Virus genome (UHGV): UHGV-0262016
Strand: one strand, 5' to 3'
Source: a virus
DNA length: 12,937 nt
In this document: positions 1 through 12,937 of the stretch, one piece after another
Layout of the letters: the number at the start of each line of letters is the position of its first letter
Position numbering within the stretch: the first letter of the stretch is position 1
Program-made: the position numbers and the translations under genes
Notes under the pieces: model-generated
What the model was told of the DNA's origin: nothing
The model's database searches: none
The model's input: the letters and a program-made list of their open reading frames with translations, nothing else

Positions 1-2081
1 AGCCACCATTTAATGGTGTCCCGATCAATGACTCCGCCAGCAGTTTCCAGATCGATAGTCTTACTAAATTCCGGTCCCATATCTCCGGTTTGCGGATCGA
101 AAAATATTGCACCTATTGAGATAATCGGGGCATCAGGATTTTTTCCCATGGTTTCGAGGTCAATCATTAGATGGTCACACGTCCTGCTGGTGGATGTGAT
201 TTCGTGATGACCGTTCACCTTAATTGAGTGATCTGCCGCCTCGCCAGTTTTATTATCGCTGGCGTGGTCCTGAGCGCTGCCAGCGTTCTCCTTGTGTGGA
301 TGTTCAGCGCCTTCCATTTCCTCCGGATCGTTTTCCTGAACTTCAACCTGATTCTCTTCATCGAATGTTTCCTGGTATGTTGCGTCGCCCATCACCGCGC
401 CACAATCAGGGCAGTTGCCGCCACCGCTCTGACCGCAGGCAGTGCAGACTTTTTCCGGTTCCTGTTGCGCTACTGGCTCAGGTTGTTTCGTTTCTGGCTC
501 GTTTTGTAACGCATTTGGGCTGTTTTGTTCCGCTTTCTGGTCGTTCTGTTCCGTTTCTTGCTGGTTCTGATTCACTGAATCGCGGATTTCAATCCCCTTC
601 ACCCATTTCGGATCATTCGGGTCGCTAATCCCTGCAACAAATTCACCGCGAGAGGCCGCAAGCAACTTATCGGCGTCAGGCTGGCTGGTATTGGCTGCCT
701 GCATAATTTTGTTTACTTCGTCAGTGGTAGCTTTTACCTGATTAACCGGATCTATCTGTGCCTGAGTATCCAGCGATTGCGTGTCCTGGCGATGTTCAGT
801 TGTATCCGGCTCCATTGCTTCAGTCGTTGCCTGTTCATCTGCCATTGCGTCAGACGGTTGTGATTTTTCCTCATTATTTTTTTCTTCTTCTGTTTCGCAT
901 TCAGCAGCCAGTTCGCGGTTAACTTCTTCCAGGATATCTTTTTCCGGTGTATGTCGTGCAGCAGCGAGAGTTTCCTCGGTAGGGTTCTCGTGATCAGTCT
1001 CCGTTAAATAGGCGTTGATATACCCCTGAAGGCGTCCCGGGTAATGATAAAACTCAGGGTGTGCGCTCCGGATAAGTGCAAAAATAGCGGCGCGGGAATA
1101 ATCCAGGATACCCGGGATTGCGCGAAGTGCTGCGGACCATTCTTTGAACGGACTTTCTTTCTTCCGGACGACTTCTTTTGCGCGACGATAAACGCTGCCC
1201 GGAATTTCATAAATATTAAAATCCATCGGAAGTGTGGCCGCTGCAATCTCCACATCCAGCGTATCGAAGGTGTGTACTAAATTCGGATTGCGATCGGTTT
1301 TGTTCCCTCCACCGGCATTAGCACCGGAAGCCGTGCGGGTGATGCGTGAAACACGATTTCCTTTCATCCACTCTTTTGTCAGCAGACCGCGATCGGTGTA
1401 GTCAGCGCCCAGGTATGCTTCGAAAAAAGCAGTCATTAGCCCCAGGCCTGAATTGCCAGGATTAGGGAAAACTTTGTCAGTATCACGCACCAGTTTGTGG
1501 AGATCGCGAATTTCCAGTGGATCGAGCAGACTGATTTTATGCGAAATAGCGAGGGCAGTAACAGCTGGTAGTTCTTCAGCCCGTGCAATGTGTAATGCCT
1601 GGAGTTCGTCGCGTGAAACGTGCGTTACCGGTTTTTCGCTGCCGCGTTGAGCAAGCCAGCGAATGGGCAGTTCCTGACCGGAAACCGGCAGAAGCATGTT
1701 CTCCTCAATCTCAGCCATGTCTTCGCCGTTGACGTTGGTATTGTCAGTGCTGGCTGGTTTATCCTGAACAGAGGGCGAGGGCGCGATAAGTACCATTGTG
1801 ATACCATCTTCCCCGCCTTTTTCGTATCGGTTGCAGAATTCGGTATCAAACACGCCTTCCGGAGGAAGGTCATTCACAACGGGTAAATGGACGCGAACAG
1901 GTTTTTTAAAATCCTCTTCGTCAAATCCGGCATCATCCATTGCGACAACACCGCGTGATATTGCAACCGATAATTTTTTTGCTGTGCGCCAGTAAAAACC
2001 GCCTTTAATCCCAAGGCGTTTTCTGACTTTGTCATTTTTGGCTTCGTAATATAGTGCAATTTCTTCTTTATCAGCGCTCAT
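1..2081 (-). CDS. recE: RecE-like exonuclease (exodeoxyribonuclease VIII-like), N-terminal 693 codons; 3' end lies beyond the window start
   Basis: Uninterrupted minus-strand frame from ATG at 2081..2079 to position 1, translated by hand (starts [24 protein letters not shown]...). SD GAGG 9 nt upstream. Acidic/Gln-rich linker and a CxxC...CxxC motif (aa ~546-560). Sits downstream of dicB/ydfD-like genes as in Rac/Qin. The ORF track omits it because it is edge-truncated. Symbol rests on synteny and recalled similarity. Confidence 0.6.
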
Positions 2082-2158
2082 TGATAAACCTCGTAACTAT
2101 TTTTAGGGTGAACAAATCCCTGCCGTTGCTGGCATATAAAAATGAAACCGGATATTTA

Positions 2159-2362
2159 TTACGGTGCTGGTTTAAGTCCTGCCGGGATTTCGTTATTGTC
2201 CATGTGAATAACTTTATCAACCGGATAACAGTTACCGGGAATTTTCTGTTCTGCTGCGGCAGCCATGCATTCTTTCATTGAACCGTAAATGTCAATAACC
2301 AGGTCAACAGGCTCGCCAGTATTAAGAAAAACAGTCAGAGTGAGGGCAATAGCAGTATTCAT
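2159..2362 (-). CDS. ydfD: Small protein with hydrophobic N-terminus (YdfD-like, putative lysis/membrane protein)
   Basis: ATG at 2362 overlaps the dicB stop (ATGA coupling); SD AAGGA 8 nt upstream. Product MNTAIALTLTVFLNTGEPVDLVIDIYGSMKECMAAAAEQKIPGNCYPVDKVIHMDNNEIPAGLKPAP (67 aa). The track's upstream ATG at 2416 has no usable SD. Symbol by position after dicB. Confidence 0.5.
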   Translation of the reverse strand: MNTAIALTLTVFLNTGEPVDLVIDIYGSMKECMAAAAEQKIPGNCYPVDKVIHMDNNEIPAGLKPAP

Positions 2363-2547
2363 TGCCAGTATCCTTTTTGCATCAGACGTAAACGGGCCAG
2401 CATTGAAACAATGCATATTTGATTTAATAACTCCCGTTCGTGTTTTCTCTTATTAATGGCATCTTCAGTAAATGCAGGGTTACTGATACTGACACCAATT
2501 TCAAAACAACCTTCAGACGTATTAACGTTTGGTAATAATGTTTCCAT
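2359..2547 (-). CDS. dicB: Cell division inhibitor DicB (62 aa)
   Basis: 62-aa ORF METLLPNVNTSEGCFEIGVSISNPAFTEDAINKRKHERELLNQICIVSMLARLRLMQKGYWQ closely matches my recollection of K-12 DicB (MKTLLPNVNTSEGCFEIGV...). SD GAGG 8 nt upstream of ATG at 2547. Lies directly downstream of a DicF-like RNA. Confidence 0.8.
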   Translation of the reverse strand: METLLPNVNTSEGCFEIGVSISNPAFTEDAINKRKHERELLNQICIVSMLARLRLMQKGYWQ

Positions 2548-2564
2548 TATCGCGTCCTCAACAA

Positions 2565-2724
2565 TGAATTTTGTGATGCGGTGCCTGGTGCCTCCAGGTG
2601 ACGTTAACCAGTTAACAATTAACGCCGGATACAGGGAAACCCATAAACACCCGATACGGGGGAACTAATCGCTTTTTAACTGTTCCGCGTGCGCTGAGCC
2701 GCATTCACCGCATCACAAAATTCA
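2565..2724. repeat. Perfect 19-bp inverted repeat (TGAATTTTGTGATGCGGTG at 2565-2583; reverse complement at 2706-2724) enclosing 122 bp between the DicF-like terminator and the dicB ribosome-binding site
   Basis: Both arms read directly and are exact reverse complements. The enclosed segment contains smaller hairpins (CCTGG/CCAGG 2584-2598) and tandem GTTAAC hexamers (2603-2616). Confidence 0.9.
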
Positions 2725-2728
2725 CTTT

Positions 2729-2783
2729 AAAAAGGGCGGACATCAGCCAGCAATGAAACTGATGCCGCCAAAGGTACAAATCA
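2729..2783 (-). ncRNA. dicF: DicF-like small RNA with intrinsic terminator
   Basis: Minus-strand RNA 5'-UUGAUUUGUACCUUUGGCGGCAUCAGUUUCAUUGCUGGCUGAUGUCCGCCCUUUUU-3'. An 11-bp GC-rich stem with one bulge (plus coordinates 2734-2768) is followed by U5. It resembles the K-12 DicF sequence as I recall it (shared UUUGGCGG.AUCAGUUU and CCGCCCUUUUUAAAGUGAAUUUUGUGAUG). Sits immediately upstream of dicB as in Qin. The 5' end is approximate. Confidence 0.6.
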
Positions 2784-3110
2784 ACATGGAGTGTTGTAGC
2801 GGGGTTGTCACTTAAGCGTATGGTCAACCTGACAACCCGGTGTCCTCAACGGGGAAGGAATAACCCCGCCATACTTACCGCCGCGCCATTTCGCGGAGTG
2901 CCACAACCGGAAGCGCACGGTCGACGAAAATTTAACGACAGGCTATCTATGAACCAGCTACCTCGCCGTGCGCTTTCGCGTTATGGTCTGACTTTTCAGG
3001 GAAATATCCTTTCAGTAAACTGTCAGTGCCGGATGCTCACCCGTGTCCGGCGCACGCACTCCACCTCACCCGTGGAGAACTCCTTAATCACCAACCCTCA
3101 GGAGGGTGAA

Positions 3111-3386
3111 ATGTCGACTGAAAATGATGAAATCATTAACTCCCTGATACGCCAGATTAATAATTTTGATAAAGCATTGCAGCATGCTGCGGCGCGTAGC
3201 GATATAACTCTTTTAGCAATTTCATTTCTTGCATCTGTTATGGATAAAAATGAAGTCGTACGACAGAGTCTTGTTGATTATATCGACTCGCTTCAACCCG
3301 GCACTTTCAATCATGAGAGCTTCAATCATGAGAAAGAGCATGTTAAGTCTGTAATTAATTCTCTTATTTTGAATCAAAAGAATTAA
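3111..3386 (+). CDS. Hypothetical 91-aa protein, AT-rich, opposite strand to the surrounding operon (sieB-equivalent slot)
   Basis: ATG at 3111 with SD GGAGG 5 nt upstream. Product MSTENDEIINSLIRQINNFDKALQHAAARSDITLLAISFLASVMDKNEVVRQSLVDYIDSLQPGTFNHESFNHEKEHVKSVINSLILNQKN. The long in-frame extension in track ORF 2805..3386 is Arg-rich and GC-rich, so judged non-coding. No family recognised. Confidence 0.55.
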   Translation: MSTENDEIINSLIRQINNFDKALQHAAARSDITLLAISFLASVMDKNEVVRQSLVDYIDSLQPGTFNHESFNHEKEHVKSVINSLILNQKN

Positions 3387-3684
3387 TGCTTTTTGTTGCA
3401 AAGTAATTTTCAAGGGGTTCTATTCGAATCCCTTTCTTTTTCATTAACAAGCCAAACCCCTTATCAATGATGTCCATTAGTTCCAGGAAGTATTTTTCAT
3501 GTAAATCCTGGTTATCAGAGAGCTGCTTCTCTTCGTACAGACCGATAAAGGCACGACGCACGTTACCGGATATAGTATCGATGGTTTCTTTTTCTACGGT
3601 ACTCAGGTCAAGAGTCGCCAGTTGGGAACGAACTATATTCGCTGCCATTTCCTGGAATTGCATTGGTAAATCTTTAAATTCCAT
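3364..3684 (-). CDS. Hypothetical 106-aa protein, AT-rich; 3' end overlaps the convergent plus-strand gene by 23 bp
   Basis: ATG at 3684 with SD GAGG 6 nt upstream, 22 bp downstream of the ydfC-like stop. Product MEFKDLPMQFQEMAANIVRSQLATLDLSTVEKETIDTISGNVRRAFIGLYEEKQ... No family recognised. Confidence 0.5.
   Translation of the reverse strand: MEFKDLPMQFQEMAANIVRSQLATLDLSTVEKETIDTISGNVRRAFIGLYEEKQLSDNQDLHEKYFLELMDIIDKGFGLLMKKKGIRIEPLENYFATKSINSFDSK
3412..3442 (+). terminator. Intrinsic terminator for the plus-strand 91-aa gene
   Basis: AAGGGGTTC / GAATCCCTT stem (9 bp including one G-U pair), 5-nt loop, then TCTTTTTC. Lies inside the 3' end of the convergent minus-strand ORF. Confidence 0.55.
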
Positions 3685-3706
3685 TATTAGCCTCGTTGGT
3701 TAGCTA

Positions 3707-3925
3707 TTAACGCGGGTATGTAATCATTCTGGCAATGCTTAATGCCGCTGCTTTTTCCAGCCTAGTGATATCCTGCTCCAGAGCGGACAGATTTTCAGCC
3801 TGCTTAGCCCCGGCTTCATTGGCCCATTTCAGATCCTGCGCTGCATTAATTTTCTGGCGCATCCACTCATAAAGCTCATCATCGGTATAGTCTGGCGCGA
3901 TGATGACGGGTTCTCGTTTCTGCAT
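3707..3925 (-). CDS. ydfC: YdfC-like small protein (72 aa)
   Basis: ATG at 3925 with SD GAGG 7 nt upstream. Product MQKREPVIIAPDYTDDELYEWMRQKINAAQDLKWANEAGAKQAENLSALEQDITRLEKAAALSIARMITYPR. Length and position match K-12 Qin ydfC as recalled. Confidence 0.6.
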   Translation of the reverse strand: MQKREPVIIAPDYTDDELYEWMRQKINAAQDLKWANEAGAKQAENLSALEQDITRLEKAAALSIARMITYPR

Positions 3926-3954
3926 ACTGATTCCTCGCGGTGCTGTTTCGCTTA

Positions 3955-4083
3955 TCAGCCGCTAGATTTTGCCGAGCTGGAAAGCGCCTGTTTAAATTCG
4001 CTGAAGCTGAGAGTTTCTTCGCCTTCGGCAAGGCCTTCGAAGTATTCTTCGTAAGCCTTTTCCATGATTGTGTCGAAATCCAT
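3955..4083 (-). CDS. ydfB: YdfB-like small acidic protein (42 aa)
   Basis: Hand-translated ORF not in the track (below its length cutoff): MDFDTIMEKAYEEYFEGLAEGEETLSFSEFKQALSSSAKSSG, stop TGA at 3957..3955. SD GGTGA 5 nt upstream; ATG lies 1 nt after the upstream gene's stop. Length and order match Qin ydfB as recalled. Preferred over the overlapping track ORF 3879..4088. Confidence 0.5.
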   Translation of the reverse strand: MDFDTIMEKAYEEYFEGLAEGEETLSFSEFKQALSSSAKSSG

Positions 4084-4084
4084 A

Positions 4085-4240
4085 TCACTCACCTGAGTTT
4101 CTTTCCAGCCAGCGACGGGCACCATTTTCGGTTTTAAACGTTTTGCTTTTGGTATACGTCATCGCGGTGAACGTGCCGTCTTGGTTGGGAAACACGCCGT
4201 ACACCAGAGATTCGTTGTTGCCAAGAACGATAGTATCCAT
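4085..4240 (-). CDS. ydfA: YdfA-like small protein (51 aa); an alternative upstream start at 4321 would give 78 aa
   Basis: Internal ATG at 4240 with SD GAGG 5 nt upstream gives MDTIVLGNNESLVYGVFPNQDGTFTAMTYTKSKTFKTENGARRWLERNSGE (51 aa), matching the recalled ydfA length. The upstream ATG at 4321 (SD GAGG 9 nt) cannot be excluded. Confidence 0.55.
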   Translation of the reverse strand: MDTIVLGNNESLVYGVFPNQDGTFTAMTYTKSKTFKTENGARRWLERNSGE

Positions 4241-4421
4241 GCTGACCTCATTTCCCCTTAACGCCGGGGTAGCGGAACAAAAACCTGCTGCATAGTTATT
4301 AAAGTTGAACCCTGCCGTCATGTTCTTACGCCTCGGGCTGGCTACTTAACCCCTGACCACTGCCTGGTAACTCGAAGTATTGCCCTGCGTTCTGTGGGGC
4401 GGGGTGGGTTGGTATGGAAAA

Positions 4422-4464
4422 ACTATAGGTAATGCCTAATTATTTGTCAATAGGCTATGCCTAA
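4422..4464 (-). promoter_or_regulatory. PL-like leftward promoter with overlapping operators (OL1 4425-4439, OL2 4450-4464)
   Basis: On the minus strand: -35 TTGACA (plus 4445-4450), 17-bp spacer, -10 TATAGT (plus 4422-4427). Operators ATAGGT-aat-GCCTAA and ATAGGC-tat-GCCTAA, centres 25 bp apart, match the OR palindromes. Confidence 0.6.
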
Positions 4465-4558
4465 TAATTTAGATGCAACCTAATAAGTGATGGTATGTGG
4501 GAGATGTAGTAGGAGTTAACTAACGGGATCTAGGAGTTTCCCGTCGGACCATATAAGT

Positions 4559-5035
4559 TTAAGTTCCTGTCTTGGTGATGTTCTGGCTTTTCCGTTTTGA
4601 TTCTTGATTTTTCAAATAGTTACCTACCTTCATTTCCATTGCGGCAATGTAGGCGCGAACGTCATGATCAACCCAACTAGGCTCCGTAGCATTTCCAGAT
4701 AAGAGGAAAGCTACAATTGCTCTTTTTTCATCAGAGGCGGCTTGATAAAGGCTGTTTATGTCTAAAAGTTCACTTTTTGTATTTGAAGTGGATGGGGTTG
4801 GTATGGGGTATTCGTTAAGCCCCCAATGCTCTGGACCAACCACATCAGAAAAGAAACGCCATAGTTCTGGAAGTTTATCTTTACTTATCGAACCTTTCTT
4901 AATCCAGTCATGGATTGATGGTGGTTGGACTTTGAAATGACGTGCGATCTCCGCCTTTGATTTGACGGCTCCTGATGCAATTTTTTTGTTAATGGCCTGC
5001 TCTATCGCTCGGCCCAAGTCTTTACCACTAAGCAT
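4559..5035 (-). CDS. racR: Prophage repressor, HTH (XRE/CI-like), 158 aa, RacR-like
   Basis: 158-aa ORF with an HTH-like segment (SKAEIARHFKVQPPSIHDWIKKG); SD GGAG 11 nt upstream. Divergent from a cro-like gene and flanked by operator palindromes. The 158/107/141-aa trio matches the Rac racR-ydaS-ydaT layout as recalled; symbol by synteny and length. Confidence 0.65.
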   Translation of the reverse strand: MLSGKDLGRAIEQAINKKIASGAVKSKAEIARHFKVQPPSIHDWIKKGSISKDKLPELWRFFSDVVGPEHWGLNEYPIPTPSTSNTKSELLDINSLYQAASDEKRAIVAFLLSGNATEPSWVDHDVRAYIAAMEMKVGNYLKNQESKRKSQNITKTGT

Positions 5036-5063
5036 TGCTTAATAGTCTCCTATGCGCATCGCG

Positions 5064-5132
5064 TTAGGCAATCCCTATGTTTAGTGCATTAGGCATAGCC
5101 TATTGACAATTGCGTTAGGCGAAGCCTAATAT
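5064..5132 (+). promoter_or_regulatory. OR/PR region: three operators (OR3 5064-5078, OR2 5089-5103, OR1 5115-5129) and the rightward promoter
   Basis: OR1 TTAGGCgaaGCCTAA is a perfect palindrome; OR2 TTAGGCataGCCTAT; OR3 TTAGGCaatCCCTAT is degenerate. Centres are 25-26 bp apart. -35 TTGACA 5103-5108, 18-bp spacer, -10 TAATAT 5127-5132; OR1 overlaps the spacer and -10. Confidence 0.65.
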
Positions 5133-5159
5133 CATTGTGTGTTTTTTGGAGTTCATTCG

Positions 5160-5483
5160 ATGAAAAAAGAGAACTATTCATTCAAACGGGCTTGTGCTGT
5201 TGTCGGTGGGCAATCAGCAATGGCTAGGCTTTTAGGTGTATCTCCTCCAAGCGTAAATCAATGGATCAAAGGTGTACGTCAGTTGCCTGCTGAGAGATGT
5301 CCTGCGATTGAACGAGCAACAAAAGGTGGTGTCCTGTGTGAAGAACTTCGTCCTGATGTTGATTGGTCATACTTACGACGCCCGTCATGTTATTCGCAGA
5401 ATATGTCGATGAAGCAACCAAATGACGAAAACGATCATACCCGAAGCATCAAGAGGCAAATGATTCATGAAAATCAAACATGA
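5160..5483 (+). CDS. ydaS: Cro/CII-like HTH protein (YdaS-like)
   Basis: ATG at 5160 with SD GGAG 8 nt upstream, about 28 nt after the PR -10. HTH-like GGQSAMARLLGVSPPSVNQWIKG. Divergent from the repressor. Confidence 0.6.
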   Translation: MKKENYSFKRACAVVGGQSAMARLLGVSPPSVNQWIKGVRQLPAERCPAIERATKGGVLCEELRPDVDWSYLRRPSCYSQNMSMKQPNDENDHTRSIKRQMIHENQT

Positions 5484-5892
5484 GCACATCCGCATGGCGA
5501 TGAATGCCTGGGCGCGTCCGGATGGTGAAAAAGTTCCGGTAGCCGAGATAACCAGGGTTTATTTCGAGCTGGGCATGACGTTTCCTGAGCTGTACGACGA
5601 CAGCCATCCGGAAGCCCTGGCCCGCAATACTCAGAAAATTTTCCGCTGGGTAGAGAAAGACACCCCTGATGCTGTTGAAAAAATTCAGGCGTTGTTACCA
5701 GCGATCGAAAAAGCAATGCCGCCTCTGCTGGTGGCCCGAATGCGCAGCCACAGTTCAGCCTTTTTTCGGGAACTGGTGGAGACGCGGGAACGACTGGTGA
5801 GAGACGCTGATGATTTTGTCGCAGTGGCGATCGCTGGTTTCAATCAGATGAATCGTGGTGGCCCGGCGGGAAATGCCGTGGTCGTTCATTAA
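5467..5892 (+). CDS. ydaT: YdaT-like protein (141 aa)
   Basis: ATG at 5467 overlaps the end of the previous gene; SD GAGG 10 nt upstream. Length and position as in Rac ydaT. Symbol by synteny. Confidence 0.55.
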   Translation: MKIKHEHIRMAMNAWARPDGEKVPVAEITRVYFELGMTFPELYDDSHPEALARNTQKIFRWVEKDTPDAVEKIQALLPAIEKAMPPLLVARMRSHSSAFFRELVETRERLVRDADDFVAVAIAGFNQMNRGGPAGNAVVVH

Positions 5893-5913
5893 GAATAGTA
5901 CAGGAGAAAATGG

Positions 5914-6207
5914 ATGACATTTACAAATGAAGGTCGAATTGTTTTTGATTTTGAGTACGAAACACCATTGCAGAGATTGATTATGTTAAGAATTTTCTGC
6001 TCTGGGAGTGGTGATGGTGGGCGCGAAAAGCGTTTTGAAGATCAGGAATTCCGACGTTTTTGTTGTTGTACGTTTGATGAGTTTGAGCAGGCTATCGCGA
6101 AACTTATCGAGATGGGAGTGATTCATAAAATAAGTTATGGATATCAATACGGAAAGCCATCAAGCGGTTACATCATCAAAGATCCGGGTGAAATTATTCA
6201 GTTATGA
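5914..6207 (+). CDS. Hypothetical 97-aa protein, translationally coupled to the replication initiator
   Basis: SD AGGAG 7 nt upstream of ATG 5914; its stop overlaps the next start (ATGA at 6204-6207). Confidence 0.5.
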   Translation: MTFTNEGRIVFDFEYETPLQRLIMLRIFCSGSGDGGREKRFEDQEFRRFCCCTFDEFEQAIAKLIEMGVIHKISYGYQYGKPSSGYIIKDPGEIIQL

Positions 6208-7169
6208 GTCTTCTTTTTGCTGAACGTCCGCTGGTTATTAACACGCATCTGGCGATGAAAATTGGCCTGAACGAAGCCATCGTGTTGCAGCAGCTGCATT
6301 ACTGGTTGAGAGATACCGGTTCCGGCATGGAATGTGATGGTGTTCGCTGGATTTATAACACAACAGAACAATGGCTGGAACAGTTCCCGTTCTGGTCAGA
6401 GTCAACGTTAAAACGCGCATTTGCAAGTCTGAAAACGCTGGGGCTTTTGCGTTGCGAAAAGCTCAACAAATCAAAGCGTGACATGACTAATTTTTACACG
6501 ATTAATTACGAGAGCGAGCTTTTAGATGGTGGCAAAGTGAGCGAATCCATCAGGTCAAAATGCGCTGCTCCATCAGGTCAAAATGACACGATGGAAGAGG
6601 TCAAAATGAAACGCTCCATTGGTTCAAAACGACCCAATGTCATCGGGTCAAAATGGCCCGATGATCTTACAGAGAATACAACAGAGATTACTACAGAGAA
6701 TAAAAATACTTCTCGTCCGGAAGCTTCGCAACCGGACCCGCAGACGGCTGAACAGGATTTTTTAACCCGGCACCCTGACGCGGTTGTGTTCAGTGCGAAA
6801 AAACGCCGATGGGGAAGCCAGGAAGATTTGGCGTGTGCGCAGTGGATCTGGGGGCGGGTTGTAAACCTGTACGAACAGGCTGCCAGCGACGATGGCGAGA
6901 TCACGCGACCGAAAGAGCCCAACTGGACGGAATGGGCCAATGACGTGCGCACAATGCGGATGCTTGATGGCAGAACTCACAGGCAAATTTGCGAAATGTT
7001 TGGTCGGGTACAGCGGGATCCCTTTTGGGTAAAAAATATCATGAGTCCGTCAAAGCTTCGTGAAAAATGGGACGAACTGGTCATCCGCCTGGGGCGTTCG
7101 CCTGTACAGCGTTGTGTGAATCACATTTCTGAACCGGACACTGAAATTCCGCCGGGGTTCAGGGGGTGA
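6204..7169 (+). CDS. Replication initiator (lambda O-like origin-binding protein) with the origin iterons inside its coding sequence
   Basis: 321-aa ORF. Its central linker is encoded by five ~23-bp iterons followed by an AT-rich repeat block, the hallmark of lambdoid O genes. Confidence 0.7.
   Translation: MSLLFAERPLVINTHLAMKIGLNEAIVLQQLHYWLRDTGSGMECDGVRWIYNTTEQWLEQFPFWSESTLKRAFASLKTLGLLRCEKLNKSKRDMTNFYTINYESELLDGGKVSESIRSKCAAPSGQNDTMEEVKMKRSIGSKRPNVIGSKWPDDLTENTTEITTENKNTSRPEASQPDPQTAEQDFLTRHPDAVVFSAKKRRWGSQEDLACAQWIWGRVVNLYEQAASDDGEITRPKEPNWTEWANDVRTMRMLDGRTHRQICEMFGRVQRDPFWVKNIMSPSKLREKWDELVIRLGRSPVQRCVNHISEPDTEIPPGFRG
6545..6702. repeat. Putative phage replication origin: five iterons (core GGTCAAAATG at 6553, 6576, 6599, ~6621, 6646) plus three 12-bp-phased ACAGAGA(A/T)TA repeats (6669, 6681, 6693)
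   Basis: Iteron copies 1 and 2 share 17 identical bases (TCCATCAGGTCAAAATG). Spacing is 22-25 bp (about two helical turns). An AT-rich block follows immediately. Confidence 0.65.
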
Positions 7170-7209
7170 GTGTTGATTTCAGGTTATGAGGTAATTTTCA
7201 GGAGGGCTT

Positions 7210-7629
7210 GTGGCAAAAGTATTTACACAAGAAGAGCGGGAAAAAATTAAAGGGCAGGTTATTGAACTTGTACACCAGAGTGGGCGCGAGACGTTACGGC
7301 AACTGGAAGCCAAGACAGGTGCGACAAGATATCTGATGAGCGTTCTCGCAAGAGAGCTGGTTGCCAGTGGGGATGTATACAACTCTGGCTACGGGTTATT
7401 CCCGTCAGAACAGGCTCGTAAGGACTGGCAAAACGCCCGCAAAAAACTCTCGAGAGCAAAGCTGAAGAAAACATCTGTGGTTGATCCGGACCTTATCTGG
7501 TCGTTACCAGACGGAGAAATACGCCGCTACGACAGGCGTCAGAACATAATCTGTCGCGAGTGCCGGAGAAGTGAAGTTATGCAGCGAGTTTTGATGTTTT
7601 ACAGGGGTAATAACGGAGCAACGATATGA
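7210..7629 (+). CDS. Hypothetical 139-aa protein with a possible N-terminal winged-helix/HTH segment
   Basis: GTG start at 7210 with SD GGAGG 4 nt upstream; stop overlaps the next start (ATGA). Product begins MAKVFTQEEREKIKGQVIELVHQSGRETLRQLEAKTGATRYLMSVLARELV. Confidence 0.5.
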   Translation: MAKVFTQEEREKIKGQVIELVHQSGRETLRQLEAKTGATRYLMSVLARELVASGDVYNSGYGLFPSEQARKDWQNARKKLSRAKLKKTSVVDPDLIWSLPDGEIRRYDRRQNIICRECRRSEVMQRVLMFYRGNNGATI

Positions 7630-7925
7630 GGGTTTATATCGCAGGGCCGATGACCGGGTATAAAAATTTCAATCGTGAGGCGTTTCACAAGGCAGAAGAG
7701 AAGCTGAAACGGGAAGGGCATACCGTCTTAAACCCGGCAGTACTTCCAGACGGGCTGACACAGCCACACTACATGGATATTTGCATGGCAATGATTCGTT
7801 GTGTGGATGCGATTTACATGCTGAAAGGCTGGCAGCGGTCAGCAGGCGCTAAGGCAGAACTGGCGCTGGCGGCGAAACTGGGGCATGAGGTTGTATTTCA
7901 GGAGGCAACCAGTGAGCAAGATTGA
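7626..7925 (+). CDS. Small protein with a YIAGPMTG N-terminal motif (nucleoside 2-deoxyribosyltransferase-like / DUF4406-like fold)
   Basis: Product MRVYIAGPMTGYKNFNREAFHKAEEKLKREGHTVLNPAVLP... SD GGAG 7 nt upstream. Family assignment is from motif memory only. Confidence 0.5.
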   Translation: MRVYIAGPMTGYKNFNREAFHKAEEKLKREGHTVLNPAVLPDGLTQPHYMDICMAMIRCVDAIYMLKGWQRSAGAKAELALAAKLGHEVVFQEATSEQD

Positions 7926-8520
7926 CTATCAGGCACTGCGTGAGGCGGCACAGAACGCGAAAGATTTAGGTGGGATTAAGAATTACAAGCGAGGTGAGCA
8001 AGCTGTTGCCGAATTTGAGTCCTTGATAACGGCACACCTTGTGCTGGCACTGCTGGATGAACGGGAAAGAAACCAGCAATACATAAAACGCCGCGATCAG
8101 GAGAACGAGGAAATTGCGCTAACGGTAGGGAAGCTGCGTGTTGAGCTTGAAGCAGAAAAATCAAAACTCAACGAGCAGCGTGAGTATTACGAGGGAGTAA
8201 TCGCGGATGGAAGTAAGCGCATAGCAGAACTGGAAGCACGGGAAATAAAACCAGCCAAAGGCGAAGTTCTTGTCGTTGTATCTGGTTTTACTGGTTGCGG
8301 GAAAAGCGCCATTGCCGGGGAAATAGAAATTGCGATGAAAGCTATTGGTGTGCCGGTTCTATGGACTAATGGCGATGCGGAAAAGCGCATGACAGGAGCT
8401 GACTGGCTGACAGCGATTGAGATGTACAAACCAACTGTGCGCATCGTGGAAGTTAATGTGCCACGCGCCGCTGGCATTCGCATCAAAGGAGAGGAGCATG
8501 CAAATAAAACCAGAAGATGA
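7912..8520 (+). CDS. Hypothetical 202-aa protein with a coiled-coil central region (possibly Ead/Ea22-like)
   Basis: GTG at 7912 with SD GGAGG 6 nt upstream is preferred over the track's ATG at 7885, which lies inside the previous gene. Product starts MSKIDYQALREAAQNAKDLGG... The family suggestion is tentative. Confidence 0.5.
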   Translation: MSKIDYQALREAAQNAKDLGGIKNYKRGEQAVAEFESLITAHLVLALLDERERNQQYIKRRDQENEEIALTVGKLRVELEAEKSKLNEQREYYEGVIADGSKRIAELEAREIKPAKGEVLVVVSGFTGCGKSAIAGEIEIAMKAIGVPVLWTNGDAEKRMTGADWLTAIEMYKPTVRIVEVNVPRAAGIRIKGEEHANKTRR

Positions 8521-8854
8521 GTTAAGTAATATTGTTTTATTTCCGGTAAAAGAGGATGACCCGCGTAATCAGGTTAATTTTCTTTATGAGCCATCGGAAA
8601 GACCATATTGTCATCACGCTTCTGTCCAGGTTGACGAAAAAGAGCGTCAGGTCCGCTGTAAAATCTGCGGTGCAGTTGTGGAGCCGTTTGACTGGATGCT
8701 CTCTGTGGCGAAAAGAGAAACCAGACTGGCAGATGATGTAAGGCTATTGCGCCAGGAGGAACGGGAAAGACGGAAAAATATAGAAAAGTTAATTCAGATT
8801 GAGCGTAACGCGAAAGCGCGGATACGCAGGGCGACAAAATCCAGAACTGAATAA
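8498..8854 (+). CDS. Hypothetical 118-aa protein with Cys/His cluster (CHH...CxxC), possible zinc ribbon
   Basis: ATG at 8498 with SD AGGAGAGGAG immediately upstream; overlaps the end of the previous gene. The track's longer start at 8417 lacks an SD. Confidence 0.5.
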   Translation: MQIKPEDELSNIVLFPVKEDDPRNQVNFLYEPSERPYCHHASVQVDEKERQVRCKICGAVVEPFDWMLSVAKRETRLADDVRLLRQEERERRKNIEKLIQIERNAKARIRRATKSRTE

Positions 8855-8918
8855 TTAAATTTGGCACTGTTAAAAATTTTATCCTTAACCGGAGGGATTT
8901 CTGCACCCTCAGAACATC

Positions 8919-8949
8919 AGGAGGCCGCCCGAAAGGGCGGTAATAAATA
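8919..8949 (+). promoter_or_regulatory. Structured translation-initiation region: SD AGGAGG, then a GC hairpin with GAAA tetraloop (CCGCCC-GAAA-GGGCGG, 8925-8940), then 9 nt to the ATG
   Basis: SD-to-ATG distance is 25 nt in linear sequence but about 9 nt if the 16-nt hairpin forms. A second hairpin GAGGG/CCCTC lies at 8892-8910. Confidence 0.4.
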
Positions 8950-9426
8950 ATGCAAGAAATCAAAGAAAATATCAGACAACAGCTTTACGGGTTTTATATT
9001 GCTTATGATTTGTGGCTGAGTAATGGGGCGAAACCCGGCGGGGTGTTTTCTCAAAGTTATGGTTTATGCGCCAATCTTTTTGATTATCTCACATTAATTG
9101 GTGCCCCCAGCGAAGCGGCACTGGAACAATTACACACGGATTTCAGAAGTACCGGGCTGAATGAGGTGTTGCCATTTAACGAGAGTAAAGGGCATTACTA
9201 TGAAGAAAAAGGGAACAACATGTGCCATATGAATCCGGCGCGGGCGGCGTGGGTCAGGGCACAGATGGTGCAGGCAGTGCCGGACGGACTGGTTAAGGCT
9301 GTACGCTTCTATGAACAGGTAAAGTGTGAGAATCCGCCAGCTGAAACCGGAGCATGGAAAGACGCTGTTGACTGGGTACTCAAGGAGGCCTGCCAGGCTG
9401 TAAACATTGGCAACAAAGGAGAGTGA
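8950..9426 (+). CDS. Hypothetical 158-aa protein
   Basis: ORF starting at ATG 8950 behind the structured leader; its stop abuts the next gene's start. No family recognised. Confidence 0.55.
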   Translation: MQEIKENIRQQLYGFYIAYDLWLSNGAKPGGVFSQSYGLCANLFDYLTLIGAPSEAALEQLHTDFRSTGLNEVLPFNESKGHYYEEKGNNMCHMNPARAAWVRAQMVQAVPDGLVKAVRFYEQVKCENPPAETGAWKDAVDWVLKEACQAVNIGNKGE

Positions 9427-9427
9427 T

Positions 9428-9646
9428 GTGCCTACATTATTCAGAAAAGAATATCCGCGAAAAAGTAGAGCGACAGAATTTTTGTTTCTCATTCTGTTTA
9501 TCGTGTTGATGACACCGATATCCCCGCTAATTTTTGTCTGGGCAATCGGGAAAATAATTGAGCCAGTTATTGAATTGTATAACGACGTGGTATGGGCGTC
9601 ATTCAACACACTGCACAATAAAATTAATCCGTATAAGGAAAGCTGA
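9428..9646 (+). CDS. Small membrane protein (72 aa, one predicted transmembrane helix)
   Basis: GTG at 9428 with SD AAGGAG 6 nt upstream, directly after the previous stop. Hydrophobic core FLFLILFIVLMTPISPLIFVWAIG. The track's TTG start at 9407 was rejected. Confidence 0.4.
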   Translation: MPTLFRKEYPRKSRATEFLFLILFIVLMTPISPLIFVWAIGKIIEPVIELYNDVVWASFNTLHNKINPYKES

Positions 9647-9647
9647 T

Positions 9648-10013
9648 ATGGCACTGACGAAAAAACAACGCGCAGAACTGCGCATGAAGTTCGGTGGTCG
9701 CTGTGCTTATTGCGGCTGTGAACTTGGCGAAAAGTGGCATGCAGACCATGTAAAACCGGTCATTCGTTTTGCTGGAAATATGCTTCACCAGGAGCGTGAC
9801 GATATATCCAACATGGTTCCGGCATGCCACCCATGCAATCTGCACAAGCATTGCAGTAGCCTGGAAGATTATCGGCGAATTATCAGTGATGGTCGTCGTG
9901 AATTCCTTGCGTCCGGGAAAGGCAAAGCGCTGGTTCGTATGGGGTTGGTTGAAATGAAATCTGACCCGGTTGTGTTCTGGTTTGAAAAATATCAAGAAGG
10001 GGCTACGGCATGA
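9648..10013 (+). CDS. HNH endonuclease (121 aa)
   Basis: ATG at 9648 with SD AAGGAA 7 nt upstream. HNH/zinc-finger nuclease signature: CAYCGCEL...WHADHVKP...N...PACHPCNLHK. Confidence 0.7.
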   Translation: MALTKKQRAELRMKFGGRCAYCGCELGEKWHADHVKPVIRFAGNMLHQERDDISNMVPACHPCNLHKHCSSLEDYRRIISDGRREFLASGKGKALVRMGLVEMKSDPVVFWFEKYQEGATA

Positions 10014-10408
10014 CCACTTTTACCAATAGCAAACTAACAGACGAATACGTTTCAAATGCAACGTTGATTCGGCTCATTCTGTGGGCTGACCAGCACAATA
10101 GCCATTATGTTGTAGCGGCTCTGCGCGAGCTACAGGAGCGCCGCAAGGCTGATAGTGTGCCTGTAGAAATCAACGACGACATGGCTTACGCATTCCACCA
10201 TGCGCTTTCTGACTCATCGCCTGGCTCTGATGAAATCGAAGAAATTAAAACCGGGTTGCGTGCTGCCTTTGCCAATGTCACCGTCCAGCCGGTGCTGATA
10301 GTGCCTGATGAAATGGATTTGCTTACCTGCCATCTCGACGGCGTAACTGAAACATATGCTGATGGCTGGAACGCCTGCCGCGCCGCCATGCTTAAGGGAG
10401 ATAAATAA
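10010..10408 (+). CDS. Hypothetical 132-aa protein
   Basis: ATG at 10010 overlaps the HNH stop (ATGA). Acidic product, no family recognised. Confidence 0.55.
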   Translation: MTTFTNSKLTDEYVSNATLIRLILWADQHNSHYVVAALRELQERRKADSVPVEINDDMAYAFHHALSDSSPGSDEIEEIKTGLRAAFANVTVQPVLIVPDEMDLLTCHLDGVTETYADGWNACRAAMLKGDK

Positions 10409-10971
10409 TGATTAATCGAACCAAACTGGAACACATTCTCGAATATGCCAGGCAGCAGAAATGTATTGGGCAACTTTGTAAAATTCCACCAGGAGATATG
10501 GTTGAAATCGTGGAAATGGCCATGCGTAAGGCTGGCAACTCTCCGGTAACTCCGGCTCGCCTGCCTGGTGGTTTCACCATTGAGGATGCGAAGGAGTTAC
10601 ATGAAGACCTGGTTCGCAGCCACATAAGCCAGGCTTTAAGTGGTGAAAAGATGAAAAAGAACGATCGCGATGCTGATTTGCGCTGGATTCATGGCGTTAT
10701 AGTACAGGCAGCGTGGTTTGTGAAAGCTTCACTGGATGCGTTGCCTGAACCGCTGCGGGAGGAGAAGGGAGGAAGTGCCAACTGTACTGCCAGTCATGGT
10801 ACAACCGACAATCCACCAGTACCAGGCAAACAGACTGACGAATTAACCATGCTGGTTAAGCAATTGGTCAGTCAACTGAAGAAAGTGAAGCCGGACTGTA
10901 AATTGCCGGATAAGGCGATGGACTACCTGAAGCGGAACGAACTGATAAGTGCGGAGGATGTTTTGCGATGA
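10408..10971 (+). CDS. Hypothetical 187-aa protein
   Basis: ATG at 10408 overlaps the previous stop (TAATG); SD AAGGGAG 7 nt upstream. Confidence 0.55.
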   Translation: MINRTKLEHILEYARQQKCIGQLCKIPPGDMVEIVEMAMRKAGNSPVTPARLPGGFTIEDAKELHEDLVRSHISQALSGEKMKKNDRDADLRWIHGVIVQAAWFVKASLDALPEPLREEKGGSANCTASHGTTDNPPVPGKQTDELTMLVKQLVSQLKKVKPDCKLPDKAMDYLKRNELISAEDVLR

Positions 10972-11051
10972 CCTGGCCTGAAGCATTCACAACGGTAGGA
11001 ATTGCGATGGCGGTGGCGCTGGTGGTGTATTCGATTTGCCGTTGGGGATAA
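10968..11051 (+). CDS. Possible 27-aa hydrophobic peptide (MTWPEAFTTVGIAMAVALVVYSICRWG)
   Basis: ATG at 10968 overlaps the previous stop (ATGA); SD GGAGG 10 nt upstream. Ends 10 nt before a strong terminator. Too short for statistical support. Confidence 0.3.
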   Translation: MTWPEAFTTVGIAMAVALVVYSICRWG

Positions 11052-11060
11052 CAAACAAAA

Positions 11061-11087
11061 ACCCCGGATTGATGGTCCGGGGTTTTT
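11061..11087 (+). terminator. Strong intrinsic terminator at the end of the rightward early gene cluster
   Basis: Perfect 8-bp stem ACCCCGGA/TCCGGGGT with 7-nt loop, followed by TTTTT; an A-tract lies upstream. Confidence 0.8.
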
Positions 11088-11423
11088 GAAGGAAACAAAA
11101 CAGAAACAACAATTGCCGTTACCTGTTGTTACCATGGCAAGTAAACGCATCTCAGGCGAGCGCATTGCACCGTTCTGACGCAGATAAATTAGCCTGGATA
11201 GATGGTGCTGGCAATAAAAAATAGCGTTTTCTTATCGGTGTCGGTAAGATTGCTGCGGGTGCTTGAGGCTGTCTGCCTCGGGCATGCCACTGTAAGGCAG
11301 GCAGAGAAAAGCCCCAGTTAACATTACGCGTCCGGCAAGACGCTTAACATTAATCTGAGGCTCCCTATGCATGACAACATCAGGTTAGCCTCTTACGTGC
11401 CGAAAGGCAAGGAGAAGCAGGCT

Positions 11424-11579
11424 ATGAAGCAGCAAAAGGCGATGTTAATCGCCCTGATCGTCATCTGTTTAACCGTCATAGTGACGGCACTGGTAACGAG
11501 GAAAGACCTCTGCGAGGTACGAATCCGAACCGGCCAGACGGAGGTCGCTGTCTTCGTAGACTACGAATCTAGAGAGTAA
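11424..11579 (+). CDS. hokD: Hok/Gef-family type I toxin (51 aa), HokD/RelF-like
   Basis: Product MKQQKAMLIALIVICLTVIVTALVTRKDLCEVRIRTGQTEVAVFVDYESRE is a Hok-family signature, nearly identical to HokD/RelF as recalled. SD GGAG 9 nt upstream. An in-frame upstream ATG at 11367 (SD GAGG 6 nt upstream) gives a 70-aa mok-like extended frame. Confidence 0.8.
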   Translation: MKQQKAMLIALIVICLTVIVTALVTRKDLCEVRIRTGQTEVAVFVDYESRE

Positions 11580-11649
11580 GAGTGACCAGGCGGGGGAGAA
11601 ATCCCTCGCCACCTCTGATGTGTCAGGCATCCTCAACGCACCCGCACTT

Positions 11650-11670
11650 AACCCGCTTCGGCGGGTTTTT
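11650..11670 (+). terminator. Intrinsic terminator at the hok mRNA 3' end
   Basis: AACCCGC-TTCG-GCGGGTT followed by TTTTT. The same 20-bp core recurs at 12498-12517. Confidence 0.75.
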
Positions 11671-11685
11671 CGTCGCATTATGAGG

Positions 11686-11733
11686 TTGTAATTTTAGCTA
11701 CCATTAGACTATCCTAAGGATCTCAAACAGATC
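11686..11733 (+). promoter_or_regulatory. Candidate promoter (-35 TTGTAA 11686-11691, -10 TATCCT 11710-11715) with an adjacent inverted repeat GATCT-N5-AGATC (11719-11733) upstream of the Doc-module ORFs
   Basis: Hexamers with an 18-bp spacer. The palindrome contains two GATC sites and sits at the predicted transcription start, the usual place for an autorepression operator. Confidence 0.35.
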
Positions 11734-11796
11734 TATTTTGCATCAAATTTGGTGCATGGCTTTGCCAATAATCGGAAAACAAAAGGACTCATTAGT

Positions 11797-11976
11797 ATGA
11801 GCTGCCCACTCAAAAAACACACGCGGTTGAGTATTCCGCCTCGCGATAAAAGCGTTGTGGCAGTCCCTCGCCCAGCGATTGATGAAAACTGCGCACATCG
11901 TGAACAAGTGAAAAATGCTTTTGATTTCGGTTTTTCTCGTTATGAGAAAGCCATGGAAGAACTTTCAAAAGTGTAA
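11797..11976 (+). CDS. Small ORF upstream of the Doc-family toxin; candidate antitoxin of non-Phd type
   Basis: ATG at 11797 with SD AAGGA 9 nt upstream. Product MSCPLKKHTRLSIPPRDKSVVAVPRPAIDENCAHREQVKNAFDFGFSRYEKAMEELSKV (59 aa). Ends about 20 nt before the toxin start. Role inferred only from its position. Confidence 0.45.
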   Translation: MSCPLKKHTRLSIPPRDKSVVAVPRPAIDENCAHREQVKNAFDFGFSRYEKAMEELSKV

Positions 11977-11994
11977 TGATGGGTATTGTGCTCT

Positions 11995-12480
11995 ATGGCT
12001 GAGATTGTTGAAGGAGTGCATTACCTTACGGTTGATGATCTTGTTGAAATCAATCGTTCCCTAATTGAATTACAGACGCCAGATGAGCCCGTTGGTGTTC
12101 TGAGTCCAGATAACTTAAGTTCTTCTCAGGCCCGTCCCAGCATGGTTCGATGGTATGAACAGACTAATGACATGTTTGTACTGGCATCGGTATTGATTGA
12201 AAGTCTGATTCAGAATCACCCGTTTGCTAATGCGAACAAACGAACAGCTATGATGGCTGGTTACGTCTTCTTGTTGTTGAATGGCTATGAGTTAACAGCA
12301 CCAGGCGATGAAATCGTGGAAATGGCAGAGGGACTGGCCTGCAAAATCTATACTCGAGAAGATCTCGAGAACTGGTTGTGTTATTGGTCTCGCGCGTATG
12401 ACAGCCGGGAATTATGTAAAACAGGCGCAACTATTGTTTTGTATGAAACTATCAAGCTTAAAATAGAACAGCAAAACTAA
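11995..12480 (+). CDS. Doc-family (Fic/Doc fold) toxin, 161 aa
   Basis: Contains the Doc signature H-x-F-x-N-A-N-K-R (HPFANANKRTAMMAGYVFLLLNGYEL); the N-terminal segment (YLTVDDLVEINRSLIE) is also Doc-like. Start taken as ATG 11995; a TTG at 11986 is possible. Confidence 0.75.
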   Translation: MAEIVEGVHYLTVDDLVEINRSLIELQTPDEPVGVLSPDNLSSSQARPSMVRWYEQTNDMFVLASVLIESLIQNHPFANANKRTAMMAGYVFLLLNGYELTAPGDEIVEMAEGLACKIYTREDLENWLCYWSRAYDSRELCKTGATIVLYETIKLKIEQQN

Positions 12481-12496
12481 AGGTGCTTCCAATGAA

Positions 12497-12518
12497 AACC
12501 CGCTTCGGCGGGTTTTTT
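12497..12518 (+). terminator. Intrinsic terminator after the Doc gene (second copy of the 20-bp terminator repeat)
   Basis: AAAACCCGC-TTCG-GCGGG followed by TTTTTT; core identical to 11651-11670. Confidence 0.75.
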
Positions 12519-12593
12519 GTTTTACGTATTCTGGTTTACAATCCACAGGCCAGCCTGAACAACTGGCACCTGCTGCGCCAGCAGAGAAAACCG

Positions 12594-12866
12594 ATGGCGC
12601 ACAATACCAAACATCACAATTCTGATACCGACCTTGCCAGCAGGCACGGGCGGCGTTCTCATACATTCAAATATGACTGGTACCAGCATGATCCATGCAC
12701 TGAAGAACAGGCCGAATGGCTGATTCAGAACTACCGCAGACGCGGATACGAGATTAAGAAAGCCCTCAGCCTCGATTATCGTCACTGGATAATCTACGTC
12801 AGGCTGCCGTACTCCGAGCGCCCACCGCGTCCGTCCCGTACATTCCAGCAACGCATCTGGAGGTAA
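12594..12866 (+). CDS. Hypothetical 90-aa basic protein (possibly Rem-like by position after hok)
   Basis: Start taken as ATG 12594 because the upstream part of track ORF 12483..12866 runs across the terminator hairpin. SD is weak. Positional analogy to Qin rem only. Confidence 0.4.
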   Translation: MAHNTKHHNSDTDLASRHGRRSHTFKYDWYQHDPCTEEQAEWLIQNYRRRGYEIKKALSLDYRHWIIYVRLPYSERPPRPSRTFQQRIWR

Positions 12867-12867
12867 C

Positions 12868-12937
12868 GTGCGGGTATTACTTCGACCTGTTCTGGTACCG
12901 GAACTCGGGCTGGTGGTCGTTAAGCCGGGCCGTGAAT
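12868..12937 (+). CDS. 5' end of a gene running off the right edge (possibly YdfU/DUF968-like by position)
   Basis: GTG at 12868 with SD GGAGG 4 nt upstream, directly after the previous stop. Open to the window end (MRVLLRPVLVPELGLVVVKPGRE...). Confidence 0.35.
   Translation, partial: MRVLLRPVLVPELGLVVVKPGRE

Follow-up and report, generated by a model that had tools for sequence, protein, structure and literature searches.

Among the regulators of cell division and metabolism that prophages encode, DicF and DicB are textbook examples, and work is still under way on how the two come apart from a single transcript. In the viral DNA analyzed here (a stretch of 12,937 nt, referred to as the window), an inverted repeat lies between a DicF-like RNA and dicB, with 19-nt arms at positions 2565 to 2583 (TGAATTTTGTGATGCGGTG) and 2706 to 2724 that are 100% complementary and 122 nt apart. 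The question raised by this locus is what such a repeat does. A preliminary description proposed that it forms a 19-bp stem in the leftward transcript, which would serve as an RNase III processing site or as a structure controlling dicB translation or DicF 3' end formation.

The repeat and its neighbors

The minus strand of the window is the early-left operon of a Qin-type lambdoid prophage. Table 1 shows that the repeat is located directly after the U-tract of the DicF terminator and directly before the dicB Shine-Dalgarno sequence, which confirmed the order given in the preliminary description. dicB is the first gene downstream of the repeat and is followed by a ydfD-like gene. Of 5426 complete E. 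coli genomes, 4643 have the homologous locus, for the most part with 80 to 90% identity; its coverage is at least 80% in 3846 of the 5426 (about 70%).

The match of the DicF-like RNA to the Rfam model is below the gathering score of 48 bits, while the K-12 copy scores 76.7 bits. The RNA in the window keeps the terminator hairpin, and its 5' part, which contacts the targets in K-12, has diverged. In the Rac prophage, the copy upstream of kilR retains only a DicF-type terminator hairpin.

A further helix of RNase III length, with 22 bp and small irregularities, was observed upstream of DicF at 2904 to 2986 on the minus strand, where the window and K-12 share 96% identity. The DicF precursor of 190 nt has an RNase III-dependent 5' end (PMC10448788), and this end is expected at about 2919 to 2923, inside the 3' strand of this helix. 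With this helix upstream and the repeat downstream, DicF is flanked by two long helices.

Table 1. Features of the DicF-dicB region in the window, with the basis of each assignment
Feature	Position	Strand	Basis or remark
DicF-like small RNA, divergent variant	2734..2782	-	Rfam DicF (RF00039), 38.7 bits, E 1.2e-6
DicF terminator hairpin	2766-2739	-	Terminator scan
DicF U-tract, UUUUU	2733-2729	-	Terminator scan
P1 5' arm	2706..2726	-	AGUGAAUUUUGUGAUGCGGUG; fold, pair counts, helix comparison
STnc100/PasD-like core	2584..2705	-	Model R1, Rfam STnc100, helix covariation
P2	2702-2687	-	Helix covariation, domain alignment
P3	2686-2684 with 2629-2627	-	Helix covariation
Pseudoknot	CAGUUAA 2682-2676 with UUAACUG 2615-2609	-	Complementarity analysis
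Variable region	2675-2630	-	Domain alignment
P4	2625-2619 with 2607-2601	-	Helix covariation
P5	2598-2594 with 2588-2584	-	Domain alignment
P1 3' arm	2563..2583	-	CACCGCAUCACAAAAUUCAUU; fold, pair counts, helix comparison
dicB Shine-Dalgarno, GAGGA	2559-2555	-	3 nt downstream of the helix
dicB start codon, AUG	2547-2545	-	15 nt downstream of the helix
dicB, 62-aa cell division inhibitor	2359..2547	-	Pfam PF05358 DicB, 130.1 bits; RefSeq annotation of homologous loci

The repeat forms a 21-bp RNA helix

Direct comparison of the arms and shuffled sequences bore out the claim of two exact reverse-complement arms enclosing 122 bp. When the arm was searched for with up to 3 mismatches, these two sites were the only matches, and the mean number expected by chance was 0.01 (200 dinucleotide shuffles, none of which gave two matches).

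We then folded the minus-strand transcript, as the preliminary description had suggested. The predicted structures contained the proposed 19-bp stem and lengthened it. In the minus-strand RNA, the pairs G2725·U2564 and A2726-U2563 are added at its outer end to give a helix of 21 bp, designated P1, in which 2726 to 2706 are paired with 2583 to 2563 in the dicB-sense RNA. P1 was present in both the minimum free energy (MFE) and the centroid structures of a 171-nt fold and a 261-nt fold, with fold z-scores of -7.5 and -5.8, respectively. Its length is that of an RNase III double-cleavage substrate (continuous double-stranded RNA of about 20 to 22 bp, or about two turns).

The 261-nt fold also contained a long-range pairing between the dicB start region and sequence 5' of DicF, which was set aside, as it appears not to be conserved in the K-12 sequence. 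In addition, the DicF U-tract followed by AA (UUUUUAA, 2727 to 2733) can pair via three G·U pairs with UUGAGGA (2555 to 2561), which covers the dicB Shine-Dalgarno sequence. This pairing would prolong P1 past a one-base bulge and is not part of the MFE fold.

P1 is maintained as an RNA helix

Homologues were gathered by motif scans of viral contigs and genomes, and 31 distinct copies that precede an open reading frame (ORF) were aligned (alignment A2). In the pair counts, which were made on a structure that we specified, compensatory double changes were found in 13 of the 21 P1 pairs. Among these 31 homologues, 95.4% and 99.3% of the cells in the two P1 segments were paired, and 97.8% of the cells in the whole structure were paired, compared with 31 to 40% when the partners were slid against each other. 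None of 500 shuffles reached the observed pairing values. The preliminary description had named a lack of conserved or compensated arms across homologues as evidence against a functional stem; the arms turned out to be conserved, and the description withstood this comparison.

Many P1 pairs are G·U (with pair counts such as UG:11, UG:8, GU:6 and GU:23), which are valid in the minus-strand RNA only; the opposite strand would have A·C at these places. In K-12, the arms are identical to those of the window except for two changes, both of which give G·U pairs. P1 helices with unrelated outer sequences in the window and K-12, in the Citrobacter prophage L134 (AGCAGGCUUUAAGGUGCGGUG) and in the viral contig L275 (AACAGACCUUGCAAUGCAGUG) are each exactly 21 bp long. 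In the kilR-type copies, P1 consists of 10 bp, one bulged A and another 10 bp, and compensatory changes were found within it in L051 and L045. These observations show that P1 is maintained by selection on pairing as an RNA helix of the dicB-sense strand.

A separate motif scan of genome contigs with GAATGCGGCTNAGCGC gave matches that were nearly all due to chance and in unrelated phyla; the only real matches were those in Citrobacter L134 and E. coli L145.

The enclosed 122 nt form an STnc100/PasD-like domain

STnc100 is a multicopy, expressed prophage RNA with 11 copies in strain EDL933, one of which has been confirmed by Northern blotting (PMC5331693, PMC12370729), and PasD is a relative that, according to RIL-seq data, is a trans-acting small RNA associated with Hfq (Zhu, Shabalina & Storz 2026 preprint). 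The Rfam STnc100 model (RF02076) matched the window at 2570 to 2722 on the minus strand with 34.3 bits (E 1.6e-5, model positions 21 to 154 of 206), below its gathering score of 47 bits, and the outer stem of the model fell on the repeat arms. The copies in L001, L002, L134, L245 and L336 were likewise below the gathering score, as were all of the dicB- and kilR-type copies. In an Rfam scan of 2300 to 3400 with an E-value threshold, DicF and STnc100 were the only matches apart from chance matches to snoRNA and miRNA models with E values of at least 0.09.

A covariance model, R1, was built with 120 positions from 23 stand-alone copies only. R1 matched the window over all 120 positions at 2571 to 2718 with 67.5 bits (E 3e-19), on the minus strand only, and also found the copies in Qin (K-12), Rac, Citrobacter, L249, L275, P7 and phage Tritos. 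There was no other R1 match in the window and none in HK022. The Rfam STnc100 model gave 87 to 161 bits for four of the five stand-alone copies that we checked, all four being among the 23 training sequences of R1, and the fifth (L010) was under the Rfam threshold. A put-type antiterminator RNA of HK022 was considered as another candidate and rejected, as the whole HK022 genome contained no motif match, Rfam match or R1 match.

The conserved 3' string TCACCNGGAGGCACCNGGCACC was found at more than 120 loci when viral contigs were scanned. Across the copies, the common architecture is P1, AAU, P2 (a hairpin with one bulge), a P3 of 3 bp, a pseudoknot strand, a variable insert, P4, P5 (consensus CCNGG AGGCA CCNGG) and the 3' strand of P1. 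P1 and P4 showed strong covariation among the stand-alone copies, and P3 occurs as GGA/UCC, GGC/GCC or GAC/GUC. The pseudoknot strand after P3 pairs with the loop of P4. The two pseudoknot strands were complementary over 5 to 10 nt in all 23 stand-alone representatives, although in L033 the strands are nested and not knotted. The mean complementarity was 7.5 nt with the strand's own partner, compared with 5.9 ± 0.25 nt with swapped partners, and none of 1000 permutations reached the observed value.

The structure and sequence shared with the family, as seen in R1 and in the conserved strings, support membership in the STnc100/PasD family. Thus, the conclusion that the enclosed 122 nt are a divergent STnc100/PasD subfamily missed by Rfam's curated model is supported, and the inverted repeat is the lengthened closing helix of this domain. 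The preliminary description had regarded the enclosed sequence as a loop with its own hairpin and tandem GTTAAC hexamers. The hexamers are real (2603 to 2608 and 2611 to 2616), and the hairpin stands, being P4; the sequence is not a mere loop, and P4 and the pseudoknot strand account for the hexamers.

P1 length varies with genomic context

Stand-alone copies of the family have a P1 of 4 to 13 bp, most often 8 bp, with their own promoter (for example, TTGACA-17-TAAATT) just before P1 and a terminator after it. In the copies directly before a Shine-Dalgarno sequence and an ORF, P1 has about 16 to 21 bp. The ORFs behind a long P1 include DicB, the unrelated septation inhibitor Kil of Rac (phrog_294) and several small phage ORFs. 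Some contigs have an insertion within the 3' arm, namely, a gene for a Rha/Ash antirepressor, and kil or dicB follows. In L055 (about 770 to 1660), L250 and L122, this gene encodes about 280 amino acids and is followed by the remainder of the long-helix arm and then by kil or dicB.

The genomic context was counted for 119 distinct copies, with a P1 length count that tolerates one irregularity and thereby lengthens stems. P1 had at least 14 bp in 41 of the 119 copies; in 40 of these the next feature is a Shine-Dalgarno sequence with an ORF, and in no case is it a terminator. Among the 78 copies with a shorter P1, a terminator came next in 55. Copies of the divergent subfamily that have a terminator (the L247 group, L265 and L088) have a P1 of about 7 to 10 bp. 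The link between a long P1 and a downstream ORF is suggestive; most long-P1 copies share ancestry, and therefore the counts do not represent independent events. We rejected the idea that a long P1 is found in every embedded copy, as it is contradicted by the copies in P7 and D6, which are embedded in the mRNA of the tRNA-terB-ban operon and have a P1 of only 9 bp. In phage P7 (L336, 2495 to 2622), as in D6 and L334, this copy of the divergent subfamily lies just upstream of terB in the C1-controlled tRNA-terB-ban operon of P1-like phages.

Among the stand-alone STnc100 copies, those in the Stx-phage-like contigs L017, L036, L057 and L077 are paired, 484 nt apart, beside tRNA genes. L011 and L066 have three copies of the family each.

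P1 as a probable RNase III substrate

RNase III processing of the K-12 dicBF mRNA gives a 72-nt DicF that is 19 nt longer than the terminated 53-nt form, according to a 1990 study (Faubladier et al. 1990) as it is cited in PMC5069750 and PMC9438474. A list of classical RNase III substrates includes the intergenic regions of dicA-dicF-dicB (PMC2777011). In a 2023 study of dicBF processing (PMC10448788), the discussion is confined to the upstream site, where RNase III generates the 5' end of the 190-nt form. The enzyme accommodates about 22 bp of double-stranded RNA and typically cleaves both strands, so that 2-nt 3' overhangs remain; between the cuts there is usually at least one G-C pair (PMC6212723, Altuvia 2018).

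Extension of the annotated 53-nt DicF end (…GCCGCCC) by 19 nt gives UUUUUAAAGUGAAUUUUGU, whose last nucleotide is the 12th of the 21-bp 5' arm (window position 2715); this placement comes from papers that cite the 1990 study and from counting onward from the 53-nt gene as annotated. As the RNase III-dependent end reported for K-12 falls inside the 5' arm, the proposal of an RNase III site and of a role in DicF 3' end formation is supported and is known in substance. A cut by RNase III immediately after DicF has been on record since 1990; the main idea of the preliminary description was thus right and is not new.

On the basis of these data and of the structure described above, we consider it probable that P1 is an RNase III substrate that separates DicF, the core RNA and the dicB mRNA in read-through transcripts. 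Some early-left operon transcripts would read through the DicF terminator, and the next 164 nt or so of the read-through RNA would fold into the multihelix, pseudoknotted STnc100/PasD-family domain, with its closing helix lengthened to 21 bp, or two turns of double-stranded RNA, and thus a substrate for RNase III. By homology with the 72-nt DicF of K-12, the cut in the 5' arm would be between 2715 and 2714. Its partner in the 3' arm, placed by the general rule of a 2-nt 3' overhang, would be between 2573 and 2572. The pairs between the predicted cuts, given this cut site, are G2716-C2573 and U2715-A2574.

Such cleavage would have three products. The 5' product would carry the 3' end of the long, 72-nt-type DicF isoform, for which the experimental support comes from K-12 only, through the papers that cite the 1990 study. 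The dicB-ydfD message would be detached, starting about 25 nt before the AUG, and dicB expression may be affected. The structured core of about 142 nt would be released as a presumably stable RNA. We found no RNA corresponding to the excised core in the literature searched, RIL-seq-style tables included.

Alternative explanations for the conserved helix

P1 could instead be only a structural clamp that keeps the mRNA around it from interfering with the folding of the STnc100-like domain, with RNase III cleavage having no functional effect. A closing helix is indeed found in all family members, and the embedded P7 and D6 copies manage with 9 bp; a clamp does not need a fixed 21 bp in three unrelated sequences, and it does not explain why the 72-nt DicF of K-12, as cited from the 1990 study, ends inside the 5' arm in an RNase III-dependent manner. 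We therefore regard a clamp alone as unlikely. A role of the helix and domain in cis, by which they would hinder or assist ribosome loading on the toxic gene behind them (dicB or kilR), with or without RNase III, is compatible with the cleavage explanation. Seven long-P1 copies were examined; six of them (those of dicB, kilR and four others) have a start codon about 15 to 30 nt downstream of the 3' arm, and in the seventh, L055, the start of the Rha/Ash ORF is about 25 nt downstream. Two unrelated septation inhibitors occupy the same place, and the G·U pairing of the DicF U-tract and AA could cover the dicB Shine-Dalgarno sequence. However, the Shine-Dalgarno sequence and the AUG are outside the helix, the U-tract pairing is absent from the MFE fold, and the stand-alone relatives have no downstream ORF, from which it follows that the core has an ORF-independent role. 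We consider translational control of this kind, which may coexist with cleavage, improbable.

The occurrence of the repeat upstream of different genes (dicB, kilR and others), with several copies per phage, would also be expected of a DNA-level element, such as the terminal inverted repeats of a miniature transposable element, a protein-binding site or a recombination site. But the pairing is kept by strand-specific G·U pairs and compensatory changes, which makes a reading as transposon ends or an operator untenable; the repeat has no target site duplication (the flanks are CTTTAA and CAACAA), and its interior is a conserved RNA fold that the covariance model matches on one strand only. A DNA element is thus very improbable. 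The same can be said even more firmly of a second terminator or attenuator, or of a frame for a small ORF (30 aa, 2704 to 2612), which we find scarcely credible. The stem is stable and the ATG in GGUGAAUGCGG opens a 30-codon frame, but the 3' arm is followed by UUGUUGAGGA and not by a U-tract, and the loop has 122 nt. A terminator scan found the DicF terminator only and none after the 3' arm of P1. Across the homologues the small frame has 7 to 49 codons, with shifted frames and unrelated C termini. The reading of P1 as an RNase III substrate accordingly remains the one that we prefer.

Relation to known systems

The dicBF locus of the K-12 Qin prophage is homologous to the window with about 87% identity and has the same order of DicF terminator, helix and dicB; the 72-nt DicF end reported for it, according to the later citations, falls in the 5' arm. 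The window differs from K-12 in its divergent DicF, which is below the Rfam threshold, and in the variable middle of the enclosed domain, which differs in both sequence and length. The helix and the enclosed domain are not described in the K-12 dicBF papers PMC5069750 and PMC9438474.

STnc100 and PasD have the same architecture as the window copy, from P1 and AAU through P2, P3 and the pseudoknot to P4 and P5, and share the near-invariant strings GGUGAAU on the 5' side and UCACCNGGAGGCACCNGGCACC on the 3' side; all are found in lambdoid prophages. Unlike the window copy, STnc100 and PasD stand alone as genes, each with a promoter and a terminator of its own, and their P1 has 4 to 13 bp; they are expressed in enterohemorrhagic E. 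coli (EHEC) and associated with Hfq. For the window copy, no promoter-like site was found on the minus strand within 2300 to 3400 and no terminator of its own. P2 is GCGGC.../...GCxCGC in the window, compared with CCCCC/GGGG in STnc100 and PasD, and P5 (CCUGG/CCAGG) and the 21-bp P1 also differ. The STnc100 and PasD literature cited above (PMC5331693, PMC12370729, and Zhu, Shabalina & Storz 2026) makes no mention of dicB, DicF or kilR.

In rRNA operons, the sequences on either side of a large structured RNA pair to make the processing helix. Functional units of a single transcript are likewise separated by a helix of about two turns in metY-nusA-infB, the 16S and 23S rRNA operon stems, the T7 early mRNA sites and the lambda N leader. 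In metY-nusA (named in PMC2777011), a small stable RNA with a partial terminator is followed by an RNase III site and then by ORFs. These RNase III processing helices have no sequence relation to the helix in the window, where a member of a prophage small-RNA family is enclosed and toxic cell division inhibitors are encoded downstream. By analogy, the element would resemble the metY-nusA site and the rRNA processing stems in the way it works, and by descent it is a divergent STnc100 relative.

Implications

Three aspects were not found in the literature searched: P1 as a covarying, length-conserved 21-bp structure; the spacers between DicF and dicB and between the DicF-like element and kilR as members of the STnc100/PasD fold; and the short P1 of stand-alone genes as opposed to the two-turn P1 directly before dicB, kilR and small ORFs. 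With them, the 72-nt DicF result of 1990 gains a defined structure, namely, a conserved RNA domain with a length-conserved 21-bp helix, and the STnc100/PasD family is widened by a divergent subfamily that is linked to the control of host-killing genes.

More tentatively, there may be two routes by which lambdoid prophages supply the STnc100/PasD core: a gene of its own, or a cassette of the early-left operon that is excised by RNase III via the 21-bp helix. We put this proposal forward as a possibility on which we lean toward doubt. If it is true, the cryptic prophages Qin and Rac of K-12 would each make an unrecognized structured RNA of about 140 nt together with DicF and DicB or KilR, and the same cut would set the 5' end, and hence the expression, of the toxic gene. 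The excised core RNA would be a third product of the operon, predicted in about 70% of the complete E. coli genomes. Without release of the core, what remains is a processing site that is well supported but already known.

Other small RNA matches

Two further RNA matches were observed. In L010, the Rfam model of the Hfq-binding RNA isrI matched 5465 to 5560 on the minus strand with 45.6 bits, against a gathering score of 45; a variant copy of the family, with the P2 CUUUC/GAAAG, is about 200 nt away. In the window, a full-length match to the Rfam sok antitoxin RNA was found at 11257 to 11429 on the plus strand with 109.6 bits. This points to a toxin-antitoxin locus of the hok/sok type in this prophage.

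Follow-up and report, generated by a model that had tools for sequence, protein, structure and literature searches.

A dicF-locus allele with exchanged pairing modules in a lambdoid prophage

DicF is a textbook prophage small RNA (sRNA), and to our knowledge the work on it so far treats DicF as a single sequence. In E. coli K-12 its 5′ end is made by RNase E, its 3′ end is made by termination or by RNase III, and it is Hfq-dependent. According to Azam and Vanderpool, DicF reportedly pairs inside the coding region of manX. Pairing with ftsZ and pykA has been assigned to the 3′ region of DicF and pairing with xylR to its 5′ end (Balasubramanian et al., PMC5069750). In the K-12 prophage Qin, dicF lies between ydfC and dicB in the dicB operon. 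Here we describe a variant of this locus in a viral sequence of 12,937 nucleotides (UHGV-0262016, referred to throughout as the window), which is a mosaic lambdoid prophage. Its features around the dicF slot are:

2159..2362 (−), DUF1482 (ydfD-like) gene; Pfam PF07358, 72 bits
2359..2547 (−), dicB, cell-division inhibitor of 62 aa; Pfam PF05358, 130.1 bits over residues 1-62 of 62
2548..2733 (−), dicB leader, with an STnc100-like element and a second variable patch
2729..2782 (−), DicF-slot RNA, variant allele B; 5′ arm, terminator hairpin and U-run
2735..2769 (−), hairpin GGCGGCAUCAG-UUUCAUUGCUGG-CUGAUG(U)CCGCC, from folds and alignment A2
2770..2782 (−), single-stranded 5′ arm GAUUUGUACCUUU of 13 nt, from the K-12 alignment; unpaired in the fold
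2783..2797 (−), variable spacer adjoining the RNA upstream; 10 of 15 positions as in K-12
2802..2838 (−), upstream hairpin (GGGUUGUCA...UGACAACCC), from the fold; 100% identical to K-12 Qin
3364..3684 (−), 106-aa phage ORF between ydfC and the DicF slot, function unassigned; phrog_6937, 232 bits
3707..3925 (−), ydfC; 97% identical to K-12 YdfC; phrog_1744
4085..4321 (−), ydfA-like gene (DUF1391), first gene of the leftward operon; Pfam PF07151, 92 bits
4422..4450 (−), promoter-like TTGACA-17-TATAGT with 11 of 12 matches in a consensus scan; candidate operon promoter

An sRNA-like element in the dicF slot

The order of these genes is that of the Qin dicB operon, which places the window RNA where DicF is expected, in the dicB operon of a lambdoid prophage. 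The window DicB is 87% identical to that of K-12, and the DUF1482 gene probably starts at the ATG overlapping the dicB stop, as its relatives are annotated. The U-run of the RNA ends 181 nt upstream of dicB. Between them, the leader matched the Rfam STnc100 model (RF02076) at 2570-2722 (−) with 34.3 bits, below the gathering score of 47, and the K-12 dicB leader scored only 34.4 bits against the same model. STnc100 therefore appears to be a conserved lambdoid leader that follows the DicF slot; eleven copies have been reported in EDL933 (PMC5331693). Within the otherwise conserved leader lies a second variable patch (about 2640-2674, minus strand), sharply bounded and with a 12-nt indel relative to K-12. 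Many versions of this patch exist and they assort independently of DicF class, for which reason co-evolution of the DicF allele with the leader patch was rejected.

The RNA reads 5′-GAUUUGUACCUUUGGCGGCAUCAGUUUCAUUGCUGGCUGAUGUCCGCCCUUUUU-3′ from 2782 to 2729 on the minus strand. By inspection, the hairpin has 11 base pairs, one bulged U and a 12-nt loop, followed by five U; in the computed minimum-free-energy fold, two further G-U pairs bring the total to 13 and shorten the loop to 8 nt. This fold has an energy of −21.0 kcal/mol (z = −4.8; 0 of 200 dinucleotide shuffles folded equally well), makes up 87% of the ensemble, and agrees with the centroid fold. The window RNA thus shows the arrangement of DicF, a single-stranded 5′ arm followed by a terminator hairpin and a U-run, and from 2300 to 4700 the minus strand has no terminator-like site other than this hairpin. 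The start of the arm at 2782 is taken from alignment, which makes it a putative 5′ end.

Comparison with K-12 divides the region into segments of very different conservation. Upstream, 200 of 203 positions are identical (2798-3000), including all 53 of those at 2798-2850 that cover the upstream hairpin, and the first ~59 nt downstream (about 2675-2733) are near-identical by eye, though uncounted; overall, the sequence on either side of the RNA is ~98% identical to K-12. Across the RNA itself (2734-2782), only 35 of 59 aligned columns are identical (~60%). The two RNAs have in common the base of the stem (GGCGG/CCGCC) and the U-run, as well as the same slot between ydfC and dicB, the same operon and the same architecture of arm, terminator hairpin and UUUUU. 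Replaced are the 5′ arm (UUUCUGGUGACGUUU in K-12, GAUUUGUACCUUU in the window), the loop, and the 3′ side of the upper stem; across spacer and arm, the window has 8 nt fewer than K-12. The K-12 stem is imperfect and interrupted, whereas that of the window allele is perfect, with a correspondingly more stable hairpin (−21.0 versus −15.9 kcal/mol). Judged by alignment, a block with sharp boundaries has been replaced, and this block coincides with the mature RNA.

A first-pass annotation of the window had called a DicF-like element at this position on the minus strand, with a terminator stem and flanks matching DicF and an internal stem-loop that differs, quoted as UUUCAUUGCUGGCUGAUG (2758 to 2741, minus strand). 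The element is present there and folds as arm, hairpin and U-run. Its resemblance to DicF holds for the stem base, the U-run and the sequence outside, but does not extend to the 3′ strand of the upper stem. The loop does differ; the divergence is wider than described, however, and takes in the 5′ arm and the 3′ half of the stem. Alignment to the Rfam DicF model (RF00039), proposed in the same annotation as a check, gave a mixed outcome. The model aligned end to end (1-52 of 52) at 2734-2782 (−), 186 nt upstream of dicB, but scored 38.7 bits against a curated gathering score of 48 (E = 4.4e-7 in a 401-nt search), compared with 76.7 bits for K-12 DicF. The match appears only under E-value thresholds; an Rfam scan of the window at gathering thresholds reports only sok.

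A score under the curated threshold is what an unrelated hairpin that merely looks like DicF might produce. We consider such a chance resemblance highly improbable, since the RNA has the same position between ydfC and dicB, since identity to K-12 is ~98% for 200 nt upstream and again downstream into dicB, and since chimeric alleles bridge it to canonical DicF, such as one with the canonical arm on a stem like that of the window (class D, below). The K-12 alignment, the identity by segment and the chimeric alleles effectively refute it, and on the same comparisons the homology of the locus to dicF is beyond doubt.

Loss of the canonical target sites and new predicted pairing

Pairing was predicted with a windowed duplex scan that combines the ViennaRNA hybrid energy with the cost of opening both partners (accessibility-corrected), as hybrid energy alone gave over-extended and meaningless duplexes. 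For K-12 DicF the scan returned, by target, target position, RNA nucleotides and total energy:

ftsZ, −28..−7, nt 32-53, −7.2 kcal/mol (up to −8.3)
xylR, +9..+20, nt 6-15, −13.5 kcal/mol
pykA, −19..+1, nt 26-43, −11.9 kcal/mol
manX, +34..+53, nt 35-54, −10.0 kcal/mol

The manX duplex at +34..+53 lies inside the coding region, where DicF reportedly pairs with this target. For ftsZ, xylR and pykA the DicF regions found by the scan agree with experiment (PMC5069750). The same scan gave no duplex for the window allele at the canonical ftsZ, manX and pykA sites. With xylR the total was only −0.7 kcal/mol, against −13.5 for K-12 DicF, and with pykA it was −5.6 kcal/mol at an unrelated weak site (+51..+59), against −11.9. 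The window allele therefore lacks the complementarity that the 3′ region of DicF has to the ribosome binding site of ftsZ, as well as that to xylR, pykA and the manX coding region. The replaced segments account for this, because the 3′ strand of the stem is the part of canonical DicF that pairs with ftsZ, pykA and manX, and the arm is the part that pairs with xylR. With both pairing modules exchanged, no repression of ftsZ, pykA, manX or xylR through the known duplexes would be expected.

The 5′ arm is predicted to make new contacts. A site in the ftsZ leader at −23..−11 (CAGGCACAAAUCG) would pair with nucleotides 1-12 of the RNA, where GAUUUGUACCU pairs with ftsZ AGGCACAAAUC at a hybrid energy of −11.5 kcal/mol and a total of −6.0 or −7.4 kcal/mol (in a 180-nt or a 90-nt context, respectively). 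A second predicted site covers the ribosome binding site of manX (−12..+3; total −7.7 kcal/mol), also through the 5′ arm, and reflects the anti-Shine-Dalgarno-like motif ACCUUU. Among phage-encoded targets in the window none scored better than −7.2 kcal/mol and none was compelling.

The ftsZ site raises the question of whether the window allele is a functional equivalent of DicF, which represses ftsZ and causes filamentation through a new arm at −23..−11 beside the Shine-Dalgarno sequence, so that the module as a whole is preserved. The duplex has 10 bp with one mismatch and lies within the segment of the ftsZ leader that is covered by canonical DicF, its total energy is comparable to the −7.2 to −8.3 kcal/mol of the canonical pairing, and a longer precursor form would add CUCC:GGAG pairing. 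Among 240 random natural 90-nt windows, just 4 reach such a score, which puts the match in the top ~2% of the background, and none of the 20 translation-initiation regions of the window that were tested equals it. The pairing hinges, however, on the exact 5′ end of the RNA, as the total falls to −2.4 kcal/mol if the RNA starts 2 nt further downstream. It is also absent from the alleles B′, C, F and G described below and from the SCU-113 variant, which has the same stem-loop as the window and differs by one base in the ftsZ seed. Furthermore, a 7-mer seed match is expected by chance in a few percent of translation-initiation regions and four targets were inspected, so that the match is a modest one (p of about 0.02 for one target, with four examined). 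Owing to the dependence on the 5′ end, the absence from sister alleles and the number of targets inspected, the case for ftsZ targeting by the window allele is weak, a testable possibility rather than a finding, and we regard full functional equivalence as unlikely.

These predictions bear on two further suggestions of the first-pass annotation. That a divergent variant could have an altered target set is consistent with the pairing scans, in which four canonical sites are lost. That the RNA forms a cell-division control module together with dicB is borne out as far as the locus goes, this being the dicF slot of a Qin-like dicB operon. A role through ftsZ should not be assumed along with it, because the canonical ftsZ-pairing residues are gone and the sole replacement pairing is modest and allele-specific. 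On sequence grounds, the element should be labeled a dicF-locus allele with exchanged pairing modules and not, in a functional sense, DicF, since it has the same place, homology and architecture but falls short of the model threshold and is without every validated target complementarity.

A mosaic family of alleles at the dicF slot

Allele scans were made in IMG/VR between the conserved flanks, in one genome per species by the downstream sequence alone, and in the 80 IMG/VR loci with the closest DicB; a census covered 5426 complete E. coli genomes. The slot holds discrete allele classes, A to G, with at least seven mosaic alleles (genomes and places are from the census):

Class A, canonical; 3947 genomes, 6593 places
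Class B, the window allele; this stem-loop type in 84 genomes, 105 places
Class B′, the B stem-loop with arm GAUUACCUUUU
Class C, the B′ arm with stem-loop GGCGGGUAUC...GAUACCCGCC; 92 genomes, 93 places
Class D, the canonical arm with a B-like stem and a different loop; 290 genomes, 294 places
Class E, a short form
Class F (E. ruysiae and others), B-like stem, other loop and arm, different upstream region
Class G (Shigella flexneri), B-like stem, other loop and arm, different upstream region

The variant is rare. Of the B-type records, 16 reach ≥99% over the 59-nt query, and E. coli C5, KS-NP019 and OkiPb01716 are examples of strains with the exact allele. Searched for exactly in GTDB, at one genome per species, the variant stem-loop gave 0 matches, and the variant was not matched in 50,697 phage records, 22 of which contain canonical DicF. 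The variant sequence did not occur in the papers covered by a full-text search, a scope that excluded the EHEC dicF paper and the 1994 survey of dicF-like sequences, and such alleles may have been described earlier. RefSeq carries no ncRNA annotation at the variant, which is uninformative because canonical DicF is likewise unannotated.

The sister alleles B′, C, F and G, found in E. coli, E. ruysiae, Shigella flexneri and IMG/VR prophages, share with the window allele the flanks or the dicB leader and the base of the hairpin, and B′ and G have the same or nearly the same stem-loop. Their 5′ arms differ from that of the window (GAUUACCUUUU, GAGACCUUU, GAAGUACCAGUU), and none contains the complement of ftsZ −23..−11. 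Across the alleles, arms and stem-loops occur in several combinations, a pattern that is, as read from the sequences, one of recombinational mosaicism. The alleles pair in different registers and one consensus structure misfits alignment A2; for this reason individual folds are given instead of a covariation count. Among the 80 loci with the closest DicB, a sample biased toward the DicB type of the window, 74 were classifiable, of which 51 were variant, 20 canonical and 3 without a hairpin. Ten of the 74 had the exact B stem-loop (7 of these 10 with the arm of the window), 8 were near-B loop variants, 32 were C or C-like and 1 was E-like.

Class D illustrates how the modules are combined. Found in E. 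coli O157:H7, it has the GGCGGCAUC...GAUGUCCGCC stem of the window allele but another loop (UGUUUGCCCAUGAAC), and it keeps the canonical 5′ arm, so that xylR pairing is retained (−13.6 kcal/mol) while the canonical ftsZ duplex is predicted to be lost. Most class D loci are from O157:H7 (e.g., NZ_AP018488.1, 2029210-2029269; loci L006, L084 and L138), and in one strain a single D copy stands beside three canonical copies. This fits the report of "four copies of dicF" in EHEC (PMC7873438), of which class D is probably one; it is possibly also the 56-nt DicF_3 of EDL933 (PMC5331693).

Like the window allele, class D falls below the Rfam cut-off. Scores against the DicF model were 43.5 bits for D, 38.7 for B and 34.1 for B′, and C and E gave no match; among classes A to E, the ones that were scored, the cut-off captures the canonical allele only. 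Annotation at that cut-off would miss variant dicF alleles.

With at least seven stem-loop classes and at least five different arms between blocks that are ~98% conserved, the dicF slot could be seen as a hypervariable modular sRNA cassette, in which swaps of arm and stem-loop give each lineage its own host regulon and in which the window allele has regained ftsZ targeting convergently. We offer this reading tentatively and think it doubtful as a whole. If expressed, the alleles would form a natural seed-swap series linking the phenotypes of DicF (filamentation, metabolic repression, toxicity and EHEC virulence control) to pairing modules, and could reveal how sRNAs acquired by horizontal transfer come to gain or lose targets in the host. 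Should the alleles not be expressed, the slot would be conserved mainly as a terminator ahead of dicB.

Small RNA or terminator, and neighboring loci

We infer transcription, processing, Hfq dependence and trans-acting regulation of the window RNA by analogy with K-12 DicF. The consensus scan found no promoter-like site directly upstream of the RNA, and the transcript would be that of the leftward operon, running from the promoter-like site (4450-4422) through the ydfA-like gene, ydfC, the 106-aa ORF, the RNA, dicB and DUF1482. Termination at its own hairpin and U-run would make the 3′ end and limit read-through into the toxic dicB. The 5′ end would come from endonucleolytic processing in the A/U-rich GUUGAUUUGU stretch (GUUGA|UUUGU); the 5′ end of the RNA, as aligned, falls at an A/U-rich GA|UUU stretch, and the variable spacer at 2783..2797 probably holds the processing site. 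The hairpin at 2802-2838 (−), located 20 nt upstream of this RNA, may serve in the processing of the operon transcript. An RNA of ~50 nt with a free 13-nt 5′ arm would thus be released. Any action in trans would go through new seeds, namely the 5′ arm with its anti-Shine-Dalgarno-like ACCUUU and perhaps the loop AUUGCUGG, and the target set may still include ftsZ by way of the new arm duplex. Since the stem has fewer imperfections than in canonical DicF, its 3′ strand would be less available, and a role in trans would rest mainly on the arm and loop.

This last feature also counts against reading the element as an sRNA, as the hairpin looks like a plain terminator with a poorly accessible 3′ strand. 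The early-left operons of lambdoid phages have tL-type intrinsic terminators, which the element resembles in having a G+C-rich hairpin and a U-run before a kil-like toxic gene in an early-left operon. It could therefore be an intrinsic terminator or attenuator and nothing else, gating dicB and leaving a fragment with no role in trans, its differences from DicF being neutral mosaic variation. The near-perfect, stable stem, its standing as the only terminator-like site in the operon, and the sharing of the GGCGG/CCGCC base and U-run, but not of arm or loop, by all alleles fit this reading well, as does the mosaic leader patch nearby, which points to local recombination being common here. A terminator role is, however, no bar to an sRNA role, as canonical DicF is both, which shows that the terminator of the dicF slot also yields a regulatory RNA and sets it apart from tL-type terminators. 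B-type alleles, moreover, keep the 3′ half of the loop (AUUGCUGG) and the ACCUUU arm motif across several contexts, and the variable block matches the mature RNA almost exactly in extent, between ~98% identical blocks, which is not what neutral decay of a terminator predicts. This is the main rival explanation and sequence data cannot separate it from the sRNA reading; we judge it somewhat unlikely, though a serious contender.

The reading we favor, with moderate confidence, is that the dicF locus of a Qin/Rac-like lambdoid prophage here has a rare, recombinant allele, which, if it acts in trans, would use new seeds and reach a different set of targets. The element does exist and is of an ordinary kind, being a variant of a prophage terminator-sRNA with a putative function.

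Several other observations concern the neighborhood of the slot. In E. coli RMDEC364 (L128; NZ_CM177020.1, about 1550598) a truncated ydfC is joined directly to the B-type hairpin at a deletion junction, with a Rha-family gene in the place of dicB downstream; the hairpin is thus kept there even with the 5′ arm and dicB lost. Antisense to the operon in the window, a 193-aa ORF with a TTG start (2805-3386, plus strand) begins 22 nt from the 5′ end of the RNA. With no Pfam or PHROG match, it is unlikely to be a genuine gene; in E. coli C5 a comparable ORF carries the label of hypothetical protein.

The window as a whole was not found intact in complete E. coli genomes, where the best match covers 61% of it at 94.7% identity. 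Beyond the promoter region, the immunity region (4559-5892) resembles that of prophage Rac, with a leftward 158-aa ORF, which had no Pfam or PHROG match, divergent from a ydaS-like gene (Cro/HTH) and a ydaT-like gene. Replication genes lie further right, followed by an HNH endonuclease ORF (9558-10013, plus strand). To the right of these genes there is also a complete hok/sok toxin-antitoxin module (11257-11429 and 11367-11579, both on the plus strand), with 109.6 bits for Rfam sok (gathering score 59) and a 70-aa ORF that matches Pfam Hok/Gef with 79.8 bits, as well as a Fic/DOC-family ORF with a TTG start (11986-12480, plus strand).

Follow-up and report, generated by a model that had tools for sequence, protein, structure and literature searches.

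The segment at positions 2790–3100 of the window, the whole 12,937-nt stretch of virus genome UHGV-0262016 that we analysed, contains an RNA domain of about 115 nt that is modelled as a cloverleaf-like four-way junction with a pseudoknot. This four-way-junction domain (4WJ) is better conserved than the DicF RNA itself. The segment as such is already known as DicF precursor RNA; its conserved fold, which is shared with phage P1, is apparently undescribed. The searchable literature yielded no structural description of the 4WJ, although older DicF papers (Faubladier 1990; Faubladier & Bouché 1994) or the P1 genome paper may cover part of it.

Identity of the locus

Sequence comparison identifies the segment, with near certainty, as the untranslated spacer that separates ydfC from dicF in a lambdoid prophage of the Qin type, read on the minus strand. 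Its membership in the RNA of the early-left (dicBF) operon is equally near certain. The gene order, all on the minus strand, is ydfA/B/C, spacer, DicF, STnc100-like element, dicB, ydfD and exonuclease. Between ydfC and the spacer, the window carries two extra genes, of 106 aa (minus strand) and 91 aa (plus strand). The elements of the locus are the following.

3925–3707, minus strand: ydfC
3111–3386, plus strand: 91-aa gene, with its true ATG at 3111
3089–3108: hairpin CACCCUCCUGAGGGUUGGUG at the upstream spacer edge; its plus strand holds the Shine-Dalgarno sequence AGGAGGG of the 91-aa gene
3077–3059, minus strand: hairpin CUCCAC...GUGGAG, nearly invariant, carrying the motif CACGGGUGAG within or beside the loop
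3051–3028, minus strand: hairpin GCCGGA...UCCGGC, nearly invariant, also with CACGGGUGAG in or next to its loop
2988–3026, minus strand: hairpin CUGAC...GUCAG with an internal stem, conserved, no informative covariation
2905–2986, minus strand: long hairpin, imperfectly paired over about 19 bp and variable towards its apex, an RNase III-type processing stalk
2793–2907, minus strand: 4WJ, defined by covariance model, covariation and minimum free energy (MFE) fold
2783–2792, minus strand: linker between the 4WJ and the DicF-like RNA, where, by analogy with K-12, the RNase E cut for the DicF 5′ end would be expected
2729–2782, minus strand: DicF-like RNA (RF00039 at 2734–2782, 38.7 bits)
2570–2722, minus strand: STnc100-like element (RF02076), found with Rfam, on the same transcript as the spacer
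2547–2359, minus strand: dicB
2416–2159, minus strand: ydfD-like gene

The spacer is about 97–99% identical to its E. coli K-12 counterpart (NC_000913.3, 1649042–1649381); K-12-derived strains match with 97.4% identity over query positions 11–314, and the alignment agrees. Homology with K-12 stops near the upstream edge of the spacer, at about 3096. The spacer is matched in 4429 of 5426 complete E. coli genomes (about 80%). Locus, orientation and sequence are those of the 190-nt DicF species, or "long untranslated region", of K-12 Qin (Faubladier 1990; Balasubramanian 2016; Ragunathan 2023), and the RNase III hairpin and DicF terminator that flank it are shared with the K-12 dicBF operon. The window differs from K-12 in the two genes inserted upstream of the spacer and in its diverged DicF part.

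Processing of this RNA has been characterized in K-12. There, RT-PCR, Northern blots and primer extension place the spacer RNA on one transcript with ydfABC, and a cut by RNase III yields a 190-nt DicF species, whose sequence as printed is the one found here, while RNase E is required for the DicF 5′ end; the ydfABC-dicF transcript is the main band, with a longer one detected only under RNase E inactivation (PMC10448788). A preliminary description of the window had proposed a DicF precursor region as one identity for the segment. This proposal is supported: the segment is the homologue of a K-12 spacer whose RNA is co-transcribed and processed (PMC10448788).

The DicF-like neighbour named in the same description is real, but its score lies below the RF00039 gathering score of 48. 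RF00039 finds nothing within 2790–3100. More generally, the Rfam scan returned no family on this segment, with sub-threshold matches attributable to chance, and RF00039 and RF02076 are neighbours on the same transcript, neither model covering 2790–3100. Three divergent versions of the 4WJ (window, phage P1 and Izhakiella), searched against Rfam 15 up to E = 10, are likewise covered by no family. ARAGORN detects no tRNA or tmRNA gene in the window, and the 4WJ has no tRNA or tmRNA match in Rfam. A likeness to 5S rRNA, seen by eye, was dropped, the 5S model giving no match at E values up to 10.

Architecture of the four-way junction

The inverted repeats noted in the preliminary description are all present: GGGTTGTCA/TGACAACCC at 2802–2810/2830–2838, with 100% complementarity, GGGG/CCCC (2851–2867), CCGCG/CGCGG (2881–2896) and CCGGA/TCCGG (3029–3050). 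So is the contrast in composition, with a GC content of 0.53–0.56 over 2775–3075 versus 0.31–0.41 in the flanking genes. The long imperfect hairpin, with arms at 2908–2920 and 2966–2978 and extendable to 2905–2986, had been missed. Folding of 2783–3111 beats chance on both strands (z = −2.9 on the minus and −4.8 on the plus strand), and none of 100 shuffles of this region is equally stable.

Within the 4WJ, the following elements are predicted, all on the minus strand.

2907–2900 with 2800–2793: closing helix P1, GUUGUGGC with GCUACAAC
2896–2881: arm A, CCGCG/CGCGG
2879–2877 with 2841–2839: base of arm B, GGU with ACC
2868–2850: hairpin of arm B, CGGGG/CCCCG, with a C/U-rich loop
2838–2802: arm C, GGGUUGUCA/UGACAACCC
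2874–2869 with 2823–2818: pseudoknot, GUAUGG with CCAUAC

The pseudoknot joins the 5′ side of the internal loop of arm B to the loop of arm C. MFE folding of 2916–2734 independently gives the junction. For the 183-nt unit, however, the MFE z-score reaches no more than −1.8, which counts against the explanation that we favour below. Our covariance model, R1, scores 152.9 bits at 2910–2787 on the minus strand, the sole strong copy in the window; a second match (10495–10629, 13 bits) lies inside an open reading frame and is taken as chance. An alternative long-range helix, GCGGGGUU/AACCCCGC, was rejected, as the phage P1 lineage lends it no support, unlike arms B and C. Pairing of the arm B loop (UCCUU) with the following GAGGA was dropped because it shows no covariation.

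Covariation and conservation

The comparative alignment, examined for the covariation that the preliminary description had proposed as a check, reveals 13 compensatory pairs in the 4WJ. Its 36 pairs are 96.7% paired, and the 13 that are changed on both sides are a number reached by none of 500 shuffles, with slid controls giving at most 5. The alignment is dominated by close relatives, with an effective sequence number of 1.4, and the compensatory changes therefore come from perhaps 8–10 independent lineages. Arm A shows no double changes. Among 74 distinct sequences the pseudoknot is 99.1% paired, and its second pair is U-A in 69, U-G in 2 and C-G in 3, the last from the phage P1 lineage.

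Most copies of the 4WJ are more than 95% identical. Lineages at 77–88% identity retain all helices through compensatory changes, while their flanks and DicF part are diverged or replaced. Many unpaired bases are invariant, including those of the junction and loop, and one peripheral arm is variable. Counts of G-U against A-C appositions (142 vs 45) favour the minus strand as the folded one.

The preliminary description had also proposed an independent structured RNA. The 4WJ does covary in its own right and is more widely distributed than DicF; its independence is limited in that it is co-transcribed with the operon, with a promoter of its own in phage P1 only.

Distribution

The 4WJ is found in Escherichia, Shigella, Citrobacter, Trabulsiella, Erwinia and Izhakiella genomes, in one Salmonella phage and in P1/P7-like phage-plasmids, some of them from Salmonella and Klebsiella. 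A genome-wide pattern scan gave many chance matches in GC-rich genomes, and only those in Enterobacterales were confirmed by BLAST. Each of 78 loci holds a single copy, as does the complete Ayreon genome searched with filters off. In phage P1, judging from the annotated −10 box of Pban, transcription starts about 25 nt ahead of the 4WJ, and in cdtI/Ayreon the domain lies about 280 nt downstream of PL.

The phage P1 and Izhakiella versions have no Rfam DicF at all, yet score 85–121 bits for the 4WJ. The annotated "dicF-like region" of phage P1 (AF234172, 68791–68892), downstream of Pban, overlaps the P1 copy of the domain (2488–2609 of locus L004). This annotation, named after DicF, consists of the 3′ half of the 4WJ plus the terminator, and the Rfam DicF model has no match on it. 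What phage P1 and Qin have in common is the 4WJ, not an antisense RNA. Phage phiSTEC1589-Stx1c has kept the stalk and the DicF part and lost the 4WJ core; at least one phage can therefore do without the domain. Shigella and some contigs also contain deletion variants.

Flanking hairpins and terminator

A long RNase III-type duplex precedes the 4WJ in all lambdoid lineages examined, but not in phage P1. In the cdtI-, Erwinia/Izhakiella- and L045-type lineages, a duplex of different sequence occupies the same position. The 3′ strand of the stalk overlaps the 5′ strand of helix P1 by 3–4 nt. By homology with K-12, the cut that makes the 5′ end of the 190-nt species would fall near 2913: the K-12 DicF 3′ end minus 190 nt corresponds to position 2746 of the K-12 locus (L002), which maps to about 2913. 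Both the stalk and the linker are present and conserved in the window; cleavage is known only from K-12, where 16 nt separate the end of the 4WJ from the DicF 5′ end. Further upstream, the hairpins at 2988–3108 show double changes in none of their 42 predicted pairs, their sequences being too alike to reveal covariation.

On the other side, the 4WJ is followed by an intrinsic terminator, formed in the window by the DicF-like hairpin (2766–2739) and CGCCCUUUUU. A hairpin and U-tract are found downstream of the domain in 84 of 84 distinct contexts, and a strict terminator criterion is satisfied in 70 of the 84 versus 19 of 300 random segments. The terminator hairpin starts 11–62 nt downstream, with a linker that varies in length and sequence.

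Proposed role of the domain

We favour, with moderate confidence, a discrete early RNA of the phage, about 190 nt long, that is released by processing and has the 4WJ as its conserved functional core. RNase III would cleave the polycistronic RNA within the long hairpin at 2905–2986. As the 3′ strand of the stalk contains the 5′ strand of helix P1, this cleavage should free P1 to form. The 3′ end would be set by the DicF terminator or by a second RNase III cut in the next structured element. The product, about 190 nt long, would comprise a short 5′ tail, the 4WJ, a linker and the DicF hairpin, from which RNase E may then release the 53-nt DicF. These steps have been shown in K-12 for a sequence of 97–99% identity and are carried over to the window. 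The folded 4WJ might bind a protein partner, with RNA polymerase, ribonucleases and RNA chaperones as possible examples. The 3′ hairpin would provide termination, stability and, in some lineages, the antisense function of DicF.

We regard the 4WJ as a functional core rather than a passive precursor because it is more conserved than DicF, because 13 covarying pairs are kept together with many invariant unpaired bases, and because the 5′ end invariably falls near helix P1, fixed by a conserved RNase III-type stalk in those lambdoid lineages that were examined and directly by the Pban start in phage P1. To our knowledge, the published DicF phenotypes are all assigned to the 53-nt RNA, and we know of no report of a stable 4WJ fragment of about 137 nt; both points count against this reading.

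Alternative explanations

The main rival, which we consider somewhat unlikely, is that the 4WJ acts in cis as an antiterminator, like the put RNA of phage HK022, so that RNA polymerase reads through the first intrinsic terminator into dicB, exo and xis in the Qin type, the PL genes in cdtI/Ayreon, or the tRNAs and ban in phage P1. HK022 put RNA is about 70 nt long, with two stem-loops and a short triplex, occurs twice per phage, after PL and PR, and suppresses termination through the zinc-binding domain of the RNA polymerase β′ subunit (PMC9378689). Like put, the 4WJ is a structured RNA that follows an early promoter of N-less lambdoid phages and precedes terminators: it always lies upstream of a terminator, within an early operon and before most or all of the operon's genes, at distances from the Pban start and PL that resemble those of putL and putR (PMC9378689). 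Phages that carry the 4WJ have no annotated or detected N gene, and in the single phage seen with N the 4WJ core is gone, but this link depends on weak N detection and one counter-example. The prediction of no alternative pairing is as expected of an RNA that modifies RNA polymerase. Unlike put, however, the 4WJ measures about 115 nt, is built from a closing helix with three arms plus a pseudoknot, and is present once per phage, with no sequence similarity to put found. The conserved RNase III stalk upstream would not be needed by an antiterminator, and in K-12 much transcription ends at the DicF terminator (PMC10448788). An unlikely alternative of a simpler kind treats the 4WJ as a passive scaffold for processing or stability, its conservation reflecting how recently a single DNA module has spread; on this view the hairpins would do no more than position RNase III and RNase E, block Rho loading on an untranslated stretch, or protect RNA ends. 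The high identity of most copies, the known processing sites on both sides of the 4WJ, the lack of covariation in the upstream hairpins and the tolerated loss of the domain in some prophages are all compatible with it. The retention of every helix by compensatory change at 77–88% identity while the flanks diverge, as well as the many invariant unpaired bases, speaks against it; a four-way junction with a pseudoknot also far exceeds the needs of a nuclease guide or Rho block, and in phage P1 there is no polycistronic precursor upstream of the domain. The fold also invites comparison with the SAM-I riboswitch aptamer, which belongs to the class built from a four-way junction and a pseudoknot. 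Both have a compact junction, a pseudoknot from a loop to a junction or internal loop, invariant unpaired bases and a downstream terminator, a likeness of architecture only, given that the 4WJ has no overlapping expression platform and no sequence or Rfam match. An orphan riboswitch, whose aptamer controls the adjacent terminator and couples the early operon to host physiology, would fit this build, with its one variable arm and a terminator directly downstream. We judge it improbable: in MFE folds of about 10 lineages the 4WJ and the terminator form separate modules, helix P1 and the terminator share no alternative helix, the linker varies, and the neighbouring genes, among which no metabolic association was seen, give no clue to a ligand.

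Very little speaks for the remaining two readings, each of which we hold to be highly improbable. A structured 5′ leader or promoter region of the plus-strand 91-aa gene, as considered in the preliminary description, would agree with the position of the segment directly upstream of that gene, the stability of the plus-strand fold (z = −4.8) and the Shine-Dalgarno sequence within the last hairpin. This proposal fails on the minus-strand bias of the pairing pattern, on the end of the conserved block at about 3096–3110, on the presence of the segment without the gene in K-12, Tritos, cdtI and phage P1, and on the lack of a σ70-like promoter site on the plus strand in 2790–3100. As for a decayed or unrecognised coding gene, the outcome named in the preliminary description as a refutation of its RNA reading, none was found. 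That description had seen no plausible reading frame; open frames do exist on both strands, although no frame is kept in homologues. The plus strand has an open frame of 193 codons (2805–3386) that continues into the 91-aa gene, with a stop-free frame of 109–111 codons in the window, K-12 and Tritos, and the minus strand has a 36-codon frame (2918–2808) matching phrog_8854 (E = 1e-20). The plus frame is interrupted in the homologous locus L001; the minus frame is shifted in many copies, with differing ends, and is missing in phage P1. Moreover, the length of the element varies from 122 to 129 nt between lineages, and arm B contains indels of 1–5 nt; these length differences, 1-nt indels in arm B among them, shift both frames while base pairing is kept. 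The PHROG and Pfam scans took in the 91-aa gene, its 102-aa upstream extension and seven stop-free segments; for these segments there was no Pfam match, and PHROG gave nothing beyond phrog_8854 on the 36-aa minus frame. We reject the phrog_8854 frame as coding because it is not conserved. Most simply, this family consists of frame calls laid over an RNA gene and is a probable artefact.

Implications

DicF is a textbook prophage small RNA that blocks cell division and was among the first small RNAs described, and the dicBF operon affects cell division, metabolism, phage resistance and EHEC virulence. In the accessible K-12 DicF literature, the upstream 137 nt are treated as an inert precursor, and no fold, function or conservation beyond E. 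coli and Shigella is described for them; here they prove to be the better-conserved half. Together with its terminator, the 4WJ travels into phage P1, and also into lambdoid phages in which it opens the early-left operon. We tentatively suggest that it may represent a new class of phage regulatory RNA, acting on the transcription machinery or sensing a host signal, and so forming an N-independent early switch at the first terminator with a fold unrelated to HK022 put; DicF would then be a lineage-specific use of the terminator hairpin.

Should the 4WJ serve as a processing scaffold and nothing more, what remains is a known transcript with one of its parts well annotated. A functional fold, by contrast, would bear on how N-less lambdoid phages and the ban operon of phage P1 pass their first terminator, on the stability of the 190-nt DicF species, and on the selection by which about 80% of E. 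coli genomes retain the locus.

Identity of the segment

The minus strand of the window, a lambdoid prophage, carries in order ydfA/ydfB/ydfC-like genes, a 106-aa gene, the segment at 2790-3100, a DicF-like RNA, an STnc100-like element, dicB, a gene resembling ydfD and an exonuclease. Genes of the repressor and cro/cII type are found farther along the window. The segment is ~97% identical to the ydfC-dicF spacer of Qin, the E. coli K-12 prophage that carries the dicBF operon, and ~99% identical to phage Tritos. Matches are present in 4429 of 5426 complete E. coli genomes. Its neighbors, the two RNAs being sub-threshold Rfam matches, are:

2570-2722, minus strand: STnc100-like element (RF02076) between the DicF-like RNA and dicB, 34.3 bits against a gathering score of 47
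2734-2782, minus strand: DicF-like RNA, 38.7 bits against a gathering score of 48
3111-3386, plus strand: 91-aa gene, antisense to the early-left operon
3364-3684, minus strand: 106-aa gene (phrog_6937), convergent with the 91-aa gene with a 23-nt overlap

According to PMC10448788, K-12 transcripts from dicBp run from ydfA through dicF, and no internal promoter was found. RNase III generates the 5' end of a 190-nt DicF species, and RNase E subsequently produces the 53-nt DicF. Figure S1 of that source prints the K-12 counterpart of window ~2950-2735. The point 190 nt upstream of the K-12 DicF 3' end is position 2746 of the K-12 locus L002, equivalent to window ~2913. The 3' end of a 72-nt K-12 DicF is reportedly made by RNase III at a place matching the duplex that closes the STnc100-like element. 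This 14-bp duplex, UUUGUGAUGCGGUG/CACCGCAUCACAAA (2722-2709 / 2583-2570), is conserved in K-12 and in phiSTEC1589.

From the match to the Qin spacer and the published K-12 transcript, the segment is almost certainly the dicBF untranslated region, a DicF precursor read on the minus strand and part of a known transcript. Elsewhere in the prophage, the model of the sok antitoxin RNA (RF01794) is matched over its full length at 11257-11429, plus strand (109.6 bits, E = 1e-24), which indicates a putative hok/sok-type type I toxin-antitoxin locus.

Architecture and covariation of a four-way junction

The four inverted repeats listed in the preliminary description are all located where it placed them. 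We find a fifth, longer hairpin, with arms at 2908-2920 and 2966-2978 and extending to 2905-2986 (the stalk). The reported contrast in composition is also confirmed, with a GC fraction of 0.53-0.56 across 2775-3075 against 0.31-0.41 in the flanking genes. The 329 nt from 2783 to 3111 are more stable than dinucleotide shuffles on both strands (z = -2.9 minus, -4.8 plus). Hairpins further upstream (2988-3108) are conserved and uninformative on covariation. The decamer CTCACCCGTG (CACGGGUGAG on the minus-strand RNA) occurs at 3037-3046 and 3064-3073 in plus-strand coordinates, 27 nt apart; both copies lie in or beside a hairpin loop and are nearly invariant among homologues, and hence give no covariation signal.

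When the window is aligned with phages cdtI and P1, only ~115 nt are alignable and all surroundings have changed. This stretch (2793-2907) forms a four-way junction with a pseudoknot, hereafter the fold:

2907-2900 / 2800-2793, minus strand: closing helix P1, GUUGUGGC/GCUACAAC
2896-2881, minus strand: arm A
2879-2877 / 2841-2839, minus strand: 3-bp base of arm B (GGU/ACC), followed by an internal loop and a variable hairpin at 2868-2850
2838-2802, minus strand: arm C
2874-2869 / 2823-2818, minus strand: 6-bp pseudoknot pairing GUAUGG of the arm B internal loop with CCAUAC of the arm C loop

The helices are separated by 0-3 unpaired bases, and the hairpin loop of arm B is invariably C/U-rich (UCCUU, CUCC). 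MFE folding recovers the same junction independently from the single window sequence and from ~10 divergent lineages.

BLAST-confirmed pattern scans, covering viral contigs and a single genome for each species, yielded 132 loci with 74 distinct sequences. Comparative alignment, which the preliminary description had put forward as a check, reveals covariation within the fold. In a model-based alignment, the 36 pairs are 96.7% paired and 13 of them have changed on both sides (53 cells), in a sample composed mostly of near-identical copies (effective number 1.4). None of 500 shuffles matches any measure, and slid partners give at most 5 double-changed pairs. A plain MAFFT alignment agrees (95.3% paired, double changes in 10 pairs). 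For arm C, most copies have GGGUUGUCA/UGACAACCC, the phage P1 lineage has GAGUUGCCA/UGGCAACUC and Izhakiella has GGGUAACCA/UGGUUACCC; arm B exists in at least 8 different paired forms, a pseudoknot pair varies between U-A, U-G and C-G, and arm A has zero double changes.

The 9-mer GUUGAGGAC is found twice on the minus strand, at 2842-2850 between arms B and C and at 2554-2562 in the dicB ribosome-binding region. Both are potential pairing partners of the C/U-rich arm B loop, possibly by chance; no covariation for this pairing is seen within the fold. A second covariance-model match, at 10495-10629 (plus strand; 13 bits, rough E = 0.007), has several non-canonical pairs, lies inside ORF 10408-10971 and is treated as chance.

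Leader and coding-gene readings

The preliminary description had also proposed a structured 5' leader for the 91-aa gene, which begins with an ATG at 3111 rather than 3112. This reading has next to no probability. The conserved block ends at ~3096-3110 and is present without the gene in K-12, Tritos, cdtI and phage P1, no sigma-70-like site is found on the plus strand inside it, and pairing statistics favor the minus strand (G-U in 142 cells against A-C in 45; canonical pairs 95.3% against 91.3%). Of the earlier interpretation, the ordinary DicF precursor stands, read on the minus strand and with an apparently undescribed fold inside it, and the plus-strand leader does not. Relative to Qin, the 91-aa and 106-aa genes are an insertion between ydfC and the spacer; the 91-aa gene has a strong Shine-Dalgarno sequence and is followed by a terminator-like hairpin (3412-3434, plus strand).

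We give hardly any credence to a coding gene. Open frames do exist where none had been thought convincing, one of 193 codons on the plus strand (2805-3386, continuous with the 91-aa gene) and one of 36 codons on the minus strand (2918-2808), but neither is preserved among homologues: the former is interrupted in one locus (L001), and the latter has a different end or a frameshift in many. Element length varies by lineage from 122 to 129 nt, with 1-nt indels within a stem that remains paired. A decayed gene was sought by Pfam and PHROG searches and frame comparison and was not found. Neither the 91-aa protein nor any of seven stop-free segments has a Pfam match, and PHROGs likewise gave no match to this protein, its 102-aa extension or six of the seven segments. 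The sole exception is the 36-aa ORF (2808-2918), which matches phrog_8854 (unknown function, 59 positions; E = 1e-20). As this ORF lies wholly inside the fold and its frame is not preserved, phrog_8854 probably represents spurious ORF calls over an RNA.

Terminator, 5' end and operon position

A hairpin with a U-tract follows the fold in 84 of 84 distinct downstream contexts, starting 11-62 nt past helix P1. A strict terminator definition retains 70 of the 84, against 19 of 300 random segments of the same loci. In Qin-type phages this hairpin is DicF. The Rfam DicF model has no match in the corresponding hairpins of phage P1 and Izhakiella, so the partner of the fold is the terminator and not the DicF antisense sequence. 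Of the two, the fold is the better conserved. In the Erwinia, Izhakiella, Trabulsiella and F1055-like lineages (L237 ~2520-2600; L230, L066, L228), the terminator hairpin contains a ~40-nt insert with CAGGAGGAG...AUAAUG, a Shine-Dalgarno sequence and start codon buried in the hairpin, and the stalk encloses ~100 nt with two or three additional hairpins.

Directly upstream of the fold, a long duplex is observed in every lambdoid lineage examined. Its sequences are lineage-specific, its apical inserts range from ~35 to ~100 nt, and its 3' strand overlaps the 5' strand of helix P1:

Qin type: CAUAACGCGAAAGCGCACGG/CCGUGCGCUUCCGGUUG
cdtI type: CAACGAUGAGGGCAUUU/AAGUGCUCUCAGCGUUG
Erwinia/Izhakiella type: CACAACGAUGAGAGCAUUG/CAGUGCUCUCUUCGUUGUG
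L045 type: GCACUC/GAGUGC

In the window, the equivalent of the K-12 190-nt 5' end lies in the 3' arm of the stalk, ~6 nt upstream of helix P1. The duplex is absent from phage P1, where the annotated -10 box of the C1-controlled ban operon promoter Pban predicts a transcription start ~25 nt before the fold. The cdtI, Ayreon and Stx2c phages have a cI terminator first, followed by a strong PL-like promoter (TTGACA-16-CATAAT), ~280 nt of leader free of ORFs, the fold, a terminator and the first PL genes.

Distribution and losses

The genome scan locates the fold in Escherichia (coli, albertii, ruysiae), Shigella, Citrobacter, Trabulsiella, Erwinia and Izhakiella. Phage and plasmid searches add a Salmonella phage and ~500 phage-plasmids resembling P1/P7, with sources in Escherichia, Salmonella, Klebsiella and Shigella. 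Complete phage genomes and individual loci carry a single copy each.

The N-encoding phage phiSTEC1589-Stx1c (L238 ~2440-2510) keeps the RNase III-type stalk hairpin, a DicF-like hairpin and the STnc100-like element. A clean deletion extends from inside the 5' strand of helix P1 to just before its 3' strand, and a covariance-model search of this phage finds no copy of the fold. In three Shigella flexneri loci (L128 1631-1754, L135 5220-5343, L207 1453-1576), the stalk 3' arm and the helix P1 5' strand are missing, apparently by recombination between two CGCGAAA repeats in the stalk 5' arm and arm A; these variants look like decaying copies.

Relation to known RNAs and possible function

Rfam 15 gave no family match for three divergent versions of the fold at E up to 10; the scan suggested in the preliminary description picks up the neighboring elements below threshold and leaves the fold itself uncovered. 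The fold is neither DicF nor STnc100, nor is it a tRNA or tmRNA; ARAGORN reports nothing. Literature searches for the sequence and related terms returned no description, though older papers may mention the conservation. The fold belongs to no described family that we found, and it is apparently an undescribed, widespread RNA domain supported by covariation.

For the near-identical K-12 sequence, the published account describes minus-strand transcription of the segment within the operon, RNase III cleavage in the upstream stalk, termination at the DicF hairpin or RNase III cleavage in the next element, and RNase E cleavage in the linker. The conserved product would be a ~190-nt RNA composed of the fold and the terminator hairpin, arising through RNase III processing or, in phage P1, directly by initiation. 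Since the 5' strand of helix P1 is sequestered in the stalk, cleavage there should permit the fold to form.

A cis-acting antiterminator resembling the put RNAs of HK022 has real support: the fold is placed ahead of the first terminator in operons needing read-through, no N gene is seen in phages with the fold, and the single N-encoding relative cleanly lacks it with both flanks kept. We nevertheless consider it unlikely: termination at DicF in K-12 is substantial (PMC10448788), the fold is single-copy and does not resemble put, and the conserved 5' processing stalk is left unexplained. The fold is not itself a put RNA, as it lacks two defining put features, the ~70-nt form with two stem-loops and the presence of two copies per phage. 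A riboswitch is highly improbable, as MFE folds of ~10 lineages contain no expression platform of the classical kind. The combination of invariant unpaired bases, a compact junction and a pseudoknot suggests a specific partner. A passive scaffold is distinctly unlikely. A discrete processed RNA with the fold as its functional core has, in our estimate, close to an even chance of being correct; that it represents a new class of early-operon regulatory RNA is a more speculative proposal with a reasonable, though minority, chance. We describe the fold as one structured domain within a processed early RNA of phages; its function is directly testable in K-12, Ayreon and phage P1.

Follow-up and report, generated by a model that had tools for sequence, protein, structure and literature searches.

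A variable, AT-rich two-gene insertion between ydfC and a DicF-like RNA in a dicBF-type operon of an Escherichia coli prophage

Morons, in the sense of Hendrix and Juhala, are autonomous extra genes of lambdoid phages that have their own promoter and terminator and a deviant base composition. In the K-12 prophage Rac, the gene sieB lies on the plus strand among leftward genes, in the order racR, ydaG, ydaF (DUF1391), sieB, kilS sRNA and kilR, all but sieB on the minus strand, and the 3' ends of sieB and ydaF overlap by 4 bp. The K-12 prophage Qin carries the dicBF operon, ordered ydfA-ydfB-ydfC-dicF-dicB-ydfD, for which a 'long untranslated region' has been described (PMC5069750). DicF and DicB, both made from this operon, have effects on cell division and on phage receptors (PMC5069750, PMC6832061). 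Here, we compare these systems with a stretch of 12,937 nucleotides from UHGV virus genome UHGV-0262016 (the window), and we focus on two small convergent genes located between ydfC and a DicF-like RNA.

The window is the early region of a mosaic lambdoid prophage. Its leftward operon, on the minus strand, contains a DUF1391 gene (4085-4321; Pfam and ORF list), a ydfB-like ORF (3955-4125), ydfC (3707-3925; phrog_1744 and RefSeq), which lies upstream of the gene that we call ORF106, a DicF-like sRNA with its terminator hairpin (2734-2782), dicB (2359-2547; DicB PF05358, E 2e-38) and, after dicB at the left end of the operon, a DUF1482/ydfD-like gene. The DicF-like RNA named in the original prediction is recovered by Rfam at E 1.4e-6, but its 38.7 bits fall below the gathering score of 48 for DicF. 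Between the RNA and the variable slot lies a GC-rich, conserved, untranslated flank typical of dicBF-type operons (2783-3092, minus strand). With ydfA/B/C-like genes, a DicF-like RNA, DicB and YdfD placed in order on one strand, the locus belongs to the dicBF-type early-left operons, and it shares with Qin both the gene order and the conserved untranslated spacer. Unlike Qin, the window has a Rac-type immunity region, as seen from a RacR-type repressor (4559-5035) that is 92% identical to K-12 RacR and adjoins YdaS- and YdaT-family genes on the opposite strand.

The distance between ydfC and the DicF-like RNA is 924 bp in the window versus 340 bp in K-12 Qin, a difference that two extra genes account for. 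The additional DNA thus amounts to ~584-594 bp, and the figure of about 900 bp given in the original prediction is too high. Alignment with the empty-slot phage vB_EcoS-689R5 bounds the insert as a whole at ~3093-3686, a gain of ~594 bp over the empty slot of the K-12/689R5 type, and the empty-slot junction consists of ...ACCAACC followed directly by TTAGCTTCGTTGG. No target-site duplications or flanking repeats indicative of transposition were found at the insert junctions. The insert is the lowest-GC stretch of its length in the window: the plus-strand ORF has 35.5% GC and the minus-strand ORF 38.0%, versus 54.8% in the left flank and 49.3% in ydfC, consistent with the predicted AT-richness of both genes. 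Three states of the slot exist between the same flanks: empty, as in K-12 Qin and phage 689R5; occupied by the minus-strand gene alone, as in three collected loci (L072, L084 and L085) in which a 124-aa form abuts the conserved flank; and occupied by the minus-strand gene with a convergent partner. A joined-flank query of a spread E. coli sample revealed that the empty, K-12-like state is the commonest, with the one-gene and two-gene states in the minority. The slot flanks are found in more than 3000 E. coli genomes, whereas the plus-strand gene of the window, p91, is found in 198 of 5426. The notion of an AT-rich accessory insertion is borne out by this comparison, as the segment is present or absent among otherwise near-identical prophages, and the slot is variable and low in GC rather than uniform across related prophages. 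The locus is a real but ordinary variable spot of an E. coli prophage.

The minus-strand gene, ORF106, occupies 3364-3684 (minus strand) as predicted, starts with ATG and encodes 106 residues (RefSeq WP_000394534.1). It is preceded by a GAGG Shine-Dalgarno sequence (SD; cctc at 3691-3694 on the plus strand) and belongs to the leftward early operon as an ordinary accessory gene. The protein matches phrog_6937 over its full length (residues 1-106, E 2.2e-69), and its first ~55 residues also match phrog_1363, 2151, 9419 and 33007, all of them phage proteins of unknown function. Pfam and NCBIfam yielded no match to ORF106 above noise, PADLOC yielded no match, and a search of PDB sequences was empty. 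The earlier statement that neither protein has a recognisable family is correct for Pfam, NCBIfam and PADLOC, but ORF106 is a phrog_6937 member and the plus-strand protein weakly resembles phrog_18692. The AF2 model of ORF106 has 3-4 helices at low confidence (pLDDT 68), with residues 97-106 disordered.

ORF106 is modular. Its N-terminal domain of ~55 aa (MEFKDLP...NVRRAFIGLYEEK), of which the first ~37 residues are encoded at 3572-3684 (minus strand), is nearly invariant and common to the C-terminal classes A-D and to five phrogs. At least four types of C-terminal part can be told apart: class A (106, 109 or 124 aa), class B (133 aa), class C (122 aa) and class D (135 aa; PPompW and phage Evi). 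DNA from 3572 rightwards matches the PPompW cassette, and the N-domain is present in the 135-aa proteins of PPompW and Evi as well as in ORF16 of P13374. In 933W-like Stx phages, exemplified by P13374 ORF16, exo, ssb and DUF2303 lie upstream of the domain, which lacks a convergent partner. Only short Escherichia hypothetical proteins were retrieved by a profile search with the N-domain, and a GTDB genome scan returned E. albertii only. Among 5426 complete E. coli genomes, class-A core DNA occurs in 736 at ≥80% coverage; with no coverage cut-off, the number is 932. The 106-aa form seen in the window has a shorter tail than the commoner 124-aa form.

The plus-strand gene, p91, encodes a 91-aa protein (RefSeq WP_000102678.1) and extends from ATG 3111 to 3386 (plus strand, stop included); its own SD, AGGAGGG (3100-3106, plus strand), ends four bases before the start, in agreement with the original prediction. 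In near-identical (99%) prophages, RefSeq annotates exactly these two coding sequences, WP_000102678.1 and WP_000394534.1, as hypothetical proteins; NCTC86 and STEC005 are among the natural lysogens with a 99%-identical cassette. Comparison of p91 with its divergent allele p91b gives a dN/dS of 0.28 in the gene's own frame and of 0.65 and 1.04 in the off-frames, values that are based on 43 nucleotide differences between alleles 79% identical. This substitution pattern marks p91 as a genuine protein-coding gene that is under purifying selection in the annotated frame. The ORF is intact in the 198 genomes that carry it and ≥99% identical in 163 records, the indels seen across loci are in frame, and the cassette is found in prophages that differ in their repressors and in their neighbouring insertions. 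The predicted 15-bp tandem duplication, in frame and encoding FNHES/FNHEK (3306-3333, plus strand), is exact: TTCAATCATGAGA recurs at 3306-3318 and 3321-3333 with a 15-nt spacing. It is too short to be reported by TRF. The copy number of the repeat is polymorphic, with 1, 2 or 3 copies among loci, always in frame. We rejected as the gene a longer in-frame ORF that begins at TTG 2805 or ATG 2950 and ends at 3386 (145 aa in some records). Its upstream part is interrupted by TGA in two loci (L087 and L061), so ATG 3111 is the start, and the cassette genes begin at the SD-proximal ATG, which also counts against the longer form. A hairpin that might sequester the p91 SD was considered and discarded as not significant (z = -0.35).

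The p91 product is acidic (pI 5.4) and lacks a transmembrane (TM) segment, with a maximum 19-residue Kyte-Doolittle hydropathy of 1.43; its AF2 model depicts a soluble helical protein of 4 helices at low confidence (pLDDT 64). No match above noise was found in Pfam, NCBIfam, PADLOC or PDB sequences, the sole match in PADLOC-DB 2.0 being BrxA at E 0.014 and 12.7 bits. Foldseek comparison of the p91 and ORF106 models with the PDB returned generic helical bundles only (E >0.4). An exhaustive phmmer search of 1.84 billion representatives retrieved p91, its fragments and, beyond Escherichia-type prophages, nothing but a weak match of 39 bits to a protein of 1168 aa. Profile searches place p91 in no Pfam, NCBIfam or PADLOC family, and structure prediction gives no informative fold match. 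A literature search returned nothing on p91 or ORF106.

The 3' ends of p91 and ORF106 overlap by 23 bp (3364-3386), exactly as predicted, and the origin of this overlap can be read from loci that carry the minus-strand gene alone. The window aligned to one such locus (L072) is homologous at 2700-3074 and 3368-3999. Between these blocks, a p91-specific segment of 293 bp (3075-3367, plus strand) takes the place of 64 bp, among them the final 18 codons of the 124-aa form. The homology of ORF106 to that form ends at 3368, and the last few codons of ORF106 were created by the cassette junction; conversely, p91 ends, over its final six codons and its stop, in the antisense of minus-gene sequence that was already there. 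Since the cassette junction falls inside the 3' end of the minus-strand gene, the short 106-aa tail and the 23-bp overlap are by-products of it, and the adjacency of p91 to ORF106 is structural.

An intrinsic terminator for the plus strand lies just beyond p91 at 3412-3442, inside minus-gene codons (KKKGIRIEPLEN), and comprises a 9-bp stem, a 5-nt loop and a T-run; the stem (3412-3434) is followed on the plus strand by TCTTTTTC / UCUUUUUC. Its fold reaches -11.6 kcal/mol (z = -3.6) on the plus strand, whereas on the minus strand the same region folds more weakly and no U-run follows. The terminator originally assigned to p91 is therefore real and predicted to act one way, on the plus strand only, and leftward transcription toward DicF and dicB would be left unobstructed. 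The hairpin is also present in the p73 cassette, and the sequences of minus-gene-only loci contain a weaker form of it, which suggests that it may not have evolved for p91. Upstream of p91, no sigma-70-like promoter scoring ≥9/12 was found; the only plus-strand candidate is a weak 8/12 match, TTTTCA-17-TAAACT, at 2993-3021. Overall, p91 is probably expressed in the lysogen, and may be so independently of the operon.

To see what else occupies the convergent position, we took the minus protein and two of its variants as queries and gathered ~240 IMG/VR and reference loci. At least eight alternative small genes are found there: p91 and its 79%-identical allele p91b, p92 (phrog_18692), p76 (a 5'-truncated p92), p73 (phrog_7249), p77 (phrog_10348), p104 (phrog_8894), p61 and p148. 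Five of them (p91, p91b, p92, p73 and p77) share one conserved start junction, ...ccttaatYaccaaccctcaggagggtgaaATG. At least seven of the proteins are mutually unrelated, bar a probable distant link between p91 and p92. This link is suggested by a weak hmmscan match of p91 to phrog_18692 (E 0.022, residues 9-88) and by an hhalign comparison of p91 with p92 (31% identity over 78 colinear columns, E 1.1e-3, probability 21%); p92 was not recovered by the phmmer search of the 1.84 billion representatives with p91. On these alignments, the two proteins are probably distant homologues. Among six alternative cassette proteins, Pfam, NCBIfam and PADLOC gave nothing above noise except for p148, whose sequence, on reading, shows hydrophobic, TM-like stretches and which has a weak match of SLATT type (PADLOC E 0.002). 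Class A minus proteins are accompanied by p91, p73, p148, a p73 remnant or no partner, and class B by p92, p61 or no partner. Some plus genes are truncated or deleted, as in the p73 remnants of L060 and L079 and in p76. Judged from the loci compared, the plus genes are swappable cassettes that undergo modular exchange at a fixed junction.

These observations converge on an explanation that we consider reasonably probable: the segment consists of two separable elements that form a nested mosaic within the untranslated ydfC-dicF spacer of a dicBF-type early-left operon, and p91 is a moron-type cassette nested at the 3' end of an ordinary gene of that operon. ORF106 would be translated from the leftward early transcript via its own SD, as a member of an Escherichia prophage family that combines a conserved ~55-aa helical N-domain with interchangeable C-terminal parts. 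The p91 cassette would have been inserted antisense to the operon, starting at the shared SD-ATG junction; the gene would read into the 3' end of ORF106 and stop at the predicted one-way terminator within it. Transcription of p91 would take place in the lysogen while RacR represses the leftward operon, by comparison with sieB in Rac, lambda and P22, and convergent leftward transcription would override p91 after induction. The product may act by protein binding in phage-phage or phage-host conflict, for example in superinfection exclusion or defence, and would need no ORF106 partner. This putative exclusion or defence role is suggested by the position of the gene. Several observations sit less comfortably with the explanation. 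The one promoter candidate upstream of p91 is weak, the terminator hairpin is also seen, in weaker form, where there is no plus gene, and the searches brought up no p91 homologue of known function. Neither p91 nor p92 is found in 50,697 deposited phage genomes, and both might be cargo that is decaying in cryptic prophages. Finally, p91 is never found without ORF106, and p91 and p92, probable distant homologues, are paired with different C-terminal classes; some functional coupling of the two genes may therefore exist.

The alternatives differ in how much they make of the neighbouring gene. ORF106 and p91 might form an obligate toxin/antitoxin-like or effector/immunity pair whose expression is coupled by the convergent overlap, as the original prediction had proposed for a toxin/antitoxin-like module. 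The equal counts obtained with p91 alone and with a combined p91 and ORF106 query at ≥80% coverage (198 genomes each) indicate that p91 appears always to abut the minus gene. The C-terminal classes also tend to have their own partner (p91/p73 for A, p92 for B, p104 for C, p77 for D), the distant resemblance of p91 to p92, with perhaps that of the A and B C-terminal parts, could reflect joint divergence of an ancestral pair, and 3' overlaps recur at 11, 23, 32, 41 and 77 nt. The distribution is asymmetric, however: the minus core is present in 736-932 of 5426 genomes against 198 for p91, so the minus gene is far commoner and often stands alone or with unrelated partners. Class A occurs with p91, p73, p148 or none, class B with p92, p61 or none, and the N-domain relatives in Stx phages lack a partner. 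Adjacency is explained structurally, the overlap resulting from a junction inside the minus 3' end. Type II toxin/antitoxin modules, likewise two small adjacent prophage genes with overlapping ends, are co-transcribed, whereas the genes studied here are convergent and would act in different states (lysogen versus lytic); one partner is commonly alone, partners are exchangeable, and co-occurrence is not obligate. No homology to toxin/antitoxin families above noise was found in Pfam, NCBIfam and PADLOC, and no defence profile was matched. The asymmetric distribution, exchangeable partners, convergent layout and absence of family matches speak against an obligate or toxin/antitoxin pair, which we regard as improbable; that part of the original prediction is not upheld.

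It is likewise unlikely that p91 serves as a cis or trans regulator, whether by convergent transcription or through its protein, to tune ORF106, DicF and DicB, with their effects on division and phage receptors, in lysogens. The location invites such a role, as p91 lies between ydfC and DicF, antisense within a dicBF-type transcript, RNA made from p91 would complement the 3' end of ORF106, and the predicted terminator would halt plus-strand transcription before ydfC while sparing leftward transcription. Selection on the coding frame nonetheless argues that the protein matters and not the RNA alone, the presence of at least seven mutually unrelated proteins at the same place is easier to explain as diverse cargo than as one regulatory role, and the empty slot being the commonest state indicates that the operon needs no such regulator. 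Selection also bears on the least probable alternative, a very unlikely one in our judgement, that the minus gene alone matters and the plus ORF is a remnant, either decaying or without function. The lack of a convincing promoter, the narrow distribution with absence from isolated phages, and the truncated or deleted plus genes noted above (the p73 remnants of L060 and L079, and p76) would fit decay. Against decay stand a dN/dS, from 43 substitutions, of 0.28 in frame versus 0.65-1.04 in the other frames, a strong and properly spaced SD, an ORF intact in 198 genomes with ≥99% identity in 163 records, and repeat variation that is only in frame.

A bolder extension of the moron-type reading would make the ydfC-dicF spacer a dedicated 'socket' for interchangeable small anti-phage or exclusion proteins expressed in the lysogen, bounded on one side by the conserved SD-ATG junction and on the other by the minus-gene 3' end with its embedded one-way terminator. 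On this view, p91 and p92 would be the founding members of a new family of soluble exclusion proteins, and the variable C-terminal part of the neighbour would be a cognate counter-factor that provides self-immunity during induction, by analogy with SieB/Esc. Taken jointly, these propositions are a long shot. If the cassette genes were exclusion or defence factors expressed in the lysogen, the slot would amount to a compact hotspot from which very small, single-gene anti-phage functions could readily be mined. It occurs in a large proportion of E. coli genomes, EHEC prophages included, and is situated inside the operon that makes DicF and DicB. At present, the locus chiefly provides a clear case of modules being exchanged at fixed junctions in lambdoid early regions, along with a set of small ORFan proteins.

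Among described systems, sieB of Rac provides the closest positional parallel. The window reads RacR, then DUF1391, ydfB, ydfC and ORF106 (all on the minus strand), p91 (plus), the DicF-like RNA and dicB (minus), and the matching gene layouts confirm the original placement of the plus gene at the position and in the orientation of Rac sieB: both genes lie antisense in an early-left operon and converge on an early gene, beyond which come an sRNA and a division inhibitor. The proteins themselves differ. SieB is a larger membrane protein, 162 aa in Rac, whereas the 91-aa p91 is soluble, acidic and devoid of TM segments, and no sequence similarity connects the two (BLASTP against Rac SieB E 1.8; no Pfam SieB match). 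With respect to morons, p91 departs from the type in having only a weak 8/12 promoter candidate, in the small size of its cassette (only ~293 bp), and in taking its final 6 codons, stop and terminator from the strand antisense to the adjacent gene. It resembles morons in being present or absent between near-identical neighbours, in its deviant, low-GC composition, and in having its own SD and a predicted Rho-independent terminator. The searched literature and profile libraries hold no description of p91 or ORF106 function, but a moron-type cassette in a sieB-like position is of a well-known kind.

The slot between ydfC and the DicF-like RNA of the leftward operon accepts convergent genes other than p91, the plus-strand 91-aa gene of the window (3111-3386). 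In the comparison locus L230, the same slot holds a 148-aa protein (p148; phrog_6315) encoded on the opposite strand, about 454-900 nt downstream of the start of the minus gene, the homologue of the window's 106-aa ORF (3364-3684, minus strand). This protein has hydrophobic, transmembrane-like stretches and weakly matches a SLATT-type profile (PADLOC RTasSLATT, E 0.002); it is the sole slot occupant that hints at a defence-effector fold.

The minus gene itself varies at its 3' end. The 124-aa form in L061 and L072 has its stop within a near-palindrome, TTAATCATTAA, and in the p73 cassette, another convergent occupant, both convergent genes take their stop codons from these 11 nt. The minus gene of L156, which belongs to the C-terminal class with 106-, 109- or 124-aa forms (class A), keeps its homology for only about 78 residues, and the sequence that follows is unrelated. 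The sequence beyond this break carries, on the opposite strand, a 150-aa ORF that may be IS1 InsB; if so, the minus gene can evidently be lost at no obvious cost.

All slot states carry a conserved plus-strand, terminator-like hairpin within ydfC, formed by TGGCAATGCTTAATGCCG followed by CTGCTTTTTC at 3730-3747 of the window and found also at 3375-3392 of L002 and 2455-2438 of L087. This hairpin could stop antisense transcripts of cassettes that have no terminator of their own (p92 and p77).

The same operon has a second variable slot, the interval between dicB and the DicF region, which in another p91-bearing prophage (L001, E. coli STEC005) has received two genes, one for a Rha-family regulator and the other a DUF1883 gene on the plus strand (1852-3190 of that locus). 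The E. coli genome search also places four p91 cassettes on records that are classified as large plasmids, not chromosomes (matches H50 and H55; NZ_AP026904.1, 237 kb, and NZ_JBVDMR010000004.1, 217 kb).

The DicF-like RNA (2734-2782) scores 38.7 bits against an Rfam gathering threshold of 48, and is therefore a diverged DicF allele. The adjoining 2570-2722 gives a weak STnc100 match (34 bits; gathering score 47).

Elsewhere in the window, a hok/sok type I toxin-antitoxin locus occupies 11257-11579; its plus-strand sok RNA (RF01794, 11257-11429, 109.6 bits) overlaps a Hok/Gef-family ORF (PF01848, E 4e-23) ending at 11579. Further along, 11986-12480 encodes a 164-aa member of the Fic/DOC family (PF02661, E 7e-12). 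The ORF that precedes it (75 aa, 11749-11976) has no Pfam match and could be its antitoxin or partner.

The immunity region (4559-5892) is of Rac type, with a repressor 92% identical to K-12 RacR and YdaS- and YdaT-family genes, and lies beside a left operon of Qin/dicBF type. Two types of cryptic prophage known from K-12 clearly meet here at a mosaic joint.

Follow-up and report, generated by a model that had tools for sequence, protein, structure and literature searches.

A Rac-type immunity region with putative operators on both sides of racR in a mosaic lambdoid prophage

How is a lambdoid prophage kept silent, and how is it released, when its repressor gene lies directly between two sets of operators and codes for a short protein without an obvious autoprotease domain? 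This question is raised by positions 4422-5132 of the DNA analysed here, a 12,937-nucleotide stretch of the virus genome UHGV-0262016, which is referred to as the window in the following.

A Rac-type immunity module

The original prediction described this region as an immunity region, and the identification of racR, ydaS and ydaT by homology and by their Pfam and PHROG families bears this out (Table 1). The presence of racR together with the adjoining ydaS and ydaT points to the immunity region of a Rac prophage. Further features of Rac-type modules are present: racR is divergent from ydaS-ydaT, operators are located between them, and there is a YdaT-box, which is published as ATGATT-N6-AATCAA over the ydaT start codon (PMC11879457). 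We regard region 4422-5132 as the switch that governs immunity in a mosaic lambdoid prophage of the Rac immunity type, and assign a probability of about 0.85 to this explanation as a whole.

Table 1. Positions of genes, operators and promoters in and around the immunity region, and of S24-fused repressors in related loci.
Feature	Position	Strand	Sequence	Remarks
First ORF of PL operon, DUF1391 (ydaF-like)	4085-4321	-		PF07151, 1.3e-26; PHROG 751
PL (putative)	4450->4422	-	TTGACA (4450->4445), 17-bp spacer, TATAGT (4427->4422)	11/12 consensus matches
OL1 (putative)	4425-4439		ATAGGTAATGCCTAA	2 mismatches; covers PL spacer and first 3 nt of PL -10
OL2 (putative)	4450-4464		ATAGGCTATGCCTAA	1 mismatch; base 4450 (plus strand) is first T of PL -35
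OL3 (candidate)	4469-4483		TTAGATGCAACCTAA	3 mismatches
racR	4559-5035	-		158-aa repressor; 92% identical to protein cluster named RacR
Weak fourth right-hand site	5028-5042		CTAAGCATTGCTTAA	3 mismatches; over racR ATG
OR3	5064-5078		TTAGGCAATCCCTAT	2 mismatches; in racR promoter region
OR2	5089-5103		TTAGGCATAGCCTAT	1 mismatch; last base is first T of PR -35
PR (PydaS)	5103-5132	+	TTGACA, 18-bp spacer, TAATAT	10/12 consensus matches
OR1	5115-5129		TTAGGCGAAGCCTAA	0 mismatches; covers PR spacer and first 3 nt of PR -10
ydaS, Cro-like regulator	5160-5483	+		PF15943, 3.5e-30; P22_Cro, 1e-8; PHROG 35
YdaT-box	5460-5477	+	ATGATTCATGAAAATCAA	across ydaT ATG; fits the published motif
ydaT, CII-like regulator	5467-5892	+		PF06254; PHROG 163 'CII-like transcriptional activator', 4.5e-44
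S24-fused repressors	L096:4001-4708, L097:4001-4708, L099:4001-4681, L011:3001-4101, L013:3001-4089			

More than 1000 E. coli chromosomes match a 1.2-kb stretch around racR over at least 80% of its length, with identities of up to 96.6%, and the matching stretch is annotated there as racR, HTH protein and YdaT-family protein. Complete E. coli genomes contain at most 61% of the window in any one place. Leftward of PL, the window carries the DUF1391 gene, dicB and a DUF1482 gene, and O-like replication genes and a Ren-like gene are located rightward of PR. The Rac prophage of K-12 has the same three regulatory genes in the same order, the same OR sites, the same TTGACA/TAATAT hexamers of the ydaS promoter, the same YdaT-box and the same cassette of OL1, OL2 and PL. 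It differs in its leftward operon, which contains kilR and sieB where the window has dicB and the DUF1482 gene, and in its replication genes; the flanking early genes are thus mosaic. The best match to the whole window, in E. coli A8, has an immunity module of the PaaR2 type where the window has racR.

In the A8 prophage, an HTH repressor, an antitoxin and a RelE/ParE toxin (L100:22328-23238) replace positions 4559-5035 of the window, and the flanking genes are otherwise similar; judged from the alignment, this looks like a swap of immunity modules. The gene for the cell-division inhibitor DicB and the DUF1482 gene (2159-2547, minus strand) belong to the leftward operon downstream of the putative PL; a search of the window with Rfam at the gathering threshold returned no DicF. 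A hok/sok type I toxin-antitoxin locus is located at 11257-11579 (Rfam sok, 109.6 bits; Hok/Gef ORF at 11367-11579), and a Fic/Doc-family ORF (11986-12480) is directly preceded by a small ORF (11749-11976, PHROG 2208), with which it possibly forms a phd/doc-like pair (11749-12480).

Operators and promoters flanking racR

The whole 12.9-kb window was scanned for the 15-bp palindrome TTAGGC-N3-GCCTAA (plus-strand coordinates), and the chance expectation was derived from 1000 first-order Markov shuffles. Five sites with at most two mismatches were observed, compared with a mean of 0.42 in the shuffles; none of the 1000 shuffles contained five sites, and none had more than two sites inside 720 bp. 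All six exact TTAGGC/GCCTAA hexamers of the window fall within 4425-5129, more exactly within 4434-5129. Chance is thus a poor explanation for the tandem palindromes that had been predicted on both sides of the repressor gene. The 25-bp spacing ascribed to them fits three of the five centre-to-centre intervals (OL1-OL2, 25 bp; OR1-OR2, 26 bp; OR2-OR3, 25 bp), but not the remaining two, which measure 19 bp (OL2-OL3) and 36 bp (OR3 to the site over the racR ATG). Three right-hand sites and two, possibly three, left-hand sites had been proposed, and the five sites with up to two mismatches agree with this count except for the third left-hand site, which is weak. In many E. coli-type loci the equivalent of OL3 has two mismatches; conservation is limited to its TTAGGT half and to the E. 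coli lineage. OL3 is probably no more than a half-site.

The right-hand side of the switch is known from work on K-12. Krishnamurthi et al. (2017) noted that the racR-ydaS interval contains three GCCTAA/TTAGGC repeats, used thermal shift, EMSA and ChIP to demonstrate that RacR binds, and found ydaS to be repressed (PMC5700373). Wisniewska et al. (2022) mapped one transcription start for ydaS, at TTGACA/TAATAT, and three for racR, one of which is leaderless (PMC9638921). Using DNase I footprinting, they further showed that the site in the ydaS promoter is occupied first, the position of K-12 OR1 being protected at the lowest RacR concentration, and that the OR3 region lies inside the footprint; the operator was defined as (T/A)TAGGC-N3-GCCTA(T/A), with one copy over the racR ATG (PMC9638921). 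This published operator corresponds to the weak site at 5028-5042, where the leaderless racR transcript has its start codon. Later work by these authors found four inverted repeats and, by size-exclusion chromatography, RacR octamers, which were placed on the four OR sites with no bridge between OL and OR; a two-domain model of RacR was also published, the C-terminal domain of which is unlike that of CI (PMC11014345). [quoted passage not shown] The right operators, the ydaS promoter, RacR binding, the octamers and a C-terminal domain distinct from that of CI are therefore already on record; what is added here is comparative evidence for OL and PL and a series of related repressors with and without an S24 domain.

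Escherichia-type loci have four right-hand sites, at -94, -68, -43 and -7 from the racR ATG, and three are found in other genera, at -67, -42 and -7 (L007-L013 compared). The equivalent of the ATG site is a better match in these genera, with one or two mismatches. The difference between four and three sites looks like the insertion of an operator unit of about 26 bp.

A consensus scan of positions 4000-5600 yielded two promoter-like sites, PR and PL. Both are close to consensus and both are overlapped by operators, in agreement with the original prediction. Their geometry is mirror-imaged: the first T of the -35 hexamer is at the same time the last base of the distal operator, and the last three bases of the proximal operator form the start of the -10 hexamer. 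When aligned, PR and PL contain the same cassette, TTAGGCnnnGCCTAT-TGACA-n5-TTAGGCnnnGCCTAA-TAT, which can be regarded as the signature of a selected operator-promoter unit. The PL cassette is also kept in loci of K-12, Mixta, Proteus, Pectobacterium and Achromobacter. For the K-12 promoter, which is identical in sequence to PR, the ydaS transcription start and mutagenesis of the -10 hexamer have been published (PMC9638921). PL presumably drives the ydaF-like/dicB operon in the leftward direction.

The leader between PL and the first ORF (4322-4415, minus strand, about 95 nt) hardly varies when the window is compared with K-12 and one further strain. At the 5' end it is rich in C and poor in G (ATACCAACCCACCCCGCCCCACAGAAC), and it might act as a Rho-loading or nut-like site. 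A hairpin at 4522-4545, between racR and OL, was considered as a terminator and rejected, since it has no U-run and its z-score of -0.89 makes no convincing case.

The RacR protein and the route of induction

RacR contains a predicted N-terminal HTH domain (residues 1 to about 75). An AlphaFold2 model built on 44 orthologues (mean pLDDT 81) is all helical and lacks strands; it consists of five helices (4-71), a disordered linker (76-87) and three further helices (87-152). A Pfam search with RacR gave no match to Peptidase_S24 (PF00717), and the linker, PIPTPSTSNTKSE, is without an Ala-Gly cleavage site. RacR therefore fits its description as a short repressor of the HTH type that lacks an autoprotease domain, and the closer look at Pfam families and the predicted structure revealed no cleavable S24-type domain. 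PHROGs holds no family for RacR, and a sequence search of the PDB returned only marginal HTH matches with E-values of about 0.5. Foldseek listed the N-terminal domain of lambda cI, HipB, Cro and C proteins for the model, all with E-values above 0.7; against the PDB, neither the full model nor one of the C-terminal domain alone gave a significant hit, the latter matching generic helical bundles. As modelled, the C-terminal domain is a small helical oligomerisation domain and not an S24 protease.

A C-terminal part that is small, all helical and unrelated to S24 makes RecA-driven self-cleavage of RacR very unlikely. The suggestion that induction takes a route other than RecA is further in line with Liu et al. 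(2015), who reported that mitomycin C does not induce excision of Rac, and Lemire et al. (2011) counted RacR among the short repressors that are unlikely to cleave themselves. Which event lowers RacR is answered differently by two explanations. According to the first, there is no dedicated signal, and noise, dilution or host factors such as H-NS, RpoS, OxyR or foreign regulators change the level of RacR. This is a serious possibility, if still short of probable: excision follows any drop in RacR, over generations, H-NS and RpoS affect Rac excision, and OxyR was reported to block expression of ydaT. However, these data come from a defective prophage, and there are intact Rac-type prophages of the same immunity, for which some route of induction would be expected.

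The second explanation, which we regard as rather unlikely, is that RacR is inactivated by an antirepressor as in Gifsy prophages, which would be under LexA or other stress control and encoded elsewhere in the prophage or in another one, so that the switch would still respond to RecA, though indirectly. RacR resembles the Gifsy-type repressors, which have about 150 amino acids and no cleavage domain; it is a named member of this group, whose members are candidates for antirepressor control, and antirepressors were shown to work in trans between prophages (Lemire et al. 2011). In addition, the separate C-terminal domain predicted for RacR might offer a docking surface for such a protein. On the other hand, the window contains neither a LexA box nor a dinI homologue nor a recognisable antirepressor gene or family match, and no LexA-like box with at least 13 of 20 matches was found in the K-12 Rac stretch (L002, 16 kb) or in the full-length Rac-type sequence ON470595. 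The LexA-box-controlled dinI-antirepressor unit that marks the Gifsy type was found neither in the window nor in the Rac-type sequences examined, and the only good LexA box in a search that included two other prophages belongs to a prophage with PaaR2 immunity. The reported failure of mitomycin C to induce Rac excision also speaks against this explanation.

Left operators, looping and S24-fused relatives

In the searchable literature, no description of RacR sites or of a promoter 3' of racR was found, nor were genome-wide data on RacR binding. A comparison of 97 related loci, representing 46 distinct configurations, strongly supports the left operators and PL as conserved elements. In Escherichia, E. 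ruysiae, Mixta, Proteus and a metagenome-assembled genome (MAG), the OL pair is found 95-130 bp beyond the stop codon with a spacing of 25 bp, and across the 46 configurations its half-sites are fixed and the central N3 triplets vary freely. OL1 is kept wherever enough downstream sequence was available, with two exceptions: in Klebsiella sp. (L009) and a Nitrosomonas MAG (L012), no OL pair with up to two mismatches was detected within 3 kb downstream. Both of these loci have right-hand operators. An E. coli-type racR region is also present on a contig of 5.2 kb that is labelled Candidatus Nanosynbacter MAG (L005). Its repressor and operators do not differ from those in the E. coli loci L003 and L004, and the contig is probably a binning contaminant.

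Expression data from K-12 point in the same direction. Upon depletion of RacR, the leftward Rac genes ydaG, ydaF, kilR, xisR and intR are induced 40- to 100-fold overall: xisR and intR increase roughly 100-fold (PMC11014345), and RNA-seq revealed a 40- to 70-fold increase for ydaG, ydaF, kilR and other leftward genes, with a decrease for racR. As leftward genes rise while racR falls, a distinct leftward promoter under RacR repression is favoured over read-through from the racR promoter. Given the conserved cassette and these expression data, a RacR-repressed PL appears to be the best reading, and OL would then be bound by RacR. The left sites might instead be an inert copy of the PR cassette or mainly YdaS sites, with the leftward genes controlled chiefly by Rho termination of read-through from the racR promoter, and this would suit both the Rho/NusG-dependent terminator inside racR, whose protective effect against kil expression has been demonstrated, and the published model, in which kil is expressed by read-through from the racR promoter that is Rho-terminated within racR and PL is not invoked. 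It is nevertheless highly improbable, as both half-sites and both promoter hexamers are kept across genera where spacers and flanks diverge, leftward expression increases as racR transcription declines, contrary to what read-through would give, and tests of the corresponding PL/OL of CP-933P showed it to be regulated.

The PaaR2-YdaS-YdaT system of CP-933P (E. coli O157:H7) resembles the window in its short octameric repressor, in the YdaS and YdaT partners and in having an OL/PL region in addition to OR, which in CP-933P has been tested. A prophage of the PaaR2 immunity type also shares the flanking genes of the window. In contrast to the window, the operators of CP-933P are GTTTAGTAA repeats, a different sequence, and the toxin-antitoxin pair paaA2-parE2, which has no counterpart between racR and OL in the window, lies between its repressor gene and OL.

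With a RacR-repressed PL, the switch would work as follows. RacR dimers would bind the 15-bp operators through the N-terminal HTH domain, each contacting inverted TTAGGC half-sites 3 bp apart. Since the operators overlap the -35 and -10 hexamers, occupancy of the first and second sites on each side would cover both elements and keep RNA polymerase off PR and PL. The output of PR would comprise ydaS-ydaT and the rightward replication genes, and that of PL the ydaF-like gene, dicB and the recombination and excision genes to the left. OR3 and the site over the racR ATG coincide with the racR promoters, including the leaderless one, and would mediate autoregulation. The Cro-like YdaS would compete at the operator region of RacR, and the CII-like YdaT, bound to its box, would raise racR transcription. 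The switch would flip once the level or activity of RacR falls. We infer the binding of RacR at OL, the looping discussed below and the route of induction.

The dimer pairs on OL and OR, 690 bp apart, would be bridged as in lambda, with racR inside the loop; such looping is probable by analogy because RacR forms octamers. The idea that the helical phase between OL and OR is conserved was rejected, as the distances range from 664 to 692 bp in RacR-type loci; this variability neither supports nor excludes looping. In lambda, OL and OR are about 2.3-2.4 kb apart, compared with 0.69 kb in the window. The two systems share a divergent repressor/cro pair, tandem operators over PR and PL, a CII-like activator, a leaderless repressor mRNA and an octamer-forming repressor. 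They differ in the operators, which for RacR are 15 bp long and of another sequence, in the C-terminal domain of the repressor, a three-helix bundle in the RacR model versus an S24 protease, and in the absence of genes between racR and OL. The latter had been predicted: no ORF of at least 40 amino acids lies between racR and OL, and the racR stop codon is 95 bp from OL2. It is less of an oddity than supposed, as relatives of the locus show both layouts, and in P22 and 434 the repressor gene likewise lies directly between OL and OR. The direct arrangement is a layout variant within one family.

The other layout is found with S24-fused relatives, whose first 75 or so residues, including the recognition helix, are 69-86% identical to RacR. 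They provide a picture of the cleavable counterpart of RacR. PF00717 was detected in P0100, P0102, P0119, L011 and L013; P0100, P0102 and P0119 (226-235 amino acids) display the GDSM and Ala-Gly motifs, and two Achromobacter proteins of 362 and 366 amino acids combine a RacR-like N-terminus with S24. S24-type loci have the same TTAGGC-N3-GCCTAA operators at OR and an OL pair at 25-bp spacing, located 0.76-1.4 kb past the stop codon; their OR-OL distance is 1.5-2.6 kb, compared with 664-692 bp for RacR-type loci. Where gene calls were available (L096-L099), the interval from the repressor gene to OL contains called genes, much like rexAB in lambda. Other, unrelated C-terminal tails are present in P0108, P0110, P0112, P0114 and P0117. 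As far as the sequences tell, a single DNA specificity occurs with various C-terminal domains and in either layout.

Tentatively, the RacR DNA-binding domain and its cassette could be seen as a portable module with swappable C-terminal 'input' domains across Enterobacterales and Betaproteobacteria, these being S24 (SOS-inducible), the helical domain of RacR and at least two other short tails. The RacR-type tail would then create an SOS-blind switch that answers to a signal or partner, in which octamers bridge OL and OR across a 0.69-kb loop holding racR, and PL and PR are held shut.

The switch is of practical interest, as E. coli strains with a Rac prophage depend on RacR for viability, and enterotoxin genes can be found on Rac-type prophages. 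If demonstrated, OL, PL and OL-OR looping would revise the picture of an octamer confined to OR and of kil silencing by Rho only. Repressors with one DNA specificity and differing C-terminal domains would, moreover, make it possible to test cleanly which features determine SOS inducibility.

Follow-up and report, generated by a model that had tools for sequence, protein, structure and literature searches.

The initiator gene and its surroundings

The DNA analysed here, referred to as the window, is the whole 12,937-nucleotide stretch of virus genome UHGV-0262016. Its gene order is lambdoid, with cI, cro, a cII-like gene and an initiator gene recognised by PHROG and Pfam matches, and the features of the locus are collected in Table 1. 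The genes downstream of a pR-like promoter candidate are cro-like, cII/YdaT-like, orf97 and the initiator; promoter-consensus matches in this region were fewer than in its shuffles. Directly downstream of the initiator lies a gene for a DUF977/Ren-like protein. Annotation revealed no helicase loader or helicase (P, DnaC or DnaB) in the window or in the complete genome of phage PhiR42_1, where a 91%-identical initiator is the only annotated replication gene.

Table 1. Positions of the features at and around the initiator gene
Feature	Position	Strand	Sequence or basis
pR-like promoter candidate	5103-5132	+	TTGACA-18-TAATAT; consensus scan only
Initiator gene, 321 aa	6204-7169	+	ORF; PHROG 391 'replication initiation O-like'
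N-terminal domain, presumed iteron-binding, aa 1 to ~105	6204-6520	+	homology; near-invariant Y33-W34
Iteron 1, degenerate	6525-6547		core TGGCAAAGTG at 6530-6539, in phase, 23 bp upstream of iteron 2
Iterons 2-5, contiguous, 23 bp each	6548-6639		cores GGTCAAAATG (three times), then GTTCAAAACG
Iteron 6, 25-bp near-perfect palindrome	6640-6664		inverted repeat TCATCGGGTC-AAAAT-GGCCCGATGA
GATC (Dam site) between last iteron and first 12-mer unit	6663-6666		sequence match
Three-unit 12-bp array ACAGAGAWTAC; proposed DNA-unwinding and helicase-entry region	6668-6705	+	repeats
C-domain homologous to that of lambda O	6780-7095	+	BLASTP, domain alignment
DnaT-like C-terminal tail	7107-7166	+	...VNHISEPDTEIPPGFRG; like last 21 residues of E. 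coli DnaT

The match of the initiator to PHROG 391 is full length (E 2.4e-95), and the gene has about 91% DNA identity to genes in phages PhiR42_1, mEp460_ev081 and HannyBb, which are annotated as 'DNA replication protein O', 'Primosomal protein I' or 'O-like'. The original prediction had placed the repeats in an O-like coding sequence. The open reading frame does hold all of them and is O-like by its C-domain and its PHROG, but a Pfam scan at E values up to 0.01 gave no match to it, Phage_rep_O (PF04492) included.

In its N-domain the protein is 47% identical over 130 aa (E 1e-32) to a 'DnaD domain protein' of S. aureus phage fPfSau02, and BLASTP against lambda O detected no N-terminal similarity. 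In 82 diverse initiators that bear the array, residues Y33 and W34 are conserved to at least 90%, and a few relatives match winged-helix Pfam families. Judging from these similarities, the N-domain is of a different winged-helix type from that of lambda O, one common to Staphylococcus phages with the same iterons. BLASTP aligned the C-domain with residues 135-270 of lambda O (35% identity over 148 aa, E 4e-27), and a domain alignment gave 42% identity to lambda and 38% to Bacillus phage phiCM3, with 21 invariant columns. The N-domain homology stops at about residue 105 and the C-domain homology begins at about residue 190, with the proposed origin described below between them. Since the N-domain differs and the P gene is missing, the module in the window is not a lambda O/P module.

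The C-terminal tail matches positions 160-179 of the NCBIfam DnaT model and residues 159-179 of the PDB DnaT chains 2ru8, 6aep and 9zbt_D, and similar xPxGFRG tails are found on relatives with other C-domains. The initiator itself was rejected as a DnaT, as it scored 16.3 bits against a cut-off of 201 in the NCBIfam model and matched with the last 20 residues only. The C-domain was likewise rejected as a homologue of the DnaT C-terminal domain, as a profile built from 10 lambda-O-like C-domains found no PDB DnaT chain and there was no Pfam DnaT match.

The iterons

A repeat search found five 23-nt copies at 6548-6570, 6571-6593, 6594-6616, 6617-6639 and 6641-6663, with spacings of 23, 23, 23 and 24. 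Exact GGTCAAAATG cores start at 6553, 6576, 6599 and 6646, and iteron 5 carries the variant core. The core of the degenerate iteron 1 is clearer in relatives, where it reads AGTCAAAGTG or GGTCAAAGTG. The whole array thus occupies 6525-6664 and consists of six 23-bp units (four exact, one variant and one degenerate) spaced by 23, 23, 23, 23 and 24 bp. Five iterons of about 23 bp beginning at 6545 had been predicted; their length and broad location were right, but a degenerate upstream copy brings the count to six and the array begins at about 6525. The further claim that the iteron sequence is not that of lambda holds, lambda having ATCCCTC-AAAAC-GAGGGAT and the window CATCGGGTC-AAAAT-GGCCCGATG.

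The iterons show dyad symmetry around an A-tract, with 72.3% of cells complementary compared with 12-36% in slid registers. In iteron 6, 91.6% of cells are complementary among 55 relatives, and its single strand has a predicted fold of -9.4 kcal/mol (z-score -5.5) because of the dyad and nothing more. Iteron 5 contains one clean compensatory pair, which is TA in 30 sequences, CG in 25 and unpaired in none; the support for dyad covariation comes essentially from two clades, the overall covariation score being marginally greater than that of shuffles and other covariation measures being no greater.

The most frequent 10-mer of the window is GGTCAAAATG. A 10-mer with at least four copies arose in 6 of 500 dinucleotide shuffles, a figure that takes no account of the clustering within 103 bp or of the 23-bp phasing. 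All GGTCAAAATG copies fall within 6553-6655, and no second iteron cluster is present in the window. Because of the 23-bp period the cores lie in all three reading frames, encoding SKC, GQN, VKM, SKR and SKW, and since this period is not a multiple of 3 the iterons cannot be peptide repeats.

The 12-mer array

The first 12-mer unit begins 4 bp after iteron 6. The units lie at 6668-6679 (TACAGAGAATAC), 6680-6691 (AACAGAGATTAC) and 6692-6703 (TACAGAGAATAA), and an A-rich tract of low stability extends beyond them to about 6712. Three ACAGAGA(A/T)TA repeats in 12-bp phase within an AT-rich stretch had been predicted, and the repeat search recovered them at 6668-6703; the tract is 73% A+T, and its coding strand in particular is strongly A-rich (A 23, T 10, C 7, G 6; n=46). 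At 6668-6708 the array is the lowest-stability 40 bp in the initiator ORF. Within the window as a whole it ranks at the 99.65th percentile, and several other stretches are less stable. No structure was predicted for it on either strand (z-score 0.02).

At the position of the Dam site, GATCTT or GATCCT is kept in enterobacterial relatives and Stx phages. No DnaA box with one mismatch or fewer was found in 5000-7600, Rfam gave no match at the origin, and comparison by eye of the 12-mer unit with the DnaA-box, DnaA-trio, IHF and -10 consensus produced no convincing match.

Conservation at the DNA level

The iterons and 12-mers occupy codons 109-168 of the initiator ORF. When the gene was compared with 25 relatives, identical residues had identical codons in a proportion of 0.437 for the N-domain (n=1928), as against 0.931 for the iterons (n=769) and 0.966 for the 12-mers (n=237), and the amino-acid identity to these relatives was lower, not higher, in the origin region. 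Similarly, iterons 2-4 (6548-6609) have 87% DNA identity to a Staphylococcus phage whose protein is nevertheless only 47% identical and whose flanking coding DNA is not detectably similar. These comparisons show that purifying selection acts at the DNA level on the iterons and 12-mers.

The 12-mer array in other genomes

The exact 22-nt pattern of the array is present in over 120 viral contigs and over 120 species genomes, where about 0.3 chance matches would be expected in 596 Gb on the assumption of equal base frequencies. The hosts include Proteobacteria, Firmicutes, Chloroflexi, Fibrobacteres, Nitrospinota and candidate-phyla bacteria. Just upstream of the array, a 9-mer recurred three or more times with a spacing of 21-24 bp in 71 of 78 testable genome loci, compared with 18 of 200 control regions; the iterons of these loci are unrelated in sequence. 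The architecture is general: variable iterons with a period of 21-24 bp are followed by the same 12-mer array in many phyla.

The class 'iterons plus ACAGAGAWTAC array' was defined by at least two units at 12-bp spacing directly 3' of 21-24-bp-period repeats, with the array on the coding strand of an initiator that has an h-Y-W N-domain. It comprises 113 non-redundant contexts with a mode of three units, and the window, with three units, 12-bp spacing and Y33-W34, belongs to it in all respects. Across the class, consecutive units are 12 bp apart in 211 of 240 steps and 11 or 13 bp apart in 16, and the latter spacings break the reading frame. The array is not universal for the iteron type of the window, as low-GC contigs with GGTCAAAATG iterons carry AAGATTA-type repeats. 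BLAST single-linkage clustering of the N- and C-parts over-merged the families, and Pfam scans with inspection were used instead.

Some matches were rejected as origins. At L310 and L426 the 22-nt pattern belongs to the gene of an unrelated protein, in which it encodes REYYREY, and L419 codes for a Thr/Glu protein of low complexity. Two further loci, L324 (Nostocales) and L349 (from an archaeal genome bin), encode proteins of Arg-Asp-Tyr repeats, and neither the Nostocales nor the archaeal occurrence was therefore counted. At the Chlorogloeopsis locus L320, 23-bp repeats stand upstream of the 12-mer pattern.

It is conceivable that the conserved object is the peptide (T-E-N/I-T)n, acting as a linker or a short protein-binding motif, and that conservation of the DNA is secondary. 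The Thr-Glu-Asn/Ile-Thr reading is indeed kept at 183 of the 185 viral loci and at 111 of the 120 genome loci, and no columns of the protein alignment are more conserved than T159, T160, E161 and T163. However, a codon-agnostic DNA pattern scan, which replaced a C-domain-based sampling that gave only relatives at least 92% identical, found exactly ACA GAG AWT in 113 of 120 matches and, after removal of redundancy, in 28 of 31 origin-type contexts. These codons are fixed in hosts of about 30% to 59% G+C, whereas synonymous alternatives are used freely elsewhere in the same ORFs, where GAG makes up 31-51% of Glu codons and ACA 23-39% of Thr codons. Third codon positions are conserved as much as the others, and the sole position that varies freely (W) exchanges Asn and Ile, which is a radical change. 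Furthermore, the units are read in another frame at L331 and L398 (Tyr-Arg-Asp-Tyr) and at L148 (Thr-Arg-Asp), and lie outside genes at L342, L350 and on plasmid L443. Deletions in the lambda linker leave O able to complement (PMC6022878). We therefore consider selection for the peptide extremely improbable as the explanation.

A second possibility is that the 12-mer is a recombination linker, that is, shared homology which lets phages swap modules of N-domain plus iterons and of C-domain, and that the origin has no need of it. Mosaic joints do coincide with the array, similarity to Klebsiella phages ending at about 6702 and similarity to other coliphage initiators beginning at about 6700, and the same array joins one N-domain superfamily to Phg_2220_C, DUF6017, DnaB_2, DnaA_N and lambda-O-like C-domains. 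Such joints are, however, the expected by-product of conservation itself, and selection for future recombination would be weak and could not keep about 36 bp near-invariant across phyla whose phages cannot meet. The intergenic arrays (L342 and L350) and that of the small plasmid have no protein modules to join, the side of the iterons on which the array lies never changes, and no DNA in the gene is less stable than the array. The corresponding region of lambda has to be present in cis for origin function, as cis-acting ori-minus deletions of 12-15 bp map to the A+T-rich region and the mutant O still complements (PMC6022878). For these reasons a linker role in place of an origin role seems unlikely.

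Far from being a local feature, the 12-mer array is conserved very widely, a point that was absent from the original prediction.

The proposed origin and how it may open

We propose that 6525-6712 serves a lambdoid (mEp460- or Qin-like) prophage as its origin of vegetative replication, located inside the linker-coding part of its own initiator gene, and put the probability of this reading at roughly 85%. The hallmarks of a lambda-type origin are present together: at least four dyad-symmetric repeats about two helical turns apart, to which the initiator is predicted to bind; an A+T-rich, strand-asymmetric and easily melted tract distal to the iterons; a position between the parts coding for the DNA-binding N-domain and the C-domain; and a DNA-level constraint on top of the coding sequence. 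That a lambdoid ori is embedded in the initiator gene had been the central claim of the original prediction, and it appears to be well founded, as the dyads, the frozen synonymous sites, the least-stable array, the linker position and the lambda O C-domain all agree at the level of sequence.

The iterons might alternatively be chiefly regulatory, or serve incompatibility through titration, autoregulation, handcuffing or the exclusion of related phages, with the start site elsewhere in the prophage. Plasmid iterons and cloned ori-lambda fragments do show such effects (PMC3349717, PMC4488673, PMC5397158), and 6668-6708 is, as noted, not the least stable DNA of the window. Against this, the full grammar of an origin is present, with a tract of the unwinding type directly after the iterons, on the same side and at the same gene position as in lambda; the pairing of iterons and 12-mers recurs in the 71 of 78 testable loci; and the window offers no second iteron cluster. 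As regulatory roles would add to the origin function and not replace it, we regard a purely regulatory array as very unlikely.

If 6525-6712 is the origin, initiation may proceed as follows. Rightward transcription from the pR-like promoter would make the initiator, whose N-terminal winged-helix dimers would bind the six A-tract-centred palindromic iterons and, like lambda O, bend the DNA or wrap it. The stress would then open the adjacent A-rich ACAGAGAWTAC array, the putative unwinding and helicase-entry site, and host DnaB would be brought in via the lambda-O-like C-domain, the DnaT-like tail, or both. Since there is no phage P, DnaC or DnaB, recruitment of host DnaB would have to be through the initiator itself. 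Taken together, the missing loader and the DnaT-like tail suggest that temperate phages borrow the helicase-loading machinery of the host by a route not yet described.

Since the 12-mer is constant across iteron sequence, C-domain family, host G+C and sometimes reading frame, we infer that it is probably recognised sequence-specifically and not merely as generic A+T-rich DNA. The most economical reader would be a conserved surface of the shared N-domain superfamily, the alternative being a universally conserved component of the host replisome. Reading by the N-domain would have parallels in DnaA, which binds DnaA-trios, and in plasmid Rep proteins, which bind a single strand of the unwinding element. 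It is possible, though we would rate it below even odds, that the 12-bp repetition of ACAGAGAWTAC forms a universal, sequence-specific element for origin opening or helicase entry, used across bacterial phyla by initiators of phages, prophages and some plasmids that make up a very large superfamily, and probably read as one strand by the N-domain surface or a replisome protein, while the iterons diversify for specificity. If so, the window would provide an example tractable in E. coli, a one-protein module that leaves the loading of DnaB to the host via its DnaT-mimicking tail.

A locus of this kind is to be expected in a lambdoid prophage; what is unexpected is its 12-mer array. The stretch that melts in the origins of phages and plasmids is generally viewed as 'A+T-rich DNA' with a sequence particular to each replicon. 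In the present case a single defined 12-bp motif is maintained at the nucleotide level beside hundreds of unrelated iterons, overriding codon preference from about 30% to 59% G+C, and this conservation suggests that the opening of origins or the loading of helicase involves a common step of recognition. The architecture provides a simple signature for finding origins in prophages and metagenomic viral contigs, and would account for the mosaic joints of initiator genes at precisely this point.

Comparison with known replicons

Classical lambdoid origins include, besides ori-lambda in gene O, those of phi80, 82 and P22 gene 18. The proposed origin is like ori-lambda in its palindromic iterons around an A-tract, spaced by 20-24 bp (binding in the window being predicted), in the A-rich, strand-asymmetric, easily melted tract on the promoter-distal side (melting in the window likewise being predicted), and in its relative position within the initiator gene, the middle part that codes for the linker; the operon order of cro, cII-like gene and initiator and the homologous C-domain are also shared with lambda. 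It is unlike ori-lambda in having six contiguous 23-bp iterons, compared with four of 18-19 bp, and three phased, defined 12-mers in place of an irregular purine run, where only the unit-like remnants AAAGATTAT and TCAGAGAATTC are seen. The DnaT-like tail replaces the C-terminus of lambda O. The A+T-rich region of lambda is opened by O on supercoiled DNA (PMC5043065), and O binds A+T-rich single-stranded DNA (PMC7466680).

According to two sources, which cite Wegrzyn 2014, Rep captures one strand of the 13-mers in the unwinding element of plasmids of the RK2, F and pPS10 type, and the exact sequence matters (PMC5043065, PMC10797057). The window shares with iteron plasmids a winged-helix initiator, phased iterons and an adjoining A+T-rich element of repeats of about 12-13 bp. 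In contrast, plasmid iterons bind monomers and sit outside the rep gene, and such plasmids usually need DnaA boxes, of which 5000-7600 has none. Moreover, the plasmid 13-mers are replicon-specific, whereas the 12-mer is common to hundreds of unrelated iteron specificities.

Bacterial oriC reportedly contains DnaA-trios and a DnaD recognition element, said to have been described by Richardson in 2016 and Winterhalter in 2023. The likeness to these single-strand elements is conceptual only, in that a short repeated motif conserved between phyla stands beside double-strand initiator boxes and places the strand that is held. Unlike the 12-mer, the DnaA-trio has a period of 3 nt and a sequence dissimilar to ACAGAGAWTAC, and the DnaA boxes are missing here.

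Full-text searches for GGTCAAAATG, ACAGAGAATAC and similar sequences and for the peptides TENTTE and TEITTE gave nothing but unrelated primers and OCR noise. Searches by keyword for work on phage origins, on unwinding elements and on Stx replication regions, in which subscription journals were thinly covered, found no published description of the 12-mer array, and the searchable literature held no experimentally mapped origin with this iteron type or array, nor mapped origins for the Staphylococcus and Bacillus phages compared here. The Staphylococcus Triavirus fPfSau02 is like the window in having GGTCAAAATG iterons at 23-bp spacing followed by CAGAGA-type units, together with the homologous N-domain, and unlike it in having another C-domain and its own DnaB-type helicase gene downstream. 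Conversely, Bacillus phage phiCM3 has different iterons but shares a lambda-O-like C-domain and a near-identical 12-mer array, including the ATAAAAATACTTCT tail. The initiators of Bacillus phages phiCM3 and BtCS33 are annotated as 'replication protein DnaD/O'.

Anatomy of the probable origin

A lambdoid origin had been predicted inside the O-like gene, with five iterons of about 23 bp from position 6545 followed by three 12-bp-phased repeats in an AT-rich stretch. This observation is confirmed, since a repeat search of the window recovered these repeats together with one additional iteron, so that the count becomes six and the start lies near 6525. The exact core GGTCAAAATG is present in four of the five direct repeats and GTTCAAAACG in the remaining one, while the sixth, degenerate iteron (TGGCAAAGTG) lies exactly one period upstream of the others and has a clearer core in relatives (AGTCAAAGTG or GGTCAAAGTG). 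GGTCAAAATG is the commonest 10-mer in the 12.9-kb window, and any 10-mer reached at least four copies in 6 of 500 dinucleotide shuffles of the window, a figure that leaves aside the clustering of the GGTCAAAATG copies within 103 bp and their phasing. The 12-mer array is indeed AT-rich (73% A+T; coding strand A 23 vs T 10), and of all 40-bp segments in the ORF it has the lowest stability, ranking at the 99.65th percentile for the window as a whole. The GATC site at the junction of the last iteron and the 12-mer array is kept as GATCTT or GATCCT in enterobacterial relatives and Stx phages, and may be a Dam/SeqA input peculiar to enteric hosts.

Features of the initiator locus and of other genes in the window
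Feature	Position	Strand	Remarks
Repressor-like gene		opposite	Upstream of initiator
pR-like promoter candidate	5103-5132		Upstream of initiator
cro-like gene			Upstream of initiator
YdaT/cII-like gene			Upstream of initiator
97-aa ORF	5914-6207	+	Upstream of initiator; weak match to N-terminal part of phrog_4617 'replication initiation protein' (E 6e-8)
Initiator ORF	6204-7169	+	321 aa; encloses whole repeat region
Degenerate iteron core	6530-6539		
Five 23-nt direct repeats	6548-6663		Spacing 23, 23, 23, 24
GATC	6663-6666		
12-mer array	6668-6705		Three units spaced 12 bp
Initiator tail …VNHISEPDTEIPPGFRG	7107-7166	+	Last 20 codons; matches DnaT residues 159-179
DUF977 / Ren-like gene			Downstream of initiator
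DUF4406 / nucleoside 2-deoxyribosyltransferase-like protein	7626-7925	+	Directly after DUF977 gene
sok antisense RNA family	11257-11429	+	Full-length match, 109.6 bits
hok-like ORF	11367-11579	+	Overlaps sok match
Doc-like toxin	11986-12480	+	phrog_577, E 1.4e-50

In layout, orientation and position within the gene, the locus matches lambda, where four annotated 18-bp iterons of the ATCCCTC-AAAAC-GAGGGAT type, 20-24 bp apart, lie mid gene O and an A+T tract, about 40 bp long and rich in purines, comes after them (PMC5043065). The GGTCAAAATG cores are not those of lambda, as the original prediction suggested. Lambda O on its iterons opens the A+T-rich tract when the DNA is supercoiled (PMC5043065), and cis-acting ori-minus deletions of 12-15 bp map to this tract, the mutant O still complementing (PMC6022878). 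O proteins also bind single strands rich in A+T, and the O-iteron complex can form without the tract (PMC7466680). From the shared layout, the frozen codons (see below) and the easily melted tract adjoining the iterons, we put the probability that 6525-6712 is a replication origin at about 85%. By analogy with lambda, 6525-6664 would be the landing pad of the initiator and 6668-6712 the site of unwinding and helicase entry. The locus is an added member of the lambda-type class with the origin within the initiator gene, and the 12-mer array sets it apart as a variant worth attention; no description of this motif was found in the literature searched, which covers older phage replication work incompletely. 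The lambda tract includes AAAGATTAT and TCAGAGAATTC, and in three low-GC viral contigs (L168, L167 and L136) the same GGTCAAAATG iterons precede 12-13-bp-phased repeats of the AAGATTA or ACAACTATA type, not ACAGAGAWTAC; all of these may be relatives or ancestral versions of the 12-mer unit.

Selection on DNA rather than peptide

DNA-level selection acts on both the iterons and the 12-mer array. Since the 23-bp period is no multiple of three, the iterons act as DNA and not as peptide, their cores being read in three frames (SKC, GQN, VKM, SKR and SKW). Every iteron is an imperfect palindrome centred on an A-tract, the best being iteron 6 (TCATCGGGTC-AAAAT-GGCCCGATGA). Symmetric positions were complementary in 72.3% of cases over 55 distinct relatives, compared with 12-36% after the partner had been shifted by 1-3 columns. 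In iteron 5, one pair switched cleanly between T-A (30 sequences) and C-G (25 sequences); elsewhere in the iterons covariation is thin, as the relatives sampled fall into essentially two clades. Our strongest test compared codon retention between the window and 25 distinct sister-clade proteins. The N-domain (78% protein identity) kept the same codon at only 43.7% of conserved residues, whereas the iteron-coding stretch, with lower protein identity (70%), kept it at 93.1% and the 12-mer stretch at 96.6%. Iterons 2-4 (6548-6609) form a nucleotide-level island that is 87% identical to Staphylococcus phage fPfSau02, in which the flanking DNA has no similarity detectable by blastn and the N-domain is only 47% identical in protein. 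The pair of iteron and N-domain is common to mEp460-like coliphages and, remarkably, Staphylococcus phages.

The array is mostly read as Thr-Glu-Asn/Ile-Thr, and this peptide might itself have been the conserved object, but that explanation fails on codons, on frame and in non-coding settings. A codon-agnostic scan (ACNGARAWYACNACNGARAWYAC) found exactly ACA GAG AWT in 113 of the 120 stretches listed, and in 28 of 31 origin-type contexts with redundancy removed; elsewhere in the same ORFs, GAG makes up only 31-51% of Glu codons and ACA 23-39% of Thr codons. Third codon positions are conserved as much as first and second, and W, the sole freely variable position, swaps Asn and Ile. Units at two other matching loci (L331 and L398) read Tyr-Arg-Asp-Tyr, one unit at a third (L148) reads Thr-Arg-Asp, and 16 of 240 steps between units have a frame-breaking spacing of 11 or 13 bp. 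At L342 and L350 the array after the iterons is spanned by short reading frames only, and in plasmid pBamNAU-B3a it has no annotated gene over it in the PLSDB gene table, which is incomplete. We consider it very likely that the 12-mer is under nucleotide-level selection.

The array could also serve as a recombination linker, as mosaic joints fall on it at about 6700-6702: similarity to Klebsiella phage initiators ends at positions 496-499 of the query, and from 497 onwards it is other coliphage 'O' genes that match. This role cannot by itself explain the conservation, since a linker would not keep the sequence constant between phyla or outside coding DNA. Likewise, regulation is a possible additional function of the iterons, but a purely regulatory role leaves their constant pairing with an unwinding-type tract unexplained.

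Variable iterons with a constant array

The combination of variable iterons and a constant 12-mer array is general. The exact pattern ACAGAGAWTACNACAGAGAWTA occurs in at least 120 stretches in viral contigs and at least 120 in bacterial contigs (one genome per species), where about 0.3 chance matches are expected if equal base frequencies are assumed. It is also found in 47 plasmid or phage-plasmid records and in 100 isolated-phage records, always beneath a gene annotated as replication initiator in the latter. Titled genomes among the matches listed span Enterobacterales, Acinetobacter, Vibrionaceae, Aeromonadaceae, Legionellales and Alphaproteobacteria; Bacillaceae, Staphylococcaceae, Lachnospiraceae and other Clostridia, and Selenomonadaceae; and Chloroflexi, Fibrobacteres, Nitrospinota, Chlorogloeopsis and two candidate-phyla lineages. 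Some 9-mer is present in at least three copies in the 170 nt upstream of the array at 71 of 78 testable genome loci, against only 18 of 200 control regions, with a spacing almost always of 21-24 bp or multiples and with repeat sequences unrelated between loci. In a Stx-converting phage the same GATCTTACAGAGAATACAACAGAGATTAC… array, in four units, comes after wholly different iterons (TTTCCCGAAATGGGGAAA type); the iterons of Bacillus phage phiCM3 differ too, and its array is near-identical, down to ATAAAAATACTTCT. Across 113 non-redundant contexts, arrays have 2-6 units (mode 3), and 211 of 240 steps between units measure 12 bp. The arrays lie about 50% of the way along ORFs of about 340 aa, whose C-domains belong to the Phg_2220_C, DUF6017, DnaB_2, DnaA_N or lambda-O-like families.

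Small plasmids too have this architecture. In the 8.4-kb Bacillus velezensis plasmid pBamNAU-B3a (L443, 1130-1236), three copies of CCTACAGGGAAA with a period of about 22 bp precede three of ACAGAGATTAC, with no gene listed there, and a 4.6-kb Acinetobacter ursingii plasmid (L444, 1200-1235) has a degenerate array. Five matching loci were excluded as origins: L324 (Nostocales), L349 (an archaeal genome bin), L310 and L426 (Lachnospiraceae) and L419 are repeat-protein genes encoding Arg-Asp-Tyr, Arg-Glu-Tyr or Thr-Glu-Asn repeats, with no iterons upstream of the 22-nt pattern, which occurs in them by coincidence. An origin finder based on the motif only would count such loci as false positives.

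A one-protein replication module

Along its whole length the initiator matches PHROG 391 'replication initiation O-like' (E 2.4e-95), with no match in a Pfam search, and homology to lambda O (residues 135-270; 35% identity, E 4e-27) covers its C-terminal half. The label 'O-like' holds to this extent; the N-domain has no similarity to lambda O, being of a winged-helix type with a near-invariant Tyr-Trp that is common to all array-bearing initiators aligned. The last 21 residues (…EPDTEIPPGFRG) resemble the E. coli DnaT C-terminus, and relatives with other C-domains bear similar xPxGFRG tails. The C-domain was rejected as a DnaT homologue, there being no resemblance beyond the tail. The homologue in E. 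coli strain A8 is labelled 'hypothetical protein' by the NCBI pipeline.

The module lacks a loader gene. Annotation search found no P, DnaC or DnaB gene, either in the window or anywhere in PhiR42_1, whose complete genome has the initiator homologue as its sole annotated replication gene, and we therefore describe a one-protein replication module. Phages mEp460_ev081, PhiR42_1 and HannyBb carry the initiator gene at about 91% DNA identity, with similar neighbours. The stop codon of the 97-aa ORF (6205-6207) overlaps the first codons of the initiator (6204-6207); this ORF, which mEp460-type phages do not have, may encode another small winged-helix protein or may be a remnant.

By inference from lambda, dimers of the N-domain would bind the iterons and the adjoining array would melt. 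The conservation pattern suggests that the 12-mer is read as sequence, and it is possible, at best an even chance, that it serves as an opening or loading element with sequence-specific recognition. The reader we favour is the N-domain, through a conserved surface that would either reach out from the iteron array or hold one of the strands, because the N-domain superfamily is the sole protein part common to all array-bearing initiators and the 12-bp unit is about half of a 23-bp iteron, that is, one monomer's share. Such binding would compare with DnaA on DnaA-trios and with plasmid Rep proteins on 13-mers. Alternatively, the reader would be a host protein that is universally conserved. Helicase recruitment is the weakest step of the mechanism. 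Since there is no P, DnaC or DnaB gene, host DnaB-DnaC would come in by way of the lambda-O-like C-domain, the DnaT-like tail or the two together, and the module may borrow host helicase loading by DnaT mimicry. The C-terminal domain of DnaT, the tail not being specified, docks on PriA and forms filaments on the DnaB-loading strand (PMC13377028).

Beyond the replication region, the prophage carries a hok/sok-type toxin-antitoxin locus at 11257-11579, and the Doc-like toxin gene lies downstream of it.

Follow-up and report, generated by a model that had tools for sequence, protein, structure and literature searches.

The window analysed here is a stretch of 12,937 nt from the viral genome UHGV-0262016. 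Between a zinc-ribbon ORF, which is closed by the TAA at 8852-8854, and an ORF of 158 aa it carries an intergenic block in which a three-frame stop, an A/U-rich stretch, motifs resembling Shine-Dalgarno (SD) and anti-SD sequences, an SD, a hairpin (H2), and a spacer follow one another in that order (Table 1). The 158-aa ORF has no Pfam family and matched PHROG families of unknown function, and a promoter scan of the A/U-rich part reported none. Homology of the block to other prophages starts near 8847 or 8881 and stops 1-2 nt before the ATG, and the flanking genes differ; the block is referred to below as the cassette. A DUF4014 gene, also present in the window, overlaps the gene preceding it and has an ordinary SD (GGAG at 9418-9421, GTG at 9428).

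Table 1. Positions of the cassette, its parts and predicted pairings, and the ORF that it serves in the window.
Feature	Position	Strand	Basis or energy
Whole conserved intergenic cassette	8847..8949	+	Homology to other prophages
5' edge CTGAATAATTAA with stops in three frames (TGA 8848, TAA 8852, TAA 8856)	8847..8858	+	Sequence reading
Weak A/U hairpin CUGAAU/AUUUGG, loop AAUUAA	8847..8864	+	-0.6 kcal/mol
Conserved AUCCUUAAC, anti-SD look-alike	8881..8889	+	UCCUUA identical to 16S rRNA 3' end
GGAGGG, first SD-like motif, 5' arm side of H1	8891..8896	+	-12.0 kcal/mol with anti-SD
Upstream hairpin H1, GAGGG 8892-8896 / CCCUC 8906-8910, 5 bp, 9-nt loop	8892..8910	+	-5.8 kcal/mol
Predicted long-range pairing, GGGAUUUCUGCA 8894-8905 with UGCAAGAAAUC 8951-8961	8894..8961	+	Minimum-energy structures
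Predicted competing helix CCUC 8907-8910 / GAGG 8921-8924	8907..8924	+	Probability 0.56-0.82 in the window's native context
SD AGGAGG	8919-8924	+	-10.3 kcal/mol with 16S 3' tail
Main hairpin H2 (5' arm CCGCCC 8925-8930, loop GAAA 8931-8934, 3' arm GGGCGG 8935-8940)	8925-8940	+	-12.4 kcal/mol, pair probability ~1
Spacer TAATAAATA = UAAUAAAUA, 9 nt, A/U-rich, unstructured	8941-8949	+	Folding, anti-SD energies
158-aa ORF served by the cassette (start codon 8950-8952)	8950..9426	+	ORF list

The ATG at 8950, which the preliminary description had taken as the start of the 158-aa ORF, is its sole possible start, since an in-frame TAA lies just upstream at 8944-8946, the N-termini of every full-length homologue (MQEIKEN, MQDIKEN, or MQETKEN) begin with the same Met, and RefSeq puts the same ATG on a 96%-identical copy (locus L001). 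From this codon AGGAGG is separated by 25 nt in the linear sequence, so the earlier remark that the SD lies too far away was correct. The 6-bp GC stem with a GAAA loop that had been proposed to make up the difference was also recovered: an inverted-repeat search returned it as a perfect 6-nt repeat with arms 4 nt apart, it follows AGGAGG directly without a linker, and when it is looped out 9 nt are left, so that the hairpin exactly fills the excess.

Folding of H2 alone gave the energy listed in Table 1, or -14.4 kcal/mol when a seventh pair (G8924-U8941) was included, and the probabilities of its pairs were 0.99-1.0 across all contexts folded. Positions 8942-8950 of the spacer and start were unpaired with a probability of at least 0.99. 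The energies of spacer windows with the 16S tail were 0.8 to 1.8 kcal/mol, that is, without affinity. The 3' arm of H2 could in principle pair with the anti-SD (-7.9 kcal/mol), but it is held in the more stable stem, and GGGCGGU as the true SD was ruled out by these energetics.

We compared H2 with shuffled sequences. Stems of 6 bp with at least five G-C pairs numbered four in the window and 1.6 +/- 1.35 in the shuffles, and the hairpin class of H2 is thus by itself not rare in the window. Its placement and recurrence do exceed chance, because the 21-mer composed of GGAGG and the hairpin is never expected in shuffles and GGAG was found directly 5' of the hairpin in all 179 copies from other prophages. 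GGAG was likewise invariant in the unique cores (45/45).

Of 5426 complete E. coli genomes, 2358 (43%) contained the core of the cassette (8881-8949, 69 nt), and the copies found in complete genomes of this species numbered 2997. E. coli JJ1886 (locus L002) is among the carriers. Within the search made, the cassette was found solely in prophages of Escherichia and Shigella; a genome-contig scan anchored on the H1 region returned E. coli and Shigella only, apart from two chance matches, one in Labrys and one in a Bacillota MAG, whose flanks are unrelated. A search of the Rac and Qin prophages of E. coli K-12 showed that it is absent in both. The three-frame-stop motif was kept behind several different upstream genes, and among the long upstream ORFs checked for the stop used, the frame of the TAA at 8852 was the only one found closing them.

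The preliminary description had tied the control to the 158-aa gene. This did not survive the comparison, as the cassette is common to at least six unrelated downstream families: DUF7167, DUF4014, DUF551, a 43-aa gene, a 66-aa gene, and the 158-aa family. At locus L003 DUF4014 follows a gap and the cassette is used. Across the gene families served, the distance from stem to ATG was 6-9 nt. The exception, 11 nt, was seen only where the spacer contains a GGAG of its own, in one gene family; the cassette SD is therefore not always needed. Two copies about 1 kb apart may occur in one operon, and at some loci (L017-type) a module of GGGAGG, hairpin, TAAGAA, and ATG was found right behind the stop of another gene, without the upstream half of the cassette.

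The 179 copies were also examined for variation in H2. Pairing was fully Watson-Crick in 122, Watson-Crick with G-U in 43, and mismatched in 14, so that the six pairs were kept in 92% of the copies and the remaining 8% had one or two mismatches. Changes of C to U in the 5' arm, which retain G-U pairs, were present in 45 copies, and pair-breaking changes of G to A in the 3' arm were present in eight, with no more than three copies per haplotype; the stem substitutions would accordingly appear to favour RNA pairing on the + strand. One lineage, represented by seven contigs, has a compensated G-C to A-U exchange (CCACCC/GGGTGG), and A-C intermediates were found as well. In targeted double-change scans this exchange, at pair 3-14, was the sole compensated lineage: the scans of pairs 2-15 and 5-12 gave zero matches, and those of pairs 4-13 and 6-11 gave unrelated sequences only. 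The change of G8924 to A converts the optional G-U pair to A-U. The loop (GAAA, UAAA, GGCA, or AAAA) is GNRA-type in most copies and is free to vary; thus it is the stem, not the loop, that is kept. A formal covariation test was not significant (about 300 of 500 shuffles reached the observed values; RNAalifold covariation term, -0.09), since the copies are approximately 95% identical. The unpaired parts of the cassette were conserved nearly as well as the stem, and at this level of identity recent spread or recombination, rather than selection on the stem, could account for the conservation.

In the upstream half, the motif AUCCUUAAC was nearly invariant, even in a sample anchored on another part of the cassette. 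Both the RNAalifold consensus and the minimum-energy fold of 8880-8952 pair its CCU (8883-8885) with AGG (8919-8921) of the SD. The helix between CCUC and GAGG is predicted to stack on H2 and would sequester the SD. The long-range pairing of GGGAUUUCUGCA with UGCAAGAAAUC occupies the last two bases (UG) of the start codon and was part of the minimum-energy structure of each context that contained at least the first 20 coding nt; it needs the first codons of the 158-aa gene and is therefore not a feature of the cassette. The predicted accessibility of the SD ranged from 0.16 to 0.93, depending on the downstream gene. Folding predicts partial pairing of the SD to the upstream anti-SD-like motifs; its unpaired probability in the window's copy was 0.28. 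The significance of the weak A/U hairpin at the 5' edge is doubtful; other copies pair at these positions as CTGAAT/ATTCAG or ATTTAG.

The second hairpin of the preliminary description, H1, is indeed present in the sequence, but it is marginal and is out-competed when coding sequence is included: its probability was 0.93 when the RNA stopped at the ATG and 0.002 with 20 nt of the coding sequence of the 158-aa gene. A G-to-T change (GGATGG) broke it in 13 of 180 sampled copies. Its variation consisted of G-U pairs or mismatches only, and no compensatory change was seen. GGAGGG in its 5' arm is the strongest anti-SD partner of the region. In L017-type prophages a 72-aa gene has its ordinary SD at the matching position (TGGAGG, 7 nt, ATG). 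A part for H1 in the control was not supported: it is weak and out-competed, and in some prophages the 5' arm serves as an SD that drives a gene.

On balance, we lean towards reading the SD, hairpin, and ATG as a constitutive split ('accommodated') ribosome-binding site of the type described for genes 25 and 38 of T4, carried on a portable gene-junction cassette. The arrangement expected of such a site is a strong SD more than approximately 15 nt from the start, a stable hairpin lying wholly between SD and AUG that leaves a residual distance of about 5-11 nt, and no alternative SD at the canonical distance; here, the linear distance is 25 nt, the residual one 9 nt, and no such alternative was found. 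By thermodynamic prediction, the 16-nt hairpin is folded nearly always in the early rightward operon mRNA of the prophage. Folding would shorten the 25-nt path from AGGAGG to AUG by 16 nt, and the effective distance that is left, 9 nt here and 6-9 nt in sister copies, would, as suggested by the geometry and the T4 precedent, fall within the span of the 30S. The 30S would then bind AGGAGG, the A/U-rich spacer would stay single-stranded, and AUG 8950 would enter the P site; we assume that the 30S tolerates an SD adjoining a stem without a linker. The putative split site forms the 3' module of the cassette, which is portable, approximately 100 nt long, and placed by the lambdoid prophages of Escherichia and Shigella before varied small accessory genes, downstream of replication genes. 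The dependence of translation on structure that the preliminary description had suggested is in part supported, by the linear spacing, the single strong SD, the stem-to-ATG distance kept across unrelated genes, and the T4-like architecture. The hairpin is likeliest to be a constitutive spacing device rather than a means of regulation.

The review of the T4 literature (PMC3014915) lists two natural split ribosome-binding sites, those of genes 38 and 25 (Nivinskas et al. 1999; Malys & Nivinskas 2009), both of which were established experimentally with mutants, reporters, and DMS probing. The distance between SD and AUG is reduced from 22 to 5 nt in gene 38 and from 27 to 11 nt in gene 25 (PMC3014915), so that 16-17 nt are looped out. 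The cassette resembles these sites in (i) a linear distance that is too long (25 nt), (ii) a local hairpin lying wholly in between, which would leave a functional distance of 9 nt in the window and 6-9 nt in sister copies, as compared with 5-11 nt, (iii) the length looped out (16 nt), and (iv) serving phage genes expressed in E. coli. It differs in that sequence homology to the T4 sites is absent and that its SD adjoins the stem without a linker. Moreover, the T4 elements are each tied to one orthologous junction, whereas the cassette is mobile and precedes at least six unrelated genes, and the T4 cases are experimentally proven, whereas the cassette is known here from sequence analysis.

General literature searches for such an arrangement gave the T4 precedent alone, and a full-text search for the hairpin sequence gave no match. 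Rfam had no match for the region 8780-9020 at the gathering score; at a permissive threshold, E-values were at chance level (3.2 and 5.6). Scanning of 1.7 Mb of related prophage DNA revealed no other credible SD-hairpin-ATG family. A second candidate (GAGG, GCGGCGCAAGATTTTTTGTGCGC, ATG) was rejected, as it belongs to a short antisense ORF within another gene.

That the cassette acts instead only at the level of DNA, as a homology patch or mosaic linker that spread recently in E. coli prophages with a hairpin and SD motifs hitch-hiking without RNA function and the downstream genes initiating otherwise, seems unlikely to us. The near-identity of the whole block, unpaired parts included, the coincidence of homology breakpoints with gene ends, the confinement to Escherichia and Shigella, and the non-significant covariation test all fit such a history. 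A patch alone, however, does not account for a stem-to-ATG distance of 6-9 nt kept over at least six independent gene junctions, for the invariant GGAG, for the predominance of pair-preserving over pair-breaking substitutions together with a compensated lineage, or for served genes that have no other SD. A linker role and a split ribosome-binding site are compatible, and the former is likely to be true in addition. It is also fairly unlikely that the hairpin serves as an insulator or stabiliser that keeps structure from upstream, or decay in the 5'-to-3' direction (RNase E entry), out of the start region, with initiation occurring via the A/U-rich spacer and receiving little from the distant SD. 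The spacer, A/U-rich and fully unpaired, might indeed support initiation without an SD, the hairpin is very stable and mostly has a GNRA-type loop, and a portable cassette meets many sequence contexts. This explanation nevertheless leaves both the stem-adjoining, invariant GGAG and a spacer length in the range of SD spacing unexplained, and long-range pairing across the hairpin is still predicted in the window.

A regulated switch, in which UCCUUA (8882-8887) and CCCUC (8906-8910) compete with GGAGGG (8891-8896) for the SD and the trigger is temperature, ribosomes on the upstream motif, or a factor, is in our view distinctly unlikely. Alternative folds are predicted, with H1 freeing the SD and CCUC:GAGG or CCU:AGG sequestering it, and the motifs involved are highly conserved. 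The sequestering helices are just 3-4 bp long, however, and neither helix has a compensatory change; the CCUC:GAGG helix loses one pair in 10 of 45 unique variants (G8924 = A or T), H1 is broken in the copies mentioned above, and at L017-type loci the SD, hairpin, and ATG appear to stand as a unit without the switch motifs. Since the predicted SD accessibility varies with the downstream gene, no conserved switch was seen, and H2 itself is too stable and too invariant to be a likely one. A protein-binding operator, either a boxB-like site recognised by an N-type antiterminator or one at which a phage translational repressor blocks SD and AUG, is very unlikely. The boxB of the lambda nut site has a short stem resembling GCCC/GGGC and a conserved, GNRA-like pentaloop that N recognises, with a boxA a few nt upstream on the same strand, and GCCC-GAAA-GGGC is similar to boxB (GCCCUGAAAAAGGGC) in its short G+C stem, its purine-rich GAAA-type loop, and its location in a lambdoid early operon; the position between SD and AUG would also suit a repressor. 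Against this, the loop of the cassette is a variable tetraloop (UAAA, GGCA, and AAAA also occur), the hairpin invariably carries an SD on its 5' side and an ATG behind it, and two copies can share one operon. Furthermore, approximately 3.8 kb separate the site from the repressor/Cro-like region (4559-5483) upstream of it, it is not beside the early promoters, and a search of the + strand at 8700-8925 for boxA (CGCUCUUA-like; YGCTCTTWA, up to one mismatch) gave no match. A lambdoid nut site was rejected on the basis of the missing boxA and the variable tetraloop. Most improbable is an intrinsic terminator or attenuator ending the upstream gene. Like a terminator, H2 is a stable G+C-rich stem downstream of a stop codon, 70 nt past it. 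A U-tract, however, is absent after the stem in every variant (TAATAAATA, TAGTTAA, TAAGAA, and others), a terminator scan left H2 unflagged, the real terminators of the window have T5-6 runs (11058-11088, 11650-11671, 12498-12519) and look different, and on the opposite strand the stem continues into CCTCCTGATG; a terminator was thus rejected.

The cassette is probably also a homology patch for gene swaps in which a working translation start is retained, because both edges of the conserved block are gene boundaries. Clark et al., in 2001 and on HK620, reportedly proposed 'boundary' or 'linker' sequences at the junctions of lambdoid modules (modular theory). The cassette resembles these as a short conserved non-coding block between non-homologous genes with breakpoints at its edges, which fits a role as a recombination patch, and differs from them in having recognisable expression signals, namely, the three-frame stop and the SD, hairpin, and ATG. 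More tentatively, the sequence 8847-8949 might as a whole be a self-contained mobile gene-junction cassette that ends any upstream frame through its stops in all three frames, starts any downstream gene via a context-independent split site in which the hairpin sets the geometry of SD and AUG, and acts as a crossover point for accessory-gene swaps, the last because it is identical between prophages; we regard this as possible but doubtful.

Should the site function as a split ribosome-binding site, it would add a third case, unrelated to the two listed in the T4 review, and the mechanism would be no curiosity of T4. The cassette is present in nearly half of the sequenced E. coli genomes, where it serves several gene families, and start-site predictors and calculators of ribosome-binding-site strength that assume linear spacing between SD and AUG would mis-score the genes served. 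It would also offer an easily testable natural system, as stem, wobble, and one compensated variant already exist. If the cassette is a crossover point as well, it would provide a concrete, testable 'boundary sequence' in lambdoid mosaicism. Should the more tentative reading as a self-contained mobile cassette be true, the cassette would be nature's equivalent of the insulated expression cassettes built in synthetic biology and would give the exchange of modules among lambdoid phages a concrete molecular basis.

The distance from the Shine-Dalgarno (SD) sequence AGGAGG to the ATG of the 158-aa gene was found to be 25 nt in the linear sequence and 9 nt with the intervening hairpin looped out, exactly as the preliminary description had claimed, and its coordinates were likewise exact. 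An inverted-repeat search returned this main hairpin as a perfect 6-nt inverted repeat with arms 4 nt apart. Folding predictions gave -12.4 kcal/mol for the hairpin by itself and -14.4 kcal/mol with an extra G8924-U8941 pair, and the pair probability was 0.99-1.0 across all contexts tried (62 to 250 nt). Pairing of the 16S 3' tail with successive 9-nt windows gave -10.3 kcal/mol for AGGAGG and no affinity for the 9-nt spacer (+0.8 to +1.8). If single-stranded, AGGGCGGUA in the 3' arm would reach -7.9, but it is held in the -12.4 kcal/mol stem. Thus, since the spacer lacks affinity and the 3' arm is locked in the stem, AGGAGG remains as the sole usable SD; counted linearly, the AUG is too distant from it.

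An in-frame TAA at 8944-8946 makes a start earlier than ATG 8950 impossible, every full-length homologue in the protein database has the N-terminus MQEIKEN, MQDIKEN or MQETKEN, and the RefSeq annotation of a 96%-identical copy (L001) has the same ATG as the 158-aa ORF. It is therefore unlikely that the gene uses a different start and that the earlier proposal fails on this ground; the start at ATG 8950 is upheld.

By its gene order the window, a prophage of lambdoid and Rac-like type, has the element far inside the early rightward operon, among the accessory genes 3' of replication. The 158-aa protein (8950-9426) matched no Pfam family and is mosaic in make-up: its last ~55 residues are also C-terminal in Ead/Ea22-like proteins and in proteins starting MTELTK…, and some relatives have a 52-residue C-terminal extension (210 aa in total). 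For the DUF4014 gene of the window (9416-9646, start GTG 9428), the SD is an ordinary one, GGAG 9418-9421, at 6 nt spacing; it falls within the 3' end of the 158-aa gene, shortly before the TGA stop of that gene (9424-9426). Members of the DUF4014 family in other prophages have the hairpin cassette instead of the ordinary SD (L003). Further 3' lie a hok/sok-type toxin-antitoxin RNA locus (11257-11429; Rfam RF01794, sok, 109.6 bits, E 1e-24) and a Doc-like toxin gene (11986-12480; phrog_577, E 1.4e-50).

Features of the prophage, the SD-hairpin element and the cassette, with cassette copies at other loci
Feature	Position	Strand	Remarks
158-aa ORF, repressor position	4559-5035	minus	no Pfam or PHROG match
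Transcriptional-repressor-family and CII-like genes	5139-5892		
321-aa ORF	6204-7169		no Pfam match; related prophages have replication genes at this position
DUF977, DUF4406, Ead/Ea22 gene, zinc-ribbon ORF	zinc-ribbon ORF ends 8854		next in gene order
95-nt gap with SD-hairpin element	after zinc-ribbon ORF, before 158-aa gene		
Cassette 5' edge CTGAATAATTAA	8847-8858		stop codons in all three frames
A/U-rich stretch	3' of CTGAATAATTAA		contains very weak hairpin
AUCCUUAAC	after A/U-rich stretch		strongly conserved; its UCCUUA is identical to the 16S rRNA 3' end
GGAGGG	after AUCCUUAAC		first SD-like motif
AUUUCUGCA-CCCUC-AGAACAUCA	after GGAGGG		followed by SD, hairpin and spacer
SD AGGAGG	8919-8924	+	from sequence
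Main hairpin	CCGCCC 8925-8930, GAAA 8931-8934, GGGCGG 8935-8940	+	abuts AGGAGG without a gap
Spacer TAATAAATA	8941-8949	+	from sequence
158-codon ORF	ATG 8950-8952, end 9426	+	from ORF list
DUF4014, HNH genes, hok/sok, Doc-like toxin	3' of 158-aa gene		
Cassette ahead of 158-aa gene	L001		
Cassette ahead of DUF7167 gene	L002		
Cassette ahead of DUF4014 gene	L003		
Cassette ahead of DUF551-type gene	L004		

BLAST searches showed that the intergenic block is widely recurrent and that its flanking genes are not; matches in other phages and E. coli genomes begin at ~8847 or 8881 and end 1-2 nt short of the ATG. The 69-nt core (8881-8949) occurs in 2358 of 5426 complete E. coli genomes (2997 copies, at most five per genome) and in just 21 GenBank phage records, all of coliphages but one labelled Actinobacillus. 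With a single genome scanned per bacterial species, the cassette turned up in E. coli and Shigella only, besides two chance matches. Sampling 171 viral contigs with two different sequence anchors yielded 180 copies (88 unique sequences), in which the cassette serves at least six unrelated downstream gene families. The stem end lies 6, 7, 8 or 9 nt from the ATG in the sampled copies, an 11-nt spacer being confined to one family whose spacer has its own GGAG, and GGAG plus G, A or T stands immediately 5' of the hairpin in 179 of 179 copies. At the loci read individually, the cassette ATGs were consistent with RefSeq start-codon annotations. Two copies, L174 (Shigella flexneri) and L176 (E. coli ECMA0423), are broken off right after the hairpin (…GGGCGG followed directly by GGAGCAGTCACACATCTG…), possibly by an insertion element.

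Among the sampled loci, only one frame of the 5' edge, TAA-8852, closes long ORFs. In contig L017 (4935-5255 on the reverse strand) and its five sister contigs, a 72-aa gene interrupts the cassette; the same operon has a complete copy 1 kb 3' of the interrupted one. In these six contigs the 5' half (…AATCCTTAACTGGAGG + 7 nt + ATG) is the ordinary ribosome-binding site of the 72-aa gene, and the stop of that gene is followed by just the 3' half (GGGAGG, hairpin, TAAGAA and ATG), ahead of a DUF4014 gene. As read from this arrangement, the cassette is itself modular and, since its halves are split, SD, hairpin, spacer and ATG are a separable unit for which the upstream hairpin is dispensable.

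Six Watson-Crick pairs were present in the stem in 122 of 179 copies, Watson-Crick plus G-U pairs in 43, and one or two mismatches in 14 (8%). Across these 179 copies, pair-keeping C-to-U changes in the 5' arm were common (45 copies, four sites) and pair-breaking G-to-A changes in the 3' arm rare (8 copies, at most three per haplotype). One stem pair displayed the full series of G-C, A-C intermediate, compensated A-U and G-U, the compensated stem CCACCC/GGGTGG occurring in seven contigs; targeted scans of four of the five remaining pairs found no double changes inside the cassette. An optional seventh pair has G-U, A-U and G-C variants, and the loop is freely variable (GAAA, UAAA, GGCA, AAAA). 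The RNAalifold covariation term was -0.09, and approximately 300 of 500 shuffles matched the observed scores (45 distinct sequences, 95% column identity). Because this formal covariation test was not significant, we say only that the substitution patterns suggest an RNA stem on the + strand and structural selection upon it.

The possibility exists that the cassette is a pure DNA linker with no RNA function. We consider this improbable, since it leaves unexplained why the spacing stays at 6-9 nt, why GGAG is invariant and why the stem substitutions are biased. Nor does the stem appear to be a terminator: no variant has a U-tract 3' of it, and the terminator scan was silent on it. A nut/boxB site was rejected on the lack of a boxA, the variable tetraloop, the wrong operon position and the possible presence of two copies in one operon. 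No known RNA family was matched, and no promoter was found.

The three real terminators of the window each have a T5-6 run. These textbook intrinsic terminators lie at 11058-11088, 11650-11671 and 12498-12519, the last two being identical (AACCCGCTTCGGCGGGTTTTT) and ~850 nt apart. The one at 12498-12519 falls within the listed ORF 12483-12866, whose PHROG match spans residues 62-127 only; the true start of this ORF must therefore be later. An unrelated metagenomic phage contig (L180, 10392-10420) carries the look-alike GGAGA-CCTCCC-GAAA-GGGAGG-TTTTCTT-ATG. Because its 3' arm doubles as an SD and a T-run follows, it is more suggestive of a terminator that overlaps a start region.

The second hairpin that had been described just upstream (GAGGG 8892-8896/CCCTC 8906-8910, 9-nt loop) is present but weak (-5.8 kcal/mol). 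Folding prediction gave it a probability of 0.002 in the window's own context, where it is outcompeted by two pairings: CCUC 8907-8910 with GAGG 8921-8924, and a predicted 10-bp long-range helix (8894-8905/8951-8961) between GGGAUUUCUGCA of the cassette and the first codons of the 158-aa gene, UGCAAGAAAUC, covering part of the AUG. The long-range helix, which hinges on these first codons, would mask the start codon of the gene; a weaker one with the DUF7167 start (AUGCGAAAG), judged by eye, seems possible. Predicted SD accessibility in the 88 unique copies ranged from 0.16 to 0.93 (median 0.52) with no consistent pattern. The SD-sequestering helices are merely 3-4 bp and are broken in several natural variants, and no compensatory change for them was found among the sampled variants. 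Since the main hairpin is predicted to be too stable for melting, the sequestering helices are short and breakable, and SD accessibility is inconsistent, the evidence speaks for an architectural device that is fixed rather than for a regulated switch. The anti-SD look-alikes may have a modulating role.

In T4 genes 38 and 25, a hairpin between SD and AUG cuts their distance of 22 or 27 nt to 5 or 11 nt, as was demonstrated with destabilising mutations, with lacZ fusions, by DMS probing and through conservation across the T-even phages (PMC3014915). The present element resembles these sites in its distant strong SD, its stable hairpin wholly between SD and AUG, its functional residual spacing and the lack of an alternative SD, which are sequence-level hallmarks of the T4 split ribosome-binding site class. 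The T4 sites are not homologous to it and, unlike them, it is a mobile cassette serving many genes. No paper with the hairpin sequence turned up in a full-text literature search.

The preliminary description had proposed structure-dependent control of the 158-aa gene. Structure-dependent initiation is the best reading, but control specific to that gene is not supported, the cassette being portable. We put at slightly better than even the chance that initiation depends on structure through a constitutive spacing device that forms part of a portable junction cassette. For T4, such a mechanism is already established. The element is common and cleanly testable, and it ties translation-start architecture to prophage mosaicism.

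Follow-up and report, generated by a model that had tools for sequence, protein, structure and literature searches.

An HNH endonuclease gene and its neighbours in the translationally coupled early operon of a Rac-like lambdoid prophage

Ten small phage HNH enzymes of the [CxxC]2 type are site- and strand-specific nickases (PMC3592412). Nickases of the HK97 gp74 type (the GVE2 HNH protein, 5H0O; Gme HNH, 4H9D; and N.phiGamma of phage gamma) are associated with terminase, lambda NinG/Rap is the branch-specific endonuclease of the nin region, and the HNH nucleases of Cas9/IscB, McrA, CBASS Cap5 and Septu/retron PtuB are domains of larger proteins, or subunits working with guide RNA, sensor or ATPase partners. 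Homing HNH endonucleases, such as the T4 Mob proteins and the I-HmuI class, occur sporadically, and sporadic HNH genes in lambdoid early operons have been remarked upon as apparently mobile (PMC12315714). The mosaicism of lambdoid phages itself has been modelled by a 'conserved boundary sequence' and by relaxed homologous recombination (PMC3233612; PMC2327257; PMC3945230).

Here, we consider a small HNH gene found in a 12,937-nucleotide stretch of UHGV virus genome UHGV-0262016 (the window), where a first-pass annotation had set apart a tightly coupled block of four early genes and asked whether it was an ordinary nin-region set or a nuclease-based accessory function. The reading that we favour, with a probability of roughly 0.72, is that the block is a slice of a coupled rightward early operon made of independently assorting cassettes, that the HNH protein is a probable nickase and that the genes form no dedicated system. 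The block consists of the following genes:

9428-9646, plus strand: DUF4014 family gene, 72 aa, GTG start
9648-10013, plus strand: stand-alone zinc-ribbon HNH endonuclease gene, 121 aa
10010-10408, plus strand: gene for an acidic protein (pI 4.7), 132 aa
10408-10971, plus strand: gene for a modular protein, 187 aa

The tight coupling that had been described is real: four plus-strand open reading frames occupy these positions, and their stops and starts abut or overlap. The HNH and 132-aa genes share an ATGA (10010-10013) and the 132-aa and 187-aa genes a TAATG (10406-10410), and the junction between DUF4014 and HNH reads TGA (9644-9646), t, ATG (9648), with a 1-nt spacer and no overlap; the start of DUF4014 itself reads TGA (9424-9426), t, GTG (9428). 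A Shine–Dalgarno-like purine run lies 6-9 nt 5' of every start in the block, and all four proteins match PHROG families. Values of pN/pS (0.24-0.27 in DUF4014, 0.09 in HNH, 0.21 in the 132-aa gene and, over segments of the 187-aa gene, 0.12-0.27) indicate purifying selection. Scans for tRNA genes and Rfam families gave no match within the block. On the opposite strand, an open reading frame over HNH was rejected as spurious (pN/pS 4.6; 4 of 23 haplotypes carry stops). Over DUF4014, the antisense frame has a pN/pS of 0.41 against 0.27 for the sense frame and matches phrog_20982; stops interrupt it in 2 of the 23 haplotypes, and the sense frame in 1. As the sense frame has a Pfam match, a ribosome-binding site and coupling on its side, we favour it and consider phrog_20982 to be probably a family of mis-annotations, its support being weaker than that of the sense frame.

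The surroundings place the block within a much longer operon. The window corresponds to the early part of a Rac-like lambdoid Escherichia coli prophage, and the early location proposed for the block is confirmed by synteny with the prophage of E. coli A8, in which the order is int, xis, exonuclease, dicB, repressor, YdaT, replication, DUF977, further genes, DUF4014, HNH, DUF551, Hok, DUF968, RusA and Q. Four features frame the block:

5103-5132, plus strand: pR-like promoter 5' of the cro/YdaS-like gene (promoter scan, 10/12 matches)
8950-9426, plus strand: 158-aa cassette gene upstream of DUF4014, abutting it via TGA-t-GTG
10968-11051, plus strand: gene for a 27-aa hydrophobic peptide (MTWPEAFTTVGIAMAVALVVYSICRWG), in ATGA overlap with the 187-aa gene
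11056-11088, no strand assigned: G+C-rich terminator-like hairpin of 13 pairs, flanked by an A-run and a T-run

From cro to the terminator, the gaps between consecutive genes are -17, 21, -4, 40, -4, -41, -23, 95, 1, 1, -4, -1 and -4; the tight junctions of the block are therefore present but not peculiar to it, 9 of these 13 junctions being equally tight. The site at 5103-5132 is the sole strong promoter-like site on the plus strand upstream of the block, with a weak one (9/12) at 8973-9000 inside the 8950 gene, and the promoter scan found none within the block beyond chance, the whole 4400-12937 region giving 5 sites against 10.9 expected. The hairpin is terminator-like in both directions; it ends the gene string and divides it from the hok/sok locus, where Rfam places sok at 11257-11429. 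Upstream, the end of the 8950-9426 gene ('NKGE*') encodes the Shine–Dalgarno sequence AAGGAG for the gene that follows, and in one neighbour cluster (L122/L123/L125/L166), a protein with the C-terminal module of this 158-aa cassette lies directly 5' of HNH, with no DUF4014 between them. At the other end, the 27-aa peptide gene, missed by the first-pass annotation, is a fifth coupled open reading frame and the final gene before the terminator. It carries no annotation in the A8 RefSeq record. At 34 of 37 related loci its frame is unbroken, four different gene ends being found upstream of it, and there are 25 synonymous and 6 nonsynonymous differences (pN/pS 0.08).

Sequence and modelled fold mark the HNH protein as a nuclease, in agreement with the original call. 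It scores 28.7 bits against the Pfam HNH model (PF01844; gathering cut-off 21.4) over residues 19-68, a model that 40 of 40 family members match; the zinc ligands C19, C22, C60 and C63 are intact in a CxxC...CxxC arrangement, as are the catalytic residues D33-H34, N55 and N64, plus K67, and the 121-aa protein is confidently modelled in a beta-beta-alpha-Me fold, so that the zinc, catalytic and fold features of PF01844 are all found. A conserved helical C-terminal extension belongs to the family. The whole protein is 98-100% identical to database proteins and is a member of phrog_2118, "HNH endonuclease", from which it shows no difference: the relatives in A8, in phage ArgO145 (gp11) and in HK225 (gp056) agree with it in length, in the invariant residues and in their place in an early operon. 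The family has 700 matches, reaching from Enterobacterales to Comamonas, and 395 representative clusters at E<=1e-10, and homologues occur in 175 phage genomes of unrelated types. It is thus a cosmopolitan phage family of stand-alone proteins, and purifying selection on it is strong (dN/dS about 0.06-0.09, and 0.02-0.13 across divergence out to about 75% amino-acid identity). Our literature search found no experimentally tested function for the phrog_2118 family; by analogy with the [CxxC]2 enzymes, the protein is most likely a DNA nickase of the lytic phase.

Of the functions that a nuclease in this position could have, recombination or repair in the manner of NinG/Rap, acting on branched or nicked intermediates together with NinB/Orf and RusA, is possible but on balance unlikely. 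This HNH and NinG/Rap both have a zinc-finger HNH-type core and are encoded on the early-right side, after the replication genes and before Q, and elsewhere the early-region neighbours of the family include NinB, NinG, YbcO, RusA and Ead/Ea22, with an integrase nearby in some loci. In other species, HNH adjoins NinB (in Yersinia, with an ATGA overlap), NinG, YbcO, RusA or a DUF559 endonuclease; at 16 of 80 species-level loci, replication genes are found upstream at a median distance of 2.6 kb, as surveyed with home-made profiles of limited sensitivity that left 42 of the 80 without any marker; NinG-like similarity of the HNH core is seen, below threshold, in 12 of 40 family members; and the map in the Orf/NinB paper has HNH genes within ninR regions. 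Membership in the NinG family itself was rejected: the protein is about 80 aa shorter than lambda NinG/Rap and reaches only 20.0 bits against the cut-off of 25.4 for PF05766, aligning by its core alone (profile positions 93-147 of 193). It also shares prophages with full NinG or RusA, a true NinG (209.6 bits) standing directly beside HNH homologues in other prophages, and further homologues lie near int or in unrelated contexts. Apart from this sub-threshold NinG match, none of the four proteins matched NinB, NinE, NinH or another Nin family (Pfam at E<=0.1; NCBIfam), and the block genes are not homologues of lambda nin genes.

A role in packaging, with the protein helping terminase at cos in the manner of HK97 gp74 or the GVE2 HNH protein while being encoded far from the late genes, is very improbable. 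Many small phage HNH genes do adjoin cos and terminase, and in phage Bas78, a 49%-identical homologue lies about 0.8 kb 5' of the terminase large subunit. The HNH gene of the window, on the other hand, does not adjoin terminase or cos, and its sequence similarity to Gme HNH (4H9D) is marginal (E=0.045). The window ends short of the late genes, but the closest relative, A8, supports the earlier view that this is not the terminase-associated HNH: there, about 9.6 kb separates the early HNH from the packaging genes downstream, where a second, 34%-identical HNH directly precedes the P27-family small terminase subunit. In ArgO145, the gene belongs to the early-left operon, about 4 kb from int, and a homologue of the Bas78 large terminase was found within 5 kb at none of the 80 species-level loci, a count made with a single seed and limited sensitivity.

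Whether the four genes form a system can be judged from how often they travel together. The four-gene combination, counted where at least 80% of its 1544 nt were covered, was found in 3 of the 5426 complete E. coli genomes surveyed; HNH is present in 385 of them and DUF4014 in 1012. Around HNH, about 170 loci, representing 75 HNH clusters at 90% identity, yielded 81 upstream and 71 downstream neighbour clusters, and the spacing is kept whatever the neighbour: the upstream gap is +1 in 68 loci, -4 in 28 and -1 in 16, while on the downstream side 113 loci have a gap of -4. After DUF4014, 933W has a different gene and strain FDAARGOS_1304 holds two other small genes in the HNH slot. Given the rarity of the combination, the many alternative neighbours, the operon-wide coupling and the lack of any defence-model match beyond generic HNH similarity, we regard the four genes as a slice cut arbitrarily from a long early operon and not as a dedicated system, and the idea of a discrete, nuclease-based block finds no support. 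Its "ordinary" alternative is essentially correct, in that the genes belong to widespread, named prophage accessory families (DUF4014, phrog_2118 and DUF551-type modules) that are already catalogued, in an arrangement that is the familiar mosaic of lambdoid early regions.

The same survey bears on the least probable of the explanations that we weighed, that all four genes, or at least DUF4014 and HNH, are an exclusion or defence module in which a membrane protein and an HNH effector act against superinfecting phage DNA. The membrane protein, at least, is as had been predicted: the gene upstream of HNH encodes a DUF4014 protein (PF13198, 88.4 bits against a cut-off of 23.2, residues 2-71 of 72; phrog_1832, E=1.4e-45) with a basic N-terminus and a single hydrophobic stretch, predicted as one transmembrane helix at about residues 17-41 (Kyte–Doolittle maximum 2.68, from residue 19). 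Its RefSeq relatives are labelled 'DUF4014 family protein', and our literature search found no paper that mentions DUF4014. Some GenBank records carry the labels "O-polysaccharide acetyltransferase inhibitor" and "released from the phage upon host infection", for which we could trace no evidence. The defence reading can point to the tight coupling of the genes, to toxin-antitoxin loci nearby, to the similarity of the HNH fold to the effectors Cap5, PtuB and McrA, to weak PADLOC matches to PtuB and to the adjacency of DUF4014 and HNH in both orders in diverged lineages. Against this, besides the rarity of the combination, HNH adjoins DUF4014 in just 217 of the 1012 DUF4014 genomes, DUF4014 is missing within 5 kb at 78 of the 80 species-level HNH loci, and the genes lie inside the early lytic operon, which is repressed, the promoter scan having given them none of their own beyond chance. 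Nor is there the guide RNA, sensor or ATPase partner of the known systems: searches of Pfam and PHROG detected no ATPase or reverse-transcriptase gene in the operon. Assignment to the Septu PtuB or retron HNH family was rejected, TIGR02646 giving 21.8 bits against 52.15 and the best PADLOC PtuB model 31.5 bits, on the HNH core alone; in PADLOC-DB 2.0, HNH had generic core matches and the DUF4014, 132-aa and 187-aa proteins none, and the PADLOC and NCBIfam scores are far under the family cut-offs.

The narrower pairing of DUF4014 with HNH is another matter. Contiguous pairs occur in 217 E. coli genomes, 56% of the 385 with HNH; Stx phage ArgO145 has the pair in its early-left operon; and in HK225 and Salmonella phage g341c, diverged versions of the two genes are adjacent in reverse order. 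Adjacency in both orders would follow from a genuine functional pair and, given this and the frequency of pairing, the two genes may be functionally linked.

How cassettes could be exchanged while coupling is preserved is suggested by the junctions on either side of HNH, which have the character of standard linkers:

9630-9670, plus strand: linker A, comprising the end of DUF4014 (TATAAGGAAAGCTGA), one base, and the ATG and first codons of the next cassette
9965-10025, plus strand: linker B, comprising the last ~45 nt of HNH (PVVFWFEKYQEGATA, with Shine–Dalgarno sequence GAAGGGG), ATGA and the first ~12 nt of the next gene

In both, the end of the upstream gene carries the next ribosome-binding site, followed by the stop, 0-1 base or an overlap, and the start. 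In a comparison with other prophages, what follows the linker A junction is HNH, a DUF551 gene, a gene of 87 aa or L0066 of 933W. The sequence of linker B recurs unchanged in a 55-aa gene, unrelated to HNH, of a prophage lacking HNH, and 48-51-nt matches of 98-100% identity occur in genomes with no HNH annotated there (H73-H75, of which the H73 locus was inspected). Being common to unrelated cassettes, the linkers would serve both translation coupling and, as short homology, the swapping of cassettes, in keeping with the boundary-sequence and relaxed-recombination models of lambdoid mosaicism.

The same distribution could also be produced by the nuclease itself, were HNH a free-standing, homing-type selfish endonuclease that cuts HNH-less alleles at or near the conserved junctions, with double-strand-break repair copying the cassette and some of its flank into the recipient phage. 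Like homing genes, HNH is sporadic (the 385 of 5426 genomes) and is found in unrelated phage types, including the T4-like Krischvirus, where it lies beside DNA ligase; T4 itself was absent among the phage-genome matches listed at E<=1e-5. Proteins that are 98-100% identical (about 97-99% at the nucleotide level) are encoded in different operons beside different neighbours, and the published remark on apparent mobility is a further point in favour. Among 23 DUF4014+HNH haplotypes, synonymous diversity in HNH (0.091) is half of that in the adjacent DUF4014 (0.201), and divergence falls from 15% at the 5' end of DUF4014 to 2-3% at its 3' end, a modest gradient resembling co-conversion. We nevertheless think this explanation rather unlikely. 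Homing endonuclease genes often decay, whereas selection on HNH is strong and sustained (dN/dS 0.02-0.13); the 121-aa protein is the HNH domain alone, with no added DNA-binding module; and the slot after DUF4014 was seen filled by replacements (two small genes, a DUF551 gene or L0066 of 933W) and not cleanly empty, a pattern of cassette replacement more than of simple insertion. The non-nuclease neighbours share the linkers and behave like the HNH cassette, so that general recombination at linkers suffices.

The last two genes of the block tell a similar story at the level of protein modules. Described earlier as two unknown proteins, they are real genes, but the proteins are pieces of a modular DUF551-type prophage family. 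The 132-aa protein is a free-standing copy of an N-terminal module, which most relatives carry joined to DUF551 or to another module at the C-terminal side; it matches phrog_12449 (E=7e-44), has 863 homologues, mostly of 190-230 aa and many with PF04448, and aligns with residues 1-128 of a 347-aa DUF551 protein of E. coli A8. In the 187-aa protein, an N-module (1-42) is followed by a conserved central module (43-125, 'LPGGFTIEDAKELHEDLVRSHISQ...'), a linker of low complexity and, at residues 146-187, a C-terminal tail that is again conserved, with matches to phrog_24004 on residues 1-49, phrog_924 on 1-123 and phrog_660 on 138-187; alignments to A8 and 29 relatives reveal the shuffling of these modules, and the 187-aa form recurs in databases. 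Its relatives carry DUF551 between the central module and the tail, and the A8 DUF551 domain (residues 211-277) is aligned to a gap in the window protein; neither window protein matches PF04448 at E<=0.1. The 132-aa protein has no Pfam match, neither protein has a PDB match in single-sequence or profile searches, and the AF2 model of the 187-aa protein, from a 30-sequence alignment, was unusable (pLDDT 46.8). In their N-terminal, central and tail modules, the two proteins resemble the DUF551-type proteins and Ead/Ea22, EaA and EaE of P22- and lambda-like phages, and their genes occupy the same variable early regions as the DUF551-type and 'ea' genes; they differ in the missing DUF551 domain and in that the single 347-aa frame of A8 is here two frames, with a different N-module inserted. 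One gene split by a frameshift was ruled out, since compared with A8, the different N-module is inserted at the linker between modules.

Taken together, the favoured reading is of an operon running, translationally coupled, from the pR-like promoter at 5103 to the terminator at 11056, within which the block would fall in a hypervariable run of accessory genes, with the replication genes on one side and hok/sok, doc and, in relatives, DUF968-RusA-Q on the other. Its cassettes, a single-pass DUF4014 protein, HNH, two DUF551-type fragments and a putative 27-aa membrane peptide, would be exchanged by recombination at the shared linkers; the linker sequences are observed, the mechanism we infer from them. 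Judging from a simple promoter scan, HNH would be made solely in lytic growth, on the early transcript, and its likeness to the small [CxxC]2 enzymes suggests a divalent-metal-dependent DNA nickase of short sequence specificity. Such nicks could stimulate recombination in replicating phage DNA, which would aid both the recombination-dependent replication of the phage and the lateral spread of the HNH cassette. A bolder proposal, quite improbable in our view, is that HNH nicks the junction linkers, driving shuffling and its own homing, or that DUF4014 and HNH are a functional pair. If the former were true, it would supply a mechanism for cassette exchange, which is speculative; if the latter, the small DUF4014 membrane protein would control or localise the nuclease.

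As it stands, the finding is of little weight, concerning as it does catalogued prophage accessory genes, and two minor by-products are a conserved, unannotated gene for a predicted 27-aa membrane peptide and the delineation of a strongly selected, cosmopolitan family whose members are small HNH proteins that stand alone. What the locus does provide is a worked example of standardised junctions common to unrelated cassettes, and this supports the boundary-sequence model of phage mosaicism.

The window covers the early region of an E. coli prophage of the lambdoid, Rac-like type, and the first-pass annotation was right to place the block in this region. It contains a repressor, a pR-like promoter, cro, replication and accessory genes, and then the block. 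Few long ORFs are found at the left end (1-2547) because the RecE-like exonuclease gene there runs off the window; the order of this exonuclease, DUF1482 and DicB is also seen in many E. coli Rac/Qin-type prophages.

Main features of the window
1-2547 region (left end), minus strand: RecE-like exonuclease gene, end only
2159-2416, minus strand: DUF1482
2359-2547, minus strand: DicB
4559-5035, minus strand: repressor
5103-5132, plus strand: pR-like promoter (promoter scan)
9428-9646, plus strand: DUF4014 gene, GTG start, 72 aa
9648-10013, plus strand: HNH gene, 121 aa
10010-10408, plus strand: 132-aa gene
10408-10971, plus strand: 187-aa gene
10968-11051, plus strand: gene for a 27-aa hydrophobic peptide (MTWPEAFTTVGIAMAVALVVYSICRWG), ATGA overlap with the 187-aa gene stop
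11257-11579, plus strand: hok/sok type I toxin-antitoxin locus (sok 11257-11429, Rfam 109.6 bits; Hok-family ORF ending at 11579)
11986-12480, plus strand: Doc-family toxin (TIGR01550, 126 bits)

All four block genes are real, and each gene or gene segment is under purifying selection: in comparisons with related loci, HNH gave a pN/pS of 0.09, DUF4014 0.24-0.27, the 132-aa gene 0.21 and the 187-aa gene, taken in segments, 0.12-0.27. Their abutting or overlapping stops and starts were confirmed by reading the sequence (TGA-t-GTG at 9424-9430 before DUF4014, ATGA at 10010-10013 after HNH and TAATG at 10406-10410 between the last two), with the refinement that DUF4014 and HNH are separated by a one-base spacer and do not overlap (TGA-t-ATG, 9644-9650). 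A purine-rich ribosome-binding site lies 6-9 nt 5' of every start, and all four proteins match PHROG families. The full-length DUF4014 protein scores 88.4 bits (cut-off 23.2) and has a single strongly hydrophobic stretch, making "one-helix membrane protein" a fair description; the HNH protein scores 28.7 bits against Pfam HNH (cut-off 21.4). An antisense ORF over HNH is spurious (pN/pS 4.6, stops in 4 of 23 haplotypes). The one over DUF4014 (9130-9654, minus strand, 174 aa) matches phrog_20982 (E=1.8e-40), and some phage annotations therefore call the minus strand there. The sense frame has in its favour the Pfam match, the ribosome-binding site and the coupling; substitution patterns support it only modestly, with pN/pS 0.41 in the antisense versus 0.27 in the sense frame and stops in two versus one of 23 haplotypes.

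The block is not a distinct unit inside its operon. From the promoter, the plus strand carries genes for a cro/YdaS-like, a YdaT-like and a replication protein, DUF977, DUF4406, Ead/Ea22, a zinc-ribbon protein, a 158-aa protein and then the block; counted from cro to the last gene, nine of the 13 junctions overlap or stay within one base (gaps -17, 21, -4, 40, -4, -41, -23, 95, 1, 1, -4, -1, -4), and the promoter scan found no promoter above chance for the block itself. The 27-aa ORF, with a GGAGGA ribosome-binding site of its own, extends the string beyond 10971; a strong terminator hairpin (11056-11088) follows it, with hok/sok directly 3' of the hairpin. Unannotated in the RefSeq record of strain A8, this ORF is unbroken in 34 of the 37 related loci compared, where it follows four different gene ends, and its differences (25 synonymous versus 6 nonsynonymous) give a pN/pS of 0.08. 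The operon's only sizeable intergenic gap (8855-8949) contains a perfect G+C hairpin, CCGCCC-GAAA-GGGCGG (8925-8940, plus strand), 9 nt 5' of the 158-aa gene start; lacking a T-run, it was rejected as a canonical terminator. The C-terminal half of the Ead/Ea22-like protein (7885-8520, plus strand) contains GFTGCGKS, which resembles a Walker A motif; the protein has only sub-threshold Pfam matches to AAA_16 and APS_kinase, and a segment resembling this part also occurs in the downstream neighbour of an HNH gene in another species. Doc is preceded by a 75-aa ORF (11749-11976, plus strand) that may encode its antitoxin; a search for a family match to it found none.

Among 5426 complete E. coli genomes, with presence taken as at least 80% coverage, the HNH gene was found in 385 and DUF4014 in 1012 (1721 places), the two being contiguous in 217 and the whole four-gene stretch occurring in three: the block genes assort independently. 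The closest annotated relative, the E. coli A8 prophage, has the same order followed by DUF968, RusA, Q and lysis genes. Elsewhere, 933W has a different gene after DUF4014, UTI89 a different gene before HNH, and in FDAARGOS_1304 two other small genes take the HNH slot; the Stx phage ArgO145 carries the same DUF4014-HNH pair (HNH 99% identical) in its early-left operon, about 4 kb from int. With 160 further loci fetched from genomes and viral contigs, more than 170 HNH loci fell into 75 HNH clusters at 90% identity, with 81 upstream-neighbour and 71 downstream-neighbour clusters, and 78 of 80 species-level loci had no DUF4014 within 5 kb of HNH. The upstream gap was +1 in 68 of the 170+ loci, -4 in 28 and -1 in 16, the downstream gap -4 in 113; HNH is nearly always translationally coupled, regardless of its neighbour, and the coupling is thus no evidence of a specific partnership. 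The suggestion that the whole block is a nuclease-based accessory function is not supported, given the rarity of the stretch and the generic coupling.

In HK225 (L010:3501-4093; HNH 62%, DUF4014 47% identity) and the P22-like Salmonella phage g341c (L012:3001-3638; 50% and 51%) the two genes are reversed compared with the window: HNH comes first, and its stop overlaps the DUF4014 start. Adjacency in both orders in diverged lineages could reflect a functional link or merely a restricted cassette pool. The DUF4014 homologue of these phages is labelled "O-polysaccharide acetyltransferase inhibitor" in GenBank, a label behind which we traced no evidence. Across 23 haplotypes with DUF4014+HNH, DUF4014 has a synonymous diversity of 0.201 and HNH about half as much (0.091), and divergence drops along DUF4014 in the HNH direction; this agrees with lateral spread of the HNH cassette and some flank, and would fit homing and ordinary linker recombination alike.

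The junctions themselves are shared. Unrelated cassettes have common ends, consisting of a ribosome-binding site inside the upstream gene end, a stop, a start and similar first codons. The junction after DUF4014 reads TATAAGGAAA(G/A)CTGA-N-ATG and leads into HNH, a DUF551 gene, an 87-aa gene or 933W L0066, which resemble each other in their first codons. A stretch of about 55 nt, made up of the last ~45 nt of HNH, the ATGA and the first bases of the gene that follows, recurs identically in an unrelated 55-aa gene of an HNH-less prophage, and short matches to it, 98-100% identical, are found in genomes that have no HNH annotation where they align (matches H73-H75). Shared sites lie at 9630-9670 and 9965-10025 in the window and at L174:3099-3209, L178:2688-2762 and L003:3507-3581 in loci from other genomes. 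Many upstream genes end in ...KGE, that is AAAGGAGAG and a stop, so that one gene's C-terminus is the next gene's ribosome-binding site. We infer that the linkers are retained because of translational coupling, the short homologies for cassette exchange being a by-product. This agrees with a published model in which recombination takes place at conserved boundary sequences (PMC3233612), and with relaxed homologous recombination by phage recombinases (PMC2327257, PMC3945230). We regard it as improbable that HNH is a nuclease which targets the linkers and so shuffles cassettes or homes, or that it is a true partner of DUF4014.

The two proteins previously called unknown have no match in Pfam, NCBIfam, PADLOC or PDB, and a structure prediction for the 187-aa protein was unusable (pLDDT 46.8). 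The 132-aa protein is a stand-alone copy of an N-terminal module that, in its 863 database relatives, is mostly fused to further modules, often DUF551. The 187-aa protein begins with a short N-module, followed by a central module that is highly conserved, a linker of low complexity and a tail that is also conserved; in relatives these parts are joined to many other N-modules, with or without DUF551. A8 has one 347-aa protein in which the 132-aa module is followed by the central module, then DUF551 (residues 211-277), then the tail. Compared with it, the window carries an inserted segment that introduces a stop and, with another N-module, a fresh start; it also lacks DUF551.

Overall, we consider the block to consist of independent cassettes and not a four-gene system (probability about 0.85). 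All the genes can be found in public databases, at 86-100% identity and with the same uninformative names, and the arrangement is the familiar mosaic of lambdoid early regions. The "ordinary" alternative of the first-pass annotation is in essence correct, except that the cassettes are of the ea or accessory type and are not homologues of lambda nin genes.

The HNH protein belongs to a well-defined family of stand-alone proteins of about 115-145 aa. A first search gave 700 matches, from Enterobacterales to Comamonas, and an exhaustive one 395 representative clusters (E<=1e-10), nearly all of which align over their full length. Among the invariant residues are C19, C22, D33, H34, N55, C60, C63, N64 and K67. 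The predicted structure is confident (pLDDT 91.3) and best matches HNH domains: Cas9 HNH (7.6), McrA (6.7), Cap5 (6.4), GVE2 terminase-associated HNH (6.3), PtuB (6.1), Gme nickase (5.8), T4 endonuclease VII (3.9) and P1 Ref (2.6). Identity with NinG was rejected (20.0 bits versus a cut-off of 25.4, core-only alignment), true NinG adjoining homologues of the window HNH in other prophages; PtuB and retron HNH were rejected by NCBIfam and PADLOC comparison. A8 has a second HNH (L001:19734-20084), 34% identical and directly 5' of the gene for a P27-family terminase small subunit. This second HNH is likely to be the one used for packaging in prophages of this type; the window ends short of the equivalent stretch of the present prophage. 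Homologues of the window HNH were found in 175 genomes from unrelated kinds of phage: in the early regions of HK225 and g341c, beside DNA ligase in T4-like JSE, in Bas78 with the large terminase about 0.8 kb downstream, and in phages of Acinetobacter, Vibrio, Caulobacter and Streptococcus. Among its neighbours in the prophages of other species are NinB, NinG, YbcO, RusA, a DUF559 endonuclease and Ead/Ea22, often with replication genes upstream or integrase downstream. A recent survey of lambdoid phages likewise describes sporadic HNH genes in early operons and cautions that, as these genes seem to be mobile, little about their function can be read from where they lie (PMC12315714).

Judged by its sequence, the protein is an intact zinc-ribbon HNH nuclease, under strong selection and encoded in an early lytic operon. 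Its dN/dS stays at 0.02-0.13 out to about 75% amino-acid identity, and the nuclease is therefore almost certainly active and of use to its carriers. Ten characterised small phage [CxxC]2 HNH enzymes are site- and strand-specific nickases (PMC3592412). A recombination-promoting nickase made after induction or infection is a tentative reading of its role, one that we hold with less than even confidence. Such an enzyme would nick DNA at short sites and raise recombination in replicating phage DNA, a gain that may help both recombination-dependent replication and the lateral spread of the HNH cassette.

Follow-up and report, generated by a model that had tools for sequence, protein, structure and literature searches.

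The locus examined here raises the question of whether a hok-type toxin gene in a viral genome belongs to a complete hok/sok module that regulates its own expression, or whether it resembles the promoterless hokD of the K-12 relBEF operon. An initial annotation, made from the sequence of a 12,937-nucleotide stretch of UHGV virus genome UHGV-0262016 (the whole of which is referred to herein as the window), favoured the first possibility on the basis of complementarity between two segments expected to lie at opposite ends of the toxin mRNA. This proposal is upheld by our analysis, wherein all the elements of a self-regulated module were found and proved to be conserved, while K-12 hokD matches positions 11410-11670 only. 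We are therefore highly confident that positions 11245-11670 hold a type I toxin-antitoxin module of the hok/sok type and the hokD/hokW clade that is both complete and autonomous, and that lies in the early-right (nin-like) part of a lambdoid prophage. The pairing between the two ends is the classic lock on the toxin mRNA, so that the finding, though correct, is an ordinary one. At the levels of family, clade, annotation and experiment the system is known already, and the diversity of alleles in the Sok tail and its target loop is the sole point that is mildly new. There is little significance beyond getting the annotation right: RefSeq labels homologues of this locus as hokD alone, whereas a correct annotation would name mok and sok as well as hok and place the Sok RNA on the minus strand.

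The window is a segment of a lambdoid prophage with repressor-like and cro-like genes as well as genes for replication and early genes of the DUF type. At most 61% of it is covered by any one E. coli genome, a level typical of mosaicism. Megablast searches recovered a homology block extending from 11249 to about 11653-11680 as one unit in 101 phage records, and the block is matched in 4,718 of 5,426 complete E. coli genomes, with a median of two copies per genome and a maximum of nine. Homology with the loci of phage 933W and of E. coli begins at 11249, and the identity of the module to loci from 933W, E. coli, Shigella and E. albertii is 90-94%. The features that make up the module are listed in Table 1.

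Table 1. Features of the hok/sok-type module, with positions numbered as in the window
Feature	Position	Strand	Basis or remark
Candidate hok promoter -10 box, TAAGAT	11245-11250	+	Proposed from the boxes of homologues, which have the same spacing
Predicted full-length hok mRNA, about 413 nt	11257-11669	+	Rfam start, terminator hairpin, homology block
tac, 5' translational activator element, GGGUGCUUGAGGCU	11257-11270	+	Pairs with fbi, with the metastable partner and with ucb
tac partner in the nascent transcript (5' metastable hairpin)	11275-11288	+	Fold of truncated RNA
ucb, anti-SD box, AAGCCCC (AGCCCCAG when extended to 11316)	11309-11315	+	Partner of the mok SD (closed form) or of tac (open form)
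mok Shine-Dalgarno (SD) sequence, GAGG	11357-11360	+	Six nt before ATG 11367
mok frame, 70 aa	11367-11579	+	Open reading frame list; overlaps hok in the same frame
Sok-target hairpin loop, complementary to the Sok 5' tail	11367-11381	+	Local fold
dcb, downstream box, AGGUUAGCCUC	11382-11392	+	Open-form partner of the mok SD region
hok toxin gene, 51 aa	11424-11579	+	Pfam PF01848 HOK_GEF; SD GGAG at 11411-11414
Stable 3' UTR hairpin	11589-11610	+	Fold; predicted stop for 3' exonucleolytic trimming
fbi, fold-back inhibitory element, CCUCAACGCACCC	11631-11643	+	Fold, alignment, duplex energy
Terminator hairpin, AACCCGC-TTCG-GCGGGTT, and T run	11650-11668	+	Fold
Sok promoter: -35 TTGCCT (11410-11405), 17-nt spacer, -10 TAACCT (11387-11382)	11382-11410	-	Identical to that of 933W/Sp5
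Sok-like RNA, about 70 nt	11305-11375	-	Fold and sokW alignment; ends predicted

The 51-amino-acid product of the toxin gene, starting at ATG 11424, matches Pfam PF01848 with a score of 79.8 bits against a cut-off of 22, and also matches PHROG 251 ('MokW-like host killing'). Public records name the exact peptide Hok/Gef, and at least 1000 public contigs carry it; NCBIfam Hok models match it as well, but below their strict cut-offs. A mok-like reading frame had been proposed to begin at an in-frame upstream start with a good SD, and this frame is indeed present as a 70-codon ORF beginning at ATG 11367, with GAGG located six nucleotides upstream of the start codon. This SD is invariant in the alignment of homologues described below, the 19-codon extension that distinguishes mok from hok is kept in 49 of 56 unique modules, and the exact 70-amino-acid Mok-Hok product was encountered on 123 public contigs.

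Within hok, the UAC codon for Tyr47 (11562-11564) lies in a CUACGAA sequence that forms the loop of a small hairpin (11557-11571, with 11557-11560 pairing with 11568-11571), and this loop resembles the anticodon-loop motif of tRNA-Arg that is used by TadA. The TACGAA sequence at this codon is invariant in all 32 aligned modules. For hokD and related mRNAs, A-to-I editing by which this Tyr is recoded to Cys has been reported (10.1101/2025.08.07.668861).

Comparison with Rfam, which had been suggested as a check, revealed a single family scoring above its gathering threshold anywhere in the window. This family, RF01794 ('sok'), matches the plus strand at 11257-11429 with 109.6 bits against a gathering score of 59, and the match is full length, with model positions 1-157 all accounted for. 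Although it is named for sok, the model terminates in the AUG of hok and so represents the hok mRNA leader, and therefore its first position at 11257 marks the likely 5' end of the mRNA. Taken together with the conserved position of the -10 box, this indicates that the hok mRNA probably starts at 11257. The boxes of homologues (TAGAAT, TATAAT, TATATT or TACAAT) are likewise located 6 nt from a conserved GGG start, and the promoter has no good -35 element. A transcript beginning at 11254, as implied by the pairing initially drawn, is thus disfavoured, and three of the proposed base pairs lie upstream of the probable start. Neither the hok promoter nor the Sok promoter was flagged by a scan for sigma-70 consensus promoters, an outcome explained by their agreement with the consensus at only about 7 of 12 positions each.

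At the other end of the transcript, the 3' segment had been described as lying just upstream of a terminator, and a hairpin (11650-11668) followed by a U run is present there. A simple terminator scan did not flag this structure because two of its five T residues are absorbed into the stem. Further upstream, the helix of the 3' UTR hairpin is 96.6% paired across the alignment and exhibits compensatory changes. By extension of the model for plasmid R1, this hairpin may serve as the point at which 3' trimming stops.

The central piece of evidence is the complementarity between the two ends. Positions 11254-11268 read TGCGGGTGCTTGAGG and positions 11631-11646 read CCTCAACGCACCCGCA, and these segments can form 15 Watson-Crick pairs interrupted by one bulged C (11637), with a predicted energy of -27.3 kcal/mol (RNAduplex). 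When every 15-mer in the window was compared with the 90 nt located at the same downstream distance, this pairing ranked first of 12,520 (mean -9.1, standard deviation 3.1), and the observed energy was not attained in any of 2,000 dinucleotide shuffles of the 3' segment. Thus, the complementarity with one bulge that was originally reported is real and goes far beyond what chance would give. Folding of the transcript, another of the suggested checks, gave a minimum free energy (MFE) structure for 11257-11669 of -179.6 kcal/mol (z = -7.0), wherein the closing helix is the same tac/fbi pairing. The conserved part of the duplex consists of 12 base pairs formed by 11257-11268 with 11631-11643 (-21.1 kcal/mol). 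The outermost pairs, 11254-11256 with 11644-11646, are not conserved outside the hokD/W clade, which is consistent with a 5' end at 11257. Given this placement of the 5' end, these three pairs probably fall outside the transcript, and 11644-11646 extends fbi only if transcription begins upstream of 11257. The second-best complementarity of the same geometry in the window, between 2684-2701 (CGCGTGCGCTGAGCCGCA) and 3042-3058 (CGTGTCCGGCGCACGCA), has an energy of -24.6 kcal/mol with the two segments about 340 nt apart, and is probably due to chance.

For comparative analysis, we fetched 47 genomic and 80 viral loci and aligned 32 modules, all distinct and intact, that come from Escherichia, Kluyvera, Photorhabdus, Pantoea and Citrobacter, together with 933W. 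Absence of the 5'/3' pairing from homologous loci had been named as an observation that would speak against the proposal. Instead, duplex predictions made separately for each sequence with RNAduplex reveal that the 12-bp tac/fbi duplex is kept, bulged or not, in 32 of 32 intact modules spanning five genera, with energies from -18 to -27 kcal/mol. The tac/fbi columns of the alignment are 89.8% paired despite misalignment at the bulge, and they include compensatory exchanges of U-A for C-G and of G-C for A-U. Column-wise counts understate conservation in Photorhabdus because the copies from this genus lack the bulge and were shifted by one column by MAFFT, a difficulty that the per-sequence predictions resolved. 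Cognate duplexes are on average hardly stronger than non-cognate ones (-22.0 versus -20.7 kcal/mol), a comparison that discriminates weakly overall because most clades share the same tac.

Position 11260 in tac covaries with two different partners, forming U-A in 19 sequences and C-G in 11 with fbi, and U-A in 19 sequences and C-G in 12 with its partner in the metastable hairpin. Across the 32 sequences, 93% of cells in the metastable hairpin are paired, compared with 35-55% when the partners are slid, and the covariation is coupled. The full-length structure as a whole is 85.7% paired on the alignment, compared with about 40% after the partners are displaced by 1-3 columns, and 34 of its pairs have changed on both sides, a number reached by none of 500 shuffles. 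Gultyaev, Franch and Gerdes reportedly described, in 1997, such 'coupled covariation' as a signature of the hok mRNA family, and our comparison of 32 loci reproduces this signature of the hok folding pathway. Because compensatory changes occur across genera, the RNA structures appear to be under purifying selection. Decayed hok copies are also common among the fetched loci, including one that lacks tac (L010), one that lacks fbi (L014) and two that lack the leader (L036 and L041).

The same elements are predicted to switch between two architectures. In the closed form, the mok SD region CUGAGGCU (11355-11362) pairs with ucb, and this helix is present in the aligned full-length structure. It carries a C·A mismatch that we take to be the same as that in R1. 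In the open form, tac and ucb form a 7-bp helix that is 99.6% paired; being invariant, this helix yields no covariation signal. The mok SD region is then expected to form a local hairpin with dcb (-13.2 kcal/mol), the outer helix of which is 88.7% paired. Enforcing the open form in the full-length RNA costs 22 kcal/mol (-157.5 versus -179.6 kcal/mol), whereas in an RNA cut at 11612, back to the hairpin at 11589-11610, the cost is only 1.2 kcal/mol (-140.0 versus -141.2 kcal/mol). By thermodynamic prediction, the open form is therefore near-isoenergetic with the MFE structure of the truncated RNA, without being that structure itself. Given this drop in cost upon loss of the 3' end, the sequence encodes the known logic in which fbi locks the molecule and removal of fbi unlocks it. 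The modelled structures thus agree with the original suggestion that the fold-back arrangement, closed by tac/fbi, keeps the full-length mRNA inert.

The names of the ucb and dcb boxes and the definitions of the elements follow Le Rhun et al. (PMC9841398). Another segment, 11387-11401 (AGCCUCUUACGUGCC), was considered as the open-form partner of tac and rejected, in that the resulting fold costs 11 kcal/mol more than the fold that combines tac/ucb with SDmok/dcb. This rejected box is 87% paired on the alignment, with U-G, U-A and C-G found at the key pair. Published mutational data indicate that A106G stabilises the closed form and that G4, C5 and U6 pair with the anti-SD box (PMC9841398). Since both these data and the energy cost favour the upstream box as the partner of tac, we treat 11382-11392 as dcb.

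The antisense RNA had been expected on the minus strand around 11330-11410 and had not been pinpointed. The strand was predicted correctly, but the position must be revised, with the promoter at 11410-11382 and the predicted RNA at about 11375-11305. The minus-strand search that had been recommended thus yielded a promoter, a hairpin and a U-tail arranged as in sokW. The promoter is near-invariant in 56 modules. Its 7 of 12 consensus positions leave it below the scan threshold, and its -10 box with surrounding sequence (AGGTTAGCCTCTTACGTGCCGAAAGGCAAGG) is identical in the window, in 933W (sokW) and in E. coli M8. From a predicted start at about 11375, some 7 nt past the -10 box, the RNA would consist of a short single-stranded 5' tail and a long imperfect hairpin followed by the U-tail UUUUCUCU, finishing at about 11305. 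The hairpin and U-tail fold with an energy of -32.9 kcal/mol (z = -4.7), and the RNA coincides with the sokW feature in the aligned 933W locus (L001, 3007 to 2937). Primer YO-421 of Takada et al. turns TAGGTTAG into CCGGCTCG and thereby alters exactly the sokW -10 box TAACCT (PMC8621323). Antitoxin activity was lost as a result of this -10 ('pro-less') mutation, and was restored when sokW was supplied in trans (PMC8621323).

These elements can be assembled into a pathway wherein the features, their conservation and covariation, and the energetic switch come from the present analysis, while the ends of the transcripts, processing at the 3' end, the instability of Sok, toxicity and the biological role are inferred from the literature on R1 and hokW. 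The weak promoter with its -10 box at 11245-11250 would give rise to a hok mRNA of roughly 413 nt from 11257, and in the nascent transcript tac would be kept in the metastable hairpin with 11275-11288. Once the 3' end is completed, pairing of tac with fbi (11631-11643) should close the molecule, with ucb sequestering the mok SD, and the closed molecule would be inaccessible both to ribosomes and to Sok. Slow 3' trimming to the hairpin at 11589-11610 would then strip off fbi, allowing tac to pair with ucb and the mok SD region to pair with dcb, such that the hairpin loop at 11367-11381 offers a target for the 5' tail of Sok. The unstable Sok RNA of ~70 nt would bind this loop and block translation of mok, and hence the coupled translation of hok, with the resulting duplex being destroyed. 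Should Sok synthesis stop, because the element is lost, transcription is shut off or the prophage is induced, the stored mRNA would be translated and the 51-amino-acid Hok peptide would damage the inner membrane. The steps of 3' exonucleolytic processing, cleavage of the duplex by RNase III, differential RNA stability and killing upon Sok decay have been described for R1 (PMC9841398) and in part for hokW-sokW (PMC8621323).

The closest known system is hokW-sokW of 933W/Sp5, which is 92.7% identical to the window over 405 nt (11249-11653). The homologous 933W locus is annotated with mokW, hokW and 'sokW antisense RNA', and shares with the window the order tac, ucb, sok, mok, hok, fbi. The Sok promoter, Sok hairpin, tac and fbi are identical in the two, and the toxins differ only in their last two residues. 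Both modules reside in lambdoid prophages and have the same small ORF of 27 codons just upstream. The allele of the target loop and Sok 5' tail is ATGCATGACAACATC in the window and ATGCTGAACACATGT in 933W, with a 2-nt deletion before the mok ATG, and the 933W loop has a YUNR motif that is missing from the loop in the window. Moreover, an intrinsic terminator directly follows fbi in the window but not in 933W, and the module in the window is located between early-right genes and a phd/doc pair, whereas the 933W copy is close to attR.

K-12 hokD (relF) of the Qin prophage belongs to the same toxin clade and exhibits 95.8% identity, but only over 11410-11670, a stretch that takes in the SD and coding sequence of hok together with the 3' hairpin, fbi and the terminator. 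It follows that the K-12 copy has no promoter, no tac or ucb, neither the Sok gene nor its -10 box, and no start for mok. The R1 hok/sok (parB) system has the same architecture and folding pathway according to published definitions (PMC9841398), including the tac/fbi pairing, the metastable hairpin, the closed ucb/SDmok and open tac/ucb helices, the coupling to mok, and an antisense Sok with a 5' tail. It differs from the window in that the tac/fbi helix of the window has a bulged C and in that the host element is a prophage rather than a plasmid. At the DNA level, a search of plasmids gave only short leader stretches that could be aligned with classical plasmid hok loci, and the amino acid identity between HokW and R1 Hok is 44% (PMC8621323).

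Given these findings, readings other than that of a working hok/sok module can be weighed. The complementarity might have arisen by chance or reflect a generic terminator or small-RNA structure, such as that of isrK, that is unrelated to hok regulation. Rfam does report an isrK match at 11590-11671, but with 26.4 bits against a gathering score of 50, and the alignment matches the hairpin and the terminator only and not the sequence between them. The sub-threshold matches to isrK and rsmX at 11585-11671 were accordingly set aside as generic hairpin-plus-terminator resemblance. This explanation is refuted by the ranking of the pairing, by the shuffles and by the compensatory conservation in 32 modules from five genera, and we assign it virtually no weight. 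It is also conceivable that, for all its intact appearance, the locus is as silent in function as the chromosomal hok genes of laboratory E. coli, being carried as passive prophage cargo that never produces toxic levels of Hok. Intact chromosomal hokA, hokB and hokC reportedly cause no post-segregational killing and show no response to rifampicin (work cited in 10.1101/2025.08.07.668861), and therefore an intact sequence does not guarantee activity. The poor -35 element of the hok promoter and the frequency of decayed copies, among them the four noted above and K-12 hokD without 11249-11409, point in the same direction. However, every regulatory element is intact here, the compensatory changes found in different genera point to purifying selection acting on the RNA structures, mok is open in most modules, and the 92.7% identical hokW-sokW is transcribed, toxic, controlled by Sok and able to affect phage release (PMC8621323). 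We consequently judge a silent locus to be quite improbable.

The role of the module is a separate matter. Takada et al. demonstrated that hokW-sokW forms a toxin-antitoxin system of type I in which Hok is toxic and is controlled by Sok with partial dependence on RNase III and Hfq, that sokW RNA is lost and HokW appears upon RecA-dependent induction, and that phage release is halved without the locus (PMC8621323). By analogy, the most likely role of the module in the window would be the same, with the toxin silent in the lysogen and Hok produced upon induction to speed lysis and phage release. The same RNA circuit might instead serve mainly in prophage addiction, or in abortive infection or exclusion of other phages. 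Work cited in PMC8621323 is described there as having found that R1 hok/sok stabilises plasmids and reduces the plating of T4, hok genes are four-fold enriched in prophages (10.1101/2025.08.07.668861), and the module adjoins a second toxin-antitoxin pair, phd/doc-like, at 11797-12480. Against this, the sole direct test of a close orthologue revealed a role in lysis and release with no effect on lysogen growth (PMC8621323), and hok reportedly shows no enrichment near defence systems. No feature of the sequence discriminates between these roles. We regard an addiction or exclusion role as possible though on balance unlikely, and continue to favour a contribution to lysis and phage release.

One stretch of the module departs from the general pattern of conservation. 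The Sok-target loop, which includes mok codons 2-5, is the sole hypervariable spot in an otherwise conserved hokD/W module, with entropy peaking at 0.86 bit at 11369-11378 and remaining at or below 0.5 elsewhere. There are 21 loop alleles among 56 unique modules, and that of the window was seen in only one other locus (L115). Copies that reside together in E. coli ECMA0423 and in S. flexneri SFBU1023 have different loop alleles, and this hypervariability suggests that the loop is a specificity determinant that limits cross-talk. A U-turn motif, YUNR, in the target loop is said to have been linked by Franch et al. in 1999 to fast binding of Sok, and the R1 loop presumably has this motif, unlike the allele in the window, in which no YUNR was found at 11363-11384. 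The motif is not universal in the clade, being missing from 7 of 18 distinct loop alleles (that of the window and six others).

We tentatively raise the idea, while considering it rather doubtful, that the 10-15 nt shared by the Sok tail and the loop (11367-11381) are a specificity cassette under diversifying selection and that co-resident modules carry mutually orthogonal alleles. If so, the Sok RNA of one prophage could not silence the hok of another, the presence of up to nine copies per E. coli genome would be explained, and the hok/sok loop would be a natural, swappable address label, of which the window holds a rare version without the U-turn motif.

The surroundings of the module also have noteworthy features. 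Downstream on the plus strand is a second toxin-antitoxin pair, consisting of a 59-codon ORF at 11797-11976 (PHROG 2208, unknown function) and a Doc/Fic toxin gene at 11995-12480 (TIGR01550, 126 bits; Pfam Fic), and the same hokD-doc neighbourhood occurs in E. coli M8. The prophage thus carries two adjacent toxin-antitoxin systems, hok/sok and phd/doc, an arrangement relevant to prophage stability and to the timing of lysis upon induction. The terminator sequence AACCCGCTTCGGCGGGTTTTT at 11650-11673 recurs after doc at 12497-12520 as a 24-nt direct repeat with 96% identity, and gives the impression of a cassette boundary that has been reused in the mosaic of the prophage.

Upstream of the module, a hydrophobic ORF of 27 codons (MTWPEAFTTVGIAMAVALVVYSICRWG; 10968-11051, plus strand) overlaps, through the sequence ATGA, the stop codon of the gene before it. 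About 50 of the fetched loci, including 933W (L001, 2762-2839), where it is unannotated, have this ORF conserved immediately upstream of their hok module, and its ATG is in many of the loci the exact starting point of the homology block. Searches of Pfam and PHROG assigned it to no family, and in other phages the identical sequence is grouped with DUF551 proteins of 121 amino acids. Between this ORF and the module, at 11056-11088, there is a strong bidirectional terminator-like hairpin of 13 pairs flanked by an A-run and a T-run, which sets the hok module apart from the early genes upstream and on whose minus strand several weak, sub-threshold Rfam matches to leaders and small RNAs fall.

Follow-up and report, generated by a model that had tools for sequence, protein, structure and literature searches.

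A Doc-family toxin gene and its 59-residue upstream partner form an optional, terminator-bounded cassette behind hok in a lambdoid prophage

The window, that is, the whole analyzed stretch of 12,937 nucleotides of the virus genome UHGV-0262016, contains a cassette of approximately 850 bp that lies between two hairpins and carries a 59-aa open reading frame (ORF) followed by a gene of the Doc family. All features described here are located on the plus strand. The left neighbor is a hok/sok locus, in which a sok/hok regulatory RNA region was recognized at 11257–11429 (Rfam RF01794 “sok,” 109.6 bits against a gathering score of 59), together with a HokD-like toxin gene of 51 aa at 11424–11579 (Pfam HOK_GEF, E = 4.3e-23), the homologs of which carry the hokD annotation in related genomes. 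The left hairpin with its T-run (11650–11670) is the hok mRNA terminator. A leader of 126 nt, designated type A (11671–11796), extends from this hairpin to the start of the 59-aa ORF (11797–11976), and the Doc-family gene (11995–12480; 161 aa from its ATG) begins 18 nt downstream. The right hairpin with its T-run (12497–12517) forms the right boundary of the cassette and is its own terminator. No transposase, integrase, or inverted repeats were found within the cassette. A Ren-like exclusion protein is encoded elsewhere in the same window.

The 161-aa protein is a member of the Doc family, which has the Fic fold, and it carries the catalytic motif of the family. The TIGR01550 DOC_P1 model was matched with 126.4 bits against a cut-off of 38.65 (E = 6.6e-37), Pfam Fic with 46.6 bits against 24 (E = 6.6e-12), and phrog_577, a “Doc-like toxin,” with E = 1.3e-50. 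The PDB sequence matches were Doc chains only, namely 9vzc (E = 7.7e-13) and P1 Doc (E = 6.7e-5). The motif HPFANANKR, read off the sequence at residues 75–83 (12217–12243), agrees with the Doc consensus HxFx(D/N)(A/G)NKR (PMC4177925) and has Lys, not Gly, at its eighth position. Residues H75, F77, N79, N81, K82, and R83 were invariant among 33 subfamily members; conservation of A78 and A80 was at least 90%. This full conservation suggests a probably active enzyme that would need an inhibitor. By analogy with P1 Doc, the protein would be toxic, acting as a Doc-type kinase that phosphorylates EF-Tu and stops translation.

The Doc model covers residues 11–130 of the 161 (profile positions 2–122 of 122), so that approximately 30 residues extend past it. 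Both the 59-aa ORF and the C-terminally extended Doc-signature protein had been noted in a preliminary description of the locus, and both were recovered here. Residues 131–141 of the extension were conserved across the subfamily, and the last 20 or so were variable; the conserved part reads WLCxWSRxYDSRxLC and contains two conserved Cys. The AlphaFold2 model of the protein was poor (mean pLDDT of 61.8), and its best PDB fold matches were chains of P1 Doc, the family fold of which has six helices, and were weak (E = 6e-3, TM 0.44–0.57). A PADLOC search returned sub-threshold Fic-domain matches for the Doc protein and none for its 59-aa partner.

The two genes are strictly paired and diverge together. 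Of the 100 loci with the small ORF, 94 were retrieved by way of this ORF; in all 100, a Doc homolog started 3–22 nt downstream, and in all four loci found via Doc alone a member of the 59-aa family lay 0–9 nt upstream; the small gene directly preceded Doc, with a gap of 0–22 nt, in 104/104 loci examined. The identities of the two proteins fell together (r = 0.96). The 59-aa family comprised 38 representatives among 1.84 billion proteins and corresponds to phrog_2208 (E = 7e-41 for the window protein), which is listed with function unknown in PHROGs; its closer alignment, A1, served as the query for the genome and viral collections. Length and both termini were conserved. The ORF is under purifying selection, with a dN/dS of 0.12 overall and 0.07 in the C-terminal helix, where the constraint within the protein was strongest. 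The N-terminus, which bears an RLxIPxRDK motif, was predicted to be disordered. An AlphaFold2 prediction from a 13-sequence alignment gave one amphipathic helix at residues 34–57 (pLDDT > 90) and no regular structure for residues 1–33. The protein ends in ...RYEKAMEELSKV. We propose that the upstream gene encodes the cognate antitoxin of Doc, the conserved C-terminal helix (residues ~34–59) of which would bind and block the toxin.

The 59-aa protein is not a Phd/YefM antitoxin, as had been supposed from its lack of a recognizable fold signature. The window protein itself matched nothing in Pfam or NCBIfam. At E ≤ 1, no Phd/YefM match was obtained in Pfam or NCBIfam for any of 37 family members, no Phd chains were found in the PDB by the family profile, and the folded N-terminal alpha/beta DNA-binding domain of the Phd/YefM type was absent from the AlphaFold2 prediction. 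A likeness to the Phd C-terminal helix appeared plausible by eye, but hhalign against P1 Phd, the query sequence of which was confirmed against 3hry, gave a probability of 1.2%. Two further candidates were discarded: the FicA/VbhA inhibitory motif (S/T)xxxE(G/N) was absent from the window protein, with no Glu conserved family-wide, and a match to ribosomal protein eS25 (E = 0.2–0.9) was weak and was treated as chance.

A different relationship was suggested by the closest outgroup Doc genes (34–42% identity), which have TIGR02609 (doc_partner) proteins upstream. TIGR02609 was also the sole NCBIfam family matched by more than one member of the 59-aa family (5/37, best E = 0.027), with no match for the window protein itself. 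These single-sequence matches, at approximately 13 bits, lie below the cut-off of 55.9 and the 56–89 bits of genuine members; in one of them, residues 12–55 aligned with profile positions 31–74 of 74 (12.8 bits). When the two family alignments were compared with hhalign, a 25-column match ending at both C-termini was obtained (P = 2.6e-4, probability 42%), and its score of 26.5 was reached in 0/300 column shuffles (maximum 18.1). The doc_partner HMM gave positive scores for 37/37 members, and the printed alignments shared one register and ended at the C-terminus. In addition, the C-terminal end of the window protein fits the conserved TIGR02609 tail ...Y-x-x-A-h-K/R-E-L-x-K/R at the very C-terminus. 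Taken as a whole, these comparisons point to a moderate C-terminal similarity between the two families. Because the similarity is limited to ~25–45 residues, mostly one amphipathic helix, convergence is possible. The weak HMM alignments spanned only roughly the C-terminal 45 profile positions, and neither PF04014 nor TIGR01439 nor the GNS motif was detected in the 59-aa family, the AbrB/SpoVT head being missing. The protein thus looks like a TasA-type antidote minus the N-terminal half of the AbrB/SpoVT DNA-binding domain. Having apparently lost this DNA-binding head, it may neutralize the toxin without classical operator-binding repression. The TasA/TIGR02609 tail and the Phd C-terminal helix are thought to act likewise on Doc. 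The earlier suggestion of an antitoxin of unusual type was overstated, given the TIGR02609/TasA partners of the outgroup Doc genes, the alignment of the tails, and the tabulation of the family in 2006.

The leader was compared among related loci. It contains a −10-like TAGACT (11705–11710), the palindrome GATCTCAAACAGATC with two GATC sites (11719–11733), the element TGGCTTTGCCA (11757–11767), and a Shine–Dalgarno sequence AAAGGA (11782–11787). A candidate promoter with a palindrome had been proposed here; the palindrome was confirmed, whereas a consensus scan found no consensus sigma-70 promoter on the plus strand of the leader, nor was a consensus promoter present in the O104:H4 version. In megablast comparisons, homology to the other E. 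coli loci broke off at precisely the ATG (query position 127). Leader types B and C, inspected by eye, resembled diverged versions with different palindromes; the palindromes varied among the E. coli leader types, and the antitoxin N-termini were nearly identical. An own promoter was clear only in Providencia-type relatives, where TTGACT-17-CATTAT was found; a palindrome in the spacer was seen by eye.

The cassette shows a presence/absence polymorphism at the hok-terminator site. Complete E. coli genomes, 5,426 in all, were compared; the gene pair was found in 125, both genes being present in 125/125, whereas the reconstructed empty hok-terminator junction occurred in 2,126 (once at 100% identity; locus L003 is an example). 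These counts bear out the earlier view of an inserted toxin-antitoxin cassette, which is optional, the junction being uninterrupted in those 2,126 genomes. At the same spot, other loci carried alternative cargo, and in the Qin prophage of K-12 rem directly follows hokD, as had been stated, after the same hairpin. The cargo hotspot also houses hok/sok and, in O104:H4, RelE/HTH. The module was also found within tail-gene clusters of other phage types. A search of the phage GenBank collection gave a single distant DNA match, Salmonella phage SW-37 (72%), which indicates that in GenBank-type records the cassette is essentially confined to prophages. Two features of morons were seen, namely insertion at a point where the flanking genes are neighbors in related phages and an own terminator. 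The cassette is probably a self-contained type II toxin-antitoxin unit, an optional “moron” cargo of a lambdoid prophage that sits in the early-right (nin-like) region immediately behind hok/sok.

The terminator repeat defines both edges of this unit. The 20-bp core ACCCGCTTCGGCGGGTTTTT occurred exactly twice in the window, at 11651–11670 and 12498–12517, as previously described, and 0/200 shuffles matched this; the identity extends one base further left, giving a 21-bp repeat, AACCCGCTTCGGCGGGTTTTT, at 11650–11670 and 12497–12517. Both copies fold into a C(UUCG)G hairpin with a T-run behind it (−13.9 and −14.9 kcal/mol, respectively); in the left copy this run is shortened to five T residues. 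The right copy was scored terminator-like by a consensus scan. In genomes with the empty site, and likewise in K-12 Qin, hokD ends in the same hairpin. In 25 related loci without hok and without an upstream copy, the identical hairpin CCCGCTTCGGCGGG was located 3' of Doc, which identifies the right copy as the module's own terminator. Compensatory stem variants, for example, CCCAC...GTGGG, followed Doc in other lineages, and at least eight distinct downstream contexts started directly after the T-run of the right hairpin. The terminator belongs to the Doc module. It has the same sequence as the hok terminator, and we propose that recombination within or right next to these common 21 bp led to the exact bracketing and to the many different downstream neighbors.

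Taking these observations together, we consider it likely that the locus is a prophage type II cassette, in which a Doc kinase is paired with a 59-aa antitoxin similar to the TasA tail, and which has its own terminator and was brought in by recombination at or close beside the shared 21 bp. The preliminary description held instead that the insertion had duplicated the terminator, and such a target-site duplication, with the cassette entering the hok terminator and duplicating ~20 bp in the manner of a transposon or integrase, agrees with the perfect 21-bp direct repeat that flanks the insert relative to the empty site, with the resumption of the empty-site sequence beyond the right copy, and with the restriction of the exact hairpin core to the two positions flanking the insert across 616 kb of related loci. 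However, the 25 loci that lack hok and the upstream copy retain the identical post-Doc hairpin, more distant lineages have compensatory variants of it 3' of Doc, this hairpin likewise ends a different cargo found at the site, and the cassette is devoid of transposase, integrase, and inverted repeats. Moreover, 21 bp is unusually long for a target duplication. The insertion itself probably did not duplicate the terminator, and the transposition-like origin appears highly improbable. Slightly less remote, but still very unlikely, is that the 59-aa protein is not an antitoxin but a small regulator, a leader peptide, or an unrelated phage protein traveling with Doc, the Doc-like protein being self-controlled (e.g., by its C-terminal extension) or having a non-toxic role. 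No antitoxin family model reached its cut-off, the N-terminal two thirds of the small protein were predicted to be disordered, and the Doc protein has an extra conserved C-terminal segment with two conserved Cys, all of which would fit such a reading. It is opposed by the classic antitoxin position of the gene (upstream, same strand, 0–22 nt gap), by the absolute co-occurrence and co-divergence of both proteins, by the alignment of the most constrained part, the C-terminal helix, to the tail of an established family of Doc antidotes, and by the fully conserved catalytic motif of a probably active enzyme that would need an inhibitor.

The biological role of the cassette would lie in prophage stabilization or phage exclusion. 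With the same parts, it might serve mainly in abortive infection or exclusion and not in addiction: infection would deplete the labile antitoxin, Doc would halt translation, and the host population would be protected. We regard this tentatively as a possible, if less probable, main function. The hotspot shared with hok/sok and, in O104:H4, RelE/HTH, the Ren-like exclusion protein in the window, the occurrence of the module inside tail-gene clusters, which is typical of morons, and the growing link of toxin-antitoxin systems to phage defense in the literature (PMC10440598) are consistent with it, whereas the PADLOC matches were weak and below a useful level, no sensor component was evident in the cassette, and the paradigm, P1 Doc, is an addiction system. 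A further, rather unlikely extension of the type II reading is that of a “headless” antitoxin, in which the 59-aa protein is essentially the TasA toxin-binding tail without a DNA-binding domain. Control of the operon might then have been passed to the prophage context (read-through from hok or phage transcription, or the palindrome with its Dam sites), the conserved extension of Doc with its Cys residues could alter its regulation or target, and the module would be an infection-triggered translation shut-off housed in a lambdoid prophage cargo hotspot.

Although real, the cassette interpreted here as a type II unit is not very remarkable: it belongs to a known kind of system, and its gene pair was tabulated among predicted systems as early as 2006. 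Its value lies partly in closing an annotation gap: pipelines name the toxin and call its partner a “hypothetical protein,” and PHROGs gives “unknown function.” A link of the 59-aa family to TasA/TIGR02609 would complete the toxin-antitoxin annotation in ~2% of E. coli genomes and in many Enterobacterales prophages. A tail-only antitoxin would also offer a handy natural minimal case for Doc kinase neutralization and for operon regulation without a DNA-binding head. The hok-terminator site represents a clean prophage cargo hotspot, in which the terminator hairpin doubles as a module boundary. These results leave current views standing and extend the known picture of type II systems as modular combinations of interchangeable parts.

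The cassette was compared with several known systems, among them loci described by Fico and Mahillon (PMC1626090). The TasAB system of Bacillus thuringiensis plasmid pGI1 is a functional MazE/AbrB-Doc system, TasB being toxic in E. coli, and its authors pointed out the conserved C-terminus of the antitoxin (PMC1626090). As in TasA-TasB, the toxin of the window is a Doc homolog and the antitoxin gene is directly upstream, and the TasA tail ...Y-D/R-x-A-F/L/M-K/R-E-L-V/A-x-K/R aligns with the ...RYEKAMEELSKV end of the 59-aa protein. The latter, however, lacks the N-terminal ~30 residues, the GNS motif, and the AbrB/SpoVT match, and the window toxin is approximately 30 residues longer. In the same paper, “group 2” composite Doc loci of S. 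Typhi Ty2, Y. pestis CO92/KIM/91001, and P. aeruginosa PAO1 were tabulated only, with upstream ORFs without similarity to known proteins; the supplementary alignment of the group ends in ...QVKNAFxFGFxRYEKAMEELSKV (PMC1626090). This is the same antitoxin family, and the Y. pestis locus was recovered independently in our analysis as L017; the paper does not make the link to the TasA C-terminus or describe the prophage cargo site and the terminator structure. A literature search, including by RefSeq protein accession, found no functional test of the 59-aa/Doc family; the Y. pestis orthologue was beyond the reach of this search.

The P1 Phd-Doc system shares with the cassette a prophage location, the order with the antitoxin first, and an HxFx(D/N)(A/G)NKR-type motif, and by analogy both antitoxins would be expected to work via a C-terminal helix; the Phd-C helix alone, in a SUMO fusion, neutralizes a Doc toxin (PMC10440598). 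In contrast to Phd, the 59-aa protein has no detectable Phd similarity and no YefM/Phd N-terminal domain. P1 Doc has low identity to the window protein (E = 6.7e-5) and Asp in the motif where the latter has Asn, and P1 is a plasmid prophage, whereas the window belongs to an integrated lambdoid prophage. Class I Fic antitoxins (VbhA, FicA/YhfG) are likewise small helical proteins encoded upstream of a Fic-fold enzyme, but the window protein is without (S/T)xxxE(G/N) and its toxin has the motif NKR, not the AMPylating GNGR. Finally, the cassette resembles lambdoid morons in being present or absent at a precise junction, in its own terminator, and in the alternative cargos at the site, such as rem in Qin, and it differs from them in that a consensus promoter is absent from the window leader.

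The cassette lies to the right of a genuine hok/sok locus, with hok at 11424-11579 (Pfam HOK_GEF) and sok at 11257-11429 (Rfam sok), and the remainder of the window is a lambdoid prophage early region with repressor, CII-like, O-like, and Ren-like genes. A 70-aa ORF at 11367-11579 overlaps hok in the same frame from an upstream start, as expected of mok, the reading frame that provides translational coupling in hok/sok loci. The preliminary description had placed the same 20-bp terminator at the ends of the hok locus and the Doc gene, and this 20-mer was found exactly twice in the window, at 11651-11670 and 12498-12517 (0 of 200 shuffled sequences had a match). Since the identity runs one base further to the left, the full repeat is the 21-mer AACCCGCTTCGGCGGGTTTTT, at 11650-11670 and 12497-12517. 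Each copy folds into a GC stem capped by a C(UUCG)G tetraloop, with a T-run after it, and the right copy was recognized by the terminator scan. From left to right, the interval between the copies contains a 126-nt leader, a 59-aa ORF (11797-11976) preceded by a good Shine-Dalgarno match, AAAGGA (11782-11787), an 18-nt gap, and a 161-aa ORF (11995-12480). Directly 3' of the cassette, and 5' of a DUF968 (YdfU-like) gene, is an 89-aa ORF (12597-12866; phrog_1212, function unknown) that carries the annotation "hypothetical" in every related genome.

The cassette is an optional cargo at a precise site, in agreement with the earlier proposal of a toxin-antitoxin insertion after hok. A 102-bp "empty site" query was built by joining the outer flanks of the two copies, left of the left one and right of the right one. 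It matched 2,126 of the 5,426 complete E. coli genomes at ≥80% coverage, in one case with 100% identity, and examples were read directly (L003). The Doc and 59-aa genes were detected in 125 genomes, always on the chromosome and always together, and only 38 genomes had both flanks in common with the window. Other cargo at the same spot includes a 130-aa lipoprotein-like ORF likewise ending in the same hairpin (L004-L006), a rem-like ORF after Doc in some genomes (L002, L010), and a RelE/HTH pair at the downstream side of the site in O104:H4. In K-12 Qin, rem directly follows hokD after the same hairpin, as the preliminary description stated. The site right after the hok terminator is a cargo hotspot of lambdoid prophages (L002-L006, L008, L010, L115).

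The exact repetition of the terminator had been attributed to its duplication upon insertion of the cassette. Comparison of 98 related loci with both flanks readable makes such a target-site duplication unlikely, because in 25 of them the identical CCCGCTTCGGCGGG core directly follows Doc although hok and an upstream hairpin are both absent. More distant lineages keep the hairpin structure after Doc with altered stems (CCCAC-TTCG-GTGGG, CCCGC-TCAG-GCGGG, and CCACC-TACG-GGTGG), which also speaks against duplication. Immediately past the T-run of the Doc hairpin, at least eight unrelated sequences take over, and a search of 616 kb of related loci located the exact core after hok and after Doc only. 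The right-hand terminator belongs to the Doc module. The best reading is that one and the same hairpin terminates both hok/sok and the Doc cassette, and that modules are joined or exchanged at the shared 21 bp.

By its sequence, the 161-aa protein belongs unambiguously to the Doc family: it scored 126 bits against TIGR01550 (cut-off 38.65), matched Pfam Fic and the PHROG "Doc-like toxin," and retrieved only Doc chains in the PDB sequence search. Residues 75-83, HPFANANKR, fit the consensus HxFx(D/N)(A/G)NKR, which distinguishes Doc kinases from AMPylating Fic proteins (PMC4177925), and H75, F77, N79, N81, K82, and R83 are invariant among 33 members of the subfamily. The C-terminal extension noted previously is real, since the TIGR01550 model stops at residue 130; subfamily-wide conservation covers residues 131-141 (WSRxYDSRxLC), and the last ~20 are variable. 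The AlphaFold2 model was of low confidence (pLDDT 62), although its best PDB matches were still P1 Doc. An inverted repeat with 7-bp arms, CTCGAGA-AGA-TCTCGAG, lies inside the coding sequence (12353-12369), was flagged as terminator-like on the minus strand, and is kept in O104:H4 at L008 3557-3573; it could be a coincidence.

The 59-aa ORF is a real gene: its dN/dS is 0.12 over the whole length, rising to 0.21 in residues 1-33 and falling to 0.07 in residues 34-59. Its product had no match in Pfam, NCBIfam, PADLOC, or PDB and falls into phrog_2208 ("unknown function"). The family is small: a 5.8-billion-protein set yielded 15 clusters, and exhaustively searching 1.84 billion proteins with an HMM gave 38 representatives. 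Members are almost all 47-60 aa long, and their common pattern is [RK][LIV]xIPxRDK ... P[RK]P ... HxxQVxNAFxxxFxRYEKAxEELSKV, which reaches the very C-terminus. AlphaFold2 predicted no regular structure for residues 1-33 and a single confident helix at 34-57. The family (window 11797-11973) is weakly similar to the first 45 residues of the eukaryotic ribosomal protein eS25 (PDB 8jiw_BZ; E = 0.2-0.9), which was taken as chance. A Doc homolog starts 3-22 nt downstream in all 100 loci containing the family (6 E. coli, 14 other Enterobacterales/Orbaceae species, and 80 viral contigs), and the identity of one protein declines with that of the other (r = 0.96). A reverse look-up with four subfamily Doc proteins from other genera, chosen against selection bias, revealed a family member 0-9 nt upstream in all four, two of which sit in tail-gene clusters of other phage types. 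In Pantoea and Lonsdalea (L112, L114), the pair lies between tail genes (tape measure, DNA circularization, and baseplate proteins) of Mu/P2-like prophages, indicating that the module moves between unrelated phage types and different genome positions.

The promoter scan revealed no consensus sigma-70 promoter in the leader, where a candidate had been proposed. The GATCT-N5-AGATC palindrome is real (GATCTCAAACAGATC, 11719-11733); its two GATC (Dam) sites, 11 bp apart, lie just 3' of a −10-like TAGACT, so methylation-sensitive expression is a possibility. In Megablast comparisons, homology to most of the other E. coli copies ends exactly at the ATG of the 59-aa ORF. The other leader types, B and C, lack the GATCTCAAACAGATC motif and by eye look like diverged versions with palindromes of their own. 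Across these types the antitoxin N-termini are almost identical, which argues against this palindrome as a conserved operator for the 59-aa protein. Providencia orthologs carry a clear TTGACT-17-CATTAT promoter whose spacer contains, by eye, a 20-bp palindrome that is nearly perfect; thus, autonomous, autoregulated transcription seems plausible for the family, though unproven in the window.

The 59-aa protein is not a Phd: no family matched, and profile comparison with P1 Phd gave a probability of 1.2%. The protein likewise lacks the FicA/VbhA inhibitory motif. The nearest Doc genes outside the subfamily, on plasmids of Enterococcus, Staphylococcus, Bacillus, and Leptospira (34-42% identity), have 77-94-aa AbrB/MazE-type proteins upstream that score 56-89 bits on TIGR02609 (doc_partner). 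Such pairs correspond to TasA-TasB of B. thuringiensis pGI1, the toxin of which is toxic in E. coli (PMC1626090). TIGR02609 was matched by five of the 37 members (best E = 0.027; in one, residues 12-55 onto positions 31-74 of 74), and no other NCBIfam family was matched by two or more. By the TIGR02609 model's own criteria, the 59-aa protein is not a member. Profile-profile comparison with 31 doc_partner proteins aligned the last 25 columns end to end (P = 2.6e-4, probability 42%), and none of 300 column shuffles reached the real score (26.5 versus a maximum of 18.1; reversed control, 14.2). All 37 members scored positive with a doc_partner HMM, and the alignments printed share one register and finish at the C-terminus. 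By eye, the doc_partner endings KYRNALRELAK and YDKAFKELVNR match RYEKAMEELSKV of the 59-aa protein, and we infer that SVVAVPRP, which precedes this ending, resembles the last AbrB strand, GILLSPYDP. On these grounds we read the protein as a TasA-like antidote that would have kept the putative toxin-binding tail, the N-terminal half of the DNA-binding domain having been lost together with its conserved GNS motif. Doc neutralization by a short C-terminal helix acting as a module is established, with Phd-C fused to SUMO sufficing (PMC10440598). In Sinorhizobium medicae pSymB (L108, 541-693), a 50-aa "hypothetical" ORF ending in RYPKVTEYLAK lies upstream of a Doc homolog and may be a second, independent tail-only antitoxin.

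No functional study of the 59-aa/Doc pair was found in the literature searched. Fico and Mahillon (2006) cataloged ten groups of non-TasA ORFs upstream of Doc homologs; "group 2" comprised five gamma-proteobacterial members, from S. Typhi Ty2, three Y. pestis strains, and P. aeruginosa PAO1 (PMC1626090). Its supplementary alignment ends in QVKNAFxFGFxRYEKAMEELSKV (PMC1626090), the same C-terminal ending, and group 2 is thus the 59-aa family. The observation in the preliminary description was confirmed and its interpretation was partly right: this is an inserted Doc cassette and the partner is not Phd-like, but the terminator duplication and the "unusual" type of antitoxin were wrong or overstated. 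The system belongs to the known composite Doc toxin-antitoxin class, in a previously cataloged group; what is modestly new is that its minimal antitoxin can be linked to the TasA tail and that the cargo site at the hok terminator is described.
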